DNA from: Chlorokybus atmophyticus
Lineage: Eukaryota > Plantae > Mesostigma and Chlorokybus algae
Direction of reading: 5' to 3'
Assembly: GCA_009103225.1 (NCBI GenBank)
Contig: RHPI01002368.1
Location: 896,974 to 960,973, forward strand
DNA: 64,000 bases
Position numbers and translations under genes: made by a program. Positions within the stretch are counted from its first letter, which is position 1, and each line of letters starts with the position of its first letter. Positions 1-64,000 of this stretch are shown one piece after another. The notes below the pieces were generated by a model. That model was not told the origin of the DNA. It worked only from the letters and a program-made list of their open reading frames with translations, and made no database searches.

Positions 1-617
1 ACAAAGGCTATGTGCACAACGTTCATCCATGTGCCATAATGTCATATACATGATTATTATACACATAAATGGCATGTACCTCCTCCCATCGCAGTGACAT
101 TTGCTGTCATAGCTTAGTAGTCGAAGCGCCGGTTACGTTACACGTGCGTGCAACGCACATGCGCATTCATGCTTGTTATTATATGTTGCCGTGTACAACC
201 TTTTGCAATCGATTTATATAGTATATTACATGCTGATATTTCCTTTGCATGATACAAGGCCTTTCTCACAACTTGAGTAAGCAACTTTAAACATTTTGTG
301 TTGTCATGGTTTCAAAGCCAATTGAAAAACGGTCGCAACAACTACCGTATTTACTCCATGACAGTCCCCCCCTTTTTATACAATCCCCCCCTCGAATTTG
401 CCGGGGGGACTGTATTTAAGGGAGGACTCTGCTAGGCGTGGGGGATACTATTGTGTAGGAGTAGTTACAGGTAAATGGCAATTGGACTTTCACGTTACGC
501 TTTCAAACGAAATTCCTCTTTCAACGCGTATTAGCGCCAACTGCGCCACACAGGAGTTCATTTTGGCGGGCAAACTGCGCAGCAGAGGCGGCGGTATTGG
601 CGCTCTTATGCGACGCC

Positions 618-1995
618 ATGACGTCTATGAGCAGGGCGACTAGGCATGCAGTCCAAGCACGCCTGGAGAGGGAAGCCAAGGAGGCGGAGGAGGCAGCAAA
701 GCTAGCAGCGGAAGCCGCCGCTAGAGCTCGAGCAGCTGCTGCAGCGGCTTTAGCTTCGGCTGCTGCAGCGGCTCAAGATGCTGGGCAGCGATCCGATGGC
801 GTCAACAAGCGAGTTAACGCGGCACGTCGTACCAATGGCGTCCAGCGGCGTTACAAAAGACGGGCATTCACCATCTTTCACAAGGTACAGTAGTTGAACG
901 CCTGTATGTTAGTGTTTGTGCTCGCATGTAACAGAGTGGGGTTGTTGTTGTCATTATCGTTGTCGTTGTTTGTACTTGCATGAGACAAAGTAGGTTGTTG
1001 TTGTCGTTGTTGGTGCTTGCATGTAGCAGGGTAGTTTGTCGCTGTCATTCTCTGTGCTATAATGTTAACGAACAATGTAAGCAGCATGAGTTGCAGTAGT
1101 ATGTATGTATCTGATTGTTGTATTTGAATGTCAAGATATGGCTGAAGCTATGTGAGTAATAGTAGTTTGTCTGCTTGTACATGTTGTTGTTGTGTTGGTT
1201 ATTATGCTGGCATGCCAACAGTAGCAGTTGACAATTCTGTTATGCTGATGCAGAGAAAGTTCTTAGCCCTAGCGAAGCAAATGAGAATTAAAAAGACTGA
1301 GCGTGAGACTAGCATTCACGCGAAGTCGTTGAGAGAATGGATCACGAAAAAGCTGGACATTCGAGCAGCATGTGCTACCTCCTATCGACTGAAGGGTGGG
1401 GGTCGCGCCATAGCCTACCCCGAGCTTGACACGCTGGTGTACGACTGAATTGTAAGCATGCGATACAAAGACAACGCTGTCACGCAGCTAATGATTCAAG
1501 CAAGTGTCTTACCAATGCTGATTGTACAAGCATGTGAAGTCACATGTGCCTGCGATTGGATAGTTGTGGAATGTGGTAGTATTGTGTGACGGCTGATGCT
1601 GTGCATATTGCAGCGTGTGGCGCGCAAGCTGGTAGCCGACCATAACGAGAAGGTGGTGGAGGAGCAGCAAGAAGAGGATGATGTGAATGGCAACAATAGT
1701 CAGGGGACTGCAAAGACCTGGCTTTTGAAGGTTTTATTGACTTGGGTTGTACGCTTTATGTGTCGCTTTGCTGTGGCTGTGCGTGTTTGCACAAAGGTAG
1801 GTAGGGCAGAAGTTGCCCGCTGATTTAGCCTTAAAGATAGAAGGGCATCAGACATACATCACTCTCATGCGAGAGCGTCATCACTATGCTGCGTCCGGGG
1901 TGTTGAACATGGATGAAGTTCCAATGGTGGTTGACTTGCCGAGTGCGCGTACGGTTACTCAAGCGGGGTCACGAACAGTTTCCAACCGCACAACT
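618..1995 (+). pseudogene. pogo transposase N-terminal part: Ala-rich leader, HTH and CENP-B-type HTH DNA-binding domains, first catalytic Asp
   Basis: RRAFTIFHK|..RKFLALAKQMRIKKTERETSIHAKSLREW; GGGRAIAYPELDTLVYD*IVSMRYKDNAVTQLMIQ (CENP-B HTH with an in-frame TGA); KLPADL..VLNMDEVPMVVDLP..TVSNRTT. Apparent spliceosomal introns (GT at ~886, GC at ~1500). Disrupted by a stop, a 4-bp duplication frameshift near 1800 and an insertion at 1995. Confidence 0.8.
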
Positions 1996-3581
1996 CGTGG
2001 CAAATTTTACACGGTGACTGACCAGGGACCGAGGGACTGACGAGTGCCTGACCCTACCTGACCGTACCTAACCCTAACGACTTGGGCCATAAAGGGACTG
2101 ACTGGACTGCCAGTGTATATTGTGGATAACAATTAACGGCCGATGGCCTATTGTACAATATAATGGACTGCTGCCTGCCTGTCATGACCTGCTTGTAATA
2201 TATGTCGACGGCCGACCGCCGGTCGTATAGCACCCGCGGCGGCGACCTACCTGTTATGGCAATAAAGTCACCTCTCAGTCCCTCAATTTTGATGAATGAT
2301 ACGGAATATTTTCGTAGTTAATACGACCGACCGCCGATCGTATAGCATTTTGCGACGGTGATGTTTTAAAAATGGCAAGCAAGTGACTTATCAGTTCCAA
2401 CTTAGGGACGAGCAGTGGCGGTGAGTTGGGACAAGTACCGATGTATAATACGATGGAAGTTTTGTCTGAAGACAATGGTACGATCGTACCATCGATATGG
2501 TACAGCAATACCATTACAATGGTACCATTGTATTGGTACTTATACTATTAAAATGGTACGATCGCACCATCGTAATGGTGCGATGGTGTCATAAGGGAAA
2601 CTGTTCAGTTTTTAAACTCAACGGCCCCCTTGTGAATTCAAACGCTAAGCCGCAACACAATGCTCAACCGTGCAAGTTGACTTGCGCAGTTGAGCGTTGT
2701 GTTGCTGCTGCTGCGGCGGCGGCGGCGGCAGGTATTTGCTTGTGTGCTTGTGCATGTCTTGTCGTGTAGTGCGCAGCAGCGCAGCCTGACCGCTCTTCTA
2801 CCCTTGGTGTTGCAGGCCACCAGGCCAGGCCAGGCGGCGGCGACGGCGACGGCGGCCGCCAGCAGGTGCGATGTTGTTGTTGTGGTAGTGGTGGTGGTGG
2901 TGGTGTGTATATAATGTGTTGCGCCGCCCTAGCTGACCACCCCTTTTTCCTTAGGACGGCCAGGAGGACGGCTAGGAGGGCGGAAGCAGCAGGCAAGCGG
3001 CAGCACAAGACTTAGCGGCGGCAGACTGTAGTGTAGTAGGTAGTACTACTACCATAGTAGTGTAGTAGTATACCGTAGTATGTTAGCAGTGGGGCTTGTA
3101 CTGTGTAGGTGACATGTATATGACTGTGATGTAATCAAGTTGTGATATATGATTGCCGTCTTGCACAGGCGATGTCACACAAACGCGGTACCTACTCATC
3201 ACTGACGGTACTCTAAGGTACCGTTAGTCATAACTAGGTACCTGGCAGTTAGGGACGGTTACCACAAAGTTGCCGATACCTAACTGATAAATACCGGTAA
3301 AATACCTGTTACTTAGGCTAAGTCACCTTTGCTTGCCTGATAGGTATCTTACAGGCACCGGCTAGTTAGATCAAGTCCCTTTTGCTTGACTGATAAGTAC
3401 CTGACAGGTGCCTGTCCGTCTAGATCAGTCCCTTTGTGTAAACGGCTAGGGATGGCCGTTATACTTAGGACTCTGTATCCAGATTACATGTGGACTGAGC
3501 CACGACAGTCTCAATAAGTATTCTCAGGTGCACGGCCGTCACCAGTATTTAATCGGACGGCAGGGGAAACATTTTGCGACG
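1996..3581. mobile_element. Non-autonomous DNA element of unknown superfamily, imperfect 13-bp TIRs, 2-bp CT target duplication
   Basis: Removing 1996-3581 plus one CT copy restores transposase ACA ACT GGC ATC GAG AAG (TTGIEK). Left end CGTGGCAAATTTT; right end reverse complement CGTCGCAAAATGT. CT lies at 1994-1995 and 3582-3583. Dense subterminal short repeats; no long ORF. Confidence 0.7.
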
Positions 3582-4198
3582 CTGGCATCGAGAAGAAGGC
3601 ACTTACCATTGTGTGAGCTTGCGCTTTGGATGGCACCAAGCTGCCTCCGATGCTCATCTTAAAGAGCAAGACAATATACCACAAGATCAAAAAGTGCCAG
3701 ATGGCATGATCGTTTGGGCAAACGCCAAGGGGTGGATGGACGAGGGCCATGTCAACGAATGGGTGCAGCAAGTGCTGCGCAAAAGACCCAAGCGCGTGTT
3801 CAGCACAAGGGCGCTTCTGCTTTGGGACAGCTTCTCCGCACACTTGTGCCAATCTGTCAAGGAAGCAGTGCAGCAAGTCAGTGTTGACATGGCCGTCATT
3901 CCAGGAGGCTGCACTCCAGTGCTACAACCTCTTGATGTTAGCGTGACCAAGCCATTCAAAGACATGCTGTGAGCCAAGGCAAGTGCTGGTGTGGGTGGTG
4001 CAGAGTGTAGTGGTTGTGTAAGTCATGTGATCTCATGTTAGCACTGACATCTTATGTGCGCAGTGGGCATTTTGTATGGCAAGCGACAGCAACCATTCGT
4101 ACACAGCCGGCGGCAACCTTCGCCATGTGGATTGGTCCACTTTGTTGCAATGGGTGGCCGAGTGTTGGGCTGAGTTGAACGTTCGTATCATCCACAAT
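3582..4198 (+). pseudogene. pogo transposase DDE_1 catalytic domain
   Basis: GIEKKALTIV*ACALDGTKLPPMLILK; ANAKGWMDEGHVNEW; LLLWDSFSAH..IPGGCTPVLQPLDVSVTKPFK, with 35 residues between the second and third Asp; TAGGNLR..LLQWVAECWAEL. Interrupted at 4199 by an LTR element. Confidence 0.9.
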
Positions 4199-4272
4199 TG
4201 TAACGGGTACATTAATTACAATAAACCGACCATAAAAGCATCAAGTCTTTTGTGGTCGAGTGGGCTATAACA
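4199..4272 (+). repeat. Short (74 bp) 5' LTR-like segment, TG...CA, followed by a PBS-like motif
   Basis: TGTAACGGG...GCTATAACA, then T, then TGGTATTAAGGAGC. It does not align with the LTR at 15195 beyond the first 9 bp. Confidence 0.5.
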
Positions 4273-5129
4273 TTGGTATTAAGGAGCTGGGGTTGACGTG
4301 GGTATTTATGGGGGGCGGCAACCTGCTCTCGGCCAATCAGAAGGCGATGGCGGCGGCCTCCTATCCGTCCACGTAGCCCAAGCTTCAAGTTAGCTTCCCT
4401 GCGCTACCTCAATGTTGAAGCCACCCATTAAAGAGGCGGCCTCTCCACGTGTGAGGTACCATCACACACGTCGGTAACTTGCCTGCTTGCCAGCTGTTTG
4501 CCAGGTGCTTGCCAAGTGCACGTGTGTATTTTCATGCACACTATTTAGTGACTTGCCAGTGCATGAGTGCGGCTTGCTAGTGTGCCATCACTGCTTGTCA
4601 CACTTTGTGCACTATCATTGCTTGCAGTGATTGCATGTCATTGCATGCGGTGATTGCTTGTCATTGTGCTTGCCAATGCATGTCACAGTTGGTCACGGTA
4701 CGGCTTGCCTGTTGCATGCCTGTGGCTTGCCTGTTGCATGCTTGTGACGTACCTGTGACCTGCCAGCTGCTTTTCTGTATTGCTTCACCCGGGTCCGCAG
4801 GTTCCGAACCAAGCTGTTTCCAAACCCTCCCCCTCTGGCTTCGGCCTGGAGATTGGGACTTGGTTGAGGACAACACAGGGTTAGGACATTCTGGTCCCAT
4901 TTAGGCTTGTTCTGTTTGGTGACACTCCAAACCCAACCTTTCCTTGTTTTGGGACTGGTTTGGACTCTGTCTTTGACTTTTACAACTTAAGGTCATTTTG
5001 ATCCTCTCGTTGCACCTAGTCCATTGGTGAGGTTCCCATTCCATTTTGCCTGTTTTGTGGACAAATGGAAGAGGACTAGGTGCCCACCTTAAAAGAGGAA
5101 AGCTCGCAATAAGAGCAATTATCCCGTGA

Positions 5130-7943
5130 GGAGGAGTTTCCATCCATGGAGGATATTTCCAACCCGGATGATGCACTTGATGAGTCTCATGCTGCTAAGG
5201 ATGTGGATTCCTTGGTGGAACTAGACCGGCCACCACCACCACCATCATTCGTGCAGCCTGAACTTCAACTCGCTTGACAAAACAGGAGTTGATGGACCAC
5301 TTTCTTGGCACATATGATGAGGAGCCTCGTGAGGCGATTGTCTCGCTCGTCAACTTCCTCTTTCATGTGGCGAAAAAGATCTCAAAGCTCACCACCTTTA
5401 TGGGGCGAGATTGGGAGGGATCGATGGGTGAAGGTAGACTTATTCTGAACATGATCGAGCGCCTTTAACGCTTTGACAGTGGTCCACCTGTTCAGGCGCT
5501 CGCCCAACCTGCCGAGTTTGTTCCCAACAAACAAGCGGCAATTTTCGACTGGCTCGTGAAGCTGAGACACTATGTCAACTCCCTTCACATTTCTGAGGAG
5601 GGGAAGTTGCGTGTAGCTGAGTTGCTTGCTGATCCCAAACGATGCTTTGGCAGAGTGGTACCGCCGTTAGCAACGTGATACGAACCTTGGGCGGGAACTG
5701 AATCAGTTGTACTCTTTTATGGAACAGCGCTATGGTGGCGCAGATCTCGCCCACGTTGCTCGCAACCAGCTGCACAATCTGCAATTGGGGAGGTGAAGGG
5801 GCGTTTTGTTATTAACAGCCACAAGACTCGACCAGCTTTCATCGTGGTGGATATAGGTATCCCCGGGGTGGATGTTCTTTGGGTGAACAGTAGCACACCG
5901 AAGCAGGTTTGCAATTGGACTCTCGAGCAAATACGTGCACCCTTCGTAAGGGTAAACGTAAGGGGACGTTAACCGCACTTGTACTCGCACGTGTTGCTCG
6001 CGACAATGCTCCGCTCCTCTCTGCTATGCAACTGAAACGTTGCATGCGTAAACATGAGGAAGTATAGTTGATGCACTTACGACAGGTAGAGACACTTGTT
6101 AACAGGCCGTAATTGACCCTGTGGTGCAATCACTTACGGAACAATACGCAGATGTATTTCAGGATGAACTCCCGGAGTTGCCTTCTGATAGAAACATACA
6201 TCATACCATTCCGTTGGAAGAGGGGGCAAAGCCACCTTGGCGGCCTATTTATAGGCTAAGTCCCTTAGAACACGCGAAAATGGAAAAACATCTCAAAGAG
6301 TTATTGGACAAAGGTTTAATAACAAAGAGCATATCTCCTTTTGGTGCACCAATTTTATTTGTGCCAAAAAAGAATGGCAAGCTATGCATGTGTATTGATT
6401 ACCGTGCGTTGAACAAGGTAACTGTGAAAAACAAATACCCTTTGCCTTGGATTGATAATTTGTTGGATAAGCTGTCAGGTGCAACAGTGTTCAGCACACT
6501 GGATTTGACCAGTAGTTATCATCAAATGAAAATCCACCTGTCATATATACGAAAAACTGCATTTCGCACCCCACTAGGACACTTTGAGTATAAAGTGTTA
6601 CCATTTGGGTTAACAAATGCACCAGCTACATTTGAGGCAGCAATGTACGCGGTATTTGCTGATGAATTGTACAAGTTTGTATTGGTATATCTTAACGACA
6701 TTATTGTGTTCAGCAAAACCCGGGAGAAACACCACAAGCATGTGGAATTGGTCTAAGCTAAGTTACGCAAACACAAATTCTATGCCGACCTGTGCAAATG
6801 CAACTTTGCAAAGGATGAACTACCCTTTTAGGGGCATGTGATTGGCAAAGAAGGATGAAAACCAGATCCTCAAAAGGTGTGTGCGGTGAAGGATTGGCCA
6901 CCACCCAGGGATGTACATCACTTACGTGCTTTCTTGGGGCTAGCCAATTATTTGCGCAAGTTCATGCGAGCATATTCTAGCATGGCAAATCCTTTAACAT
7001 CTTTACTCAGAAAGGATGTTAAATTTGTGTGGATGGAGGCACACGAGGTTGCTTTTACACATAATAAATATGCATTAACACAAGCCCCTGTGTTACCCTT
7101 CCCCGACCACCAAACCTTTTGTGGTGATCAGTGATGCTTCCACCATTGGGTGTGGGGCAGTCCTTCTACAGGATGACAGACCATGTGCGTATGAAAGCAG
7201 AAAGTTCATTCTTGCGGAACGTAATTACACAACCATTGAGCAAGAATTGCTCGGGGTGGTGCACGCGCTGCGCACATGGCGTTGCTACTTGGAAGGTGTG
7301 GAGTTTTCAGTGACTACTGATCACAACCCGCTTACATTCTTTCATACGCAACAGAACCCGTCGAGGCGGCAATTTTGGTGGAATGAATTCATTTCTCGTT
7401 TCACTTTCACTTGGCAATACCGTCCGGGTCGCACCAATGTGGCGGATCCACTAAGTCGTAGCCCTGCTCTTTTGGCACTTACGCGCTTTCGAAGTACGCG
7501 TAATGTGCAACAGCCTGAAGATCCTTTCCTAAAGGAAGTGTCCACAGGTTATAACTTAAATGATTTGTTTAGCGGTCAAACCAACTTGCAACAGCTTACT
7601 GCTTACTGTTAGCAATCTGTGGTATAAAGGGGAGCAGTTGGCAATTTTCAACTTGGGCGACTTGCGTAAGCAATGCTTACATTCAGTGCATAACCCGCCG
7701 TATGGTGGGCATTTGGGGAAACACAAAACACTCAAAGCTGCGCAACAGCTGTATTGGTGGCCGTCAATTTCAGCTGATGTGGATCAATATGTTCGCACAT
7801 GTGACGTGTGTCAACGTAATAAGCCACTACGACAAAAACAAGCGGGATTGCTTAAGCCATTGGTAATTCCAAAACAAAAGTGGGACAGTGTCAGTATGGA
7901 TCTGATTATTGACCTACCTAAAACAGCAGCCAAATACACTGCT
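5130..7943 (+). pseudogene. pol: Gypsy gag (5' part), protease C-half, RT, RNase H and integrase N-terminus, with many stops and frameshifts
   Basis: gag: DWLVKLRHYV..ARNQLHNLQLG. Protease C-half: FIVVDIGIPGVDVL. RT: PWRPIYRLSP, CMCIDYRALNK, VYLNDIIVFS. RNase H: SDASTIGCGAVL, EQELLGVVHALRTWRCYL. Integrase zinc finger: HNPPYGGH..CDVC. Confidence 0.9.
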
Positions 7944-8585
7944 TGTAACGATGCTCGTGCTCACATACACAGCACACAAGTCATACAACACATGTGTGCA
8001 GCTGAGCACAATCTTCACACCGGAACCTTGCCTTCACTTGCGCACGCACGCACGCGTCGAGCGCGCACACGCACACGAACACTACTACTTCTCACGCCAA
8101 GCAAGAACGCAGCAGTGTGCCTTGGACCACAACTCCCTCAAGCATACACCAGCATACTCACAGCAGAGAGCAGAAAACAAAGTTGGTTGCATTACACAGG
8201 GTTTTTCTATTTATACAAGCACTAGGAAGAAATAGCCTAATTAACAGGCATTTCATTATTCACTACCAAATCTAAAGGCAGGTCCAAGTGCCGGCTCCCC
8301 GCCACGCGCGTTGGGCCTTCGGCGGCTGTGTGACTGTGCAGTCCGCGTCACCTGGCACTGCACAGCGCGTGTCCAGTCAGCGGCTGTGTCACAACCGCGT
8401 GGCAGGTGGGTCACGTCGCCGAGTTAGCTGCTGTCGAGCAGGTCGCAGGCGAGTCGCGCGCGACAGCAGGGGCAGGCGCCACATGGGCTTAATAAAGCTC
8501 ATAAAAGCCTTCATCAAGCCAGCAAAAAAGGCAAAATAAATACTTTATGTACAATAAAATACAAAAAATGCCCCAGGCTGTTACA
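7944..8585 (-). repeat. 3' LTR of the inner chromovirus
   Basis: Direct repeat of 13404-14045; preceded on the minus strand by the PPT GGGGGGGAAGGGG (8586-8598). Confidence 0.97.
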
Positions 8586-11500
8586 CCCCTTCCCCCCCGG
8601 GGGAGCTTCGTTCTCGAAGCTGACGACTGCCTCCTCTGGCCTTGTAGTCTTGCAAGACCTGTTTGGCATTGGTAAAGCTCTCCTTGGGCTCGTATGTCGC
8701 CTCGTGCATTGGATAGCCACGCCACTTCACCAAATACTTGCGCACGCCTCGGACCAGCTTGTCCGTGACAATTGCTTCCACTTCCCACTCAGCCTCACCT
8801 TCACGAACCACATCTAAAGGCGGACGAGCTGGTGGCTCCCCTCGATAACCTTTAAGAAGCGAGACATGAAAAATAGGGTGCACATGCATGGTATTGGGCA
8901 GCTGCAGCTTGTAGGCCACCTTCGAGATGACCTTGATCACTTTAAAGGGCCCAAACCATCGCTCACTTAGCTTGCGCACCCCCGTGACCAGCTGCACATG
9001 CTAGGTTGAAAGCATTACAAGGTCACCCTCCTCGAACACAACATCCTTGCGACGCGCATCGGCGTATCGCTTTTGCCGGTTTTGCGCCACAAGCAGAGCC
9101 TCTCGAGCTGCCTTGGTAATGTCGGCACACCTTTCAAGAAAGCCGTCCACGGCCTCCACATCTGAACTTTGCATGCTAGGCACCCACGCCGTCAATGGCG
9201 TCAATGGATGTTGCCCATAGTTCATAAGGAAAGGTGTCACGCCCGTGCTTGCACTCTTGTGGTTGTTAATGGTGAACTCAATCAGCTCCAGCATGTCTCC
9301 CCAATTGTCTTGGCGGCTGTTCACATAGCACCGTAGCATGTCTTCGATGACGCGGTTGGCGCGCTCCGTTTGGCCGTCCGTTTCAGGGTGGTACGCGGTG
9401 CTGAACTTCAAGCTCGTGCCTAGAGTTGCGTGGAAAGCTCTCCAAAAGTTGCCAGTAAACCGCGGGTCTCTATCACTGATAATGCTTCTTAAAAGGCCAT
9501 GAGAGCGCACCACATGCTTGATGAACAACTTGGCAGCCTCGGGAGCTGTGCAAGTCTCCGTACATGGCGCCAATCGCACCATTTTGCTAGTCTTGTCCAC
9601 AAACACCAAGATAGCATCATGCCCTTCACGTGTCCGTGGCAGCCCCGTGATGAAGTCAAGAGTAACTTGCTCCCGATTCGTCAAAGGTATCGGCAATGGT
9701 TGGAGCAGCCCACTGGCGCATTTATTGCTCGCCTTCACCCTTTGACAAGTGTCGCACAATGCCACATAGTCCTTAACGTCACGATGCATCTCCGACCAGA
9801 AAAATTTCTGTTTCAACAAGGCTAGTGTCCGTTCCAGCCCTTGATGACCAGCCATTGGCACATCATGCGCTTCCTTCATCAATGCCACGCGCATGTGCGC
9901 AATGTTGGGTATGTACATGCGATCGCCATGCCATAGCAGCCCGTCCTTCAATGCCCAAAGGCCGCTATGTTCAGTCCCATTCTCCAACGCCTCAATGGTC
10001 TTCTCCCCCACCGCGTCCTCATGCAATAAGGCACGGATCTGGTCAAGCCACTTGGGCTGCACTTGCACCACCGTTTCAAGCGCGTTGAGTTGACGGCTTA
10101 ATGCGTCCGCAACCTTATTTGAACCTTCACTTCAAAGTTGAAGAGTTGGAAGAACTCGAGCCAACGAGCTTGCCGCCGTGAGAGGTGAGGCTGCGTTTGA
10201 AGGTACCTTAATGGCGAGTGGTCCGTCTCAAGTGTGAACCGCTTGCCTTCAAGGAAACAACGCCATTGCCGTAGCGCTAGCACCTGCGCCAGCAATTCCT
10301 TCTCATGAACGGGGTAGTTGAGCTCAGCCCCGCTCATCTTCTTGCTGAAATAGGCCACCGGTTGCAAGCCGTTGCCGTGATCCTGCTGCAAAACAGCCCC
10401 AATAGCCTTGTCGGACGCATCACACGCCACCACAAAGGGCAATTGCATGTTGGGATGCAGCAGCACGGGAGCCGATGTCAGGGCCTCTTTCAAGTTGGAA
10501 AATGCCTTTGTTGCAGCCTCCGATCAGCTCCAAGCCACCCCCTTCCTCAACAATGCCGTCAATGGTGCCGCCAAGTGCGAAAAGCCCTTTACAAACTTAC
10601 GATAGTAGCCGGCAAGCCCTAGGAACGACATGACACCCTTCACGTCCTTCGGGGCAGCCCAATCGCGCACCGCGGCAAGCTTGCTTGGATCTGCCTTGAT
10701 TCCTTGCTTGGATACAATGTGGCCAAGGTATTCTACCTCTTCAAGCAAGAAGCGGCACTTGTTGAGCTGAGCAAACAACTTGTGTGTACGTAAACGCTGC
10801 ATCACCTCGTGTAGCAATGCCACGTGCTCTCTCTTGCTCTTTGTGTACACAAGGATGTCGTCGAGGTACACTAGCACGCCCTTGCCAATCAGATCAGCAA
10901 AGACCTCATTCATCAAGGTTTGAAAGGTTGCCGGAGCATTTGTCATGCCAAAGGACATCACCAACCACTCATAGTGGCCATAGCGAGTGTTGAAAGCCGT
11001 CTTCTCAACGTCTTCGGGCGCAACACGGATCTGATGGTAGCCACCAGCTAGGTCCAAGCTTGAGAAGAACTCAGCACCCTCGAGCTGCTCCAACAACTCA
11101 TCAATGCGTGGCAAAGGGAACACATTCTTCTTGGTGATGTTGTTGAGTGGCCGATAGTCGATGCACATGCGCAAGGCTCCGCTCTTCTTACGTACAAATA
11201 TGATAGGTGCACCATAAGGAGACTTGCTGTGCCTGATGTACCCACGTTGTAGAAGGTCCTCGACTTGGCTCCTCGCCTCTTCGAGTTCAGCCGGAGACAA
11301 CTTGTACACCGGTCGGTACGGCGGCTTGTGCACGCCCTCTATCAGTTCCACACGGTGATCAACACTTCGCGTGGGTGGCAGACCAGCTGGTAGCCCATCC
11401 ACCATGACGTCTTTGAACTCTTCAAGCAACCTCTGCACCTCGGGGTCCTTCGAACTCTCCGAACCAGTGCCGACCAGCTCCAAGTCCGACTTGGGAGGTG

Positions 11501-12296
11501 TCTCACGCACCATGCACAGCCATGCATCCTTCACATTGTTCCCGGACCAGATCTGCTCCATCTTGGTCTTAGAAACTTGTGACACCAGCTCTGGAACCCC
11601 TCCCCTTGAGCTAGAAGCATGTTGTGGTGCAGCTTGCTGGCGCGCCGTCGTGTCGTGCGCGTCACGCGCATGCAGCACATTGCTAGCAGCCTCGACGCAG
11701 CTCACACGCTCTTGAACCACACACGCGCCTTGCATTGAAGCATTGAAGCACATCAAAACCTCACCACCAGCTTCCGGGGTAGTGAGCACCCGCTTCCTCC
11801 AATCAATGGCGGGGTTATGTGACCAAAGCCAAGGCAGCCCCAAAATGCCATCAAAGCCGTTGTTCAGCTCGATGCAGCAAAACCGTAGGCGATCCTTCAT
11901 CATCCCCACGTGCATTTCAAGCTCTTTGCTTTGCTTGGAAGCTCCTCCTGCTGGCGCATAGCCGTCCGCTAGAGCCACCGAGCCGGCATTTGCCCATGAC
12001 AACCACTTGTGCCGACGCGCAACCTCACGACTCATGAAATTGCTGTTCGCGCCGCAATCCACCAGCATCTTGCACTCCATCCATGGCCCATTGCCCTCAC
12101 GGATCAGAGCCATGACTCCCAACAGCTGCCTCGCCTTGTCGGGCACTCGAACCATACCGCTTTGCGTTGCCGTTGCGCACATGCCGCCAACCGTCAACAA
12201 CGCTTCCACGCCAGCCGCTGGACATTCAACATCATAGTGAGGCTGCATCACCACCTCAGCAGGAGCCTCTCCAGCTACTGAGGTGAGCCGTTTCCC
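8581..12296 (-). pseudogene. pol: Pol: protease, RT, RNase H, integrase, chromodomain; three lesions
   Basis: LVDCGANSNF (protease), YLDDILVY (RT), CDASDKAIGAVL (RNase H), H..H/C..C and FTGNFW (integrase), EWEVEAIV..YLVKWRGY (chromodomain). Lesions: in-frame TGA at 10526-10524, a small frameshifting deletion near 10125, and in-frame TAG at 9003-9001. The natural stop TAA overlaps the TGTAA start of the 3' LTR. Confidence 0.93.
12252..12296 (-). promoter_or_regulatory. Predicted -1 ribosomal frameshift signal (G GGA AAC plus downstream stem-loop)
   Basis: Heptamer GGGAAAC at 12296-12290 is phased correctly in the gag frame. A 4-nt spacer precedes the stem CACCUCAG/CUGAGGUG. The -1 frame is open into pol. 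Confidence 0.75.
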
Positions 12297-13321
12297 GGCT
12301 GCAACATCTCCTCCTCCACCATGTTCACGCGTCCACCGCTGCGAGCGTTGCGGGCATGTGCAGCAGACTTTGCCTTATAGATAGGGCAGTTGGAGCGCAC
12401 GTGATCAGCAGAAGAGCACTCCCAGCACTTCCGAACAGCCTTGGCAGCCTCCCGACCCTTTGGGGCCTTCATAGCAACATGGAGCGCACCCAATTCCATT
12501 GGAGTTGGTCCCAAGCCAGCCCCCTGAGCTGCTGCAGCTCCCGAACCAGCCCCAACAGATGCGTATGAGCGATACGAACCTCCACGGAAGTGATTGTAAT
12601 GTCCACGATCAGTGTTTTTGGCAGCCCCCTTGAAGTACAACACGTCCGTGCGCTCAGCAATGCGAATGGCCTCCGCGAGAGTCTTGGCGTCACGAAGCTC
12701 AACTTCCTTGCGACAAAGAGTCTTCAACCCGCGCGTGTAGCGGTCCAGCTGCTCCTCCTCAGTCATGTTCGGTACAGAGAGCACAAGACGCTGAAACGCA
12801 GAGGTATAGGCCATCACGGACTGCGTTTGCACAAGCGTAGAGAGCTGGTCGCGTGCCGTCTTCACACTCTCCACCGGTACGAACTGTTTCTTCACCTCAG
12901 CAGCCAGCTCAGCCACGGTAGTGAAAGGAACCTCAAGACCAGCTTCCACACGAGCACAACGATGACGCCACCACACAAGTGCAGCTCCCTCAAAGAAAGT
13001 AGCAGCCACATCGACACGGAGATGTATAGGTACCTCGGTGAGCTTTAACCATGTCGAAACGGCAAACACCCACTCCTCCACACAGTCACCATCCCTCTGA
13101 CCCTTGAATGGCTTTGGTTTTGGTAGCTTCACATGACGAGAGGCTGATGGGGCAACCACAGGAGCTGTAACGGGCGTGGACGCGCGCGCTTGCGCCATGG
13201 CTTGTTGAAATTGTGCCGCTTGAGCTTGGGCAGATGCTTGGACACGTTGCAGCTCCTCATGAGCAGCTACCAGCACTTGCTGAAGCTCCACAACACGTGC
13301 ATCATCCATGGTAGCGTCCAT
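12275..13321 (-). CDS. gag: Gag (348 aa), retrotransposon capsid domain plus zinc knuckle
   Basis: Intact ORF: PKPFKG..VEEW, ARDQLSTLVQT.SVMAYTSAF, TPMELG and CWECSSADHVRSNC. Confidence 0.93.
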   Translation of the reverse strand: MDATMDDARVVELQQVLVAAHEELQRVQASAQAQAAQFQQAMAQARASTPVTAPVVAPSASRHVKLPKPKPFKGQRDGDCVEEWVFAVSTWLKLTEVPIHLRVDVAATFFEGAALVWWRHRCARVEAGLEVPFTTVAELAAEVKKQFVPVESVKTARDQLSTLVQTQSVMAYTSAFQRLVLSVPNMTEEEQLDRYTRGLKTLCRKEVELRDAKTLAEAIRIAERTDVLYFKGAAKNTDRGHYNHFRGGSYRSYASVGAGSGAAAAQGAGLGPTPMELGALHVAMKAPKGREAAKAVRKCWECSSADHVRSNCPIYKAKSAAHARNARSGGRVNMVEEEMLQPGNGSPQ

Positions 13322-13390
13322 AAACAGAAAAATACCTCACACACCAAAGAGATAGTTAATATCCCCTTAAAAAACCCAACCCCTCCAAAC

Positions 13391-13402
13391 GCTCCGATAC
13401 CA
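13391..13402 (-). promoter_or_regulatory. Primer-binding site, tRNA-iMet type (TGGTATCGGAGC)
   Basis: Lies 1 nt inside the 5' LTR and matches the canonical TGGTATCAGAGC with one change. Confidence 0.9.
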
Positions 13403-13403
13403 C

Positions 13404-14045
13404 TGTAACGATGCTCGTGCTCACATACACAGCACACAAGTCATACAACACATGTGTGCAGCTGAGCACAATCTTCACACCGGAACCTTGCCTTCACTCG
13501 CGCACGCACGCACGCGTCGAGCGCGCCCACGCACACGAACACTACTACTTCTCACGCCAAGCAAGAACGCAGCAGTGTGCCTTGGACCACAACTCCCTCA
13601 AGCATGCACCAGCATACTCACAGCAGAGAGCAGAAAACAAAGTTGGTTGCATTACACAGGGTTTTTCTATTTATACAAGCACTAGGAAGAAATAGCCTAA
13701 TTAACAGGCATTTCATTATTCACTACCAAATCTAAAGGCAGGTCCAAGTGCAGGCTCCCCGCCACGCGCGTTGGGCCTTCGGCGGCTGTGTGACTGTGCA
13801 GTCCGCATCACCTGGCACTACACAGCGCGTGTCCAGTCAGCGGCTGTGTCACAACCGCGTGGCAGGTGGGTCACGTCGCCGAGTTAGCTGCTGTCGAGCA
13901 GGTCGCAGGCGAGTCGCGCGCGGCAGCAGGGGCAGGCGCCACATGGGCTTAATAAAGCTCATAAAAGCCTTCATCAAGCCAGCAAAAAAGGCAAAATAAG
14001 TACTTTATGTACAATAAAATACAAAAAATGCCCCAGGCTGTTACA
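13404..14045 (-). repeat. 5' LTR of the inner chromovirus
   Basis: Direct repeat of 7944-8585; followed on the minus strand by the PBS. Confidence 0.97.
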
Positions 14046-14050
14046 CTGCT

Positions 14051-15050
14051 ATTGTGGTTTTTGTCGATCGTTTGACAAAAATGGTGCATTTTGTTCCGTG
14101 TTGCACAACTGTGAGTGCACGGGACTTAGCACATTTATTTGTGTCCACGATCTTTCGCGTTCACGGTGTACCGCGTGAGCTTAGCACTGATCGTGATCCT
14201 CGGTTTGTCTCCAAGTTTTGGAGAGAAGTCTGTGAATTGGTGGGGGTAAAACAATGCATGTCGACTGCTTTCCACCCGCAAACGGACGGTCAAAATGAGC
14301 GAGCACATCAAATACTGGAAGAAATGCTTCGCCACTATGTGGCTCTTGACCATGCTGATTGGGACAAGTACTTGCTAATGGAAAGTTCGCTGTGAACAAC
14401 GCGTGGCAGGAAAGTGCAAAGGAAACCCCATTTTTCTTGAATTATGGGATTCGCCCGAACACACCAGCAGTTATTACGCGTACCTCGCAATGCCCTGACT
14501 GTACCAGCGGCAAAGGAATTTGCCACTAATATGCGGGACAATTTGGCTCGAGCCAAGCCATGTCTGTCAGAAGCACGGGACAGGCAAGAAGCTTATGCCG
14601 ATACACACCAAAGAATGGCCACTTTCGATGTCGGCGATAAAGTTTTGCTTAACGCAATGAACATAACCATTAAAGGTACGGGTGCTCGCAAGTTGCTGCC
14701 CTGATGGTTCGGTCCTTTTTCTATCATTGATAGTTGGTACGCACGCTTATCGACTGCAATGCCCCCAAGTGTGCGTATACACAACATGTTCCATGTGAAC
14801 TTGTTGAAACCTTATCGCTCAGACGGTATAACACAGCCTCCACCACCGCCAGTTGAGGTGGACAGCGAGCTCGAATACGAGGTGGAAGCTATATTGAACC
14901 ATAAGATAAATAGTCGAGGACGCGCAAATCGCTATTTGCTGAAATGGAAAGGGTATGGCCCAAAACATAACAGTTAGGAGCCCGACAGGCATCTTACGCA
15001 CTGCCGCGAGTTGCTTCGAGCTTATTGGGATTCACGTCCTGTCCCGTAAA
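14051..15050 (+). pseudogene. pol: Continuation of the host Gypsy integrase plus chromodomain
   Basis: VFVDRLTKMVHF, TDRDPRFVSKFW, STAFHPQTDGQNER, then EYEVEAILNHK..YLLKWKGY. Resumes directly after the CTGCT target duplication. Confidence 0.9.
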
Positions 15051-15194
15051 CTGTGCTTGGTTTTATGACAGACTGGCAGTGCATTTTCATTACCACACTG
15101 TCATTTCCTGCGATCTCACTGGTTACAATTACTTAAAATCAAGCCTGATTAACTTGAGTTTAACGAGGTCGTTGAAAACCTAAGTGGGGGGGGA

Positions 15195-15443
15195 TGTAAC
15201 GGGAGCAATAATAATAGGGGTATGATTGCTACCTAAATAACACAATATGTATAAATAAGTATCTTAATATGCTTATTTATACCTCTTTTCTGGGATTGAA
15301 GGGGCATCACCGGCGACGGTGGTGCTGTTACTTTCAGGTTTCTGCTCAGTGGCGGCCACGCCGCTGAAAGGCTTGTCATAGGCGGTGTGGGTGTTTGGGT
15401 GGAGGATCAAAGGGGCATCACCGGCGACGGTGGTGCTATTGCA
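15195..15443 (+). repeat. LTR preceded by a PPT and followed by a PBS; contains a 28-bp direct repeat
   Basis: PPT AGTGGGGGGGGA, then TGTAAC..ATTGCA, then T, then TGGTATCGGAGC (15445-15456). AAGGGGCATCACCGGCGACGGTGGTGCT occurs at 15299-15326 and 15410-15437. Confidence 0.65.
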
Positions 15444-15900
<457 letters not shown>

Positions 15901-15901
15901 N

Positions 15902-16150
15902 AGGAAGTCGGGCATCTTAGCTGACACCACATCAGCTGAAATGCCAGAGGCAGCTAATGAGGTGGAGGAGGAGGATGAGGTTCTGGACGCGGATGAGTTG
16001 CCGCTGGAGGAACAGGAGATCCGCGAGCGGAAGCAGGTCGAGGAGTTGCAGCGGCGCGAAGAAGAGGCTGCAACGGCACAAGCTCAAGCGCGTATTGTCA
16101 ACTTGATTAATGATAAGGAGACGAGCTGCAGTGTGATGATGATGAGTTGA
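15902..16150 (+). pseudogene. pogo transposase C-terminus (acidic tail)
   Basis: After the poly-G/N break the frame reads RKSGILADTTSAEMPEAANEVEEEDEVL.., the expected continuation of ..VRIIHN at 4198 (pogo-like I..SFxKxGI motif). Confidence 0.6.
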
Positions 16151-16495
16151 GCAGTGAGGATAGTGAAGATAGTGAATGATGCACACATCTTGTGGATGAA
16201 CTGTGCGATGCATGTTGTTGAGTTGTGGAGCTAATGAGGTGGAGGAGCAGGAGGATGAGGTTCTGGACGCGGATGAGTTGCCGCTGGAGGAACAGGAGGA
16301 TCCGCGAGCGGAAGCAGCTCGAGGAGTTGCAGCGGCGCGAAGAAGAGGCTGCAACTGCACAAGCTCAAACGCGTATTGTCAACTTGGTTGATGATAAGGA
16401 GACGAGCTGCAGTGTGATGATGATGAGTTGAGCAGTGAGGATAGTGAAGATAGTGAATGATGCACACATCTCGTAGATGAACTGTGCGATGCATA
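15951..16495 (+). repeat. Tandem duplication (~280-bp unit) of the transposase 3' end
   Basis: GCTAATGAGGTGGAG..GATGCACACATCT occurs twice; the second copy has a 1-bp indel. Confidence 0.85.
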
Positions 16496-16710
16496 TTGTC
16501 GTTGAAATTGTGGAAGTTGATGTAATTAAGCATGGCTTGCAGCATTGCACACGCGCACGCACGCACACATGTTAACTATTCCGCACGCACGCACGCACGC
16601 ACGCACACACACATACACACACACATTGTCACGAATTAGGAGAAATTGTGACAGACCTCAGGCATGGTAGTGTTTTTTACTACCATAGCCTAGTGGTCGG
16701 GCCCCAATTG

Positions 16711-16711
<1 letters not shown>

Positions 16712-16792
<81 letters not shown>
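16712..16792. repeat. (CA)n microsatellite running into an assembly gap
   Basis: Direct reading of the sequence. Confidence 0.95.
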
Positions 16793-17468
16793 NNNNNNNN
16801 NNNNNNNNNNNNNNNNNNNNNNNNNNNNNNNNNNNNNNNNNNNNNNNNNNNNNNNNNNNNNNNNNNNNNNNNNNNNNNNNNNNNNNNNNNNNNNNNNNNN
16901 NNNNNNNNNNNNNNNNNNNNNNNNNNNNNNNNNNNNNNNNNNNNNNNNNNNNNNNNNNNNNNNNNNNNNNNNNNNNNNNNNNNNNNNNNNNNNNNNNNNN
17001 NNNNNNNNNNNNNNNNNNNNNNNNNNNNNNNNNNNNNNNNNNNNNNNNNNNNNNNNNNNNNNNNNNNNNNNNNNNNNNNNNNNNNNNNNNNNNNNNNNNN
17101 NNNNNNNNNNNNNNNNNNNNNNNNNNNNNNNNNNNNNNNNNNNNNNNNNNNNNNNNNNNNNNNNNNNNNNNNNNNNNNNNNNNNNNNNNNNNNNNNNNNN
17201 NNNNNNNNNNNNNNNNNNNNNNNNNNNNNNNNNNNNNNNNNNNNNNNNNNNNNNNNNNNNNNNNNNNNNNNNNNNNNNNNNNNNNNNNNNNNNNNNNNNN
17301 NNNNNNNNNNNNNNNNNNNNNNNNNNNNNNNNNNNNNNNNNNNNNNNNNNNNNNNNNNNNNNNNNNNNNNNNNNNNNNNNNNNNNNNNNNNNNNNNNNNN
17401 NNNNNNNNNNNNNNNNNNNNNNNNNNNNNNNNNNNNNNNNNNNNNNNNNNNNNNNNNNNNNNNNNNNN
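16793..17468. other. Assembly gap (N)
   Basis: Run of N. Confidence 1.
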
Positions 17469-17978
17469 GGGGGGGGGATTGTATTGGGGTAAATACAATA
17501 GCTGTTATCGATATTTGACACACACACACAATGCCACGTACATATTATATCTATAAACATAATTATGTTTTGCGAGATTCAGCGCCTCCATGATTGGGCT
17601 ATAGCGGCGGAAGTTGCTGCCATATATAAGAGAAGCCGCATGTGCAATACATACGGCTCCCACAATCATATCTGCGCAATATGTCATGGATGTGAGCTTG
17701 AATTGAAAATTATATTTATATACGATTCAGTAGTTTACCGGCGTATTTCATGCAATGCTTACAATGGTACAAACGTTTGCAAATATATACATAAATATTG
17801 CATCATTGAGCGCGTGCTGCAAATGAGTATGTATGTGAATTCGAATATGTCTATTGCAGTAGCAAAAAAACCAATTGCAACAGCCTGAGCTGGCCTGGAT
17901 TATGCATTACGCTACATTTATCAATAAATCACTTTGGATCATAGAAAGTTGATATCACTATCTTAATCGTATGCATGT

Positions 17979-18022
17979 GACTTCGCTGAATCTGCATGCA
18001 TGCATGCAGATTCAGCGAAGTC
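17979..18022. repeat. Perfect 44-bp palindrome
   Basis: GACTTCGCTGAATCTGCATGCA|TGCATGCAGATTCAGCGAAGTC. Confidence 0.95.
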
Positions 18023-18217
18023 TCCTCCATTTTGCATATTATAGCACGTAGAACTATGCACATTTAAAAGTAACGTCCATATCAAAACCATTACAATACG
18101 AACAACATTTATCAACTGTAATCACGTTATTAAAAAAGATGAAAGTAGAGAATAAATTATCACCTGTTTGCATCGTGTTGCACGACTCGTGCAGAACAAC
18201 TCACATTAACGAGCACA

Positions 18218-18298
18218 GAACTCTTATTTACAGGCTGAATGACGCTTATACAACATGAGGTCGTATGAGCGTCATTCAGCCTGTAAATAAGAGAGTTC
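18218..18298. repeat. Long inverted repeat / hairpin (31-bp stem, 11-nt loop)
   Basis: Arms 18221-18251 and 18263-18293 are complementary except one T/G pair. Confidence 0.9.
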
Positions 18299-18528
18299 AT
18301 GCGACACCTTTTCTCATCAGTGCCACTCTATTAGATTTTCACGATTATCTCCAGCGTTCAACACCACTTTTACCGCGCAGCTAACCTTCCAGATCCCCCT
18401 AGCGCGCCGGTTGTGCTAACCGTAGATTGCACTGAACGCGCCATAAGCACCGTTCACTAACCAGGCAAGTGACCAGTCAAGACAGTTTAAGTTGCTCTGT
18501 TCGCCGTTAGTCGACGGCGCCGTTTTCA

Positions 18529-18567
18529 AAACCCTAACAAAAGGGCGGCTAAAGCTTGAAACCCTAA
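18529..18567 (+). promoter_or_regulatory. Two telo-boxes (AAACCCTAA) upstream of Ran
   Basis: Exact motifs at 18529-18537 and 18559-18567. Telo-boxes are established plant promoter elements of housekeeping genes. Confidence 0.65.
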
Positions 18568-18727
18568 CAGGCGGCGGCGGTGGTGTAGGCGGCGGTCGAC
18601 GACCAGCAGGAGGAAGAGAGCACCGTGTTGGCGTGACCGTGTGGCAGCTGACGGCCTAGAGACAGAGGGTTTTCCCTGTCATCAACTTGCTTGCGGCGGC
18701 GACTGCTAGGACTGCTAAGACTTCAAC

Positions 18728-20893
18728 ATGGTGAGTGCCCGCCGCCGCCCTGGCTTGGTCTAGCCCTGCCTAGCCTGGCCAGCTCGTGGTTAGGAACAGG
18801 CTGCGGGCTTTTCTGTCGACGGCAAACTAGCACGCGTCGTGCAATTCGCTCAGCTTGGCTGCTTTAGGGTTTTGCTGAAGCAGTGGTTTGCCGATGAGAC
18901 TGACTGGCATGCTTGTGTGTGTGGCTTCATCAGGCCCTGCCGGGGCAGCAGACCCCAGACAACACGCCGTCATTTAAGCTGATTGTCGTTGGCGACGGCG
19001 GCACAGGTGAGACACGGACCAATTGTGTTTGCTGAGTATCTCGCAAGTGTGCACTGCCTGCAGACCGCATGTTTACAGGTTGGGTTCCACCCTTTTGCAG
19101 GGCAGCTTCCGTCGTTGTAGGCGCATGTTGCATGTACAACATCATCATCAGCAGCAGTATTGATTATGATTAGATCATCACTTTATGTATATCACGCCCT
19201 TGCTTGGCTTCCTTGCTTGTTTGTTCTACCATGAGTAGTGTTTTCTTTCCAGTATGGGGCGTTGTTGTATTGAAGTTGGAGTTGTTAGCGATTGTACACG
19301 GCATGTTGCCCACCATGAGTAGTGTGTTCTTTCCAGTATGGGGCGCTGTTGTATTGGAATTTTAGTGGGTAGAGATTGTACACGGCACGTTACTTTGTCG
19401 CTACGTTTGGTTGGTTAACGACATCTGCATGTCGTGCAGCGTGAGTATGCTGACTTTGATTGGTTGCAGGCAAGACCACCTTTGTCAAGCGCCACTTGAC
19501 TGGCGAGTTTGAGAAGCGATACGAGCGTAAGTGTGAACAAGAGTCTGTGTGAAGCAGTTGATGCATGCGCGCACGTGATAGGGCAGGTGTGCATGCCCTA
19601 CTATGCATGTGTGCAGTGATAGTGCATGCGTATTGGCTTGTGTGTGACTGTGCGCATGCATGTGTGTGCGTGAATATTGCATGATGTGTTTACTGTGGTG
19701 CTCACCTGATTTTCATACCCGCAGCAACGATCGGTGTTGAGGTGCACCCATTGGACTTCTTCACAAACAGGGGCCGCATCCGCTACTACTGCTGGGACAC
19801 AGCTGGTCAGTATAGTGAACTCTATCATCGCGTTCTCTTTTACACCAATGACGCGCTTCCTCATGGTTACTCACATGGGCGTTTACTCTGTGCATGTTGC
19901 ATCAATTCATGAATATGTCAAGACAATTGCTGCTGACCTGCGGTCTCGATGCAGGTCAGGAAAAGTTCGGCGGGCTTCGGGACGGTTATTACATTCATGG
20001 GCAGTGTGCCATCATCATGTTTGACGTGACATCACGCCTTACCTATAAGAACGTGCCCACGTGGCATCGGGATCTATGCCGGTGAGTGCTGCATGGTGCA
20101 ATGGCAGCCACAGCATGTCCGCGTGGGTTAACCTTCAACGCTGTGTTGTGGTGCTGAATGAGGATTGTTGCAGGGTTTGCGAAAACATTCCCATCGTGCT
20201 CTGCGGTAACAAGGTTGATGTGAAGAACCGCCAAGTGAAGGCCAAGCAGGTGAGCTGTTTCACATACAACTTGTTGTGTTTACTCTCAGGTATCTGCATG
20301 CGCACTCTACATTGCTTTTCATATTGGCAAATTTGCTGTATTGTTTAGGTGACTTTCCATCGGAAGAAGAACCTGCAGTACTATGAGATTTCGGCCAAGT
20401 CCAACTACAACTTTGAGAAGCCTTTCCTGTACCTTGCGCGCAAGCTTGTTGGGTACGCATTATGCCAATGCATGTTTTGGACAGTGTGCATCCGGTTGAT
20501 GGCCTTGTGCACATGTGTGATGTGATGGTGTCTGGCATTTGGTTTGAGTGGTCGTGTGGTTGCTTGGAAACAGCGTTTCTTGTTGCCTGCAGCGTGTCAG
20601 CATGTAGTCTTTGTGTTGCATTGTGAACAACATGACAACCTGAATGAAGGAAGCACCCACCACTCAATGAGATACCCACATCGTTCCACATCATAGAGTC
20701 AACTCTTTCTCTGAAACATATGTGTGCCTTGCAATTCTTCAGTGACATGAACCTGCATTTTGTGGAGTCGCCGGCACTGGCGCCGCCTGAGGTGACCATC
20801 GATATGGCCCATCAGCAAAAGCTGGAGCAGGACTTGGCTGACGCCGTGAAGCAGCCGCTTCCCGAAGAGGATGATGAATTCCTTGACTCATAA
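18728..20893 (+). CDS. RAN: Ran small GTPase, 8 exons (first coding exon is only the ATG)
   Basis: Spliced: M|[24 protein letters not shown]|[19 protein letters not shown]|..[15 protein letters not shown]|[13 protein letters not shown]..|..[15 protein letters not shown]|[35 protein letters not shown]|..[11 protein letters not shown]. All introns are GT-AG. Confidence 0.98.
19229..19391. repeat. Two-copy ~84-bp tandem repeat in Ran intron 2
   Basis: CCATGAGTAGTGT.TTCTTTCCAGTATGGGGCG..GATTGTACACGGCA at 19229 and 19313. Confidence 0.8.
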
Positions 20894-22502
20894 AGAGAGT
20901 GAGAGGATTTGTGCGGGAATGGTGGCTGCTGCAGTTGTATTAGGGTGTTGGAACATCGTGTGACTTGGGGTGGTGAGAAGTGTCCATGAGTGCGATCCTT
21001 TGCTTTTCCTCGCTGATGGGTGAGAGAGAGACACAAGCAAGAGACATGTGGAATATTGATGATTTTGCAGTTGTGTCCCCTCTAACGCTGTAGTACAAGA
21101 CAACAGGCAAACTCAGCCGGGGTACGGTGAAAAACAAACGAGGTTATGGTCTGAGGGCAAAGCGCGCAAGCCTTGGGGAAGGGGTAGGGGTAGGGAGTCA
21201 TGATTGGGTCACTTGTGCGCGGATGTTGCGTTGGATGTTAGTGCATACTGTATGCGTTCTCGTGAATTTTGAAGCAATGCATCAACTGTATTTAAACGCG
21301 TATATACAGAAAATGCAAGTGATCATGATACATGCAACATGCATGACACATGCATTGTTCAACAAGCTCATTATCATGCAATAAATATTTGCCACCGGGG
21401 TCTACCTACACTGACCACGCCTAATCATCGTAACTACTGCCTTCAACCCTCATCAGACATACATGCATATGCTCATTACTGTGCATGTCGTATGCAGATG
21501 CAGGCCTTGTTACAGTCATTATTACTTGTGAATACAAATTATGCAAAAGTGTACTGCGTAGGCTAGTCCACATGCTAGCAAATTGTTGCATGTGCACTTT
21601 GCCACATCACGCTGTGATGACACATTCGCATTTTCCACACCATGCATGCTGCCACCGTACCATACCCCTTATATATACACTAATTATACGTGCTGATGCA
21701 TGCATACACATGCAAGTTTCGGCGCGTATTAGAATTTACACTCACTCAACACTGCCAGGCTATGTGTAAGCGTGGTGGTACAAGGTGTGTGCTGTAAGCA
21801 CTTCAGCTGTGCAGATGTATATTATGATGTTACGTAGGATATGGCAACCTTGTTGAATCCACTGTGAAACAAAGGCAGTGAACAAATATCTGATGCTGTG
21901 TTCAATATCTATTTTGCCATAAGTCTTCCAACCGTCTGAGCCATATGCCCCGTAGCAGGGGAGCATATACCCAATGCACACTGACTGTATTTTCACTGCA
22001 AGAACTTCTACTACAGAGTTAAAGATGTCAAGACTGTACCGCGTGTGTCCTCCACTCATCAGAACACCTTGTGCAATGTTGGATGCAAAGCAAAGCCGGA
22101 GTCAGTGAAGCAATTAGTCGACTAACAGCTGCATAGCTTGGCCTCAAGTCTCAATGACTGTAACCAAAACAACTGTCCAAACTACTTCATTCCAGACCTG
22201 AATCCCACGAGTGCACCCAAACTAGAAATATACAAGTGAACGTTGTGGGCTTGATGCAACGTTTGGCTGCGGTTGAGAGATCAACACAACCAGCCGATCA
22301 ATAGTAAATGTACATTCTACTTGCCAAACAAGTACCCCGCAACAAATGCTGCAGCGCCCACAACCCACAGCTTTGTTGCAGTTGATTGTGCCACCTGCAC
22401 CACAGAGTACAGACTTACAAATGCAAGAACAGTGCCACAACAACAGTGTTCAGAGCAAAGACATTCAGCTGTGAACAGCACACTCATGACAACCTATGTC
22501 AG

Positions 22503-23901
22503 TTACATCAAGCACAAAGACGCCGTTGGCACGTACCCGTCGCCATGAACATGCCATGAAACAAATACAACACCCTTGCCTCTTGCGTACTGTATGTATT
22601 GTCAAAGACAGATGCACACGACTGTCCCTTGTGTGAACAAAGTGTAGCAGAACCTGATGCAGCTATCCAGTGCAACCTGATTCAGTAACCCAACATCAAC
22701 TTGTCTCACCTCAGGGAGGGCGCTAGAGGCCCCCGTGCCGGTGGTGCCCTCGCCAGCGTGCTCGGCTGAATGCGGCACCTCCACGCCCTGCGACTTCAAC
22801 TCCTCAAGAATCTTCGCCCTCTGCATGCACAAGGAAAAGAAACCTTCATTCATGCAAACGCCTCCATATAACTGACAATGCGTGTAGAAACTTCAATACT
22901 TCATATCACCTTCATCAACATCATCACCGGCATTGACAAACACAGCAAATGACTCGAAAGGGGGCAAGCTCAATGCATTGACACATACATGAACACATGC
23001 CGAGAGCCAGAGCCCTATACACACGCGCATGCGATTGTGCTTGAACACGTGCAAGACACACAACACTTGTGTGTCCAGTAACCGTGCATCAATGCATAGC
23101 AAGACATGACATGACGACTCAAAGACAGCCATTGACCCGGCGTCCACACACACATACAACCCACCAAACTTCATGCATGTATTTGTATACGAACAAGGCA
23201 GGGATGAACTATGTTGTTGTCAGACACCACGTATATACAACTGTGTCAAGTCGCAACAACATAAGCACAACAAGATACGCACCGCCTTGCGCATGATCTC
23301 CTCTTCTTTTTGCCTGACCCACAGGTCCTCTTTGGCCTTCTCAGCATCATGCAAGACCTGTTGATAACAAGCAAAGTCATGGAAAGCAAAGTCATGGAAA
23401 ACGACACCAAGGCATGTAAGGATCTGCACAAATTGTACATCCGGCAAGTGCACCGCCATGTTAAGCGTACACATGCAATACCAATAAAAGCGGGAACAAG
23501 AGCAAACATTGAAGCATCACACATGCCGCATGTATATAATATCTATGTAATTTCACTGCATGCATTGACCCATAGCAGTGGACTATGCAACATGCAGTGG
23601 CAAAATGCACATGTAACGCATGCAATGGAAATGCAGCATTCAATTGCTGTAACAAGCATTGCATTTTCAAATGCCATATTCGTCGAAAAAAATGCATGTT
23701 GGGATTGCAACAGTGCATGTTGAAATGCAACACCGAATAACAGGTAACAATTACAGGACACCCAACCTGCATGTTTCCGACAGGGGCGGTGGCAGGCACT
23801 CTGCCTGACGACGACGATGACGCCAAGCTCCTGACCGACACCGAGGCGGGGCGCAGCAACGCCCGGGAGGACAGCTCCGCCGCCGCACGCCGCAGCGCCA
23901 T
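22503..23901 (-). CDS. Mitochondrion-targeted protein resembling the plant F1Fo-ATPase inhibitor (IF1); last exon uncertain
   Basis: Presequence MALRRAAAELSSRALLRPASVSVRSLASSSSSG.., then |VLHDAEKAKEDLWVRQKEEEIMRKA|RAKILEELKSQG.. This resembles the recalled plant IF1 core (VLSEEERAKENVYIQKMERE). A tentative terminal exon spans 22589-22503. Confidence 0.6.
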
Positions 23902-24074
23902 GATGAGATCTGTGCTCAGCCCTGCACGTCACAGGAGAGCGCAGTCAACCTCTGCCTGTGCGTCTAGCGCAATGGCGCAGATATTGTAAAGCGGCACCAC
24001 GCTTACGCCCACAACGACGCCGCCAACACCGCCGCCAACACCGTGGCCGCTGCCGCTGCCGACGTCCCTGTCAG

Positions 24075-24518
24075 TTAGGGTTTGGGCGTATCTTGGATTT
24101 TGGATAGCGCAACCGAGTTACGAAAAATCATCTGCGTAAGGCATGCAGTGTTTAGCAGGTGAGGTACGGTACCTCTCGGTATTGTACACGACTTCGCGTC
24201 GATCCAAAGCCTGGCATCTTGTGTTTTGCTACTATCACTTGCTGTATCAGCATAATGCCAACAGGATCTCCGCCATAACTCATCGTCGTGGTTCGCTTGG
24301 CGCCTTGAATAGAGTAGAGTACAGCAGTGATGGGTCATCAACGTTGACACAATTGGCTCTGTTCGAGGAGTTTGGACTCCAAACTCCAAACTTTGGAGGC
24401 CTTTGACGCAAAGGCTTTGCGTCAACGTGTCCGGGCTCAATGCGCGAAACAGGCTTTGTATGAATAGAGCGTAGTATTCCTATCAACAGGGAGGTTTGAA
24501 GCGGGCCAATTAGGGTTT
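24075..24518. promoter_or_regulatory. Bidirectional promoter region with telo-boxes between the IF1-like gene and ALIS
   Basis: TTAGGGTTT at 24075-24083 and 24510-24518; the second is next to GGGCC (site-II-like). The two genes diverge from this interval. Confidence 0.55.
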
Positions 24519-24760
24519 GTGAATATGAGCGACACGTGGCATCTGGAGGTGGGCGACGTGGGCGGTGGCAGCGGCGGCGGCGGGGCACGCGGCATTGAGA
24601 ATTTTGTCCCGGAGTGAAGGGGTTGGCTGAGGTGGAGGGGTGAGCGAATCGCAAGCTGGAGGGCGCTGGGCCTGCGGCTCGTCCGCGGGGGGCCTGGTTG
24701 TCAGGCGGAGGCGGCGGAGGAGGCTCAGCAGGAGGAGGAGGGGGACGAGGAGGAGGAGGG

Positions 24761-27700
24761 ATGATGTCCGCCGCAGGCACGTCGGAGGCGCCGCCTGGAG
24801 CACTTGCCTCAGCCGACGGCACTGCACCCGCCTCTCCCTCAGCCCCCGCACCCGGCAAGACCTCAAAGAAACCCCGCTGTAAGGCTTCGACGCAAACGTG
24901 CACAAACACACACCCTCGCATTGAACATCTTTAATTATTGAATCACACACGCGCACCCTCTAACACTGTCACTTGAATGTGTGTCGTCCGCGTGCATAGT
25001 TGTCAAACACTCCTTGGCACAACAACAACAACATGCTCACACACAACTTCTCTGCCTACACACCTTTTTGCTCACGCTCTCACTCGCTCACATTGACACA
25101 CGCGCGCACACATACACACAACCTCACACAACCTTCTTCTTGGGGCAGATTCGAAGTTCACTCAGCAGGAGCTGCCTGCGTGCCGCCCCCTCCTGACTCC
25201 CAACTGGGTCATCTTCATCTTCTTCATCGTCGGCGTCATCTTCATTCCCATTGGAGCCGCTGCCCTGGCCGCCTCACGCAAGGTTGGCATTGCTGACGGT
25301 GTTGATGGAGATGTTGGTGTGCATAGCGAGAGTATGAGCAGCGATACAGTCGCACGCGCACGTGCGCGTGTGCCTCTGCGTGGATGTGCATGTGCACGTG
25401 TACCATACCCACATCCCCACACGCACATTTACCCACACATGAACATGAGAGATGACATGTGTACACTCACAGCTTTCACGCGTACACTGCAGTGCTCATA
25501 CCAATTGTCCAATTATTTTTTTTGTTATGCACATCATTGGCTTTCATCAGCAGACGTATGCTGCTTGAACCATCTAAAGTATGGTTTGGTCTCATGCTTT
25601 TGTGTGCGCCATGTCAGGTGGTTGAGACGTCCACCCGATATGACGACCGGCCAGAGTGCTTTGGCGGATCACAGCCGAGCGCAGAGGGATTCGACACTAT
25701 CCTCGAGGCAACAGGTGGCGAAGGCACGACGTGCAGCGTCACATTGACAGTAAGTGGTAGCACAATGTGTGTTCGGTTTGCTACCACAGGCACACACGCA
25801 CACGCGCACCAAGAGGCATGTGCGTGCACACACACACAAACACCTACAATCACACGGACCCACACCCATGCACATGCAAGCGCGCGCGCAAACACGCATG
25901 ATATGCTGTAAGGTTCATGGCTGGCTAGTGTGCTGATCATTTGGGGAACATGTGTGCAGGTACCAAAGGAGATGAAGCCCCCCATCTTCTTTTATTACCA
26001 GCTCGAAAACTTTTATCAGAACCATCGCCGGTACGCGGGGTGTATGCGCAACTTTGTGACGCTCACTGTTGGTTGGTTCATAAGGCCATAAAGAGCATGG
26101 GAGTTGATGTGCGCGTTTGTTTGGCAGCTATGTGAAGAGTCGCAACGACAAGCAGCTTAAGTCTGACAACCCCACAGGCGCCAGTGTCAGCGGCTGCGAG
26201 GTAACCTTTCGTCATTGTGTGTGCGTGCGAGCACGTCTGGTTTTTGTGTCCCTATGTTGAATGGAGGCAGATTTGTACAGATACGCACTTATCCACGCTG
26301 ACATGTTGGTGCCATTGTGTGAAGGCGTGTGTTGTTGTGCGATGCGGCAACATTGCATTTTTGCCTGTTCATATGCACTCGTGCATATGCTTGCGATTGG
26401 ACATACCCTGGCATTACTCCCATACCAATTTGCTGTCCTCTCGCAGCCCGAAGACTACGAGGAGAAGGTGATCAACGGCACGCTGCAGCGGGTGAAGATC
26501 TTCCCGTGCGGCCTGGTGGCCTGGTCCTACTTCAACGACACGTACGCGCTGTCCGCAGGCGGCGCAGCCCTGCCCGTCAGCGAGAAGGTGAGCTTGTTGT
26601 GCTTGTGTGTGCGCGCATGCGTGCACCCATCCACACGCGCGCGCATGTCTGTACGTGCGTGCATGTCTGTGCGTGCACACGTTTGTGCGTGTACATTGGC
26701 TCTGCGCTACACTGCACCAACGTCACAGTGATGATGAGTAGTAGGTCAGGCATCATGCTCTGTGTTACTTTCTATATTCAGGTTGGGTGCACCACAGCAT
26801 AAGCTTATGCACTATAAGAGTGCATGGATACACACCCAACATCCACACTGTTGTGGCTCATACGTCAAAGCAGCGCACGTAGTAATGCTCGCTTGCATTG
26901 TTTGCTGTGCAGGGCATTGCGTGGAGCAGCGACGTAAACGACAAGTTCAGCAGTGCGGACGCGTTCAACTTCAACGACATCCCCGCCGAGCGTGGCGGTG
27001 GCAACATCACCGGACCCATCAACCAGGTATGTGGGGTTATATTCTGTTTTTGCATGTGGATTTATGTTGGGTTCCTTGAACGCCACACGTATCAACCCCT
27101 TGTTGACAGGATGAGCATTTTATCGTGTGGATGCGCACTGCGGCCCTGCCGAAGTTCCGCAAATTGTGGGGCAGGATTGATAACGCCACACTTGCCGCTG
27201 GCCAGAATGTCACGGTGAGAGTGTGTGCAAGTGTTTGTATGTTCGCGGTTGTGTGCCCTGTTATCGCTCTGTTCTGCTTGTCTGTTGGAATTCGCGCCGT
27301 GTATTTGGTCTGTATGTTTGTCTGTTGTATTTGTTCAGTTGTGCACTTGTCTGTGTGTTAGTGTGTCCGCCCTCACAGGGAAGGGGGAGGCTGGTGCGTC
27401 GTGTCATGTCGTGTCGTGTCGTGTTGCGGGCCAACGCTCCACTTTGCACACTGTTTCCACAACAACATAACCCTGCCCACTCACACCCCTCCCCTGCACC
27501 AGGTCTTCATCAACAACCGCTACAATACCTACCGCTTCTCCGGCAAGAAGTCCGTCGTGTTAAGCACAACCTCCTGGATCGGCGGCAAGAACGACTTCCT
27601 CGGCATCGCGTACCTCACCGTCGGCAGCCTCTGCGCCGCGCTCGGACTCGCCTTCTTGTTGTTGCACCTCACGCACCCGCGCAAACTCGGGGACCTGAGC

Positions 27701-27790
27701 TATGTCAACTGGAACAAGGGGAAGAGTGGGGGTGGGGGTGGGGGTGCGGGGGCGAGTGCTAACGGTGGTGTGGCTAATAATGTCGGGTGA
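24761..27790 (+). CDS. ALIS: ALA-interacting subunit (LEM3/CDC50 family, P4-ATPase beta subunit), 9 exons
   Basis: FTQQELPACRPLLTPNWVIFIFFIVGVIFIPIG (TM1); FYYQLENFYQNHRRYVKSRNDKQL; IFPCGLVAWSYFNDTY; DEHFIVWMRTAALPKFRKLWG; KKSVVLSTTSWIGGKNDFLGIAYLTVG (TM2). Confidence 0.96.
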
Positions 27791-29269
27791 GAGAGAGAGA
27801 GAGATGAACAGGGGGGAGTGTATGGACACACACGCAAAGTATGCGCGGTGATACAATTAAGTTCGGGTTATAGTGGTTGGGTTTTTCTAGTAGTAGTTGC
27901 TTAGTAGTGGTTCGATTTGATGGTTCGCAAACTGGTATTGTGGTGTCAGAATGGTTCCTGTAACAAACATCAATTTAAGAAGAAGTTGTTGTTTGTATCC
28001 GTGGTGGCGGCGCCATCTTTTCTCGGATACTCAACTTGAGGTGACATCGTCTTGTTGGCATACTTATTGGCAATTCCTGCGAGGCATTGTGGAAGTTGTC
28101 AAGCAATGGCAAGTAAGCTTGTGCGCATGACGTATAGATAACTTCTTCCGCAGCCCACCACAATGCACAACACAGGTGCACCCATGTCAACAAGATGCTT
28201 GTTCCCACATTCGTACAGGTTGACCCTCTCGCACTTGTGTTTGCAGGCTCGGAGGCGTGCTTGTTAAGCTGATTTTATACTGTGCGCAGTACGAGATCAG
28301 CGTGTCCAGTGACGTGGCTGAGAGTATAATTCACTAATACCTAATGCACTGAGCTAGACAGTTCCGCCAGCGCGTGTCAGTTGCAGCATGTCACAATTGT
28401 AAGTTGCAGCATGTCACAATACATCAGCACTGACCGCACGCAGCATCTGCTGTTCCCTTGTTGTCATGTGGCATACAAGTCATGAATAGGTGTGCGATGT
28501 TGTTGCTGTACCATGGTAGTATGACATTGTGCTTATATGTTCATCCACGCACAGGTTAATGAGAGTGCTTCATAGTGTGGTGAGTAGACTGCTCATGCCC
28601 GTGTGTACAGGATATGCTGGCAGTAGTTGGAGACATGAATGACCTCACTCACAGCATGCCAAACAGCAACATGCAAGCACATTACAACACAACCACCGGG
28701 CTACACACACTGTTTGTTCCTCACTACACTACACTAGTCTAGACCTCCCCGTTAGACATGCATACATGTATTAGTAGCGTATTACCTGCCCACACGGGCT
28801 CTGTGTCACACTCTCATGCATGCCACAACCCTTGCATTCTATTTTTTATACACCCATGCACACCAACATTTGGGATGTGCAGATTGGTAGGTGAGCTCAC
28901 ATGCATTGGCAATATATACAATACCATATCAGTATCCCAAGAAGCGATGTAGCTGAACTGTGTACCTGGTCTGAACGTGTGCATGTGCACGCATTCCATG
29001 TGCACATGTTGAGTGTACATCACACAAATGTGTCCACCACACACATGCATCAACCATAACGCACTGTTAAGCTCAACTCGAACCCACCCAACCTACTGTT
29101 TTATTGATTTTCATTTGTGTTCAGGACCTGTTAAGACCAAGGAAAACAAGTCACGAACATCCCCTACAACTGGAAAAAGCCCCTGTCTGGTGATAAAGCT
29201 AGTCCCCCGCACTACCACTTCACACCTGGTTTTGAACATTTACAGTCTCGGTCCTTTTTCCAGCTTCTC

Positions 29270-29939
29270 TCACTTGTCAAACTCCAGTCCAATGGCAAAC
29301 TGTTTGCTCGCGGTAAAGAAGTGCAAAAAGTCATCGACGCTCGTGCCGAAAGCCGCGGCGAGGATGTCGGGCTTGAACACCGTCGGATACGCCGTGTACA
29401 CCTGTTTGAGTACAAGGTTGTAGGGTATGCATGTACACGATCACACATACGTGTGCATATGTGCACACAAATGCACACGCAGCCACGCGCGCGCGCGAGT
29501 GCGCAAATACACATACACACGCGCTTGCGTGCGCACACACACACACACACACACACACGTCTAAAAAAAAAAATCCCATAGACACGTACGCACGCATGCG
29601 CATAACCCCCACCCCACCCACCCCCTTGCGCACGCACGTTGTAACACAACAGCCCCACCCATCATCCCCACCTGCAGTTCCGACGTGAAGAATATGGTGG
29701 GCGTCTCCGGTATGTTGAAGAACGACAGCAGGTCCATCCCCGTCCCGTTGGTCGCGCGCGGCTGGTGGACGTAGGAGGGGGGGACCACCACGGCGTTGCC
29801 GGCGGGCTCCACGTCGAGACCGTTGAGAATGACCTGACGAGAGATGTGTGAGTATGTGTGTGTTGGTACAACGTGCGCACATACCCACCTGGAAATGCGT
29901 GCGTGTGTACGTGCGCATTAAGGTCAGCATGTGCCCACG

Positions 29940-30016
<77 letters not shown>

Positions 30017-31666
30017 CCACATCAACTCACATGGCCATCAGGTCCGGCGAGGAGTGTTGTGCCGGCCCCGCGCAGGATGTAGTTGACTTCCAACGCATCC
30101 GCATGGATGTGCAGCAAAACGCCCGCAGTCTGAGAATGCAAGCATTGTGTGTGATATACGTATCATTCTGACTTGAAGAGAGACAACTAACACACGCACG
30201 AGCGCGTGCGCACGTGCGCACGTACCGGCTTCAGCGTCGGGTACAGCACCGACACGCCGATGAGAGCGAGCTCAGGGAAGTTGTTCTCGCTCCCGTCCCG
30301 CGAGAAACCCGCACCCGGCACTTGAGCCAACGCAAGACTCCTGTGTGTATAATCACACATAACATGTCAACCAATGCTCAACAACCCTGTTTGACAACAG
30401 CAAGTCTCTAGGGAATCGTATCATTATTACTATATCCAGGTACTGGCTGTGACAATAGCCGGATAGCCGGATGTAGTGATATAGCCAGAAACTGGGATAC
30501 ACGGATGACACTAACACGTATATTGTTTGCATCAGAGCCACACCGTTATTGACGCGCAAGCAGATATGGAGTGTGACGACTGACACATACGACAAGCGTG
30601 CGTGCGTGTATCTGCGCATATGCGTATGACACGTACGCGTTCCCGAGGTAGAGTATGAAGTCCCCCTCCACCCCCCCGTCCTTTGCGCCCCCCAGCACCC
30701 GCGGCTTCGGGACGTTGGCGGCGCAGACGTCCTGGTCGATGAAGACGATGCCCTCGCCCTTGCGCTTGGAGAGGAACTCCTTGACCTGCGGGGGGGTGTG
30801 TGTGTGTGCGTGCGTGCGTGCGTAACAAATGTGTGCGTGTAATTGCGTGCTTATGTGACTGGTTGCGTGCATCCATGCGAGTGCACGTGTGCAAGGGTGC
30901 ATATGTGTATGGCTCTATGTGTGCGAGCACATGCCGATACGCACACATACACGTGCTTGCATGCGTGCATGTGCATGCAGTTGTGCAAGGGTGTGTGCAT
31001 GTGTGCGTGTCTGTGCGCGCATGCATATGTGTGCTCTCTGTGCGCGCACGCTCAGGTGCATGCCCACATATGTACACAACATGCACATGTCAACAAAAAC
31101 GGCTTTGTATGTGCCAGAGACTGACACTTTGTCGATTCGTGTATCTCACACACACCAACCTCTCTGCGGGTGACGTTGTACGTGTTGGCAACTTGTCTGG
31201 GAGGGAAGTAGTTGAGGAAGAACGAGCCGCCAAACAGATACGTAAACTCCAGCTTCTTGTCTTGACTGTTGACGGTAGAAAACTGTACACACATGCACAT
31301 ATCCACAGTGAGATACTGCACATGTACAGTGCGATGAGCACAAATGTCATGATGTTGGGTTGCATGACTCACTTTGTGGTAGCCAATGAGCGTTATGGGA
31401 TGGCTTGTTGGGTTCATGATGAAGAAAGGCCAGCCCGCGGGCACAGCCAACACCTGAAACACAACACACACAACTCAACATTCCACGCGCACGTATCATG
31501 TCTCAACACAACAACCAGAAGACACAAACGACATCAAACACACCTCCTCAGCGTGCAAAGCTGTGGTGTTTTCGAGCCTCGGTTGGAACGGCGACCGCCC
31601 ATCGATCAACCCGATTGTCGCCTCACCTAGTTACAACAAATCCCACATCAACACCACATCCAACAC

Positions 31667-31751
<85 letters not shown>

Positions 31752-31879
31752 NNNNNNNNNNNNNNNNNNNNNNNNNNNNNNNNNNNNNNNNNNNNNNNNN
31801 NNNNNNNNNNNNNNNNNNNNNNNNNNNNNNNNNNNNNNNNNNNNNNNNNNNNNNNNNNNNNNNNNNNNNNNNNNNNNNN

Positions 31880-31926
<47 letters not shown>

Positions 31927-32593
31927 CATCAATGTCCACACTGCTTGCCTGCTTCTAGGAAGAGGACCGAGCCCGCGTTGGGTATGTAGAGGGGTCCCCA
32001 GATGGCGCACGGGTAGATCTGCGTGGCGGTCATGGCCGTGCCGAACTCGGAGAGGTAGCCGTGGTCCTGGATATACAATAACAACATATGCCATGAGCAC
32101 GACAATGTAACCACGCGTGTGCTTGTGTGAGTGAGCGCGCATGCGAGCGCACGTGCGCATACATTGACGACATGCGAGAGCGTGTACGCATGTGGGTGTG
32201 CGCGCGCACACACACGAACACCCACCAAACAAAAACACTCTGCTCGTGTGTGCGTACGTTTGCCGAGCGCGAAAGCATGTGCACGGGTGCGCGCGAGTAT
32301 GCATGCACGCGCATGTGTGCTTGCGCATGTATGTCAGCGTGCCCACGCATACGCGCCCTCATACACTCGCTATATGAAACGGACAAGTGTTCACCACAAC
32401 CCCCCTCCCTCACCTGCACGTATATCCTCCCCGCGGGGTACAGGTTGGCGGGCGCCCTGAACAGGTCGAACGCCATGCTCTGCACGCCCGCAAGCTCGGC
32501 GCGCGTCATCGTCGCAGCGCAGGCGAGGAGGAGGAGGAGGAGGGCGAGGAGGGTGGGGATGTGGCGCGGGATGTGTTGGCGTGGGGAGGCCAT
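29270..32593 (-). CDS. Secreted bicupin (seed-storage globulin / oxalate-decarboxylase-like), 10 coding exons, ~400 aa
   Basis: Signal peptide (LLALLLLLLACAA). N-terminal cupin: IYPCAIWGPLYIPNAGSVLFLEAGEATIGLI and VLAVPAGWPFFIMN. C-terminal cupin: AGVLLHIHADALEVNYILRG and GNAVVVPPSYVHQPRATN, then PDILAAAFG. Intron 2 has a GC donor (31948); phases are consistent throughout. Confidence 0.85.
31752..31879. other. Assembly gap inside a (CA)n intronic microsatellite
   Basis: Run of N flanked by (CA)n. Confidence 1.
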
Positions 32594-35500
32594 GTTGGGG
32601 TGGAGTGTCGCTGTGGGCGTGTCTGCGCGTGCAGAAGGTATGGGGTGAGTGTGAGTGAGTGGGTGGATGGGTGGGTGGGAGGTGTGAGCAAGGATAGCTT
32701 TGCATGTGCGCGGACGAGGCATGTGTGTGCATGTGCGAGAGATGGTGGGGCAGGTGTGCACAAGCATGGCTTTGAAAGAGTGAGCGCGAGGTGCGCACGC
32801 GCGCATGCGTGCGCCTTGGTACGCACACGCATTACGTGAGCATGTCTGTGCGTGTGTCAGTGGTTGCACGTACGCACGCTCAGACATTTGCGTGCGAGCA
32901 TGCTTTTGCCCTGTGTTCTCGCACACGCGTGCACATGTGCGTGTACGTGTGCATGCGCGCCAATGTGCGTTGACATACTTGTGCGTGCGTGTATGTATGG
33001 AAGTGTGTACATGTATGTGTTTGTCAGCCTTACTACATAAATGAACAACACGTGTTGGCATCCATGTTGTTGGGTTGGCAACAGAACAACAACACGGGTG
33101 CCTGCAATGTAACCGACGTGCCAATGCAAATCATACTCCAAGTGGGTGTTGGAAAATGCTAATGCAACTGTGGTAGCCGATGCCGATTTTTTCGCTTTGA
33201 GCAGCTTGCATGCACGAGTGAGTGTTGAATGAGGTTGAGCTGCGTGAGCTTGCTCAGACCACTGCGGTAGCATGACATGCAACGCCGCTTGCAACAAGCA
33301 CCAGCACACCAGACATGAGAATCAACCTGAGCAGAACAGTCTGCACAACAGACCAGGCTAACACCCACGCCAGGCCAGGCCAGGCCAGGCCAGGCCAGGC
33401 CAGGTCAAGCTAGGCTATGCCAGACACCTGTTACAAAAACGAACACACAGCAAGCCAACAAGACGCATACCTTTCCAAACGACAGCACGCTATAGAAAGC
33501 AGCAGACCGATCAGGAGGAGGACGGAGCGGCCGCCACGCCTACCGCCAACGCCAACGCCGCTGCCAACGCCGCCGCCCGAGATACGCCGTCTATTGCAAC
33601 GCACGCAAGCAAGCTAGCGTATTCTGGGACAAACGTGGCCGCGTCAGCCGTACGTCAAGCCGTCACTGGGTTACGTGACGTCGACTTGGGACACACCTGT
33701 GTCGTGAATGCGGCGAAGTCGTTTTGCCGCCATCACCGTATGTCGCTACCGGTCTATGACAGAAGAAGACGCCTTTATGACCGGTGGGCTGTGCTAGTGC
33801 TGGACGTTCAGAGCACGGTGTGCCAACCGGTTGACTGCATGCGCCGACCGACGAGTCAGATAGTGAAGCTTCGCTGAATCAACGACGTGAAGTCGCAAAC
33901 ACCGACCGGCTTGTCGGATAGTTTCGGTAGTTACCGGCTTTGAGCGTGGCTAGGCAACCAAAATGTCGATTGAACGCGCTTTTGTGTCCGGAGGACACAC
34001 TTTCTTGATATGGTGGCGTCAGTGTGAGGTACAGTACGGATAAGGTATTCAAGCTGTACGGCGTGACGTATAAAAATTGCCGCGTGGCTTTGGCCAGCTA
34101 CGCAAGCGAGCACGCTGCTTGCGTCATGAACCTCATAATTCTAACATTGTACAGACAGTAGCACAAACTTACCATAAAACGGGTGCCCGGCAGATAGTCA
34201 TGATAATAGTGAATCATACTTGATCCGAGGCCTTTCTCAATGATGGGCACCTGACTGTCAGTGTACCATGTACTCATTACCATGTTCACTGCGTGACCGT
34301 GCTGCACTTATTCGTGCATCATCGGTCGCTCATCCACCCGTAGTTACTTTCAATTTTTATATTCAAGCTGTTGTATCATATTTGCTCGATCCATTGCTGA
34401 CACATGACACAACCGTTACGACTGATAGCACATGGTAAGCATAATGACTGTTGACTTTCATTGCAATTCCTTCATACTCACATCTTACATGCAGATGTGG
34501 TGCAATTGCAAACTTGCATGAGCTGCATTATGTATTGCAAAGTTGAAGTATGGGCGAAGTGGGGATAAATACATGTAGCAGCACGCAATGCGGTATATTG
34601 TTGTTGATCATGTTTGGTGTCAATGCAGCTGTTGGTGCTTGCGTTGATGCGTATCCTAATGGGTGTGCAAAGTAGTTTAAGATTTGTGCCAGCACTGCGT
34701 GCGGGAGTGAAATGTATGCTTGCATACACATTAGGCATGTGAGTGCTAATGCCATTGCTCTAATTGCACACGCTTATTGCATACTATCACATTTGTTGCA
34801 CGCCCATCAAGAGTGCACGTATATTTATTTACAACGTGAATAAATATACGTGTCTGTATTCAATTGATCTTTCTAATCGTATATAAAGTATTACAACATG
34901 CTGCACAGTAATGTTTGTATTATTTTCATGTGTGAATGGACTATCTCGGAATTTTATGATTGTATTGCCCGTGCAATGTGCTTAGTGCAAACATTGCTTG
35001 TGGACACCAACCCTTATGCTAAAACCTTAGCTTCTGTGAAGTCTTTGTTAAGACGTGGCCATAATTTTTTATTTAAAACATAGAAAATATGTAAAGTCAT
35101 TTGATCAGGGATGGTTGGCGGATTCAAAAATCTTATATATTATACTGTAAGGCGAGACATATATAATACGCCGTATCATAAAACGACACGGTGTTGTGTC
35201 AATAGTTATTACTAATATGATAATAATGGCATATGCATTGTTGTAGTTTGGATAATCATGTGGGTTATGATCATAATTTCCACTCACTAATTACATGTTT
35301 GCAAAATGAGCTCAGCTGTGAAAAATTAAATGCAACAAGCCCGCTGCGATGATGCCATGCAACATTAATGTCGCGGATCGCAGCCGCTGCAAATGGTTCA
35401 GCTTTAAAATTACTTGAGCTGTTTAAAGGAAGGCACACATTTTTAATTAAAGTTCACAAATCGGCAAAAGAAAGTTTTTTGCAAATTTGTGAATGCGCAT

Positions 35501-37002
35501 GTGGTTTGCAATTATGTATAATTGAGTTGAATAGCATGCACTTTTACCTAATAGGCAATGGCATATAAGCGCATGCGCAAAATCTTAAAGAGTGCATTGA
35601 TCAAGTGGAGGGTATAAAGGTGATAGCAATTGTCACCGTAACTGTGACAGCCGTTGCAGCCAACATGCATTGTGCACGCCAACCTCATAACGGCCTGCTT
35701 GACTACACACACATCATCAACATCATGATGAGGTAAGCGCATTGCATGAGCTGGGAGTTGTATGTTGCATTGTGATCTGCACTGATTGAGATGTGTTGTG
35801 CAAGTGCTACATGCATGGCTTCTTATTTATCAAGATTTCTTATATGGCATTCAATGCATTTTGCATGAGCAAATTGTCACCTATGCTCAACGCATCATCA
35901 TTATTGTTCGGCTTCTCACCGCCTACTTGAGCTGCTCCTCAACGGCCAAGTTCTTTAACATCATTACATACGCGTGCGCTTTTTCAACAAAACTTGCTTT
36001 TATTTCATGCATGCATTTTTGTTGTCAACAAGTATGGGTAAAAGAACCGTTGACTGCATTGTGCTAGTAGTATGCTTTGATAAGTCGAATTATGATCAAG
36101 CTTGTGCTGCACATAATTGCCAATGCTTTTTACACACTTTCACCAATTTTAGTCATTTGTTAGCAACGTTCACAAATGTTATATAAAGCTATATGCCAAT
36201 TGATCATCCCTCTGGCAAAAGCTTCACTGGCTGATGAGCTCTCTTTATCTTACATAACACAAGCGCAATGAACTCCATAGTCATGTTTCATCATTTGAGA
36301 TTGCGAAACGCTGAGAAAGTACTTGCATGCATGCATTATGTCGGAAACTCTCAGAATCATATCAATCATTATAATGATTGAAGGCTTTTACTTTACTTTG
36401 CAGGCCATCACGTAAAGCGAAGGCATTTCAACTCGGAGTGTGTAAGTTGTTGGGGCAAATGCTGGACTACAAGGTACGGATTTATATTATTAATCAATTA
36501 GCAAACATCATCATGACTTCAACCTAAAGGCTTAGTGGCTTGCACTGCTGCTTGCTACCTGGAGTAACAAGCCTCCCTGAGATGAGCTCTCCTTATTTAC
36601 AATAACAACAGCAGTGCTCATTGGCGTTATCTCGTGCATGCTGCAGCTTATGACGCACATTTTTTGGTGATAAGGCGCTTACATGATGGCTTTATAATGA
36701 CAAGAGAAAGCCGCCTCCATGCAAACCCTACATGCATGCTCACCATTAATAAAGCTTCGTGATTACAAAGTTTGTGCATAAATACAGCTCAACTAGTGAT
36801 GTGAGGGTTTGCTGCGGGTTAATTCTAATTATTTGGGACAACACGCAAGCGATATATTGTGCACATATGGCGGAGTGGTGAAGAGCGAAACTTTCGCATT
36901 GAGGCACAGCGTGATGGTGTCGTTACAATATGCACTTGACAATCGCTAAAAAAAACCCTTGAAAACATTGTGGCATTAAAGAATCTGAAAGCAATACAAT
37001 TG

Positions 37003-37256
37003 AAGATGTGACGTGCGATGTTTGATGCGAAGTAGTTGGAGTTCAATCACACTGAGGCTATTGACGAGTTGGACATTGTGTATTTCTTGCTTAAGTGATG
37101 CACCCATTAACGCCCATAGCAATACTCTGAAGACAGATGTGACGTGCGATGTTTGATGCGAAGTAGTGGGAGTTTAATCACATTGACAAGTTGGACATTG
37201 TGTATTTTTGATGCTTAAGTGATGCACCCATTAACGCCCATAACAATGCTCTCAAG
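37003..37256. repeat. Two-copy ~130-bp tandem duplication
   Basis: GATGTGACGTGCGATGTTTGATGCGAAGTAG..GCACCCATTAACGCCCATA repeated. Confidence 0.85.
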
Positions 37257-37869
37257 ATATCCTCCAGCATTGGAGATTGAGTTCAAAAAGAGTGCTTCAA
37301 GCTAAATTAAGCCAAAGCACATGCAACAGAGTCTGCCCCTTACTTGTAAGGTTATACTCCATGTGTGTATAGCCAAGATATACTCTGCGTCATGTGCCAC
37401 TGCGTGTGCAACATGTACCACATGGGCGCGTAATGCACACCGTGCATGTACCAAGGTCAAGGTCAGTCATGTGCCGCCATCATCGCTGATGCACTACTCT
37501 ATGGAATCTTGTACGGGGAACCACAAATGGATCAAATGCCATCTCATCTGCTCTCCATCCTCCGACCGCCACGTGGCAGCCTACCTGGCGCCGCAGCAAC
37601 CAACGGCGGCGGCGCCGCCGCCGCATGCGTGTGTATGCGTACATCTGTTTGAATGCGAATGTGCGGTGTTTGATGGAAAAGAAGGTGGTTGTTGATTAGT
37701 CAGCTTGGCTGTACAAGTTGAGTTGTGTGTTTGTGCGTACACGTGCTTGTGTGATTGTGCGTTTGTGTGAATCTGTCTAGTTGTGTGTGTTTGTGAGCTG
37801 GGGTTGGGGTCTTGTGGTTGATATTCGTGGTGAGGGAAGCAGCAGCGGTTTGTGTTGCTTGGTGTGAGA

Positions 37870-40305
37870 ATGGGTCAGGTGGACGGTGGCGCCACAGTGG
37901 ACACCTCAAACAACGTGAGTACTCTCTCTCTCATCACTGCTTACAAGTAAACAACTCATGCCACATCTGCTAGGCTTAATTCCTGTTCATTCTTTTGGGC
38001 AGGGCTTTTGGGCTTGCCTGGACGGTCACAATGAAAGCAGCAATGACAACGACCATGGCGGTGTTAAAAGGAAACCCAGAGTGTGCATGATGGCTTTGGG
38101 CAACCGCCAGAACATCATCGATATCGGCCACGAGCTCAAGCCCGAGGTGTGTGTGAGTGTTGTTGATTGCGAGAGTTGGTTGTGCTCGTGTACTTGAACG
38201 TCTGCATGTGTGCTTGTAAGTGATTATATGCGCGTGAGTGTGAGCGTGCGTGTGCGTGTGCATACCCATGCACGTACACATTCAGTCGCACATACACATA
38301 TTGAAAAGCACACACTCGTGTGTGTGCATGCACATACACCACGCGTATTCACTCACACTGACACTCACACTCACGCAGATCGAGAAGTACATGGACGTCG
38401 TGCTCGAAGACTACAACTGCACCGATTGCCTTCACGGCATCGCGGCGGAACTCGACATCGTCATCGTGCTGGGCGGGGACGGAAGCGTGCTCAAAGCGGC
38501 GCAGCAGATGGGAAAAAGACAGGTATGCGCGTGCGCGTGCACGTGGGTGTGCGTGTGCATGTGAGTGTGGTGATTGATTGGTTGGTTGTGTGCTCAGGTG
38601 CCTGTTGTGGGCATAAACTGCGGCCACTTGGGCTTCCTGCCCTCAGTGCCCAGAGACCAAGTCCTCCAAGTAAGCCACCCCACAAAGTAGTAGTTTCGAG
38701 TACTCAGTACTCGAGCAGTCAATCAACGAGCTAGTCAACCATGAACCATCAGGGGTTTCTCGCTCACTCTCTAAGACTGTTGATTCACTGGTTCAGTAGC
38801 AGTACAGTGATGCAAGTTCTTCACTCACCAACTCCAATTGATTCAGTCAGTCAGTCAGTCAGTCAGTCAGTCAGTCAGTCAGTCAGTCAGTCAGTGAATG
38901 AGTCATGCAGCACTGCCCTGAATCACTGGAACATTGATGAATCAGAGGACTTGTTTCGCGGAGTACACAAGTGTGCTGTTGTGTGTACATGACTTCATCC
39001 ACCCTTCACCACCAGGTGTTGCCGGAGATCGCGCGCGGTCGGTGCAAAGTGGTGGAGCACTTGATGCTCGAGTGCTGCGTGCTGAGGGGGGGAGAAGGAG
39101 AGGGAGAACGAGAGGTTGTTGGGCATAGGATTGGACTGAATGAAGTGACTGTCAGAGGTGAGTGCTGTGTTGTGTTGTGTTGTGTTATGGTGGCGTGTGT
39201 GGGTTGCGGTAACTGATTGCGACATTGGATTCATGTGGGTATGTGTGAGTATGTGCATGTGAACACACATGCACAGCCGCAAACGCGCACGCACGTATAC
39301 ACGTGTGTGCACACCTACGCACACGTACACGTACCCACACCCACCCACCCACCCACTCCTCTTTCCAGTGGGAGCGCCCTACTCGATACTGGACATCCCG
39401 TTCTACGTGGACGGCACGCTGGCCACAACATACGACTGCGACGGACTCATCGTGTCCACGCCTGTCGGCTCGACCGCACACAACCTCTCCGTTGGCGGGT
39501 AAGCGCGATATATATACCCAAATCTTGATTCTTTCCTGTGAACTGTGAATGATGTGAGCACTTCACTCAGGCCCATTTTGGTGAAGACTCTTCAGGCCTT
39601 TGTGATAAGTCCGCTCGGGCCGCACACGCTGACCATCAGACCGATTGTGGAGAGCGCCGACAGGGTGTTTGAGATGAGGCCGAAGGTGTGTGCGTGTGCG
39701 TGTGTAGCAGTGTGACACATGTGCGCGAGCATACGCCTGATGTCGGGATGTTGTTGGCTTGTTGAGCAGGTGATGGAAGGGAGTGAAGTGGCGATTATTG
39801 TTGACGGGAGGCATCTGTGCAACCTGCAGGTAAGCGGAGGCAATTTGGCATGGGCATGAGTCGGCATACACAGTAGTAAGTATTGGCGTTTCAGTTACTT
39901 GCACAGGCCAAATGCATGAGTATGCGCGCGCGCACATGCACACGCGCGTAGATATAATCACACATATGTATGTAAGTGTGTGCGCTCTGTGCGCGTGTGC
40001 ATGTTTGTGCGTGTGCGTGTGTACCCGCGCACACGCACACGCACACATCCGCGCGTGCATGCACATGTACATCTGTGTGTGTCTTACACTTCTGTAAAAT
40101 AGTACATAGTGGCATAGTGACTGTGATGTCTCTGTGTTGTGTCGGTATGCAGCCCGGCGACGTTGTGCGTGTCTGTCGCAGCGAGTCCACATTCAAACTA
40201 ATTGAAGTGGCGGACGGCGTGCCGACATACTACCGCACGCTCACGGAGAAGCTCGGCTGGTCCGGACGCATGAGCGGAAAACGCTACGACGAGTGCGGTA
40301 GGTAG
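37870..40305 (+). CDS. NADK: NAD+ kinase, compact bacterial type, 9 exons, 334 aa (start codon tentative)
   Basis: Exons 37870-37914, 38003-38146, 38379-38522, 38598-38669, 39016-39157, 39369-39498, 39571-39685, 39770-39829 and 40153-40305 splice in frame. Motifs: [45 protein letters not shown] and KLGW. Confidence 0.93.
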
Positions 40306-41883
40306 ATTGTTGTTGGACATACACGTCGTGAGTTTTGTGTTGGTATGTATGTCTATGTTTCATTCATGTGTGCAGAGACACGCGCGAGTACGGGGAATAG
40401 ACGAGTGCTTGAATGAGAGAGTTTGTGCGCATCCCTTGTTTTGATATCGTTGCTATGTGGTTATCGCATATGTAAGTGTGTGTATGCAAGGGTGGTTGAA
40501 GTTGTACAGAATTCATAGCATATGCTCTGTTTGATTGGTGACATATCCCCTGCTAAGATGCTACCATCACCCCAGATTCTGTCAACAGTTGGTAACCATC
40601 CCATCAAGGCATACGTGCCTACCTGCTGCAACATATTACCAATGTAAAAGCAATTGGCCTTCATGACGCTACTTCATGACATCTGTGCTATGCAGGGGGT
40701 AGGCAAAGGGACCTCATCAAAACGCTCTCCTGCATGAACAAAGTTACTACGCGACGGTTGCAGCCAACATGCAGCCGCAAGTTAATGCAAGCATCTGGCG
40801 CAAAGCGGAGTAAAAATGTATTTATGATTAGCAGGATACGTAGCTGCATGCAGCACGCCAGCTTAGGCCAATGTTTGCAATTGTTGTAAGAGTATTTACT
40901 ACTGCTTGTACAAAAGATATTGTAATCGTGTAGCAGGTAGAGTTTGGCCTGCGTGTTGTAATCAAACGATTGTTGGTGTAAATATGACACATACATCCCT
41001 TGCATTTTCTGTACACTTGTCTGTGGATTCTAGGAGGGGTCCAACGATGCTGCCTACACATAGTATGACGAATGTAATTGTAGTTTGTGCTATTGTATGA
41101 AGTAACATTCTTTCCCACAGCCATTTGTCTTCATATTGCGGCAAAGCCGCGTTGCCAACATTGTTACCAGATATTGAGAGTCAGTGTGCATGTTATGGTT
41201 GGGCATGGCCATGTTCCTGGACCTTTGCCTGTGTCTATTCTGTAATGTGGCAGTAGTGTTGGTGATTGAGAGCATAATGGAGTGCTGCATATTATTACAG
41301 CATTATTATGACATACCTCTGAGCAGCAAGGCGATGTGTATAAGCCAAAACAGCACATAGCATAAGAGCTGCAAACGCATTTCCATCATAGGCGCCAAAT
41401 GTAATGCAAGCCAGCCAGCACAGCATAGCAACTGTGGCACATATACATTACCTTTCCAGTCAGCAAAGGCGCATATGCATGTGCACGACAATACATCATC
41501 AGTCACATACCGCACCGTATGTACAGGACATGCGCAAGGCAGTTGTAGACATGCATAACACAAACAGCAGCATACGAAGCAGCACGCAAGCACTAGTATA
41601 CACCACCAGTGTAAAGATCATCTCAACATCACGCAGCAAACAACCACAGCCGCAGTAGACATGTTGATGCCACTCACATGCAACCATGTCAGCTGTATAC
41701 TGTTTTGTGTGCATACAACATCAACCCAATGCAGACACCAACACCCTACAGTGACAAAACTGACAATTTAATGAAGACAAAATTTACAGTCGCATACAAA
41801 AAGTAGACAGAAATCACACGCTATACACAACCAAATGGGAGAGCACACTACTCTACCCTAGAACCACACTAACCCACACTACA

Positions 41884-44800
41884 CTACCAACTGGAGTCAT
41901 ACTCAAAATTATTCCTAGGACCCACCGCTGGACCACTAGGAGGAGCAGGCCGAGTGCGCGCACATGTATTCACGCCGTTTATGTTGCCCATGTTGGGCAC
42001 CATGTTAGGCATGTTTCCCATCATGTTGGGCATAGTGCCCATCATGTTGGGTACCATGTTGGGCATCATGTTGGGCATGCCTGCTGCCACGGGGACTGTG
42101 CTTACTGGTAGTGTGGGGGTCATAACAACAGGAGTCATGGGTGCAGGGTTGATGACAGAAGCCACGCTGTCCACCTGGGCGGCGTGCTTGGGGAAGATGC
42201 GCTTGACAACAGCTGGCAGCAACACTTGCCACTGGAGGAATTGCCACCATTGCGATCGCTGCATGATGGCACCAATCTTGCCAGGCAGCTTCTTCAGCAG
42301 TCCATTGCTGTTGCTGTTGTTGACGACCCGTCTCCTCGGCGGTACTGTAGGACAACAACCAAGGCTATGTTGCTGCTGACGACACCAAGGGCGCAGGAGA
42401 ATCAAGCTGCAACAATGCGCGCAAAGAAGAAAATTGTTGCACCAGCCTAAGCTGAAGTAACAATGCATAAACTACGCTGTGTGCGTATATGTGGATTCAT
42501 ATGAGAAAACAGAGAAATTGTTGCAACAGTTTAAGCTAGGACAATGCATGACTTCTGGTAATTGTGCTGATTACGTTTGCTATATGAATGCACATGTGGG
42601 TGATACGAAGATTGACATGGGTTCACAATTCCACCATCGCTTCTCCTTACCTCCCGCTCGTAGTCTCTGTGCGCGGTTGCGTTGCCGCTGTTTCTGCACC
42701 GTCGTCGCCACTTTATGCACGACAATGGCGGCCACGCCCACTTGGAGGCCAAGGGCAGCGGCGCCAACAAGGAGGCCACCCGCAGAGCCCAGTACATTGA
42801 CAAGCTTCGGCCCTTTGCGGGGCTGGCGGTTAGAGTTGTTGATGTTGACCGCATCATTGTCATCCTCACGCGGGCTGGGCGCCTCCACCTCGTTGGCGCT
42901 GATGACAGACTCAGCCAACGGTACATTAATTGATTGAATACTCGTGAGCACGCGCGCCGGGAGGCGGCCAGCCTTAATCTCAGTGGTCACTTGGCTTGCG
43001 TGTCTGCAGGAGAACAATATATGAATACAGCAACTTACCACGCTGTCCGCAACCCAACACGACTAATGCTGACTTCATTCTCTGCAAAAACTTCACCACA
43101 CACAAAACCACACAGAGCATCACACAACACCACATACACACGGAAGTACAACATACCGGTTAAGGGACGCGACAAGTGGCGTGTTGCCATGCTCGCGCCA
43201 CTTCTTTTTGTACTCCTTGAGCCCAGGCTCCATCTTCTGCACGGCGCCCCACATGCCCGTTCGAACACCCATCTTGGCAACGTTGCGCGGGATGAGCATG
43301 TCCTCGGCGTGCACGAGGAGGCACTCCACTGCCGCATTGGGCGTCCCATCCCGACCCGCCACCGGCCTCAGCATCCACGATGAGAAGTAGTTTGTCACAC
43401 GCCGCGGCGTTTTCGGCTGTAGGAATGATGCGTGTCAGCACAGTGGGACTGCATACTTGTATACGACACACACAACAACGACACACGCATGTTACGTGTA
43501 CCTGAGGAGGTGGGGCGTCCGGGTGAGTAGTGCTCTTGGTAATGCAAAAGTAGGTCTGGTTGGGAGCTGTCCACTGACGCCTTCCAATGATGTAGTCGCG
43601 CGGAGCACAGAACATTGGAAACCTTCGAACCCAATGCACAATCTAAACAAACGCACCAGATCGCAAGTAAGTCAATACCTCACAGAATGGCACACACACG
43701 CAAAGACATGCATGTAAATGCACAGCATAGCCCACCAACATACCTGAGCGCCGGTGCGGTTGCACTGGTGTAGAAGGCTGTACTTGTCAAGCATGTTGTC
43801 CCACTGGGCCTGCAGGCGAAATTCATCGTCCCAGAAGAAGTCACGGAGCATCGCCACGGACGCATTCTCATACAGCGTTCGGGACACATACTGGGTCGGA
43901 CCTCCATCCTATACGCACAAAACCCAACAAGTTGACAAAAGGTCCTGAATGCCAATGGTGTCATACGAGAGTTAACCCAGCTTGCAACCAAAGTTTTCAA
44001 CAACAACAACAGTAGAGTATCGACATATACAACATACATATACGACATAAAATTGGCATGCAAAGCTTACCTCAGGGTCGCGGCGCCACGCTTCAAACAA
44101 AACCGTGCTAGACTTCTTGTCAAGGATGCGCTGCCAGTCGCCAACACCCCGAGCTCGCTCTTCCACTATATTGCAGAAGAACATGACATCATCTCTTGTG
44201 ACAATCGTCTCGCCAGAAGGGCCATCATTTGTGTCCATTGCCTCTGATTCAGACAGAGTTTCCACAGAGACTTCTGCTTTCTGCCTTGAAGCTCGCTCTT
44301 GCGCTCGCAATCGAATAAGGTACCATAATGCTCGCGCCGCCGGCAAAGCACTCAATGCTGTAATAGCAACCAAGACACGCCTTGCGCCAAAGCCAGGAGG
44401 CGGGAATGAACCGCTAAACAACAAGCGAGGACGTCGAAGGGCGAGCAAAGCCACATGCACCCTGGTCATAAGCAAAAGAGCATGTCAAACCACTGAGTGC
44501 AAGTGAGCAGGACACAAGAGCAATAGGCGGCTTGCTACGACTTGTTGACGAGTAAACCTGTTACATTAGCTCAATATGCATCCTGACAAGCTGTGGGCAT
44601 GCTCAACAGTGTCTATGTATCAACTCACTAAAGCACCAATAATTGAAGATTGTCTACAAAATGAACCCTGCATATCAGCTTATGCATAGGCTAGAATTGA
44701 CAATAGTATGAAAGCAATGAGGTTAAGCTTGCAAGCTTTGGCGGCAGGCACTGAGTTGCTCACCAGCGAGGTCGCCAAGACCATCCGAGCAGAAGGCCAA

Positions 44801-44942
44801 TAAGGACAGCAGCCCAAATAGGCACGAGCTGAGAGGCGGCGTCGGCCGCCCACTGGACGGCGGCGTCCATGCCGGCGCTCTCGCCGCCTTTGCCGGGGAA
44901 CCTCGGGAAGTTGAAGGAGGGGCTTTTGGGCCACCCCTCCAT
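41884..44942 (-). CDS. START-domain (lipid-binding, plant membrane-related CP5-like) protein with long C-terminal extension
   Basis: N-terminal TM IWAAVLIGLLLGWSWRPRW; AWRRDPE|.GGPTQY.SRT; LRDFFWDDEFR..WD; FPMFCAPRDYIIGRR; YFSSW; HAEDMLIPRNVAKMGVRTGMWGAVQKM. Splice phases into the last two exons were checked. Confidence 0.9.
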
Positions 44943-47457
44943 GATGCCAACTCACTGCGCAACCGCGCAGGAGGCCAAAAACGCCCTCACCCCCCTCCGC
45001 AGACCACCCTCACAACCCTAACCTGCTCAGCAACCCCTTCAACGCCAAGTACTCTGCCCTCCCCGCCCTCCTCAGCTGCTCCTCAGCTACTGCTGTCAGC
45101 TGCATAGACAGCGTCCCACGTCACCGCTCGTCACACTTACAACACTCCTGGGACTGCGCCCTATGACAGCTCACACCCTGACAGTCTCGGCCACGCCGCC
45201 GGCGACAACCACAACGCCACAACCGTCCCTGCCGCCGCTGCTTGCTTATGCCTGGCTGGAGGCTACGCGTTAGTTTAACGGAGATTTCACGCGCAACGTG
45301 CGCAGCTAAGTTCGACCGCTCCGAGGGATGTTAACTGGTCTTCTGCGGCGTTCCCAGTCAAGTAACCAGGCCCCAAGCGCTGGCAGCGGTTACGAGTACG
45401 GCCAGCCCTGTGGACGTATAACGGCCGGGAGTCACGGTCTGTACCGGGGAATACGACCGAGGTCGGTTACGGCCGCGAACGCGAAACTTGAGGTTTCGCA
45501 TGAGTTGCAACCGACGTGGAATTTCGCGGATTTCCGCCCCGACGCGATTTTGCGTTGAAAATTGGTGGCCCCCCAATCCGACGCGGCCCCGTCGCCGTGA
45601 ACCCGGTTAGCGTGTAACCGCGGTTGATAGGGACAAGTGAGCGACTTCTAAGGTGTCACATGATGTGTGGCTCACATCATGCGCATGTCCAACACAGTTC
45701 ACGTAAGATTCAGTCTCCGGGGCGAATGAAATGCCCTCAGATAAACGCCCTAACTTCACAAATTCAGTTGGCATCAGAAAGCTTACAAAGCTTTTCATGA
45801 ACTATTCCACTCGTAAATATAATAACAATCTATAAAGCACAAATATCAATTGATTGTGACGTCCGGGTTTTCATGCTTGAGAGTGTAATACTTAGTGTTT
45901 TTATGCATTAACGCAATGCTGATTACATATATTACAGCAAATTATATGTTTAACTTGTAAAGTATTAACGTGACTTCATTAACGTATACGGACTTTAGAG
46001 TACTGAACCGCATTCACGCTGAGTTTGTGCAGCAGATGGGTGTTTATAATACAAAGAGCTTTAACAACGTTTGAAGCCTATGCTTCAAGGCAAAAAGATG
46101 CACATGTACAACAAGTTGATTGCGATGTCGCATAAATAGAATTTTAATATTATCTTTAATTCATGATGTTGTATGACTTCGACACGGCAATTGTTAGTGT
46201 AAAGCTGCATAGCTACATGCTTATTTAACTTATCAACACCACTGCATTGCTGCTTTTAGCTTTTCAATGAGTAAATGGCCTTGGAACATGTCAACCCAAA
46301 CAGTGCTGCATGTGCAAGGGTAGTGGCATTAACTTTCATCACCATCACACCATGCGAGATCTCGAGGTCAGTGATCTTGTGTTCAGTGAATCATAAAGGC
46401 TGAAATCCTGGACCTGATGCGGGCGATATAGGCGATGCTGCTGATACTGCTGTGACGCGACGGGTCTTGTTATTGACGTGGCTGCAGCTTCTGCGTTAGA
46501 TGGCAGTCTGCTTGGTTAGCTAGGTCCTTGCTGTGGTCAGGATCAAACCGAGAGAACGTCCAACACGAAATTTCGATATATCCCGCTTATCCATACTGAG
46601 GCTGATGTGGCGCGCTGGCATTTGTTCCTGCAAATCGTGCGCGCGCCTGGATCAATCATTGTGCAGATTCCGCAGCGTTTATTGTGAAATTCCCGGAAAT
46701 TAGCCCCGGCAGTTCACGGGAAAGGCTGTTTTGTGGTTTGGGGGCGTTCGCCACGCGCGCCCCGCATTTCGCAGTGGAAAGTGGATAAACATGATAAGAA
46801 CAAGCCTACAAAGCTGCTGCCTTCAACGCCACGGGGACCTATTGGTAGCCCCTGCAATAGGGCTGTCCTTATCCACTTTGCCCCAACAGCCAACAGCCAA
46901 TGTAGTAGGTAGCACCTACTCTAACCTGCAATACAATGTGTGGACATTTTCGCTTATCATATTTTGCTGTTTTAATGCTTATGACGAATACACTGTTATA
47001 TTGCAAAATTCACAACATAATAGCCGTTGTATTGCTGTCTTAATAAGGACTCATTTTCGTTTATAATATGTTGAAGTTAGCAGTGGTTCTAGCAACACGT
47101 AGACATGCCGTCATGCGTACTAAAGCAGACGGTGATAATGCCAGTAAAACGTTGTAACATGACATTTTGCGGCAATCCATTTAACTTGTAAAATCACGAG
47201 AGACATGCATAATCGCTGCATAATGTGCAAGACTATGCTGTATATATTATTGTTTGAACCAATCGCAAGGAACTTAAGCACCAGTATGAGATTGCCCAAT
47301 TGAAGGAAAAACTTTTGTCCTTATTATGCTATATTTGGTTGCTTACGATAAAGTAAACAAAGTTCAACAAGCAGGACACATTAACCCCGCGCATGTGTAA
47401 TGCCTATGCAGATGGCCACAAGGGCAGCAACTTGCGTTTTAAATCCGCAATGGTGGC

Positions 47458-50400
47458 TGTAACGGAGTGCTATCGCTATGCGGTTCCTTGCCCTTGTTTG
47501 GTTAAAAATAAGGGTCCCAACGGATAATAAACAGCCAATTGAGCCGTATTAGGGTCTTTATGGCCTTAATGTAGTGTTAGCTTATCGCTAACACTGATAT
47601 CGATGTGAGACTCATGTCTCACATCGATATCAGCATGGCGGCGCTGCCTAACGCAGCGGCCGCCATAGCCAGAGCATCTTTTGCTCTGGCAGCTGCCCCG
47701 GCAGCGGCGGCGGCGGTGTGGGCCGGCGGTGTGGCTGGTGGTGGTGGTGGTGTAGGGGATTAAAGGGGGCGGTAGCCCCCCCCCCGCCCCNACCCCATGT
47801 ACACAAGAGTTGTTACCTTGGACATGAGCACCATGTCTTCCACAGCATTGCCAACTCCATGGTTCAGTTTGCGGTCGAAAGCCTTGACCGTCCGCACAAC
47901 ACGCCCTCCACTCCTGGTCAACACACGCATCACTACATGCATCAGCACATACCCACACACAACTCCAAACACCAGCACATAGTCACATCCATCCGCTCTC
48001 TCACAACACAGACACACACACGCACCTCACTATCAACTTGGTGTATCTCAACTCCGCGTCGCGATCGTCCGAGGTGACGAAGAAACGCGTCCATGGGATT
48101 TCCTTCAACAAATCAACAATGAATTTCTCCGTTGAGTCCTCCACCTCCTGCCCATAGACGAAGTCAAGTGTCAATACAATGCCATTGGCAACGGGTGCGC
48201 ATGTGTACCTGCATGTGTCAATGCTTGATGGATGGTTGTTTCCCCCCCCCCCCGCCCCCTCTTACATTTGGTATCAGATCAAGGGGAGGTAAGGGGCCTC
48301 TGGGGCGGCGGCGGCGGCGCAGAGGCGGCAGCGGCGGCACTGAACAGTCGGCGGCGGCGGCAGCAGTAGCAGCCAACGCCACCCATGTGTTAGGGTGGGT
48401 AGCGGTGTTAGTTGTTGTTGTTGTGTTGTTGTGTATAACGCTGCTGCTGGTGTAGCCTAGCTAGCCTTGCTTACTTGCTAGCCTAGCTTAACCTAGCCTA
48501 GCTTGCTATTGTGAAGGGGAGGCGGCCACTCAGGCAGCCCACCCCCGAGCATTGCATCCCAGCACATCACTTAGTAACTCACATTACTATCAATACGTGT
48601 GTGCTTGTGGGATAGCCACCGCATGGATTCGCGGGGGTGTGAAGGGTTTTATGCGCGCGCACGCATTCGCACGCGTGCTCTAACCCTTGAGGGCAGTCCG
48701 GTGGCAAAATTGGATGTCGTGACCGCCAGTCAGTGCGGTGGGGCCAACAGACTTGTTCTGTTCGGCTAAGCAAACTCCATTCACACTTGGCACTCCTCGT
48801 GTCAATTGCAATTGTGAATTAAATGGAGTTGTACAAAGTGAAAACTTTAAGCTGTTGTAGCTTGCAAAACGTCGCGTGGAAACGCGTGCGGTTTGTTTGC
48901 ACGCAAGCGTCTTGTGGAGTGGTGTTGGGTAGTCCCTTCACGGGCTGTTACCCAAGTTAAAAACCTTGCAATCATCGAGAAAGAAACAACAAATATTGAC
49001 ACTTTTTGAGTGCACAACTCGTGTGCTTGTGCACTTGCAAACTTCTTGACGGCTTGTCTCCTTGGGCAGATGTCTTACCAAGGAGAGGAGGGTGGGATGT
49101 ATCCCGTTCCTAAGGATTCATCCTATGAGCCATTAAGTGAAGCACTCGGACACGAGTGGTAGTTGCAGTGTCAGTGATGAGGAAGAAGCCAAGTCCAAGA
49201 GTGGTGAAGCTTCTTCCAACAAGTCCTTTCATGACCAATAACATATGGACGCTCAGAGCATCATCGGGGCGGCCATAGCAAAGTACGCATCAGAGCGTGA
49301 GGCTCTTCTTGCTGTACACCCCCAACTTCGCAAGGAATTGTGGGATGAGTGGGCGCAGTCAGTCCGTAACGCATATGAGACGGACTTCGCGGCACTCCCG
49401 TGCGCAAGCAAGAAGATGGTGACTCGCATGATCGAGCACGAGTTGACGCGTAATGTACCGCAACTCATGCGCACAGATGCAGCAGTGGCTGCTCTTATGG
49501 CCACTTATGACAAATCAGGCCCGTATCCAGACCAGAGGATGGCGTTCGCAGCTCTTACCTCATTGACGGTAGAGACTCAGAACCTTCTCAGCTGCTGGTG
49601 CTGAGGGTGCGTTACCAGTAAAAGGTGAAATCTAGTTGAAAGTTAAGATTGGTAGTTATCAAGCCAATTTAACTTTCGTCGTAGTACCCACTGACATAGC
49701 TAGTATGATGTGGTATTCGGCCAGATGGGCAACATCAAATGTAAACAGTAAAGAAGGGGCGTAAGCGCATCACTTTGTCTGTGCAGGGGTTGCATAGCTT
49801 AGAATGCAAGCAAACAGACCCTGCGTTACTTACGGCGCTTCAAGTGAAGCGTGCGTTTCGTAAAAACACCTGCTTTTCTAGTGCACTTAACGTCGAATGA
49901 TGATGTAGTGCCTGGCAATACAGAAGGTGTGGCGAACATCATTGAAAAGTTTTTGGATGTGTTCTTTGATGAGTTGCCGGGCTTGCCCCCTTATCGAGGT
50001 GTCGGACACACAATACCTTTGATTCATGACAGTGAGCCTCCATTTCGGCCTATGTATAGGTTGAGCCCTCGTGAGAGGGGGAAATTGGAAACACAGATGA
50101 AAGAGTTATTGGAAAAGGGATTGATTGAACCAAGTCTTCACCCTTTGGCGCACCCAACTTGTTTATTATGAAGAAGAATGGGAAGTTGCGCATGTGTGTG
50201 AATACCGTGCTTTAAACGAGGTCACGGTAAAGAACAGGTACTCGTTGCTAAGGATTGTTGATGTGTGCGGACGGTAAAAGGGTGCTGGCAGACATCTTTA
50301 CCGCTTCGGCCCTGGTTTTCCGCCTACTCAAGTTTTCAGTGCTCACGTGTGGGGCCTTGCTAGCCCTTAATGAGGATATTGAAACCTCAGTGGGGGGGGG

Positions 50401-50722
50401 GGAATGTAACGGTGTGCTACCGCTGTACGGTTCCCCGCCCTTATTTAGTTAGAGATAAGGGTCCCAACGGGTAATAAACAGCCAATTGAGCCATATTAGA
50501 GCCTTTATGGCCTGAATACAGTGTTAGCTTATTGCTAACACTGATAACGATGTGAGACTCATGTCTCACCTCGATATCAGCCGCATGGCGGCGCTGCTAA
50601 ACGCAGCGGCCGCCATAGCCAGAGCATCTTTGGCTCTGGCAGCTGCCCCGGCAACGGCGGCGCGGCTGGTGGTGGTGTTGGGGTAGGGGATTAAAGGGGG
50701 CGGTAGCCCCCCCCTTCTTACA
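47458..50722 (+). mobile_element. Internally deleted, non-autonomous Ty3/Gypsy element
   Basis: 5' LTR TGTAAC (47458) to CTTACA (48266), interrupted by an N and 450 bp of foreign sequence. PBS TGGTATCAGA at 48269. A gag-like ORF (49245-49604), protease C-half and RT N-terminus (LPPYRGVGHTIPL..PMYRLSPRE) follow. PPT at 50389-50404, then 3' LTR 50405-50722. No matching target duplication was found. Confidence 0.8.
50405..50722 (+). repeat. 3' LTR (diverged copy of 47458-47790)
   Basis: Aligns by eye with the 5' LTR, including the hairpin array. Confidence 0.85.
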
Positions 50723-51704
50723 TTTGNTCTTACACTACCTGCATATGTTCGATACGCGACGTGCTTCGCCGTGCCATGCATGTGTATAAGTTTTGCAGCG
50801 TGTTAATTCCAGAGTTATTTGTAGCACCTACCTTTATAATGGTGTACAACATGATGTATACAAATATGTCACTCGTACTTCTCATATACAATGGCCTAGG
50901 CTAACAGTTTATGTTAAACGGAAGTAGTTGAAGAAAATAGTCATGTGTGAGTTATTTCATGTCATGCATAAGTAAAATCAGTGCAGAGACAATGCTGCAT
51001 GCAATATTGTAAGGTTCACAAGTAGATCTCACTATATTGACATATATATGACAATTGCCCAAAGTATATGAAAACAAAACGTTCATGAGCATATGACATC
51101 AAATCGAAGACTTATAAGCATTTGATTACATAGCGCAATGGTTGCATTACATTTGTCCGCTACCTGGCTAATACGGGGCTCTTGATGAAATTACAAATAT
51201 TATCATTCAATGGTGATAATTATGATATCACAATTGATGTAGCTCTACGAAGCGGCTCAATTGAATGATTCATATTGCCTCATGTGCAATACATAATCAA
51301 CATTGTGCGAACGAATGCAATGCGTTTTATAAATATCAATCCTCCTATAACACGTTCGTCGACAGTTACTGTTGTATGTAATTCAGCTATATCAGACACG
51401 TTTTCCATGTGTGACAGGTTTAAGGAAGAGATAAACAATCACTTTGTCATATAGCTCAGCAAGAACAATAAAGCAGAATAGCAAAATATCAAGTTTGACA
51501 CAGAATTCCAAGCGCTTGAATCTCTGCACATTTATATCATATATCTGTGATCATGTATATATAATGTTTTTCATTTAAATATAATAGTTTTTTCAACTCA
51601 TGGTCAATACTATAAATGGCATATTATTGTGGTAAGCTAAAGTGTGAAGAAACACATACTCGTAATGCAAACTATCGCAATAAATTCATAGGTATCCATT
51701 AAAG

Positions 51705-52036
51705 TAAAATACGGCCCGCTAGACTCATTTACTTACTACTTACTCATTTTTATGCAGAGAATAGAGTATGTAAATGTGTCGTTTACCAATGGAAATGAGC
51801 AAAAGAGCTTAATTCTCAATATAACCATTGATCTAAAGTAAACCGTTAAAGCAACACATAACCATAATGCAAATTAATACAAAAAAACAAACACAAAAGA
51901 TACGTGATAATTGGGTTAAAATACGGCATGCTAGACCTATTCACTCATACGCAAAGGATTGAGTATTTGGATATGTCTTTCACTAGTAGAAGTGAGCACA
52001 TGAGCATCATTTTTAACATATAACCGTTGATCTACC
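51705..52036. repeat. Degenerate tandem repeat, ~212-bp period
   Basis: TAAAATACGGC..GCTAGAC..GAGTAT..ATATAACC.TTGATCTA occurs at 51705 and 51917. Confidence 0.6.
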
Positions 52037-52226
52037 AATGATTGCATGTGTAGTATCATATGACATGTTTAGGCTTCACCAAAACTACCAGACATACAAA
52101 TCTTTGCAAAACATTCACGCTCGTAACACTATATCACAATAAGATGCTCGAACCCATATAATTGATACACATGATACATTATGCAACCATACTTGCGATA
52201 GTTGTTCAATATGTTGCAACCAATTA

Positions 52227-53027
52227 GCATATTTACTCGTTCATTGTGCCCCCCTTCCAACATGATGCCCCCCCAAATTTATTGGGGGGGTACTCTATTC
52301 GGAAGGGGGCATTGTAATAGACGATGATTACGCTGACTAACCGTATCCGGCTGCATGTAACGTAATTAGACCTGCGTCATTTCGTGGGTTGAGACCTGGA
52401 CTTTCTGTTACTTCCGCTCGAAAAGGGAAGCTTCTCGAAGATGAAGTTTCACACTTTTAAGCTTATATATGTCGCGTGCCTTCCGGTGGTGCCTTAATTG
52501 ATCATCATAGCACAGAAGTTCATGGAAATGTGTCATATAAGCAGTCAACATGCATGTCATACTTTAACATAAGCATATTATATGATCACTATTAACACAT
52601 ACATCATCTTATATGTATATATAAGTATCTCACTTGTATAATAATGATTCAACGATGTCAAGCTTGAGCCTTCTAGTGGTTAGCCCACCAAGGCTTTCAT
52701 TAATGCACGGAAAGTTCCGTAACCAGTCCTTCCGCTAACGGAAGGGAAAGACTGGTTGTGAGCGCTTTTCACAACATTTCGAAAGCTTTCGTAAGGGAAA
52801 TTGACTTCCGCTCGGGGAAGGGCACAGGTTTAAAGATAATCCTACACGGAAACTGCGTAACATGACCATGACTCTATGTGTAACTTAATGCATCCAATGA
52901 GTAACCCTGCAGAGGGGCACTGAATACGAGAAGGGATATATATATTTATACGGCCTAACAGTGTGCCCCTCTTACAATCCATGGGGGTAATAGTAACAAG
53001 GGGGGCACTTAGAACGGGTAAATATGG
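52227..53027. mobile_element. pogo-family MITE (801 bp), related to the element at 345
   Basis: Left end TA|GCATATTTACTCGTTCATTGTGCCCCCC; right end reverse complement TA|CCATATTTACCCGTTCTAAGTGCCCCC. It has the same C-run/G-run subterminal layout as the left end of the large pogo. Internal TTCCGCT..GGGAA repeats; no ORF. Confidence 0.75.
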
Positions 53028-53265
53028 TATATGAGCTCATGCAAGGTTTCGCATATATATACGAGGCCGGCCCCTCTCCTCTTAAATACTCCTACAAACT
53101 ACTAGAATTGGCGCATATATGACACACCGTTACAATCCACAACATTGACTTATTTCCATTCAACCTATCTGCACACATACACAAGTTTACAACTACACAT
53201 GACACACACAGTCTAACAGCGCAACTGTCATCAACCTTCCACCCCATACATCAGCCTATCGATTA

Positions 53266-56136
53266 CTATCTTGCCATTTGACGCTTACGAAGAAACTCCT
53301 TTTCTCTTCGTTGCGCAAGTGATGTTCTTGTGTCAGGTCCAATCCTGTCCCGAACCTGCTCCAACCACATATCTCGTGCCTCATATGGAAACGCGAGCTC
53401 GTACAGGAAAGGCACATTGACATTGTCAGGACCGTGCGCGAACTGGCGGGTGTTATCAGGCAAAAGGTTCAGCAACGGCACCCTCCCTATGACCATGGAA
53501 TTGGCTGAGTACGAAGATATCTTTGCGCTCTGCAGAATACCGGCACACTGGGAAGACAACAGTGTCATGTTAGTGCATTTCGACATGTAAGCATGAGCAT
53601 AAGCGTAGTGTCCTTCATTGCGTGGCCGACATCAGGTACATGCGTGTGTAGTAGCGTGCAAGAACATGTGTGTCTGTGTATGTGTGCGCGTGCGTGTGGA
53701 CAACCCCTGCGTCTGCATATGTCTGTGTGAGCCTGTATGTCTGCACATGCAAGTGCAGAGGCATGAGTGTGCGTGCCTGTGCGTTGGTGTGTATGTGTTT
53801 GCATGTGCAAGCGTGCATATGTCAGTGTCTGCGTGTCTGCGTATTTATGTGTCTGTGCGCGACCCCATGTACACAAGAGTTGTTACCTTGGACATGAGCA
53901 CCATGTCTTCCACAGCATTGCCAACTCCATGGTTCAGTTTGCGGTCGAAAGCCTTGACCGTCCGCACAACACGCCCTCCACTCCTGGTCAACACACGCAT
54001 CACTACATGCATCAGCACATACCCACACACAACTCCAAACACCAGCACATAGTCACATCCATCCGCTCTCTCACAACACAGACACACACACGCACCTCAC
54101 TATCAACTTGGTGTATCTCAACTCCGCGTCGCGATCGTCCGAGGTGACGAAGAAACGCGTCCATGGGATTTCCTTCAACAAATCAACAATGAATTTCTCC
54201 GTTGAGTCCTCCACCTCCTGCCCATAGACGAAGTCAAGTGTCAATACAATGCCATTGGCAACGGGTGCGCATGTGTACCTGCATGTGTCAATGCTTGATG
54301 GATGGTTGTTTGTGCATGTGTGCGTGTGTGTGCATGTAGGCGCGTGCGGGAGTGAGTGTGACTGTGCGTGCCTGTGTGCTTGTGCGTACTGGTCTGAAAC
54401 TGTGTACACATGTGCGTGTGCTCGCGCACCTGCACACACATTCACGCACAGGTCCATGGTATAATTGCGTTTGTGTCTGTGCGCATCGCAACTGTATCAC
54501 TCACACACACTTCCCCCCTCCTCTCACCTGCAACTGATGAAACGACAGCTCCACGCTCCTCTCCGCCCACGTCTCATTCACATTCCTCACTTTGTCTCCC
54601 CTCCTCACGTGCAGCGCCACACTCCCCTTCAGCACCTCCTTCATCCCCTCCACCTTCTTCTCCACCTCGTCTCTGAGCTGCAGTCTGGACGCCAGCATGA
54701 GGTAGGTGGCCTTGGTTTGCGAGAGGGAGATGCGTTGCTTGTAGAGGTGTTGGGATTGGTAGAGGCGCTCGGGTAAGGCGCGGCCGGAGGCGGAGGAGGA
54801 AGAGAGAGGGAGGAGGGAGAGGGGGGAGAGAGGGTCTAAGACGCCGAGTCGGGACTGTGAGGAGGGAGAGAGAGTGAGTGAGTGAGGGGGGATACATGTG
54901 GGTATGTGGACGTGTGCGTGAGTGTGATGCGCACACGCGGGGATACGCGTATACGCGCACGTGCAGGCATGCACCCACACGTGCACGCACACATGCACAC
55001 ACACATGTACACGTCCGTGTACATGTATCTGTGCGCACTTGCATGTGTACACTCAGAGACACACACACACGCGAGTTAGCATACGCTAGTATGATGAGCA
55101 TCATCTCACGACTCCTTACATAGAACGCTTCCGTGTCGTTTGCTGAGACCACCGTCATCCCCCTTTCCCCCGACCCCGCGAACATGCTCTCCCAGGGCGG
55201 GAAGCGGAACCCGCGCGTCAACCAAGGGACCAGGGACGGGCGGCAAAGGGACCAGGAGACGGTCCAGGCGCCGAACTGCCGGGGGGCGAGAGAGGGTGAG
55301 TGGATGAGTGTGAATGTGTGGGTGAGTGTGAGGAGGGGNNNNNNNNNNNNNNNNNNNNNNNNNNNNNNNNNNNNNNNNNNNNNNNNNNNNNNNNNNNNNN
55401 NNNNNNNNNNNNNNNNNNNNNNNNNNNNNNNNNNNNNNNNNNNNNNNNNNNNNNNNNNNNNNNNNNNNNNNNNNNNNNNNNNNNNNNNNNNNNNNNNNNN
55501 NNNNNNNNNNNNNNNNNNNNNNNNNNNNNNNNNNNNNNNNNNNNNNNNNNNNNNNNNNNNNNNNNNNNNNNNNNNNNNNNNNNNNNNNNNNNNNNNNNNN
55601 NNNNNNNNNNNNNNNNNNNNNNNNNNNNNNNNNNNNNNNNNNNNNNNNNNNNNNNNNNNNNNNNNNNNNNNNNNNNNNNNNNNNNNNNNNNNNNNNNNNN
55701 NNNNNNNNNNNNNNNNNNNNNNNNNNNNNNNNTGAGAATGCTTGCTGTAGAGCAAGTTTCGTCTCCTGCAGGTGGTGCACCTGCCTGGCGGTGATGATGA
55801 TGTCATCAACATACACGAGCAGCCAGACCTTGTTGTCTGCATGGATGAAGAGCCCAGGGTCTGCAGAAGATGCGGTGAAGCCAAGTGCCTCCAGCTCCTT
55901 GGTGAGCTTGATATGCCACATACGCGGTGCCTGTCGCAGCCCGTACAGTGCCTTGATCAGCTTGCACGCTGTGCCTCTCTCCCCTTCTTCATATCCAGGT
56001 GGTTGCTCGATGAAGATGTCCTCCTCCAGCTCTCCGTAGAGGAAGGCAGTCTTCACATCCAGGTGATGCAGCTTAAGGTCCTCAGCAGCAACCACAGCTA
56101 GCAGTGCACGGAAGGTGGTATGCTTACTTGCAGGTG

Positions 56137-56191
<55 letters not shown>

Positions 56192-57262
56192 GGTGAGAGC
56201 CTGTGTTTGCACGTGTTACTGCGGGTGTGAGTGTGTATGTGCACTTGCGTATACGTCTGCATGAGTGTGCGTGCGTGCGTGCGTGCGTGTGCGAGTGTAT
56301 ATGCATGTGTGTGCGCGTGCGCGTGCGCGTGCACGTGCATCCATGCGTGCGTGTGTGTGCGCGCGTTTGCGTGTGCGTGCGTGCGTGCGCGCTTGTACAT
56401 GCGTGCATGTGTGCGTGCATGTGTATAACAATTGAATCACCACACCCACACTTACCACATCAGTGAGGCGGTCGCCAAGGCCAGCGAACCTCGACCACGC
56501 ATCATTCCCTTTGATCACAATAGCTGGCGAGTCCCACTTGAAGCACGCCGCGATTGGCTCCTCTCCAATCCCATTCTCAGAATTCTCCACAAAGAAAAGG
56601 TCCCTAGCATCGCTCCCAGCCGTGTTAGGGAACGCAAACGGGCCGGACCAGGGACTCCCCTTTGGCATGATGACAGCCTCTCCAGAATAGGTCTCCTTGA
56701 AAAAACTGCCCTGAGGACCTTCTGTCATGGCGATATCGCAGGTTTGGTATATGCAATTGGCTAACTGAGTATGGGAGTCGAGTGATGCGCATCTCTCGGT
56801 CAGGTCCTTGACCAGGCCCGCGCTGAGGATGTATCCTGTACCGAGTTTTAGGGAAGCGGGAATGGGACTTCCGGGGTTGGGATGGCATTCGGCACCAGAG
56901 TTGGTAATATCGACTGCGTGGCAGTGGTTGTCGCTGCAGCGGCTCCCATCGATATCGCAGCTGCGAGTGACTCTGCACACAACGAGCAACAAGATCAACA
57001 CATGCACATACACACATACGCGCGTGTGTGCGCGCGCGCATGCACAAGGTTGGACCTGTGTACCTTGCAAAGGGGCTTGCGGGCTCATGTGGCAGGCCAA
57101 TAAAGTGGCTTTTGCTTGAATCGAGCGAGGCGAGGTAGCGCACTATGTTGCGAATGATGAAGTACACATCATCATCACCCACAATAAACCACCTGTCATT
57201 GTCAGCAAGTTTAGTCACACACACAAGCAATGGCCTTAGTCACACGCAACCACACACCAACA

Positions 57263-57299
<37 letters not shown>

Positions 57300-58183
57300 T
57301 TACTTGAATTGGCCTCCTTGCATGCGCGTGGCATGTACAAGCGCTTCTCCAACACTTTGCTCACTTATCAGATGCGGTGCGCGCTTCAGCCAAGTGTCCA
57401 TCGCAGTATGCACGTTTGTACTTGTCGTGTTTTGTTTCAACATAACCACAACAATATCGTCTTCAGTGAGAAGATTAGCAGCAAAATCACTTCCTTTGTT
57501 GTCCAAAGGCCACTTTTCCTGCTGCTGAAGGGTCGATATCTTCGGTCCAGCCGTCGATATCGGCCTCCCGTGCCTGCAGAGCTCCACATAATCCTGCGAC
57601 ATCGGATCCATCCCCAAGCACAGCGTCGATATCCTTCTCGGGAACTCGGCTCTCGGCGATATCTCCACCGCACCCGATATCGCCGCGAGCTGTCGCCGAT
57701 GCTGCTGCTTGGAGGGATGGTCTCCGAGCGACGCCTTGAGAAGAGAGGCTTGCAGAGTCAGCGCGATAGAGAGGAGAATGCCGGATATCAATGTGATGCG
57801 AAGCAAACGGTGACGCTTGGCTTGGCTGGAGGGACTTGTGGAGGTCAACCAGGACTTGCGGGTGCGGTGAGTCACGCTGAGTGGCGTCTGCATGTGTGGC
57901 AATGTCACAACATTGTGCGCATGCGCGTGCTCGTGCATGTGCATCTGAGTACTTCTGTGCGTGCGCACAAACTCTGTATACACACATGCCTGTGTGCACG
58001 CGCAGGAGAGACGCGTGCGCATGTGCACTTGCGTGTGTTTTTATGTAGGCGCACACAGAAATGTGCTGGTGTGTGTGCGTGTGTAGGCACACACAAACAG
58101 CCCAACTACTATATCACATCACTTACTGGTGGGTTGCTGTTGGGTGCGCGCGGTGTTGTGGCAACATAGAGTGGTGGCAGCAT
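53266..58183 (-). CDS. Type II membrane, two-domain glycosyltransferase: GT31/Fringe (DUF604)-like plus GT-B fucosyltransferase-like, 9 exons, 770 aa
   Basis: Exons 58183-58127, 57887-57304, 57234-57064, 56972-56456, 55275-55120, 54854-54528, 54217-54096, 53983-53887 and 53547-53266 total 2313 nt, are all GT-AG and stay in frame. TM RITLISGILLSIALTLQASLL; WFIVGDDDVYF; GTGYILSAGLV; GLGDRLTDV|FGAWTVSW; HVRRGDK; FFVTSDD; DMVLMSK|CAGILQSAKISSYS. Confidence 0.85.
55339..55732. other. Assembly gap (N) in intron 4 of the glycosyltransferase
   Basis: Run of N. Confidence 1.
55733..56132 (-). mobile_element. Ty1/Copia reverse transcriptase fragment in an intron
   Basis: HLDVKTAFLYGELEEDIFIEQPPGY..ALYGLRQAPRMW..LLVYVDDIII. 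Bounded by a gap and a poly-G run. Confidence 0.9.
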
Positions 58184-58459
58184 GTTGATGGCGCCGCTGC
58201 TGTTGTGTCTCGCCGATGCGCTGCTCTTCGGTTGCGCTCCGCCCCAACTGTCACGCACACAATGCACACAGTGATAAATAATGTTGTCTCACCAAGTGTC
58301 CCACTAACTCGCATTTTACCTACATGGTTCAATAGTACTGCCCATCGTCATATGATGTACAATACGATGTAACAATACCATAATGACGTTAGTGCAGAGT
58401 CTGATCAACATCAGGCTTGCATGCATTGGCAGAACAGCCAAACAGCTGGAGCCGATGCA

Positions 58460-59153
<694 letters not shown>

Positions 59154-60777
59154 NCCTCCTCCTCCTCCCCCTCCTCTGCCGCCGCCGCCGCCGCCAGGTG
59201 GGAAGGGGCAGAGTCTCTCTCTCTCCCCTGAGCGGTTGAGTCCTAACTGCCGGGTGTAATGAATGCCTAGTAAACGCCTAATAACCAAACATAATGCGTC
59301 TGGCAAGGGTCACGTGACACATCTTGCTAGCGACGCGTGGCACGAATGGCGGTTGTGTGTCCCCTGCCGCACAAGGGAGGAGGTTTGATGATCTCTTAAA
59401 GAGAGTCTGCTTGTACTTCATCTCACAGATGTAGTACACTCTCTTAAGGAGCTCTTAGGAGAGTCTCTCTTTGCTAAGGGGGGGAGAGGCTCCTTGCTAT
59501 TATTTACAGTCAGCACATTATGTGTATATCAATTTGTAGTGTGGCGTACGATCAAAAACAATTCTCAGATGATTATTATTGATATTAATCATATCAATAT
59601 AACACACATCGTTCTCGAATTATAAGGGGCCGACCACAACGCCGCTGTAGTGTGCAATTAACTTGGCCCAAGTGATGCGATGCTGACAAGATATTTTAAT
59701 TATGGTAAATCAAAGCACGAGGTGTGAGTTAAGCACATGATACATGGCATTGCGTAGCTCAGGATTTCATATATTTTGAACTTAGCATTATGTACAGTGT
59801 TGCGCGTTGTGATATAGTATTTGTCACACTAATAACGCACTTTCCATTTTTTGACAATCCTGCCTGCAGTGATAAGATTCTAGTTGGATCATCGATATGA
59901 ATAACAAATGACAATTGGCGGTGAGGTTGATGTACACCCCCTCATCTACACCCCCTCATCCACATATCAGTACGTATTGAGGCACCTTTTAAGGCACTAG
60001 CTTGCTTGTATTGCTCATTGTAAATGTTAGATGCCCCATTGCATGAAGTTGCTGCTTCTTGGTATCACCATTGACTTGTGGTTCGTTAACCAATAAACGG
60101 TTGATGAGTATCACAGTGACAACATTATTGATGGTGTACTTTGCACGTGACCATAAAGCTGACACGGTGTCAATGACAATGGCTAATAGCAAAAATCATG
60201 TCATTACAACATGATGATTTGCTCATCCTATCGACTAATCAATCCGCAAATCATGCACAACATAAAACAATTTTGTGTGGAGTTGGGGCGTGTGTCAACA
60301 TAAAACTTGTACAACATTTGACAAAAAGCTAATCAGCAGGTTTGCAGATTTGAGGCCAAGTAAGGAGACAAGGCACAACACGCACAATCGATGCAAGACA
60401 TCAAAGTGGGCACGTATCCATAAGATGACACTACTGCAGGCCTTGCAACACAATGTCTTGAGCACACATACTTTCCCAACCGCATCAATTATCAGTTAGG
60501 TAACACAATCCTTGCATACTATATTATACAACTCATGCGCAACAACACCACATGCACGATCAGTGCATACCTAGCGTGTTGAACACCACGCATGAGTTGG
60601 AGTATCCAAAAGTAATTGTAGTAAGTCACAACTACACCACCGCTCAACATGGCAATCAAGAGATACACAAGCCATTTGCTGCACATGAGATCAATGGTCT
60701 GGTACCACTACACTGACATTTGTAACTCAAAACCCAACCCATTTTCGCCCTTAACTACACACAACCATGTGATGTCA

Positions 60778-63133
60778 TCACTGGATGGCCAGCATCGAGG
60801 CCGTGCGTGCGGCGGCCTGCTCTTGCGCCGCAGACACAACATCCACAGGAAGCAACTTCATGAACTGTTTCAACAGCTCGCCAGCCGCCTGTCGCAAGTA
60901 CTCGTATAAACAACTGGTACGTGTGTATGTAGTTGCAAGATGAAGTACACCCACATTAGAGAGTAACTACGAGATGACAGCAAGTGTGTGAAATGAAAGT
61001 ACAGTCACCTTGAGGGACTTGAGGCTGAAGTCTTTGAACTCCTTCCTGTACAAATGACAAACACACAATGCACCGAGTGAGAGGATGCTTGCATAAAGAC
61101 AAAATGGGCATGCATGACTCGTCCACTCATCAACCATAGCAAGCAAGCACACAGCTTCATGAACTTGAGCACTTGTCTCATTAGCAAGTACGTATGTATG
61201 TATGTATATATAATAGTAAGCGTACTCTTGAGTGAATGAAGCGGTGCCAAGGTTCTCAAAGTACTTGGAAAAATCCACCTGTATGACATGAGAAGCAGCT
61301 GGTTAGTACACAGCATTAGACAAGTGTAACTATGTCTATTCAACATGCCCCATTACAATTCCAACCTGGTCTAGATATTCCAAAATCGATTTGCTCAGCT
61401 CTGTAGCGCGCTCATAAGCCTCCTTTTCCTCCAAATAAGCCGCCGCACTTAATCATGATCAATGTTGATTGTCATAAGTGCTGTGGAGACACTGTGCAAT
61501 GTCAGTGATGTGCTTACCTATCGAGGTTGGAGCGGATATCAAGCGGCAGCGATGTCAACCTCTTCAACTCAGTCTTCAAAGTGCCCCACTGCCCTTCTGT
61601 TGGTTTTTACACAACCACAATCAATCAATGTCATGACATATTAACGCACATGTGATGTGTGGCTTTGCACGCGCGTGTGCGTGCAAGCCCACACATCACA
61701 TGCATGTGTGTGCGTGTGCACGGGTATGCCCACACCCACACATGCACATGTGTGTGCTTGTGGGTGTGACACCCGTGTGCACGCAAAGAGTGACAATGCA
61801 TACCTGTGGCGATCTGTTGGAGGGATGCGAGCCTCTCCTGCACTTCTACCAGCGGCACAACATAAAAGTAGAGTGGCTTTGACGGCTTGGGCCTCGTCCA
61901 AAAGGACGGAACCTGAGTTGAAACACACGCGTAAACATGTGTACGTGTGCGACCTATGCACACAACCTCACGTACAAGAGAGCATGCCAGAACGCACGTG
62001 TGCACACAACCACACATCTGTCCACACATGTGTACGCATGTCATGAGTTGATACGCACACACCACACACCACGCTATGCACAGGAAGATAGTGTTGTTGT
62101 TACCAGTGAGAAGGCGACAGTGGCAGCAGTGAGAGCGAGACCGATCACGAGTCTGCGCGTGACAACTCCACCCTCGTCGCCACTGCTCTCCGCATCGCCT
62201 GCGCACGTAACAGAAGCAAAGAGTGTGTGGGCAGAGGCAAGGCCAGCCAAGGGCGACAATGAGTGAAGAGAGAACAGCAGTCTCGTGTGCTTGTTGTGTG
62301 CGTGTAGATAACCATGCTTGCATGGTTAGGTTGTCAACATTGGCCAGGCTCACCTGGCTTGGCAGCATCCATTTCTGAGGGACCTCTAACCATCATCAGC
62401 TCTGCTTCGGATACCCAACCTCCCGCCCTCGCTGCAGCACACAGACACTGTTACTAACACACACACACACACACACACATGCACAGATACACATACACAT
62501 AAGAACAACACATGCGCACGCACACATCAGCAATGCTACTCGCGTACTTGTCTTCTCCTTTGGGACGGAGAAGAGTGTCTCTCGGTACTGATACGGGGTG
62601 TCGATGCGGGGGGAAGGGCGTTGTGATTGTTGTTGTTTGCCACCTTGTTGTTGTTGGAGGGCGGCGGCGAGCTTAGCACGCAACTCGGTGGCCTCAGCCT
62701 GAATTGCGTGTGTGTGTGTGTGTGCGCGTGCTCACACATGTGCACATGCATGTGCGCGACACAGACACACATGCACACCTACGCACACACTTGCATTGCA
62801 AAAGCATGCATGCGCATGCCTCGCCAGCATCGCACACACATTGTTGATCACCACCAGCACAATGCCACATACCCAAATGCTTACCTGCAGTGCGGCAAAG
62901 TCCTTCTCAGACGTAAACTGACCACTGCTGCTGTCATCCTTCGTATCCTTCTTGACACCATCAACGGTATTGTTGACATCCTTAGCGCTCTCGCCGCCGC
63001 CTGACTGCGCCCTAACCGCCCCTATCCTCGCCACGCCAGTTCTCCGCCGGCGGCGAGGAGCAGATACCGTTAAGCTGAGGGGTGTGCCTGACAAAACGGC
63101 GGAGGAGGAGGCCAACGACATCACCGCCGCCAT
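60778..63133 (-). CDS. Plastid-targeted protein of unknown function with one TM segment and a helical C-terminal domain, 9 exons
   Basis: Transit peptide MAAVMSLASSSAVLSG..RRRRRTGVARIGAVRAQ. Spliced core: TRRLVIGLALTAATVAFSL|VPSFWTRPKPSKPLYFYVVPL..|..SAAAYL..ILEYLDQ|VDFSKYFE..|KEFKDFSLKSLK|AAGELLKQFMKLLP..*. All splice phases are consistent. Confidence 0.8.
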
Positions 63134-63150
63134 TGTCGCTTAAGCAGCGT

Positions 63151-63275
63151 GCCACGTGGCTGCATGTGAAGTGGGATGCAAAGCTTGTGCGTCTTGTGCG
63201 CTTGTGCGCTTGTACCTCTTGTGCGCTTCTGCCTTCGTGCGTCTTGTGCCCTGGCGCACTTGGTGTCACGTGACA
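63151..63275. promoter_or_regulatory. Two G-box palindromes between divergent start codons
   Basis: GCCACGTGGC (63151-63160) and TGTCACGTGACA (63264-63275). Confidence 0.55.
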
Positions 63276-63351
63276 TACCTTGCCAGGCCAGGCCAGGCCA
63301 GGCCGTGCTAGGCCGAGCCAGGCCGTGTTGTACCAGGCTGAGAGGTAGACC

Positions 63352-63843
63352 ATGTTCCCGTTTGGGGTTCACAGCGGCGTTTCATCTCAGCCGGATCCCA
63401 GATCACGCCGCCACCTGTACCAGAACAGCGCCTTCCCAGGACCCGAACCAGGGCCATGGCCTGGGCCTGGTCCAGGATCAGGTCCCAACCCCTATCCGAA
63501 GGCCAGTCCCAGACCCGTCCCTGCCTCTACAACTGAGTCCGGGGCGAGTCCTAGACCTATTCCTTTCGACGATGAGGACCTCAACGGCTCCAACCCCACG
63601 GGTCCTGGTGCGGATCCAGGACTAAGAGGGTCCCGGCCTCGACCCAGAGTGGTGCGACCCCGGAATGGGTCCGGGACAGAAGGGTGCGCACAAGCATGTC
63701 AGCACAATTTTGTGTGGGTGTGACATGTGTTTGGGTGCAACACACAGCATGCAACTCGCAGGCAACAACAACAATACGACAAGCAACACCAGAAGCGTGA
63801 GTTGGGAGCTCTGTCTCCAGAGAAGCCTGCACTGGATGAGAAG
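63352..63843 (+). CDS. First two exons of a Pro/Gly-rich protein continuing beyond the window
   Basis: Exon 63352-63683 (MFPFGV..PGPEPGPWPGPGPG..) splices GT-AG in phase 2 to 63762-63843 (QQQQYDKQHQKRELGALSPEKPALDEK), followed by a GTACAC donor. Confidence 0.55.
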
Positions 63844-63898
63844 GTACACTTACAGCACCGACAGCCATGGATATATGTGCGTGTACACGCACGCACGT

Positions 63899-63930
<32 letters not shown>

Positions 63931-64000
63931 GCGCGCGCACGCACACGCACACGCACACGCACACGCACACGCACACGCACACGCACACGCACACGCACAC

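Follow-up and report, generated by a model that had tools for sequence, protein, structure and literature searches.

A possible fused GT31-like and fucosyltransferase-like glycosyltransferase in the streptophyte alga Chlorokybus atmophyticus

Gene structure at the locus

The window analysed here is a stretch of 64,000 nucleotides from the Chlorokybus atmophyticus assembly (contig RHPI01002368.1, positions 896,974 to 960,973). On its minus strand lie nine exons, with GT..AG at every intron, which join in frame and appear to encode two glycosyltransferase-like domains. They are given below in coding order, with the one intron that bears on the argument.

58127..58183, minus strand: exon 1 (candidate, optional), 19 codons (MLPPLY...), with an ATG, a GT donor and phase 0; absent from the public protein P0001
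57304..57887, minus strand: exon 2, exact match to P0001 3-196; predicted basic cytoplasmic tail, transmembrane anchor, stem and start of the GT31-like domain (DIVVVMLKQNTTS...DTWLKR)
57064..57192, minus strand: exon 3, with WFIVGDDDVYF, the predicted metal-binding DxD segment of the GT31/Fringe-like domain
56456..56972, minus strand: exon 4, 517 nt, exact match to P0001 241-412; Cys-rich insert, GTGYILSAGLV, putative end of domain 1, linker, then the predicted domain 2 strand AIVIK and GLGDRLTDV
55276..56455, minus strand: intron 4, with low complexity, a homopolymer, a Copia fragment and an N gap; its length in the assembly is nominal
55120..55275, minus strand: exon 5 (FGAWTVSWSLCRPSLVPW...), exact match to P0001 413-464; predicted N-terminal helix and strand of the fucosyltransferase-like domain, continued
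54528..54854, minus strand: exon 6, Ser/Pro/Leu-rich insert, then motif I HVRRGDK; P0001 465-573
54096..54217, minus strand: exon 7, motif II FFVTSDD; P0001 574-613
53887..53983, minus strand: exon 8, first half of motif III, GNAVEDMVLMSK; P0001 615-646
53266..53547, minus strand: exon 9, second half of motif III, CAGILQSAKISSYSA, and the C-terminal tail; P0001 647-739
53268-53266, minus strand: stop codon, within exon 9

The spliced exons total 2271 nt, which is 756 codons and a stop. The initial annotation had proposed nine in-frame exons at these positions, and the minus strand, the GT..AG borders and the agreeing phases bear this out; its length of 770 aa is 14 too many. Eight of the nine exons (exons 2-9) translate to exact stretches of P0001, a 739-aa C. 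atmophyticus protein (Chlat1/413) from a public gene model without a function. P0001 starts not with exon 1 but at an ATG just ahead of exon 2 (57893-57891).

Exons 5-9 have no start codon or membrane anchor of their own, and exon 4 has no nearby stop past its donor site, so the locus reads as one gene rather than two. This is probably one real C. atmophyticus gene with a single protein product of about 740-756 aa.

Every motif quoted in the initial annotation is present in the sequence. In P0001 these are the DDD at 203-205 (within WFIVGDDDVYF, 198-208), GTGY at 284 (GTGYILS, 284-290), GLGDRLTDVFGAWTVSWSLCRPSLVPW at 404-430, HVRRGD at 546-551, FFVTSDD at 595-601 and DMVLMSKC at 640-647. The protein has one hydrophobic segment, around residues 29-52 (Kyte-Doolittle maximum 1.93 at residue 33), which is consistent with the type II anchor that had been proposed; the product is probably a type II membrane protein located in the Golgi.

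The junction between the two halves

The join between the halves of the protein spans an assembly gap. A run of N (55339-55732) lies wholly within intron 4. Exon 4 closes in phase 0, its GTAAGT donor lying 723 nt ahead of the gap, and exon 5 opens in phase 0 behind an AG that lies 63 nt beyond it. Because the gap is intronic and both exon ends are in phase 0, its length has no effect on the reading frame. The rest of the intron includes CACG-rich low complexity and, at 55733-56125, a Copia fragment that is truncated at its 5' end and oriented like the gene; it matches Pfam RVT_2 with E 1.9e-35 over positions 63-192 of the 244 in the profile, and runs into the gap. A tandem-repeat scan also found a 51-nt homopolymer (56138-56188) adjoining the Copia fragment.

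The fusion could in principle be an artefact of assembly or annotation, in which the gap joins the 5' part of one gene to the 3' part of another, which might be a paralogue, or hides an exon, and the real protein differs from P0001. The gap and the truncated Copia fragment sit exactly between the two halves, and a long homopolymer abutting the fragment suggests a stretch that is difficult to assemble. We nevertheless consider this improbable. Exon 4 already carries the predicted first strand of domain 2 and its GLGD, so even with exons 5-9 wrongly placed the architecture would hold. The peptide that spans the junction shows an ungapped alignment to NodZ residues 11-40, which leaves no space for a missing exon; strand, phase and canonical splice sites are in agreement; and the lack of a start codon or anchor in exons 5-9 also speaks against two genes. 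P0001 has the identical exon 4/5 junction, GLGDRLTDV joined to FGAW. The initial annotation's reading of two domains, and its claim that the end of domain 1 and the GLGDRL start of domain 2 share one 517-nt exon, fit all of the tests run.

The N-terminal GT31/Fringe-like domain

The matches behind both domain assignments are weak, and none of the protein's family scores reaches the curated Pfam gathering cut-off. For domain 1, Pfam Fringe (PF02434) matches P0001 with 17.0 bits against a cut-off of 21 (E 0.004), over residues 174-232 only, and matches exon 3 alone with 15.2 bits (E 0.014). A search of the PDB returned no significant match; the best was the GT31 DDD segment of CHSY3, where WFMRADDDVYI aligns with WFIVGDDDVYF (E 0.6, 35 residues). 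Exon 4 has as its Atlas language-model neighbours hexosyltransferase, Galactosyl_T and Fringe clusters at 0.93-0.95, and also DUF604 clusters at 0.81. Single-sequence AlphaFold of residues 130-470 gave a pLDDT of 33.4, too low to read a fold from.

GT31 enzymes carry an (E/D)D..G.C motif in the region of the catalytic acid. The Chlorokybus protein has a DxD motif behind a hydrophobic strand (WFIVGDDDVYF) and, further on, GTGYILS; the LDSHTQLANC that follows is atypical for the catalytic-acid region, and this part has no significant alignment.

Such a divergent domain raises the possibility that the gene is real and that just one of its domains is catalytic, with the GT31-like half degenerate and serving acceptor binding, folding or localisation, or the converse. 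The 17-bit Fringe match confined to the DDD segment, the lack of a significant PDB match, the Cys-rich insert and the atypical LDSHTQLANC would all suit a degenerate domain. On the other hand the DDD, the hydrophobic strand ahead of it and GTGY.LS are all intact, and exon 4 has language-model neighbours of the GT31 type, so we regard a single catalytic domain as unlikely. For the GT31/Fringe identity proposed in the initial annotation, the DDD motif behind its hydrophobic strand is in place, and the Pfam Fringe score falls short. Domain 1 (about residues 140-340) is probably a very divergent GT31/Fringe-like GT-A domain, an assignment that is weaker than that of domain 2.

The C-terminal fucosyltransferase-like domain

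Two overlapping family matches point to the fucosyltransferases. Pfam FUT8_N_cat matches domain 2 with 21.5 bits against a cut-off of 27.6 (E 1.2e-4), and Glyco_transf_11 (GT11) matches the same stretch with 15.2 bits against a cut-off of 23.9 (E 0.013); both matches include motif I. Pfam NodZ, O-FucT (PF10250) and XG_FTase gave no match at E <= 1. The Atlas neighbours of the domain are XG_FTase, NodZ, FUT8, O-FucT and GT11 clusters at 0.92-0.96, with O-FucT a minority of members in some clusters only.

The top tblastn match in 7.3 Gb of plasmids was a Phocaeicola ORF, a GT11-like sequence that itself scores above the Pfam cut-off for GT11. Its motifs I, II and III align with domain 2 (pairwise E 7e-9), with a Smith-Waterman score of 93 against 32 +/- 5 for shuffles, none of 500 shuffles reaching the score. 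Motif I HVRRGD pairs with HIRLGD in the GT11 protein and with HVRHGN in NodZ, and motif II FFVTSDD pairs with FILFSDG in the GT11-like protein. In motif III, GNAVEDMVLMSK from exon 8 pairs with GNAFADMWAISK, and CAGILQSAKISSYSA from exon 9 also aligns to the GT11-like protein. Motifs II and III are collinear with motif I, GNAVEDMVLMSKCAGILQSAKISSYSA pairing with GNAFADMWAISKTKAVIASD--STFSA in the GT11-like protein.

The N-terminal strand and GxG[DN] segment (GT11 motif IV) of domain 2 shows the same register: AIVIK...AGLGDRL lines up with FVIS..TGFGDCL in NodZ and PVLS..PGLANCM in the GT11-like protein. The ungapped alignment to NodZ 11-40 covers 30 columns and crosses the exon 4/5 junction. 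The similarity of this segment to NodZ is weak (Smith-Waterman 41-45 against 28 +/- 4.6 for shuffles, with 6-35 of 2000 shuffles reaching it), hhalign gave it E 0.13, and the PDB search did not return NodZ. The hhalign matches of the protein to NodZ (E 0.13 for this segment, and another of 0.14) are not significant alone. Between the N-motif and motif I, motifs I and II, and motifs II and III lie 142, 49 and 45 residues, compared with about 161, 45 and 50 in NodZ. Single-sequence AlphaFold of residues 486-739 gave a pLDDT of 35.6, likewise too low to read a fold from.

Some members of the GT-B superfamily use donors other than GDP-fucose, such as the plant GT106 rhamnosyltransferases. Domain 2 might therefore belong to the superfamily and transfer another sugar, for example rhamnose, in which case the product would not be fucosylated. 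Pfam favours FUT8/GT11, the Atlas neighbours are spread over XG_FTase, NodZ, O-FucT and GT11, and the sequence searches found no close characterised relative, all of which leaves some room for another donor. However, the best alignable protein is above the GT11 cut-off, and HVRRGD with both arginines is the form found in GDP-fucose-binding GT11 and GT23 enzymes (PMC8439653, PMC7014118), so there seems to be little chance that the donor is a different one. Motifs I-IV of the superfamily (PMC8439653) and its common fold and GDP-fucose donor (PMC7014118) have been described.

The superfamily membership that had been proposed for the C-terminal half is reasonably supported: the motifs align and FUT8_N_cat and GT11 both match, with Pfam scores that stay under their cut-offs. 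The half is assigned on its sequence to the GT11/GT23/GT37/POFUT fucosyltransferase superfamily. Domain 2 (about residues 395-739) is probably a NodZ-sized GT-B alpha1,2/alpha1,6/O-fucosyltransferase of this superfamily with all four family motifs.

Relatives and known systems

Apart from the public model P0001, no relative turned up by sequence in a phmmer search of 1.84 billion representatives with exon 4, in word searches, or in scans of viral, prokaryotic and metagenome data. As it stands, the gene appears lineage-restricted and uncharacterised, with no close relatives among the databases searched. The gene model is already public without a function. The combination of a GT31-like and a fucosyltransferase-like domain was not found described in limited literature and database searches, in line with the initial annotation.

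The closest functional analogy is PgtA, the bifunctional beta1,3-galactosyltransferase/alpha1,2-fucosyltransferase that acts on Skp1 in Dictyostelium and Toxoplasma (PMC8439653). PgtA is also one polypeptide with an N-terminal GT-A hexosyltransferase followed by a C-terminal domain of the fucosyltransferase superfamily, and assembles a Fuc-Gal disaccharide in two steps, one after the other. It differs in being cytoplasmic and soluble, and in having GT2 and GT74 domains where the Chlorokybus protein has GT31-like and GT11/GT23-like ones. No sequence relationship was detected between the two, and the likeness is one of possible working, not of membership.

Domain 2 on its own resembles NodZ/FUT8 (GT23) and GT11 enzymes, with motifs I-III and GxG[DN] in the same order at similar spacing and a NodZ-sized domain; FUT8_N_cat and GT11 are the only fucosyltransferase Pfam models that match the Chlorokybus protein, with scores below their cut-offs. 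Unlike those enzymes, it sits behind another glycosyltransferase in a fusion, carries a Ser/Pro/Leu-rich stretch inserted after the N-motif and ahead of motif I, and is without the coiled-coil and SH3 parts of FUT8.

Domain 1 shares with Fringe, B3GLCT and C1GALT1 (GT31, PF02434) and with the Fringe-related DUF604 proteins of plants the type II topology, the hydrophobic strand followed by DDD, and GxGY.LS. It departs from the Fringe group in the Cys-rich insert between DDD and GxG, in the atypical putative catalytic-acid segment and in its score of 17 bits against a cut-off of 21. CHSY1/3 are likewise two-domain Golgi type II glycosyltransferases with a GT31/Fringe-like N-terminal domain, but the second of their domains is of the GT7 family and GT-A type and makes a repeating polymer, whereas that of the Chlorokybus protein is GT-B fucosyltransferase-like.

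Proposed action and significance

Altogether the sequence evidence somewhat favours a real fused, possibly bifunctional Golgi glycosyltransferase that joins a GT31-like and a fucosyltransferase-like domain. Gene structure, motifs, the public model and the weak family matches stand as observations; what we infer are the folds, the activity of each domain, which sugars serve as donors, which step comes first, the acceptor and where the protein is located. Domains 1 and 2 would follow the anchor and both face the lumen. The GT31-like domain may add a beta-linked hexose or HexNAc from a UDP-sugar by way of its DDD metal site, and domain 2 may then move fucose from GDP-fucose, held by the arginine pair of HVRRGD, onto the same growing glycan. 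A fucosylated disaccharide unit would thus be built on a wall or mucilage glycoprotein or polysaccharide with no release of the intermediate.

The initial annotation had suggested a POFUT and Fringe pair, in which O-fucose is added and then extended. This is not favoured: Pfam O-FucT has no match at E <= 1, and the nearest families are of the GT23/GT11 type. By analogy with PgtA, a GT31 hexose first and a fucose cap second is at least as likely as O-fucose followed by extension.

A more specific suggestion is tentative, and we would not yet bet on it: that this Golgi enzyme alone assembles a beta-linked disaccharide with a fucose cap, such as Fuc-alpha1,2-Gal-beta1,3, on the wall or mucilage glycans of Chlorokybus. 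It would then be a lumenal, independently evolved counterpart of PgtA, and one member of a lineage-specific group in which Fringe-like domains are combined with different second glycosyltransferases.

Glycosyltransferases whose two domains produce a defined disaccharide unit are rare, and they are informative because they tie two steps of a glycan pathway together without any genetics. Chlorokybus is among the earliest-diverging streptophyte lineages. If the proposed action is true, the fusion would link a basal streptophyte to a specific fucosylated wall or mucilage structure, and would offer a way into the function of the Fringe-related proteins of plants, which are poorly understood.

Gene structure and the public gene model

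The candidate two-domain glycosyltransferase gene of Chlorokybus atmophyticus lies on the minus strand at 58183-53266, where nine open segments have canonical GT..AG borders and compatible phases. The exons sum to 2271 nt, or 756 codons and a stop. The exons and motifs are as the initial annotation described them, but its length of 770 aa was slightly too high. When exon 4 was compared by phmmer with 1.84 billion representative proteins, the one real match was a public model of the same gene (eukprot jgi/Chlat1/413/Chrsp10S00055, Chlorokybus atmophyticus), here called P0001, which is 739 aa long and 100% identical across exon 4. Consecutive stretches of P0001 are exact translations of exons 2-9, including the junction GLGDRLTDV/FGAW. 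Its start is the ATG at 57893-57891 rather than the exon 1 of the initial annotation, and the two starts differ by 17 residues of putative cytoplasmic tail.

Features of the gene and its protein (residues in P0001 numbering)
58183-53266, minus strand: exons E1-E9, of 57, 584, 129, 517, 156, 327, 122, 97 and 282 nt
54793-54834, minus strand: encodes the Ser/Pro/Leu-rich insert of exon 6
P0001 203-205: DDD
P0001 284: GTGY
P0001 404-430: GLGD...LVPW stretch
P0001 546-551: HVRRGD
P0001 595-601: FFVTSDD
P0001 640-647: DMVLMSKC

P0001 has a single strongly hydrophobic segment at about residues 29-52, behind a basic tail, which would fit a type II membrane anchor. Its twelve cysteines and three N-glycosylation sequons would likewise fit a lumenal protein. 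In two sequencing runs from the same organism, presumed to be RNA, 0.74 and 0.40 of the words sampled from 56456-57887 were present; roughly 0.81 would be expected from the spliced exons alone, and 0.74 is near that value.

Probable continuity of the gene across intron 4

The fusion could be an artefact of scaffolding or annotation, and the place where this has to be weighed is intron 4 (56455-55276), which entirely contains a run of N at 55339-55732. Exon 4 (56972-56456) has a GTAAGT donor, 723 nt ahead of the gap, and exon 5, preceded by an AG, begins at 55275, 63 nt past it; the exons meet these borders in phase 0. Because the N run is wholly intronic and both flanking exon ends are in phase 0, the length of the gap is irrelevant to the reading frame. 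On the gene strand, intron 4 also holds an open 131-codon fragment of a Copia reverse transcriptase that enters the gap (Pfam RVT_2, E 1.9e-35, profile positions 63-192 of 244). The fragment is 5'-truncated; the remainder of the element, if present, is inside the gap, and therefore the true intron may far exceed its estimated length. Directly 5' of the fragment is a 51-nt G homopolymer at 56138-56188 (poly-C on the gene strand), the two together spanning 55733-56188. This reverse transcriptase occurs only once in the window. The homopolymer and the truncated fragment at the gap suggest either that a retroelement entered intron 4 recently or that the assembly had trouble at this join.

Two separate genes are nevertheless disfavoured, because exons 5-9 lack both a start codon and an anchor, and no stop lies close downstream of the exon 4 donor. 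The comparison with NodZ bears on the same question. The comparison set was four annotated NodZ genes from rhizobial plasmids, retrieved with a short peptide as bait. With hhalign, P0001 401-430 (RFAGLGDRLTDVFGAWTVSWSLCRPSLVPW) aligns ungapped with NodZ 11-40 (RRTGFGDCLWSLASAWSYAQRTGRTLVVDW), at an E value of 0.13 that is not significant alone; among 2000 shuffles, 6-35 scored as high as the alignment (41-45). The alignment is gapless across the junction of exons 4 and 5, and therefore speaks against both a hidden exon and a pair of separate genes. MAFFT placed the GxG[DN] motif and the strand preceding it in register among P0001, NodZ and a GT11-like ORF, and the motif spacings of domain 2, the C-terminal half, are similar to those of NodZ. 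This evidence is modest, since NodZ was picked as the comparison after the GLGD motif had already been seen. Exon 4 very probably holds the first strand and first motif of domain 2, which agrees with the start of domain 2 proposed from the sequence, and an artefactual fusion seems quite improbable.

The stretch 56190-56455 and most other introns consist mainly of imperfect CACG/CACA-type low-complexity repeats, for example an array of 34/68-nt period at 56276-56424, and because such repeats dominate, long spurious open frames occur on both strands.

The fucosyltransferase-like C-terminal half

Domain 2 seems to belong with the GT11/GT23/GT37/POFUT enzymes. Pfam FUT8_N_cat matched it below cut-off (E 1.2e-4) over the catalytic part of the profile (positions 334-461 of 499), and Glyco_transf_11 matched the same stretch, again below cut-off (E 0.013); Pfam O-FucT did not match domain 2. 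Its language-model neighbours were clusters of XG_FTase, NodZ, FUT8, O-FucT and GT11, at 0.92-0.96. The top tblastn match of P0001 486-739 in 7.3 Gb of plasmids (E 0.6) was a Phocaeicola ORF that itself scores 29.9 bits with Pfam GT11, above the cut-off. The pairwise comparison gave an E value of 7e-9 and a Smith-Waterman score of 93 against 32 +/- 5 for shuffles. Motif I (HVRRGD in domain 2, HIRLGD in the ORF), motif II (FFVTSDD, FILFSDG) and motif III are all aligned.

Motifs I-III characterise the alpha1,2/alpha1,6/O-fucosyltransferase superfamily, in which motif I has been linked to the binding of GDP-fucose and GT11 enzymes carry a fourth motif at the N-terminus (PMC8439653). GDP-fucose is the donor for FUT8, NodZ, AtFUT1 and POFUT1/2 alike, and these enzymes have the same fold (PMC7014118, PMC3180450). 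A donor other than fucose for domain 2 has a slim chance.

The GT31/Fringe-like N-terminal half

For domain 1, the N-terminal half, all lines agree, if weakly, on a GT31/Fringe-like domain that falls short of a proven member. Pfam Fringe matched P0001 174-232 with E 0.004 and 17 bits, below the cut-off of 21, and exon 3 alone with E 0.014. The top PDB match, non-significant at E 0.6, joins the DDD segment to the GT31 domain of chondroitin sulfate synthase 3, aligning WFMRADDDVYI...SLNSSKPLYLG of that enzyme with WFIVGDDDVYF...SLDSSKSHFIG of P0001. Exon 4 has hexosyltransferase, Galactosyl_T and Fringe clusters as language-model neighbours, at 0.93-0.95. The two-domain reading of the initial annotation fits these matches, but neither domain reaches a Pfam cut-off.

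The segment of domain 1 at the position of the GT31 catalytic acid looks atypical, while the DDD itself is in place. That only one of the two domains is active is unlikely.

Searches for relatives and genomic surroundings

Searches, scans, comparisons and folds covered P0001 1-470, P0001 486-739 or 54528-54791 of the window, and blanks in the relative searches apply to close relatives only. Besides P0001, the phmmer search with exon 4 gave only two low-complexity matches. Word searches with P0001 486-739 and 130-470 returned self or nothing, and no related loci were found in viral, prokaryotic or metagenome contigs. PDB sequence searches gave no significant match and NCBIfam no relevant one. 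Because no route found close relatives, structure prediction had to proceed from single sequences, and the resulting AlphaFold models (pLDDT 33.4 and 35.6) are unusable for fold assignment.

On either side of the gene, long open frames at 46731-49604 and 61005-63625 gave no Pfam match with E <= 0.001, and no neighbouring glycan-pathway gene that would give functional context was seen. A (CT)n microsatellite at 58463-59153 runs for 345.5 copies (691 bp) without a mismatch (100% matches), its near end roughly 280 bp from the candidate exon 1 on the upstream side. Such length and perfection are unusual; the array may be genuine DNA close to the promoter, or it may have arisen in assembly.

Proposed function

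The proposed location of the protein is the Golgi, where a type II topology would put both domains in the lumen. Domain 1 would add a beta-linked residue from a UDP-sugar with the help of a metal held at the DDD, and domain 2 would use GDP-fucose, bound by R548/R549. A hexose followed by a fucose cap, as in PgtA, is at least as likely as the order of the initial annotation, POFUT and then Fringe, because domain 2 has its best matches among GT23/GT11-type proteins and Pfam O-FucT is unmatched. TbFUT1, a comparable GT11 protein, prefers Gal-beta1,3-GlcNAc acceptors (PMC8439653).

No description of a fusion between GT31-like and GT11/GT23-like domains turned up in the searchable literature, which is consistent with the suggestion of an undescribed architecture, but the gene model itself was already public, unnamed and with no precomputed Pfam domain. 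PgtA and the chondroitin synthases (with their N-terminal GT31 domain) are established examples of bifunctional two-domain glycosyltransferases. For this gene the fused two-domain architecture is probable and the function inferred.
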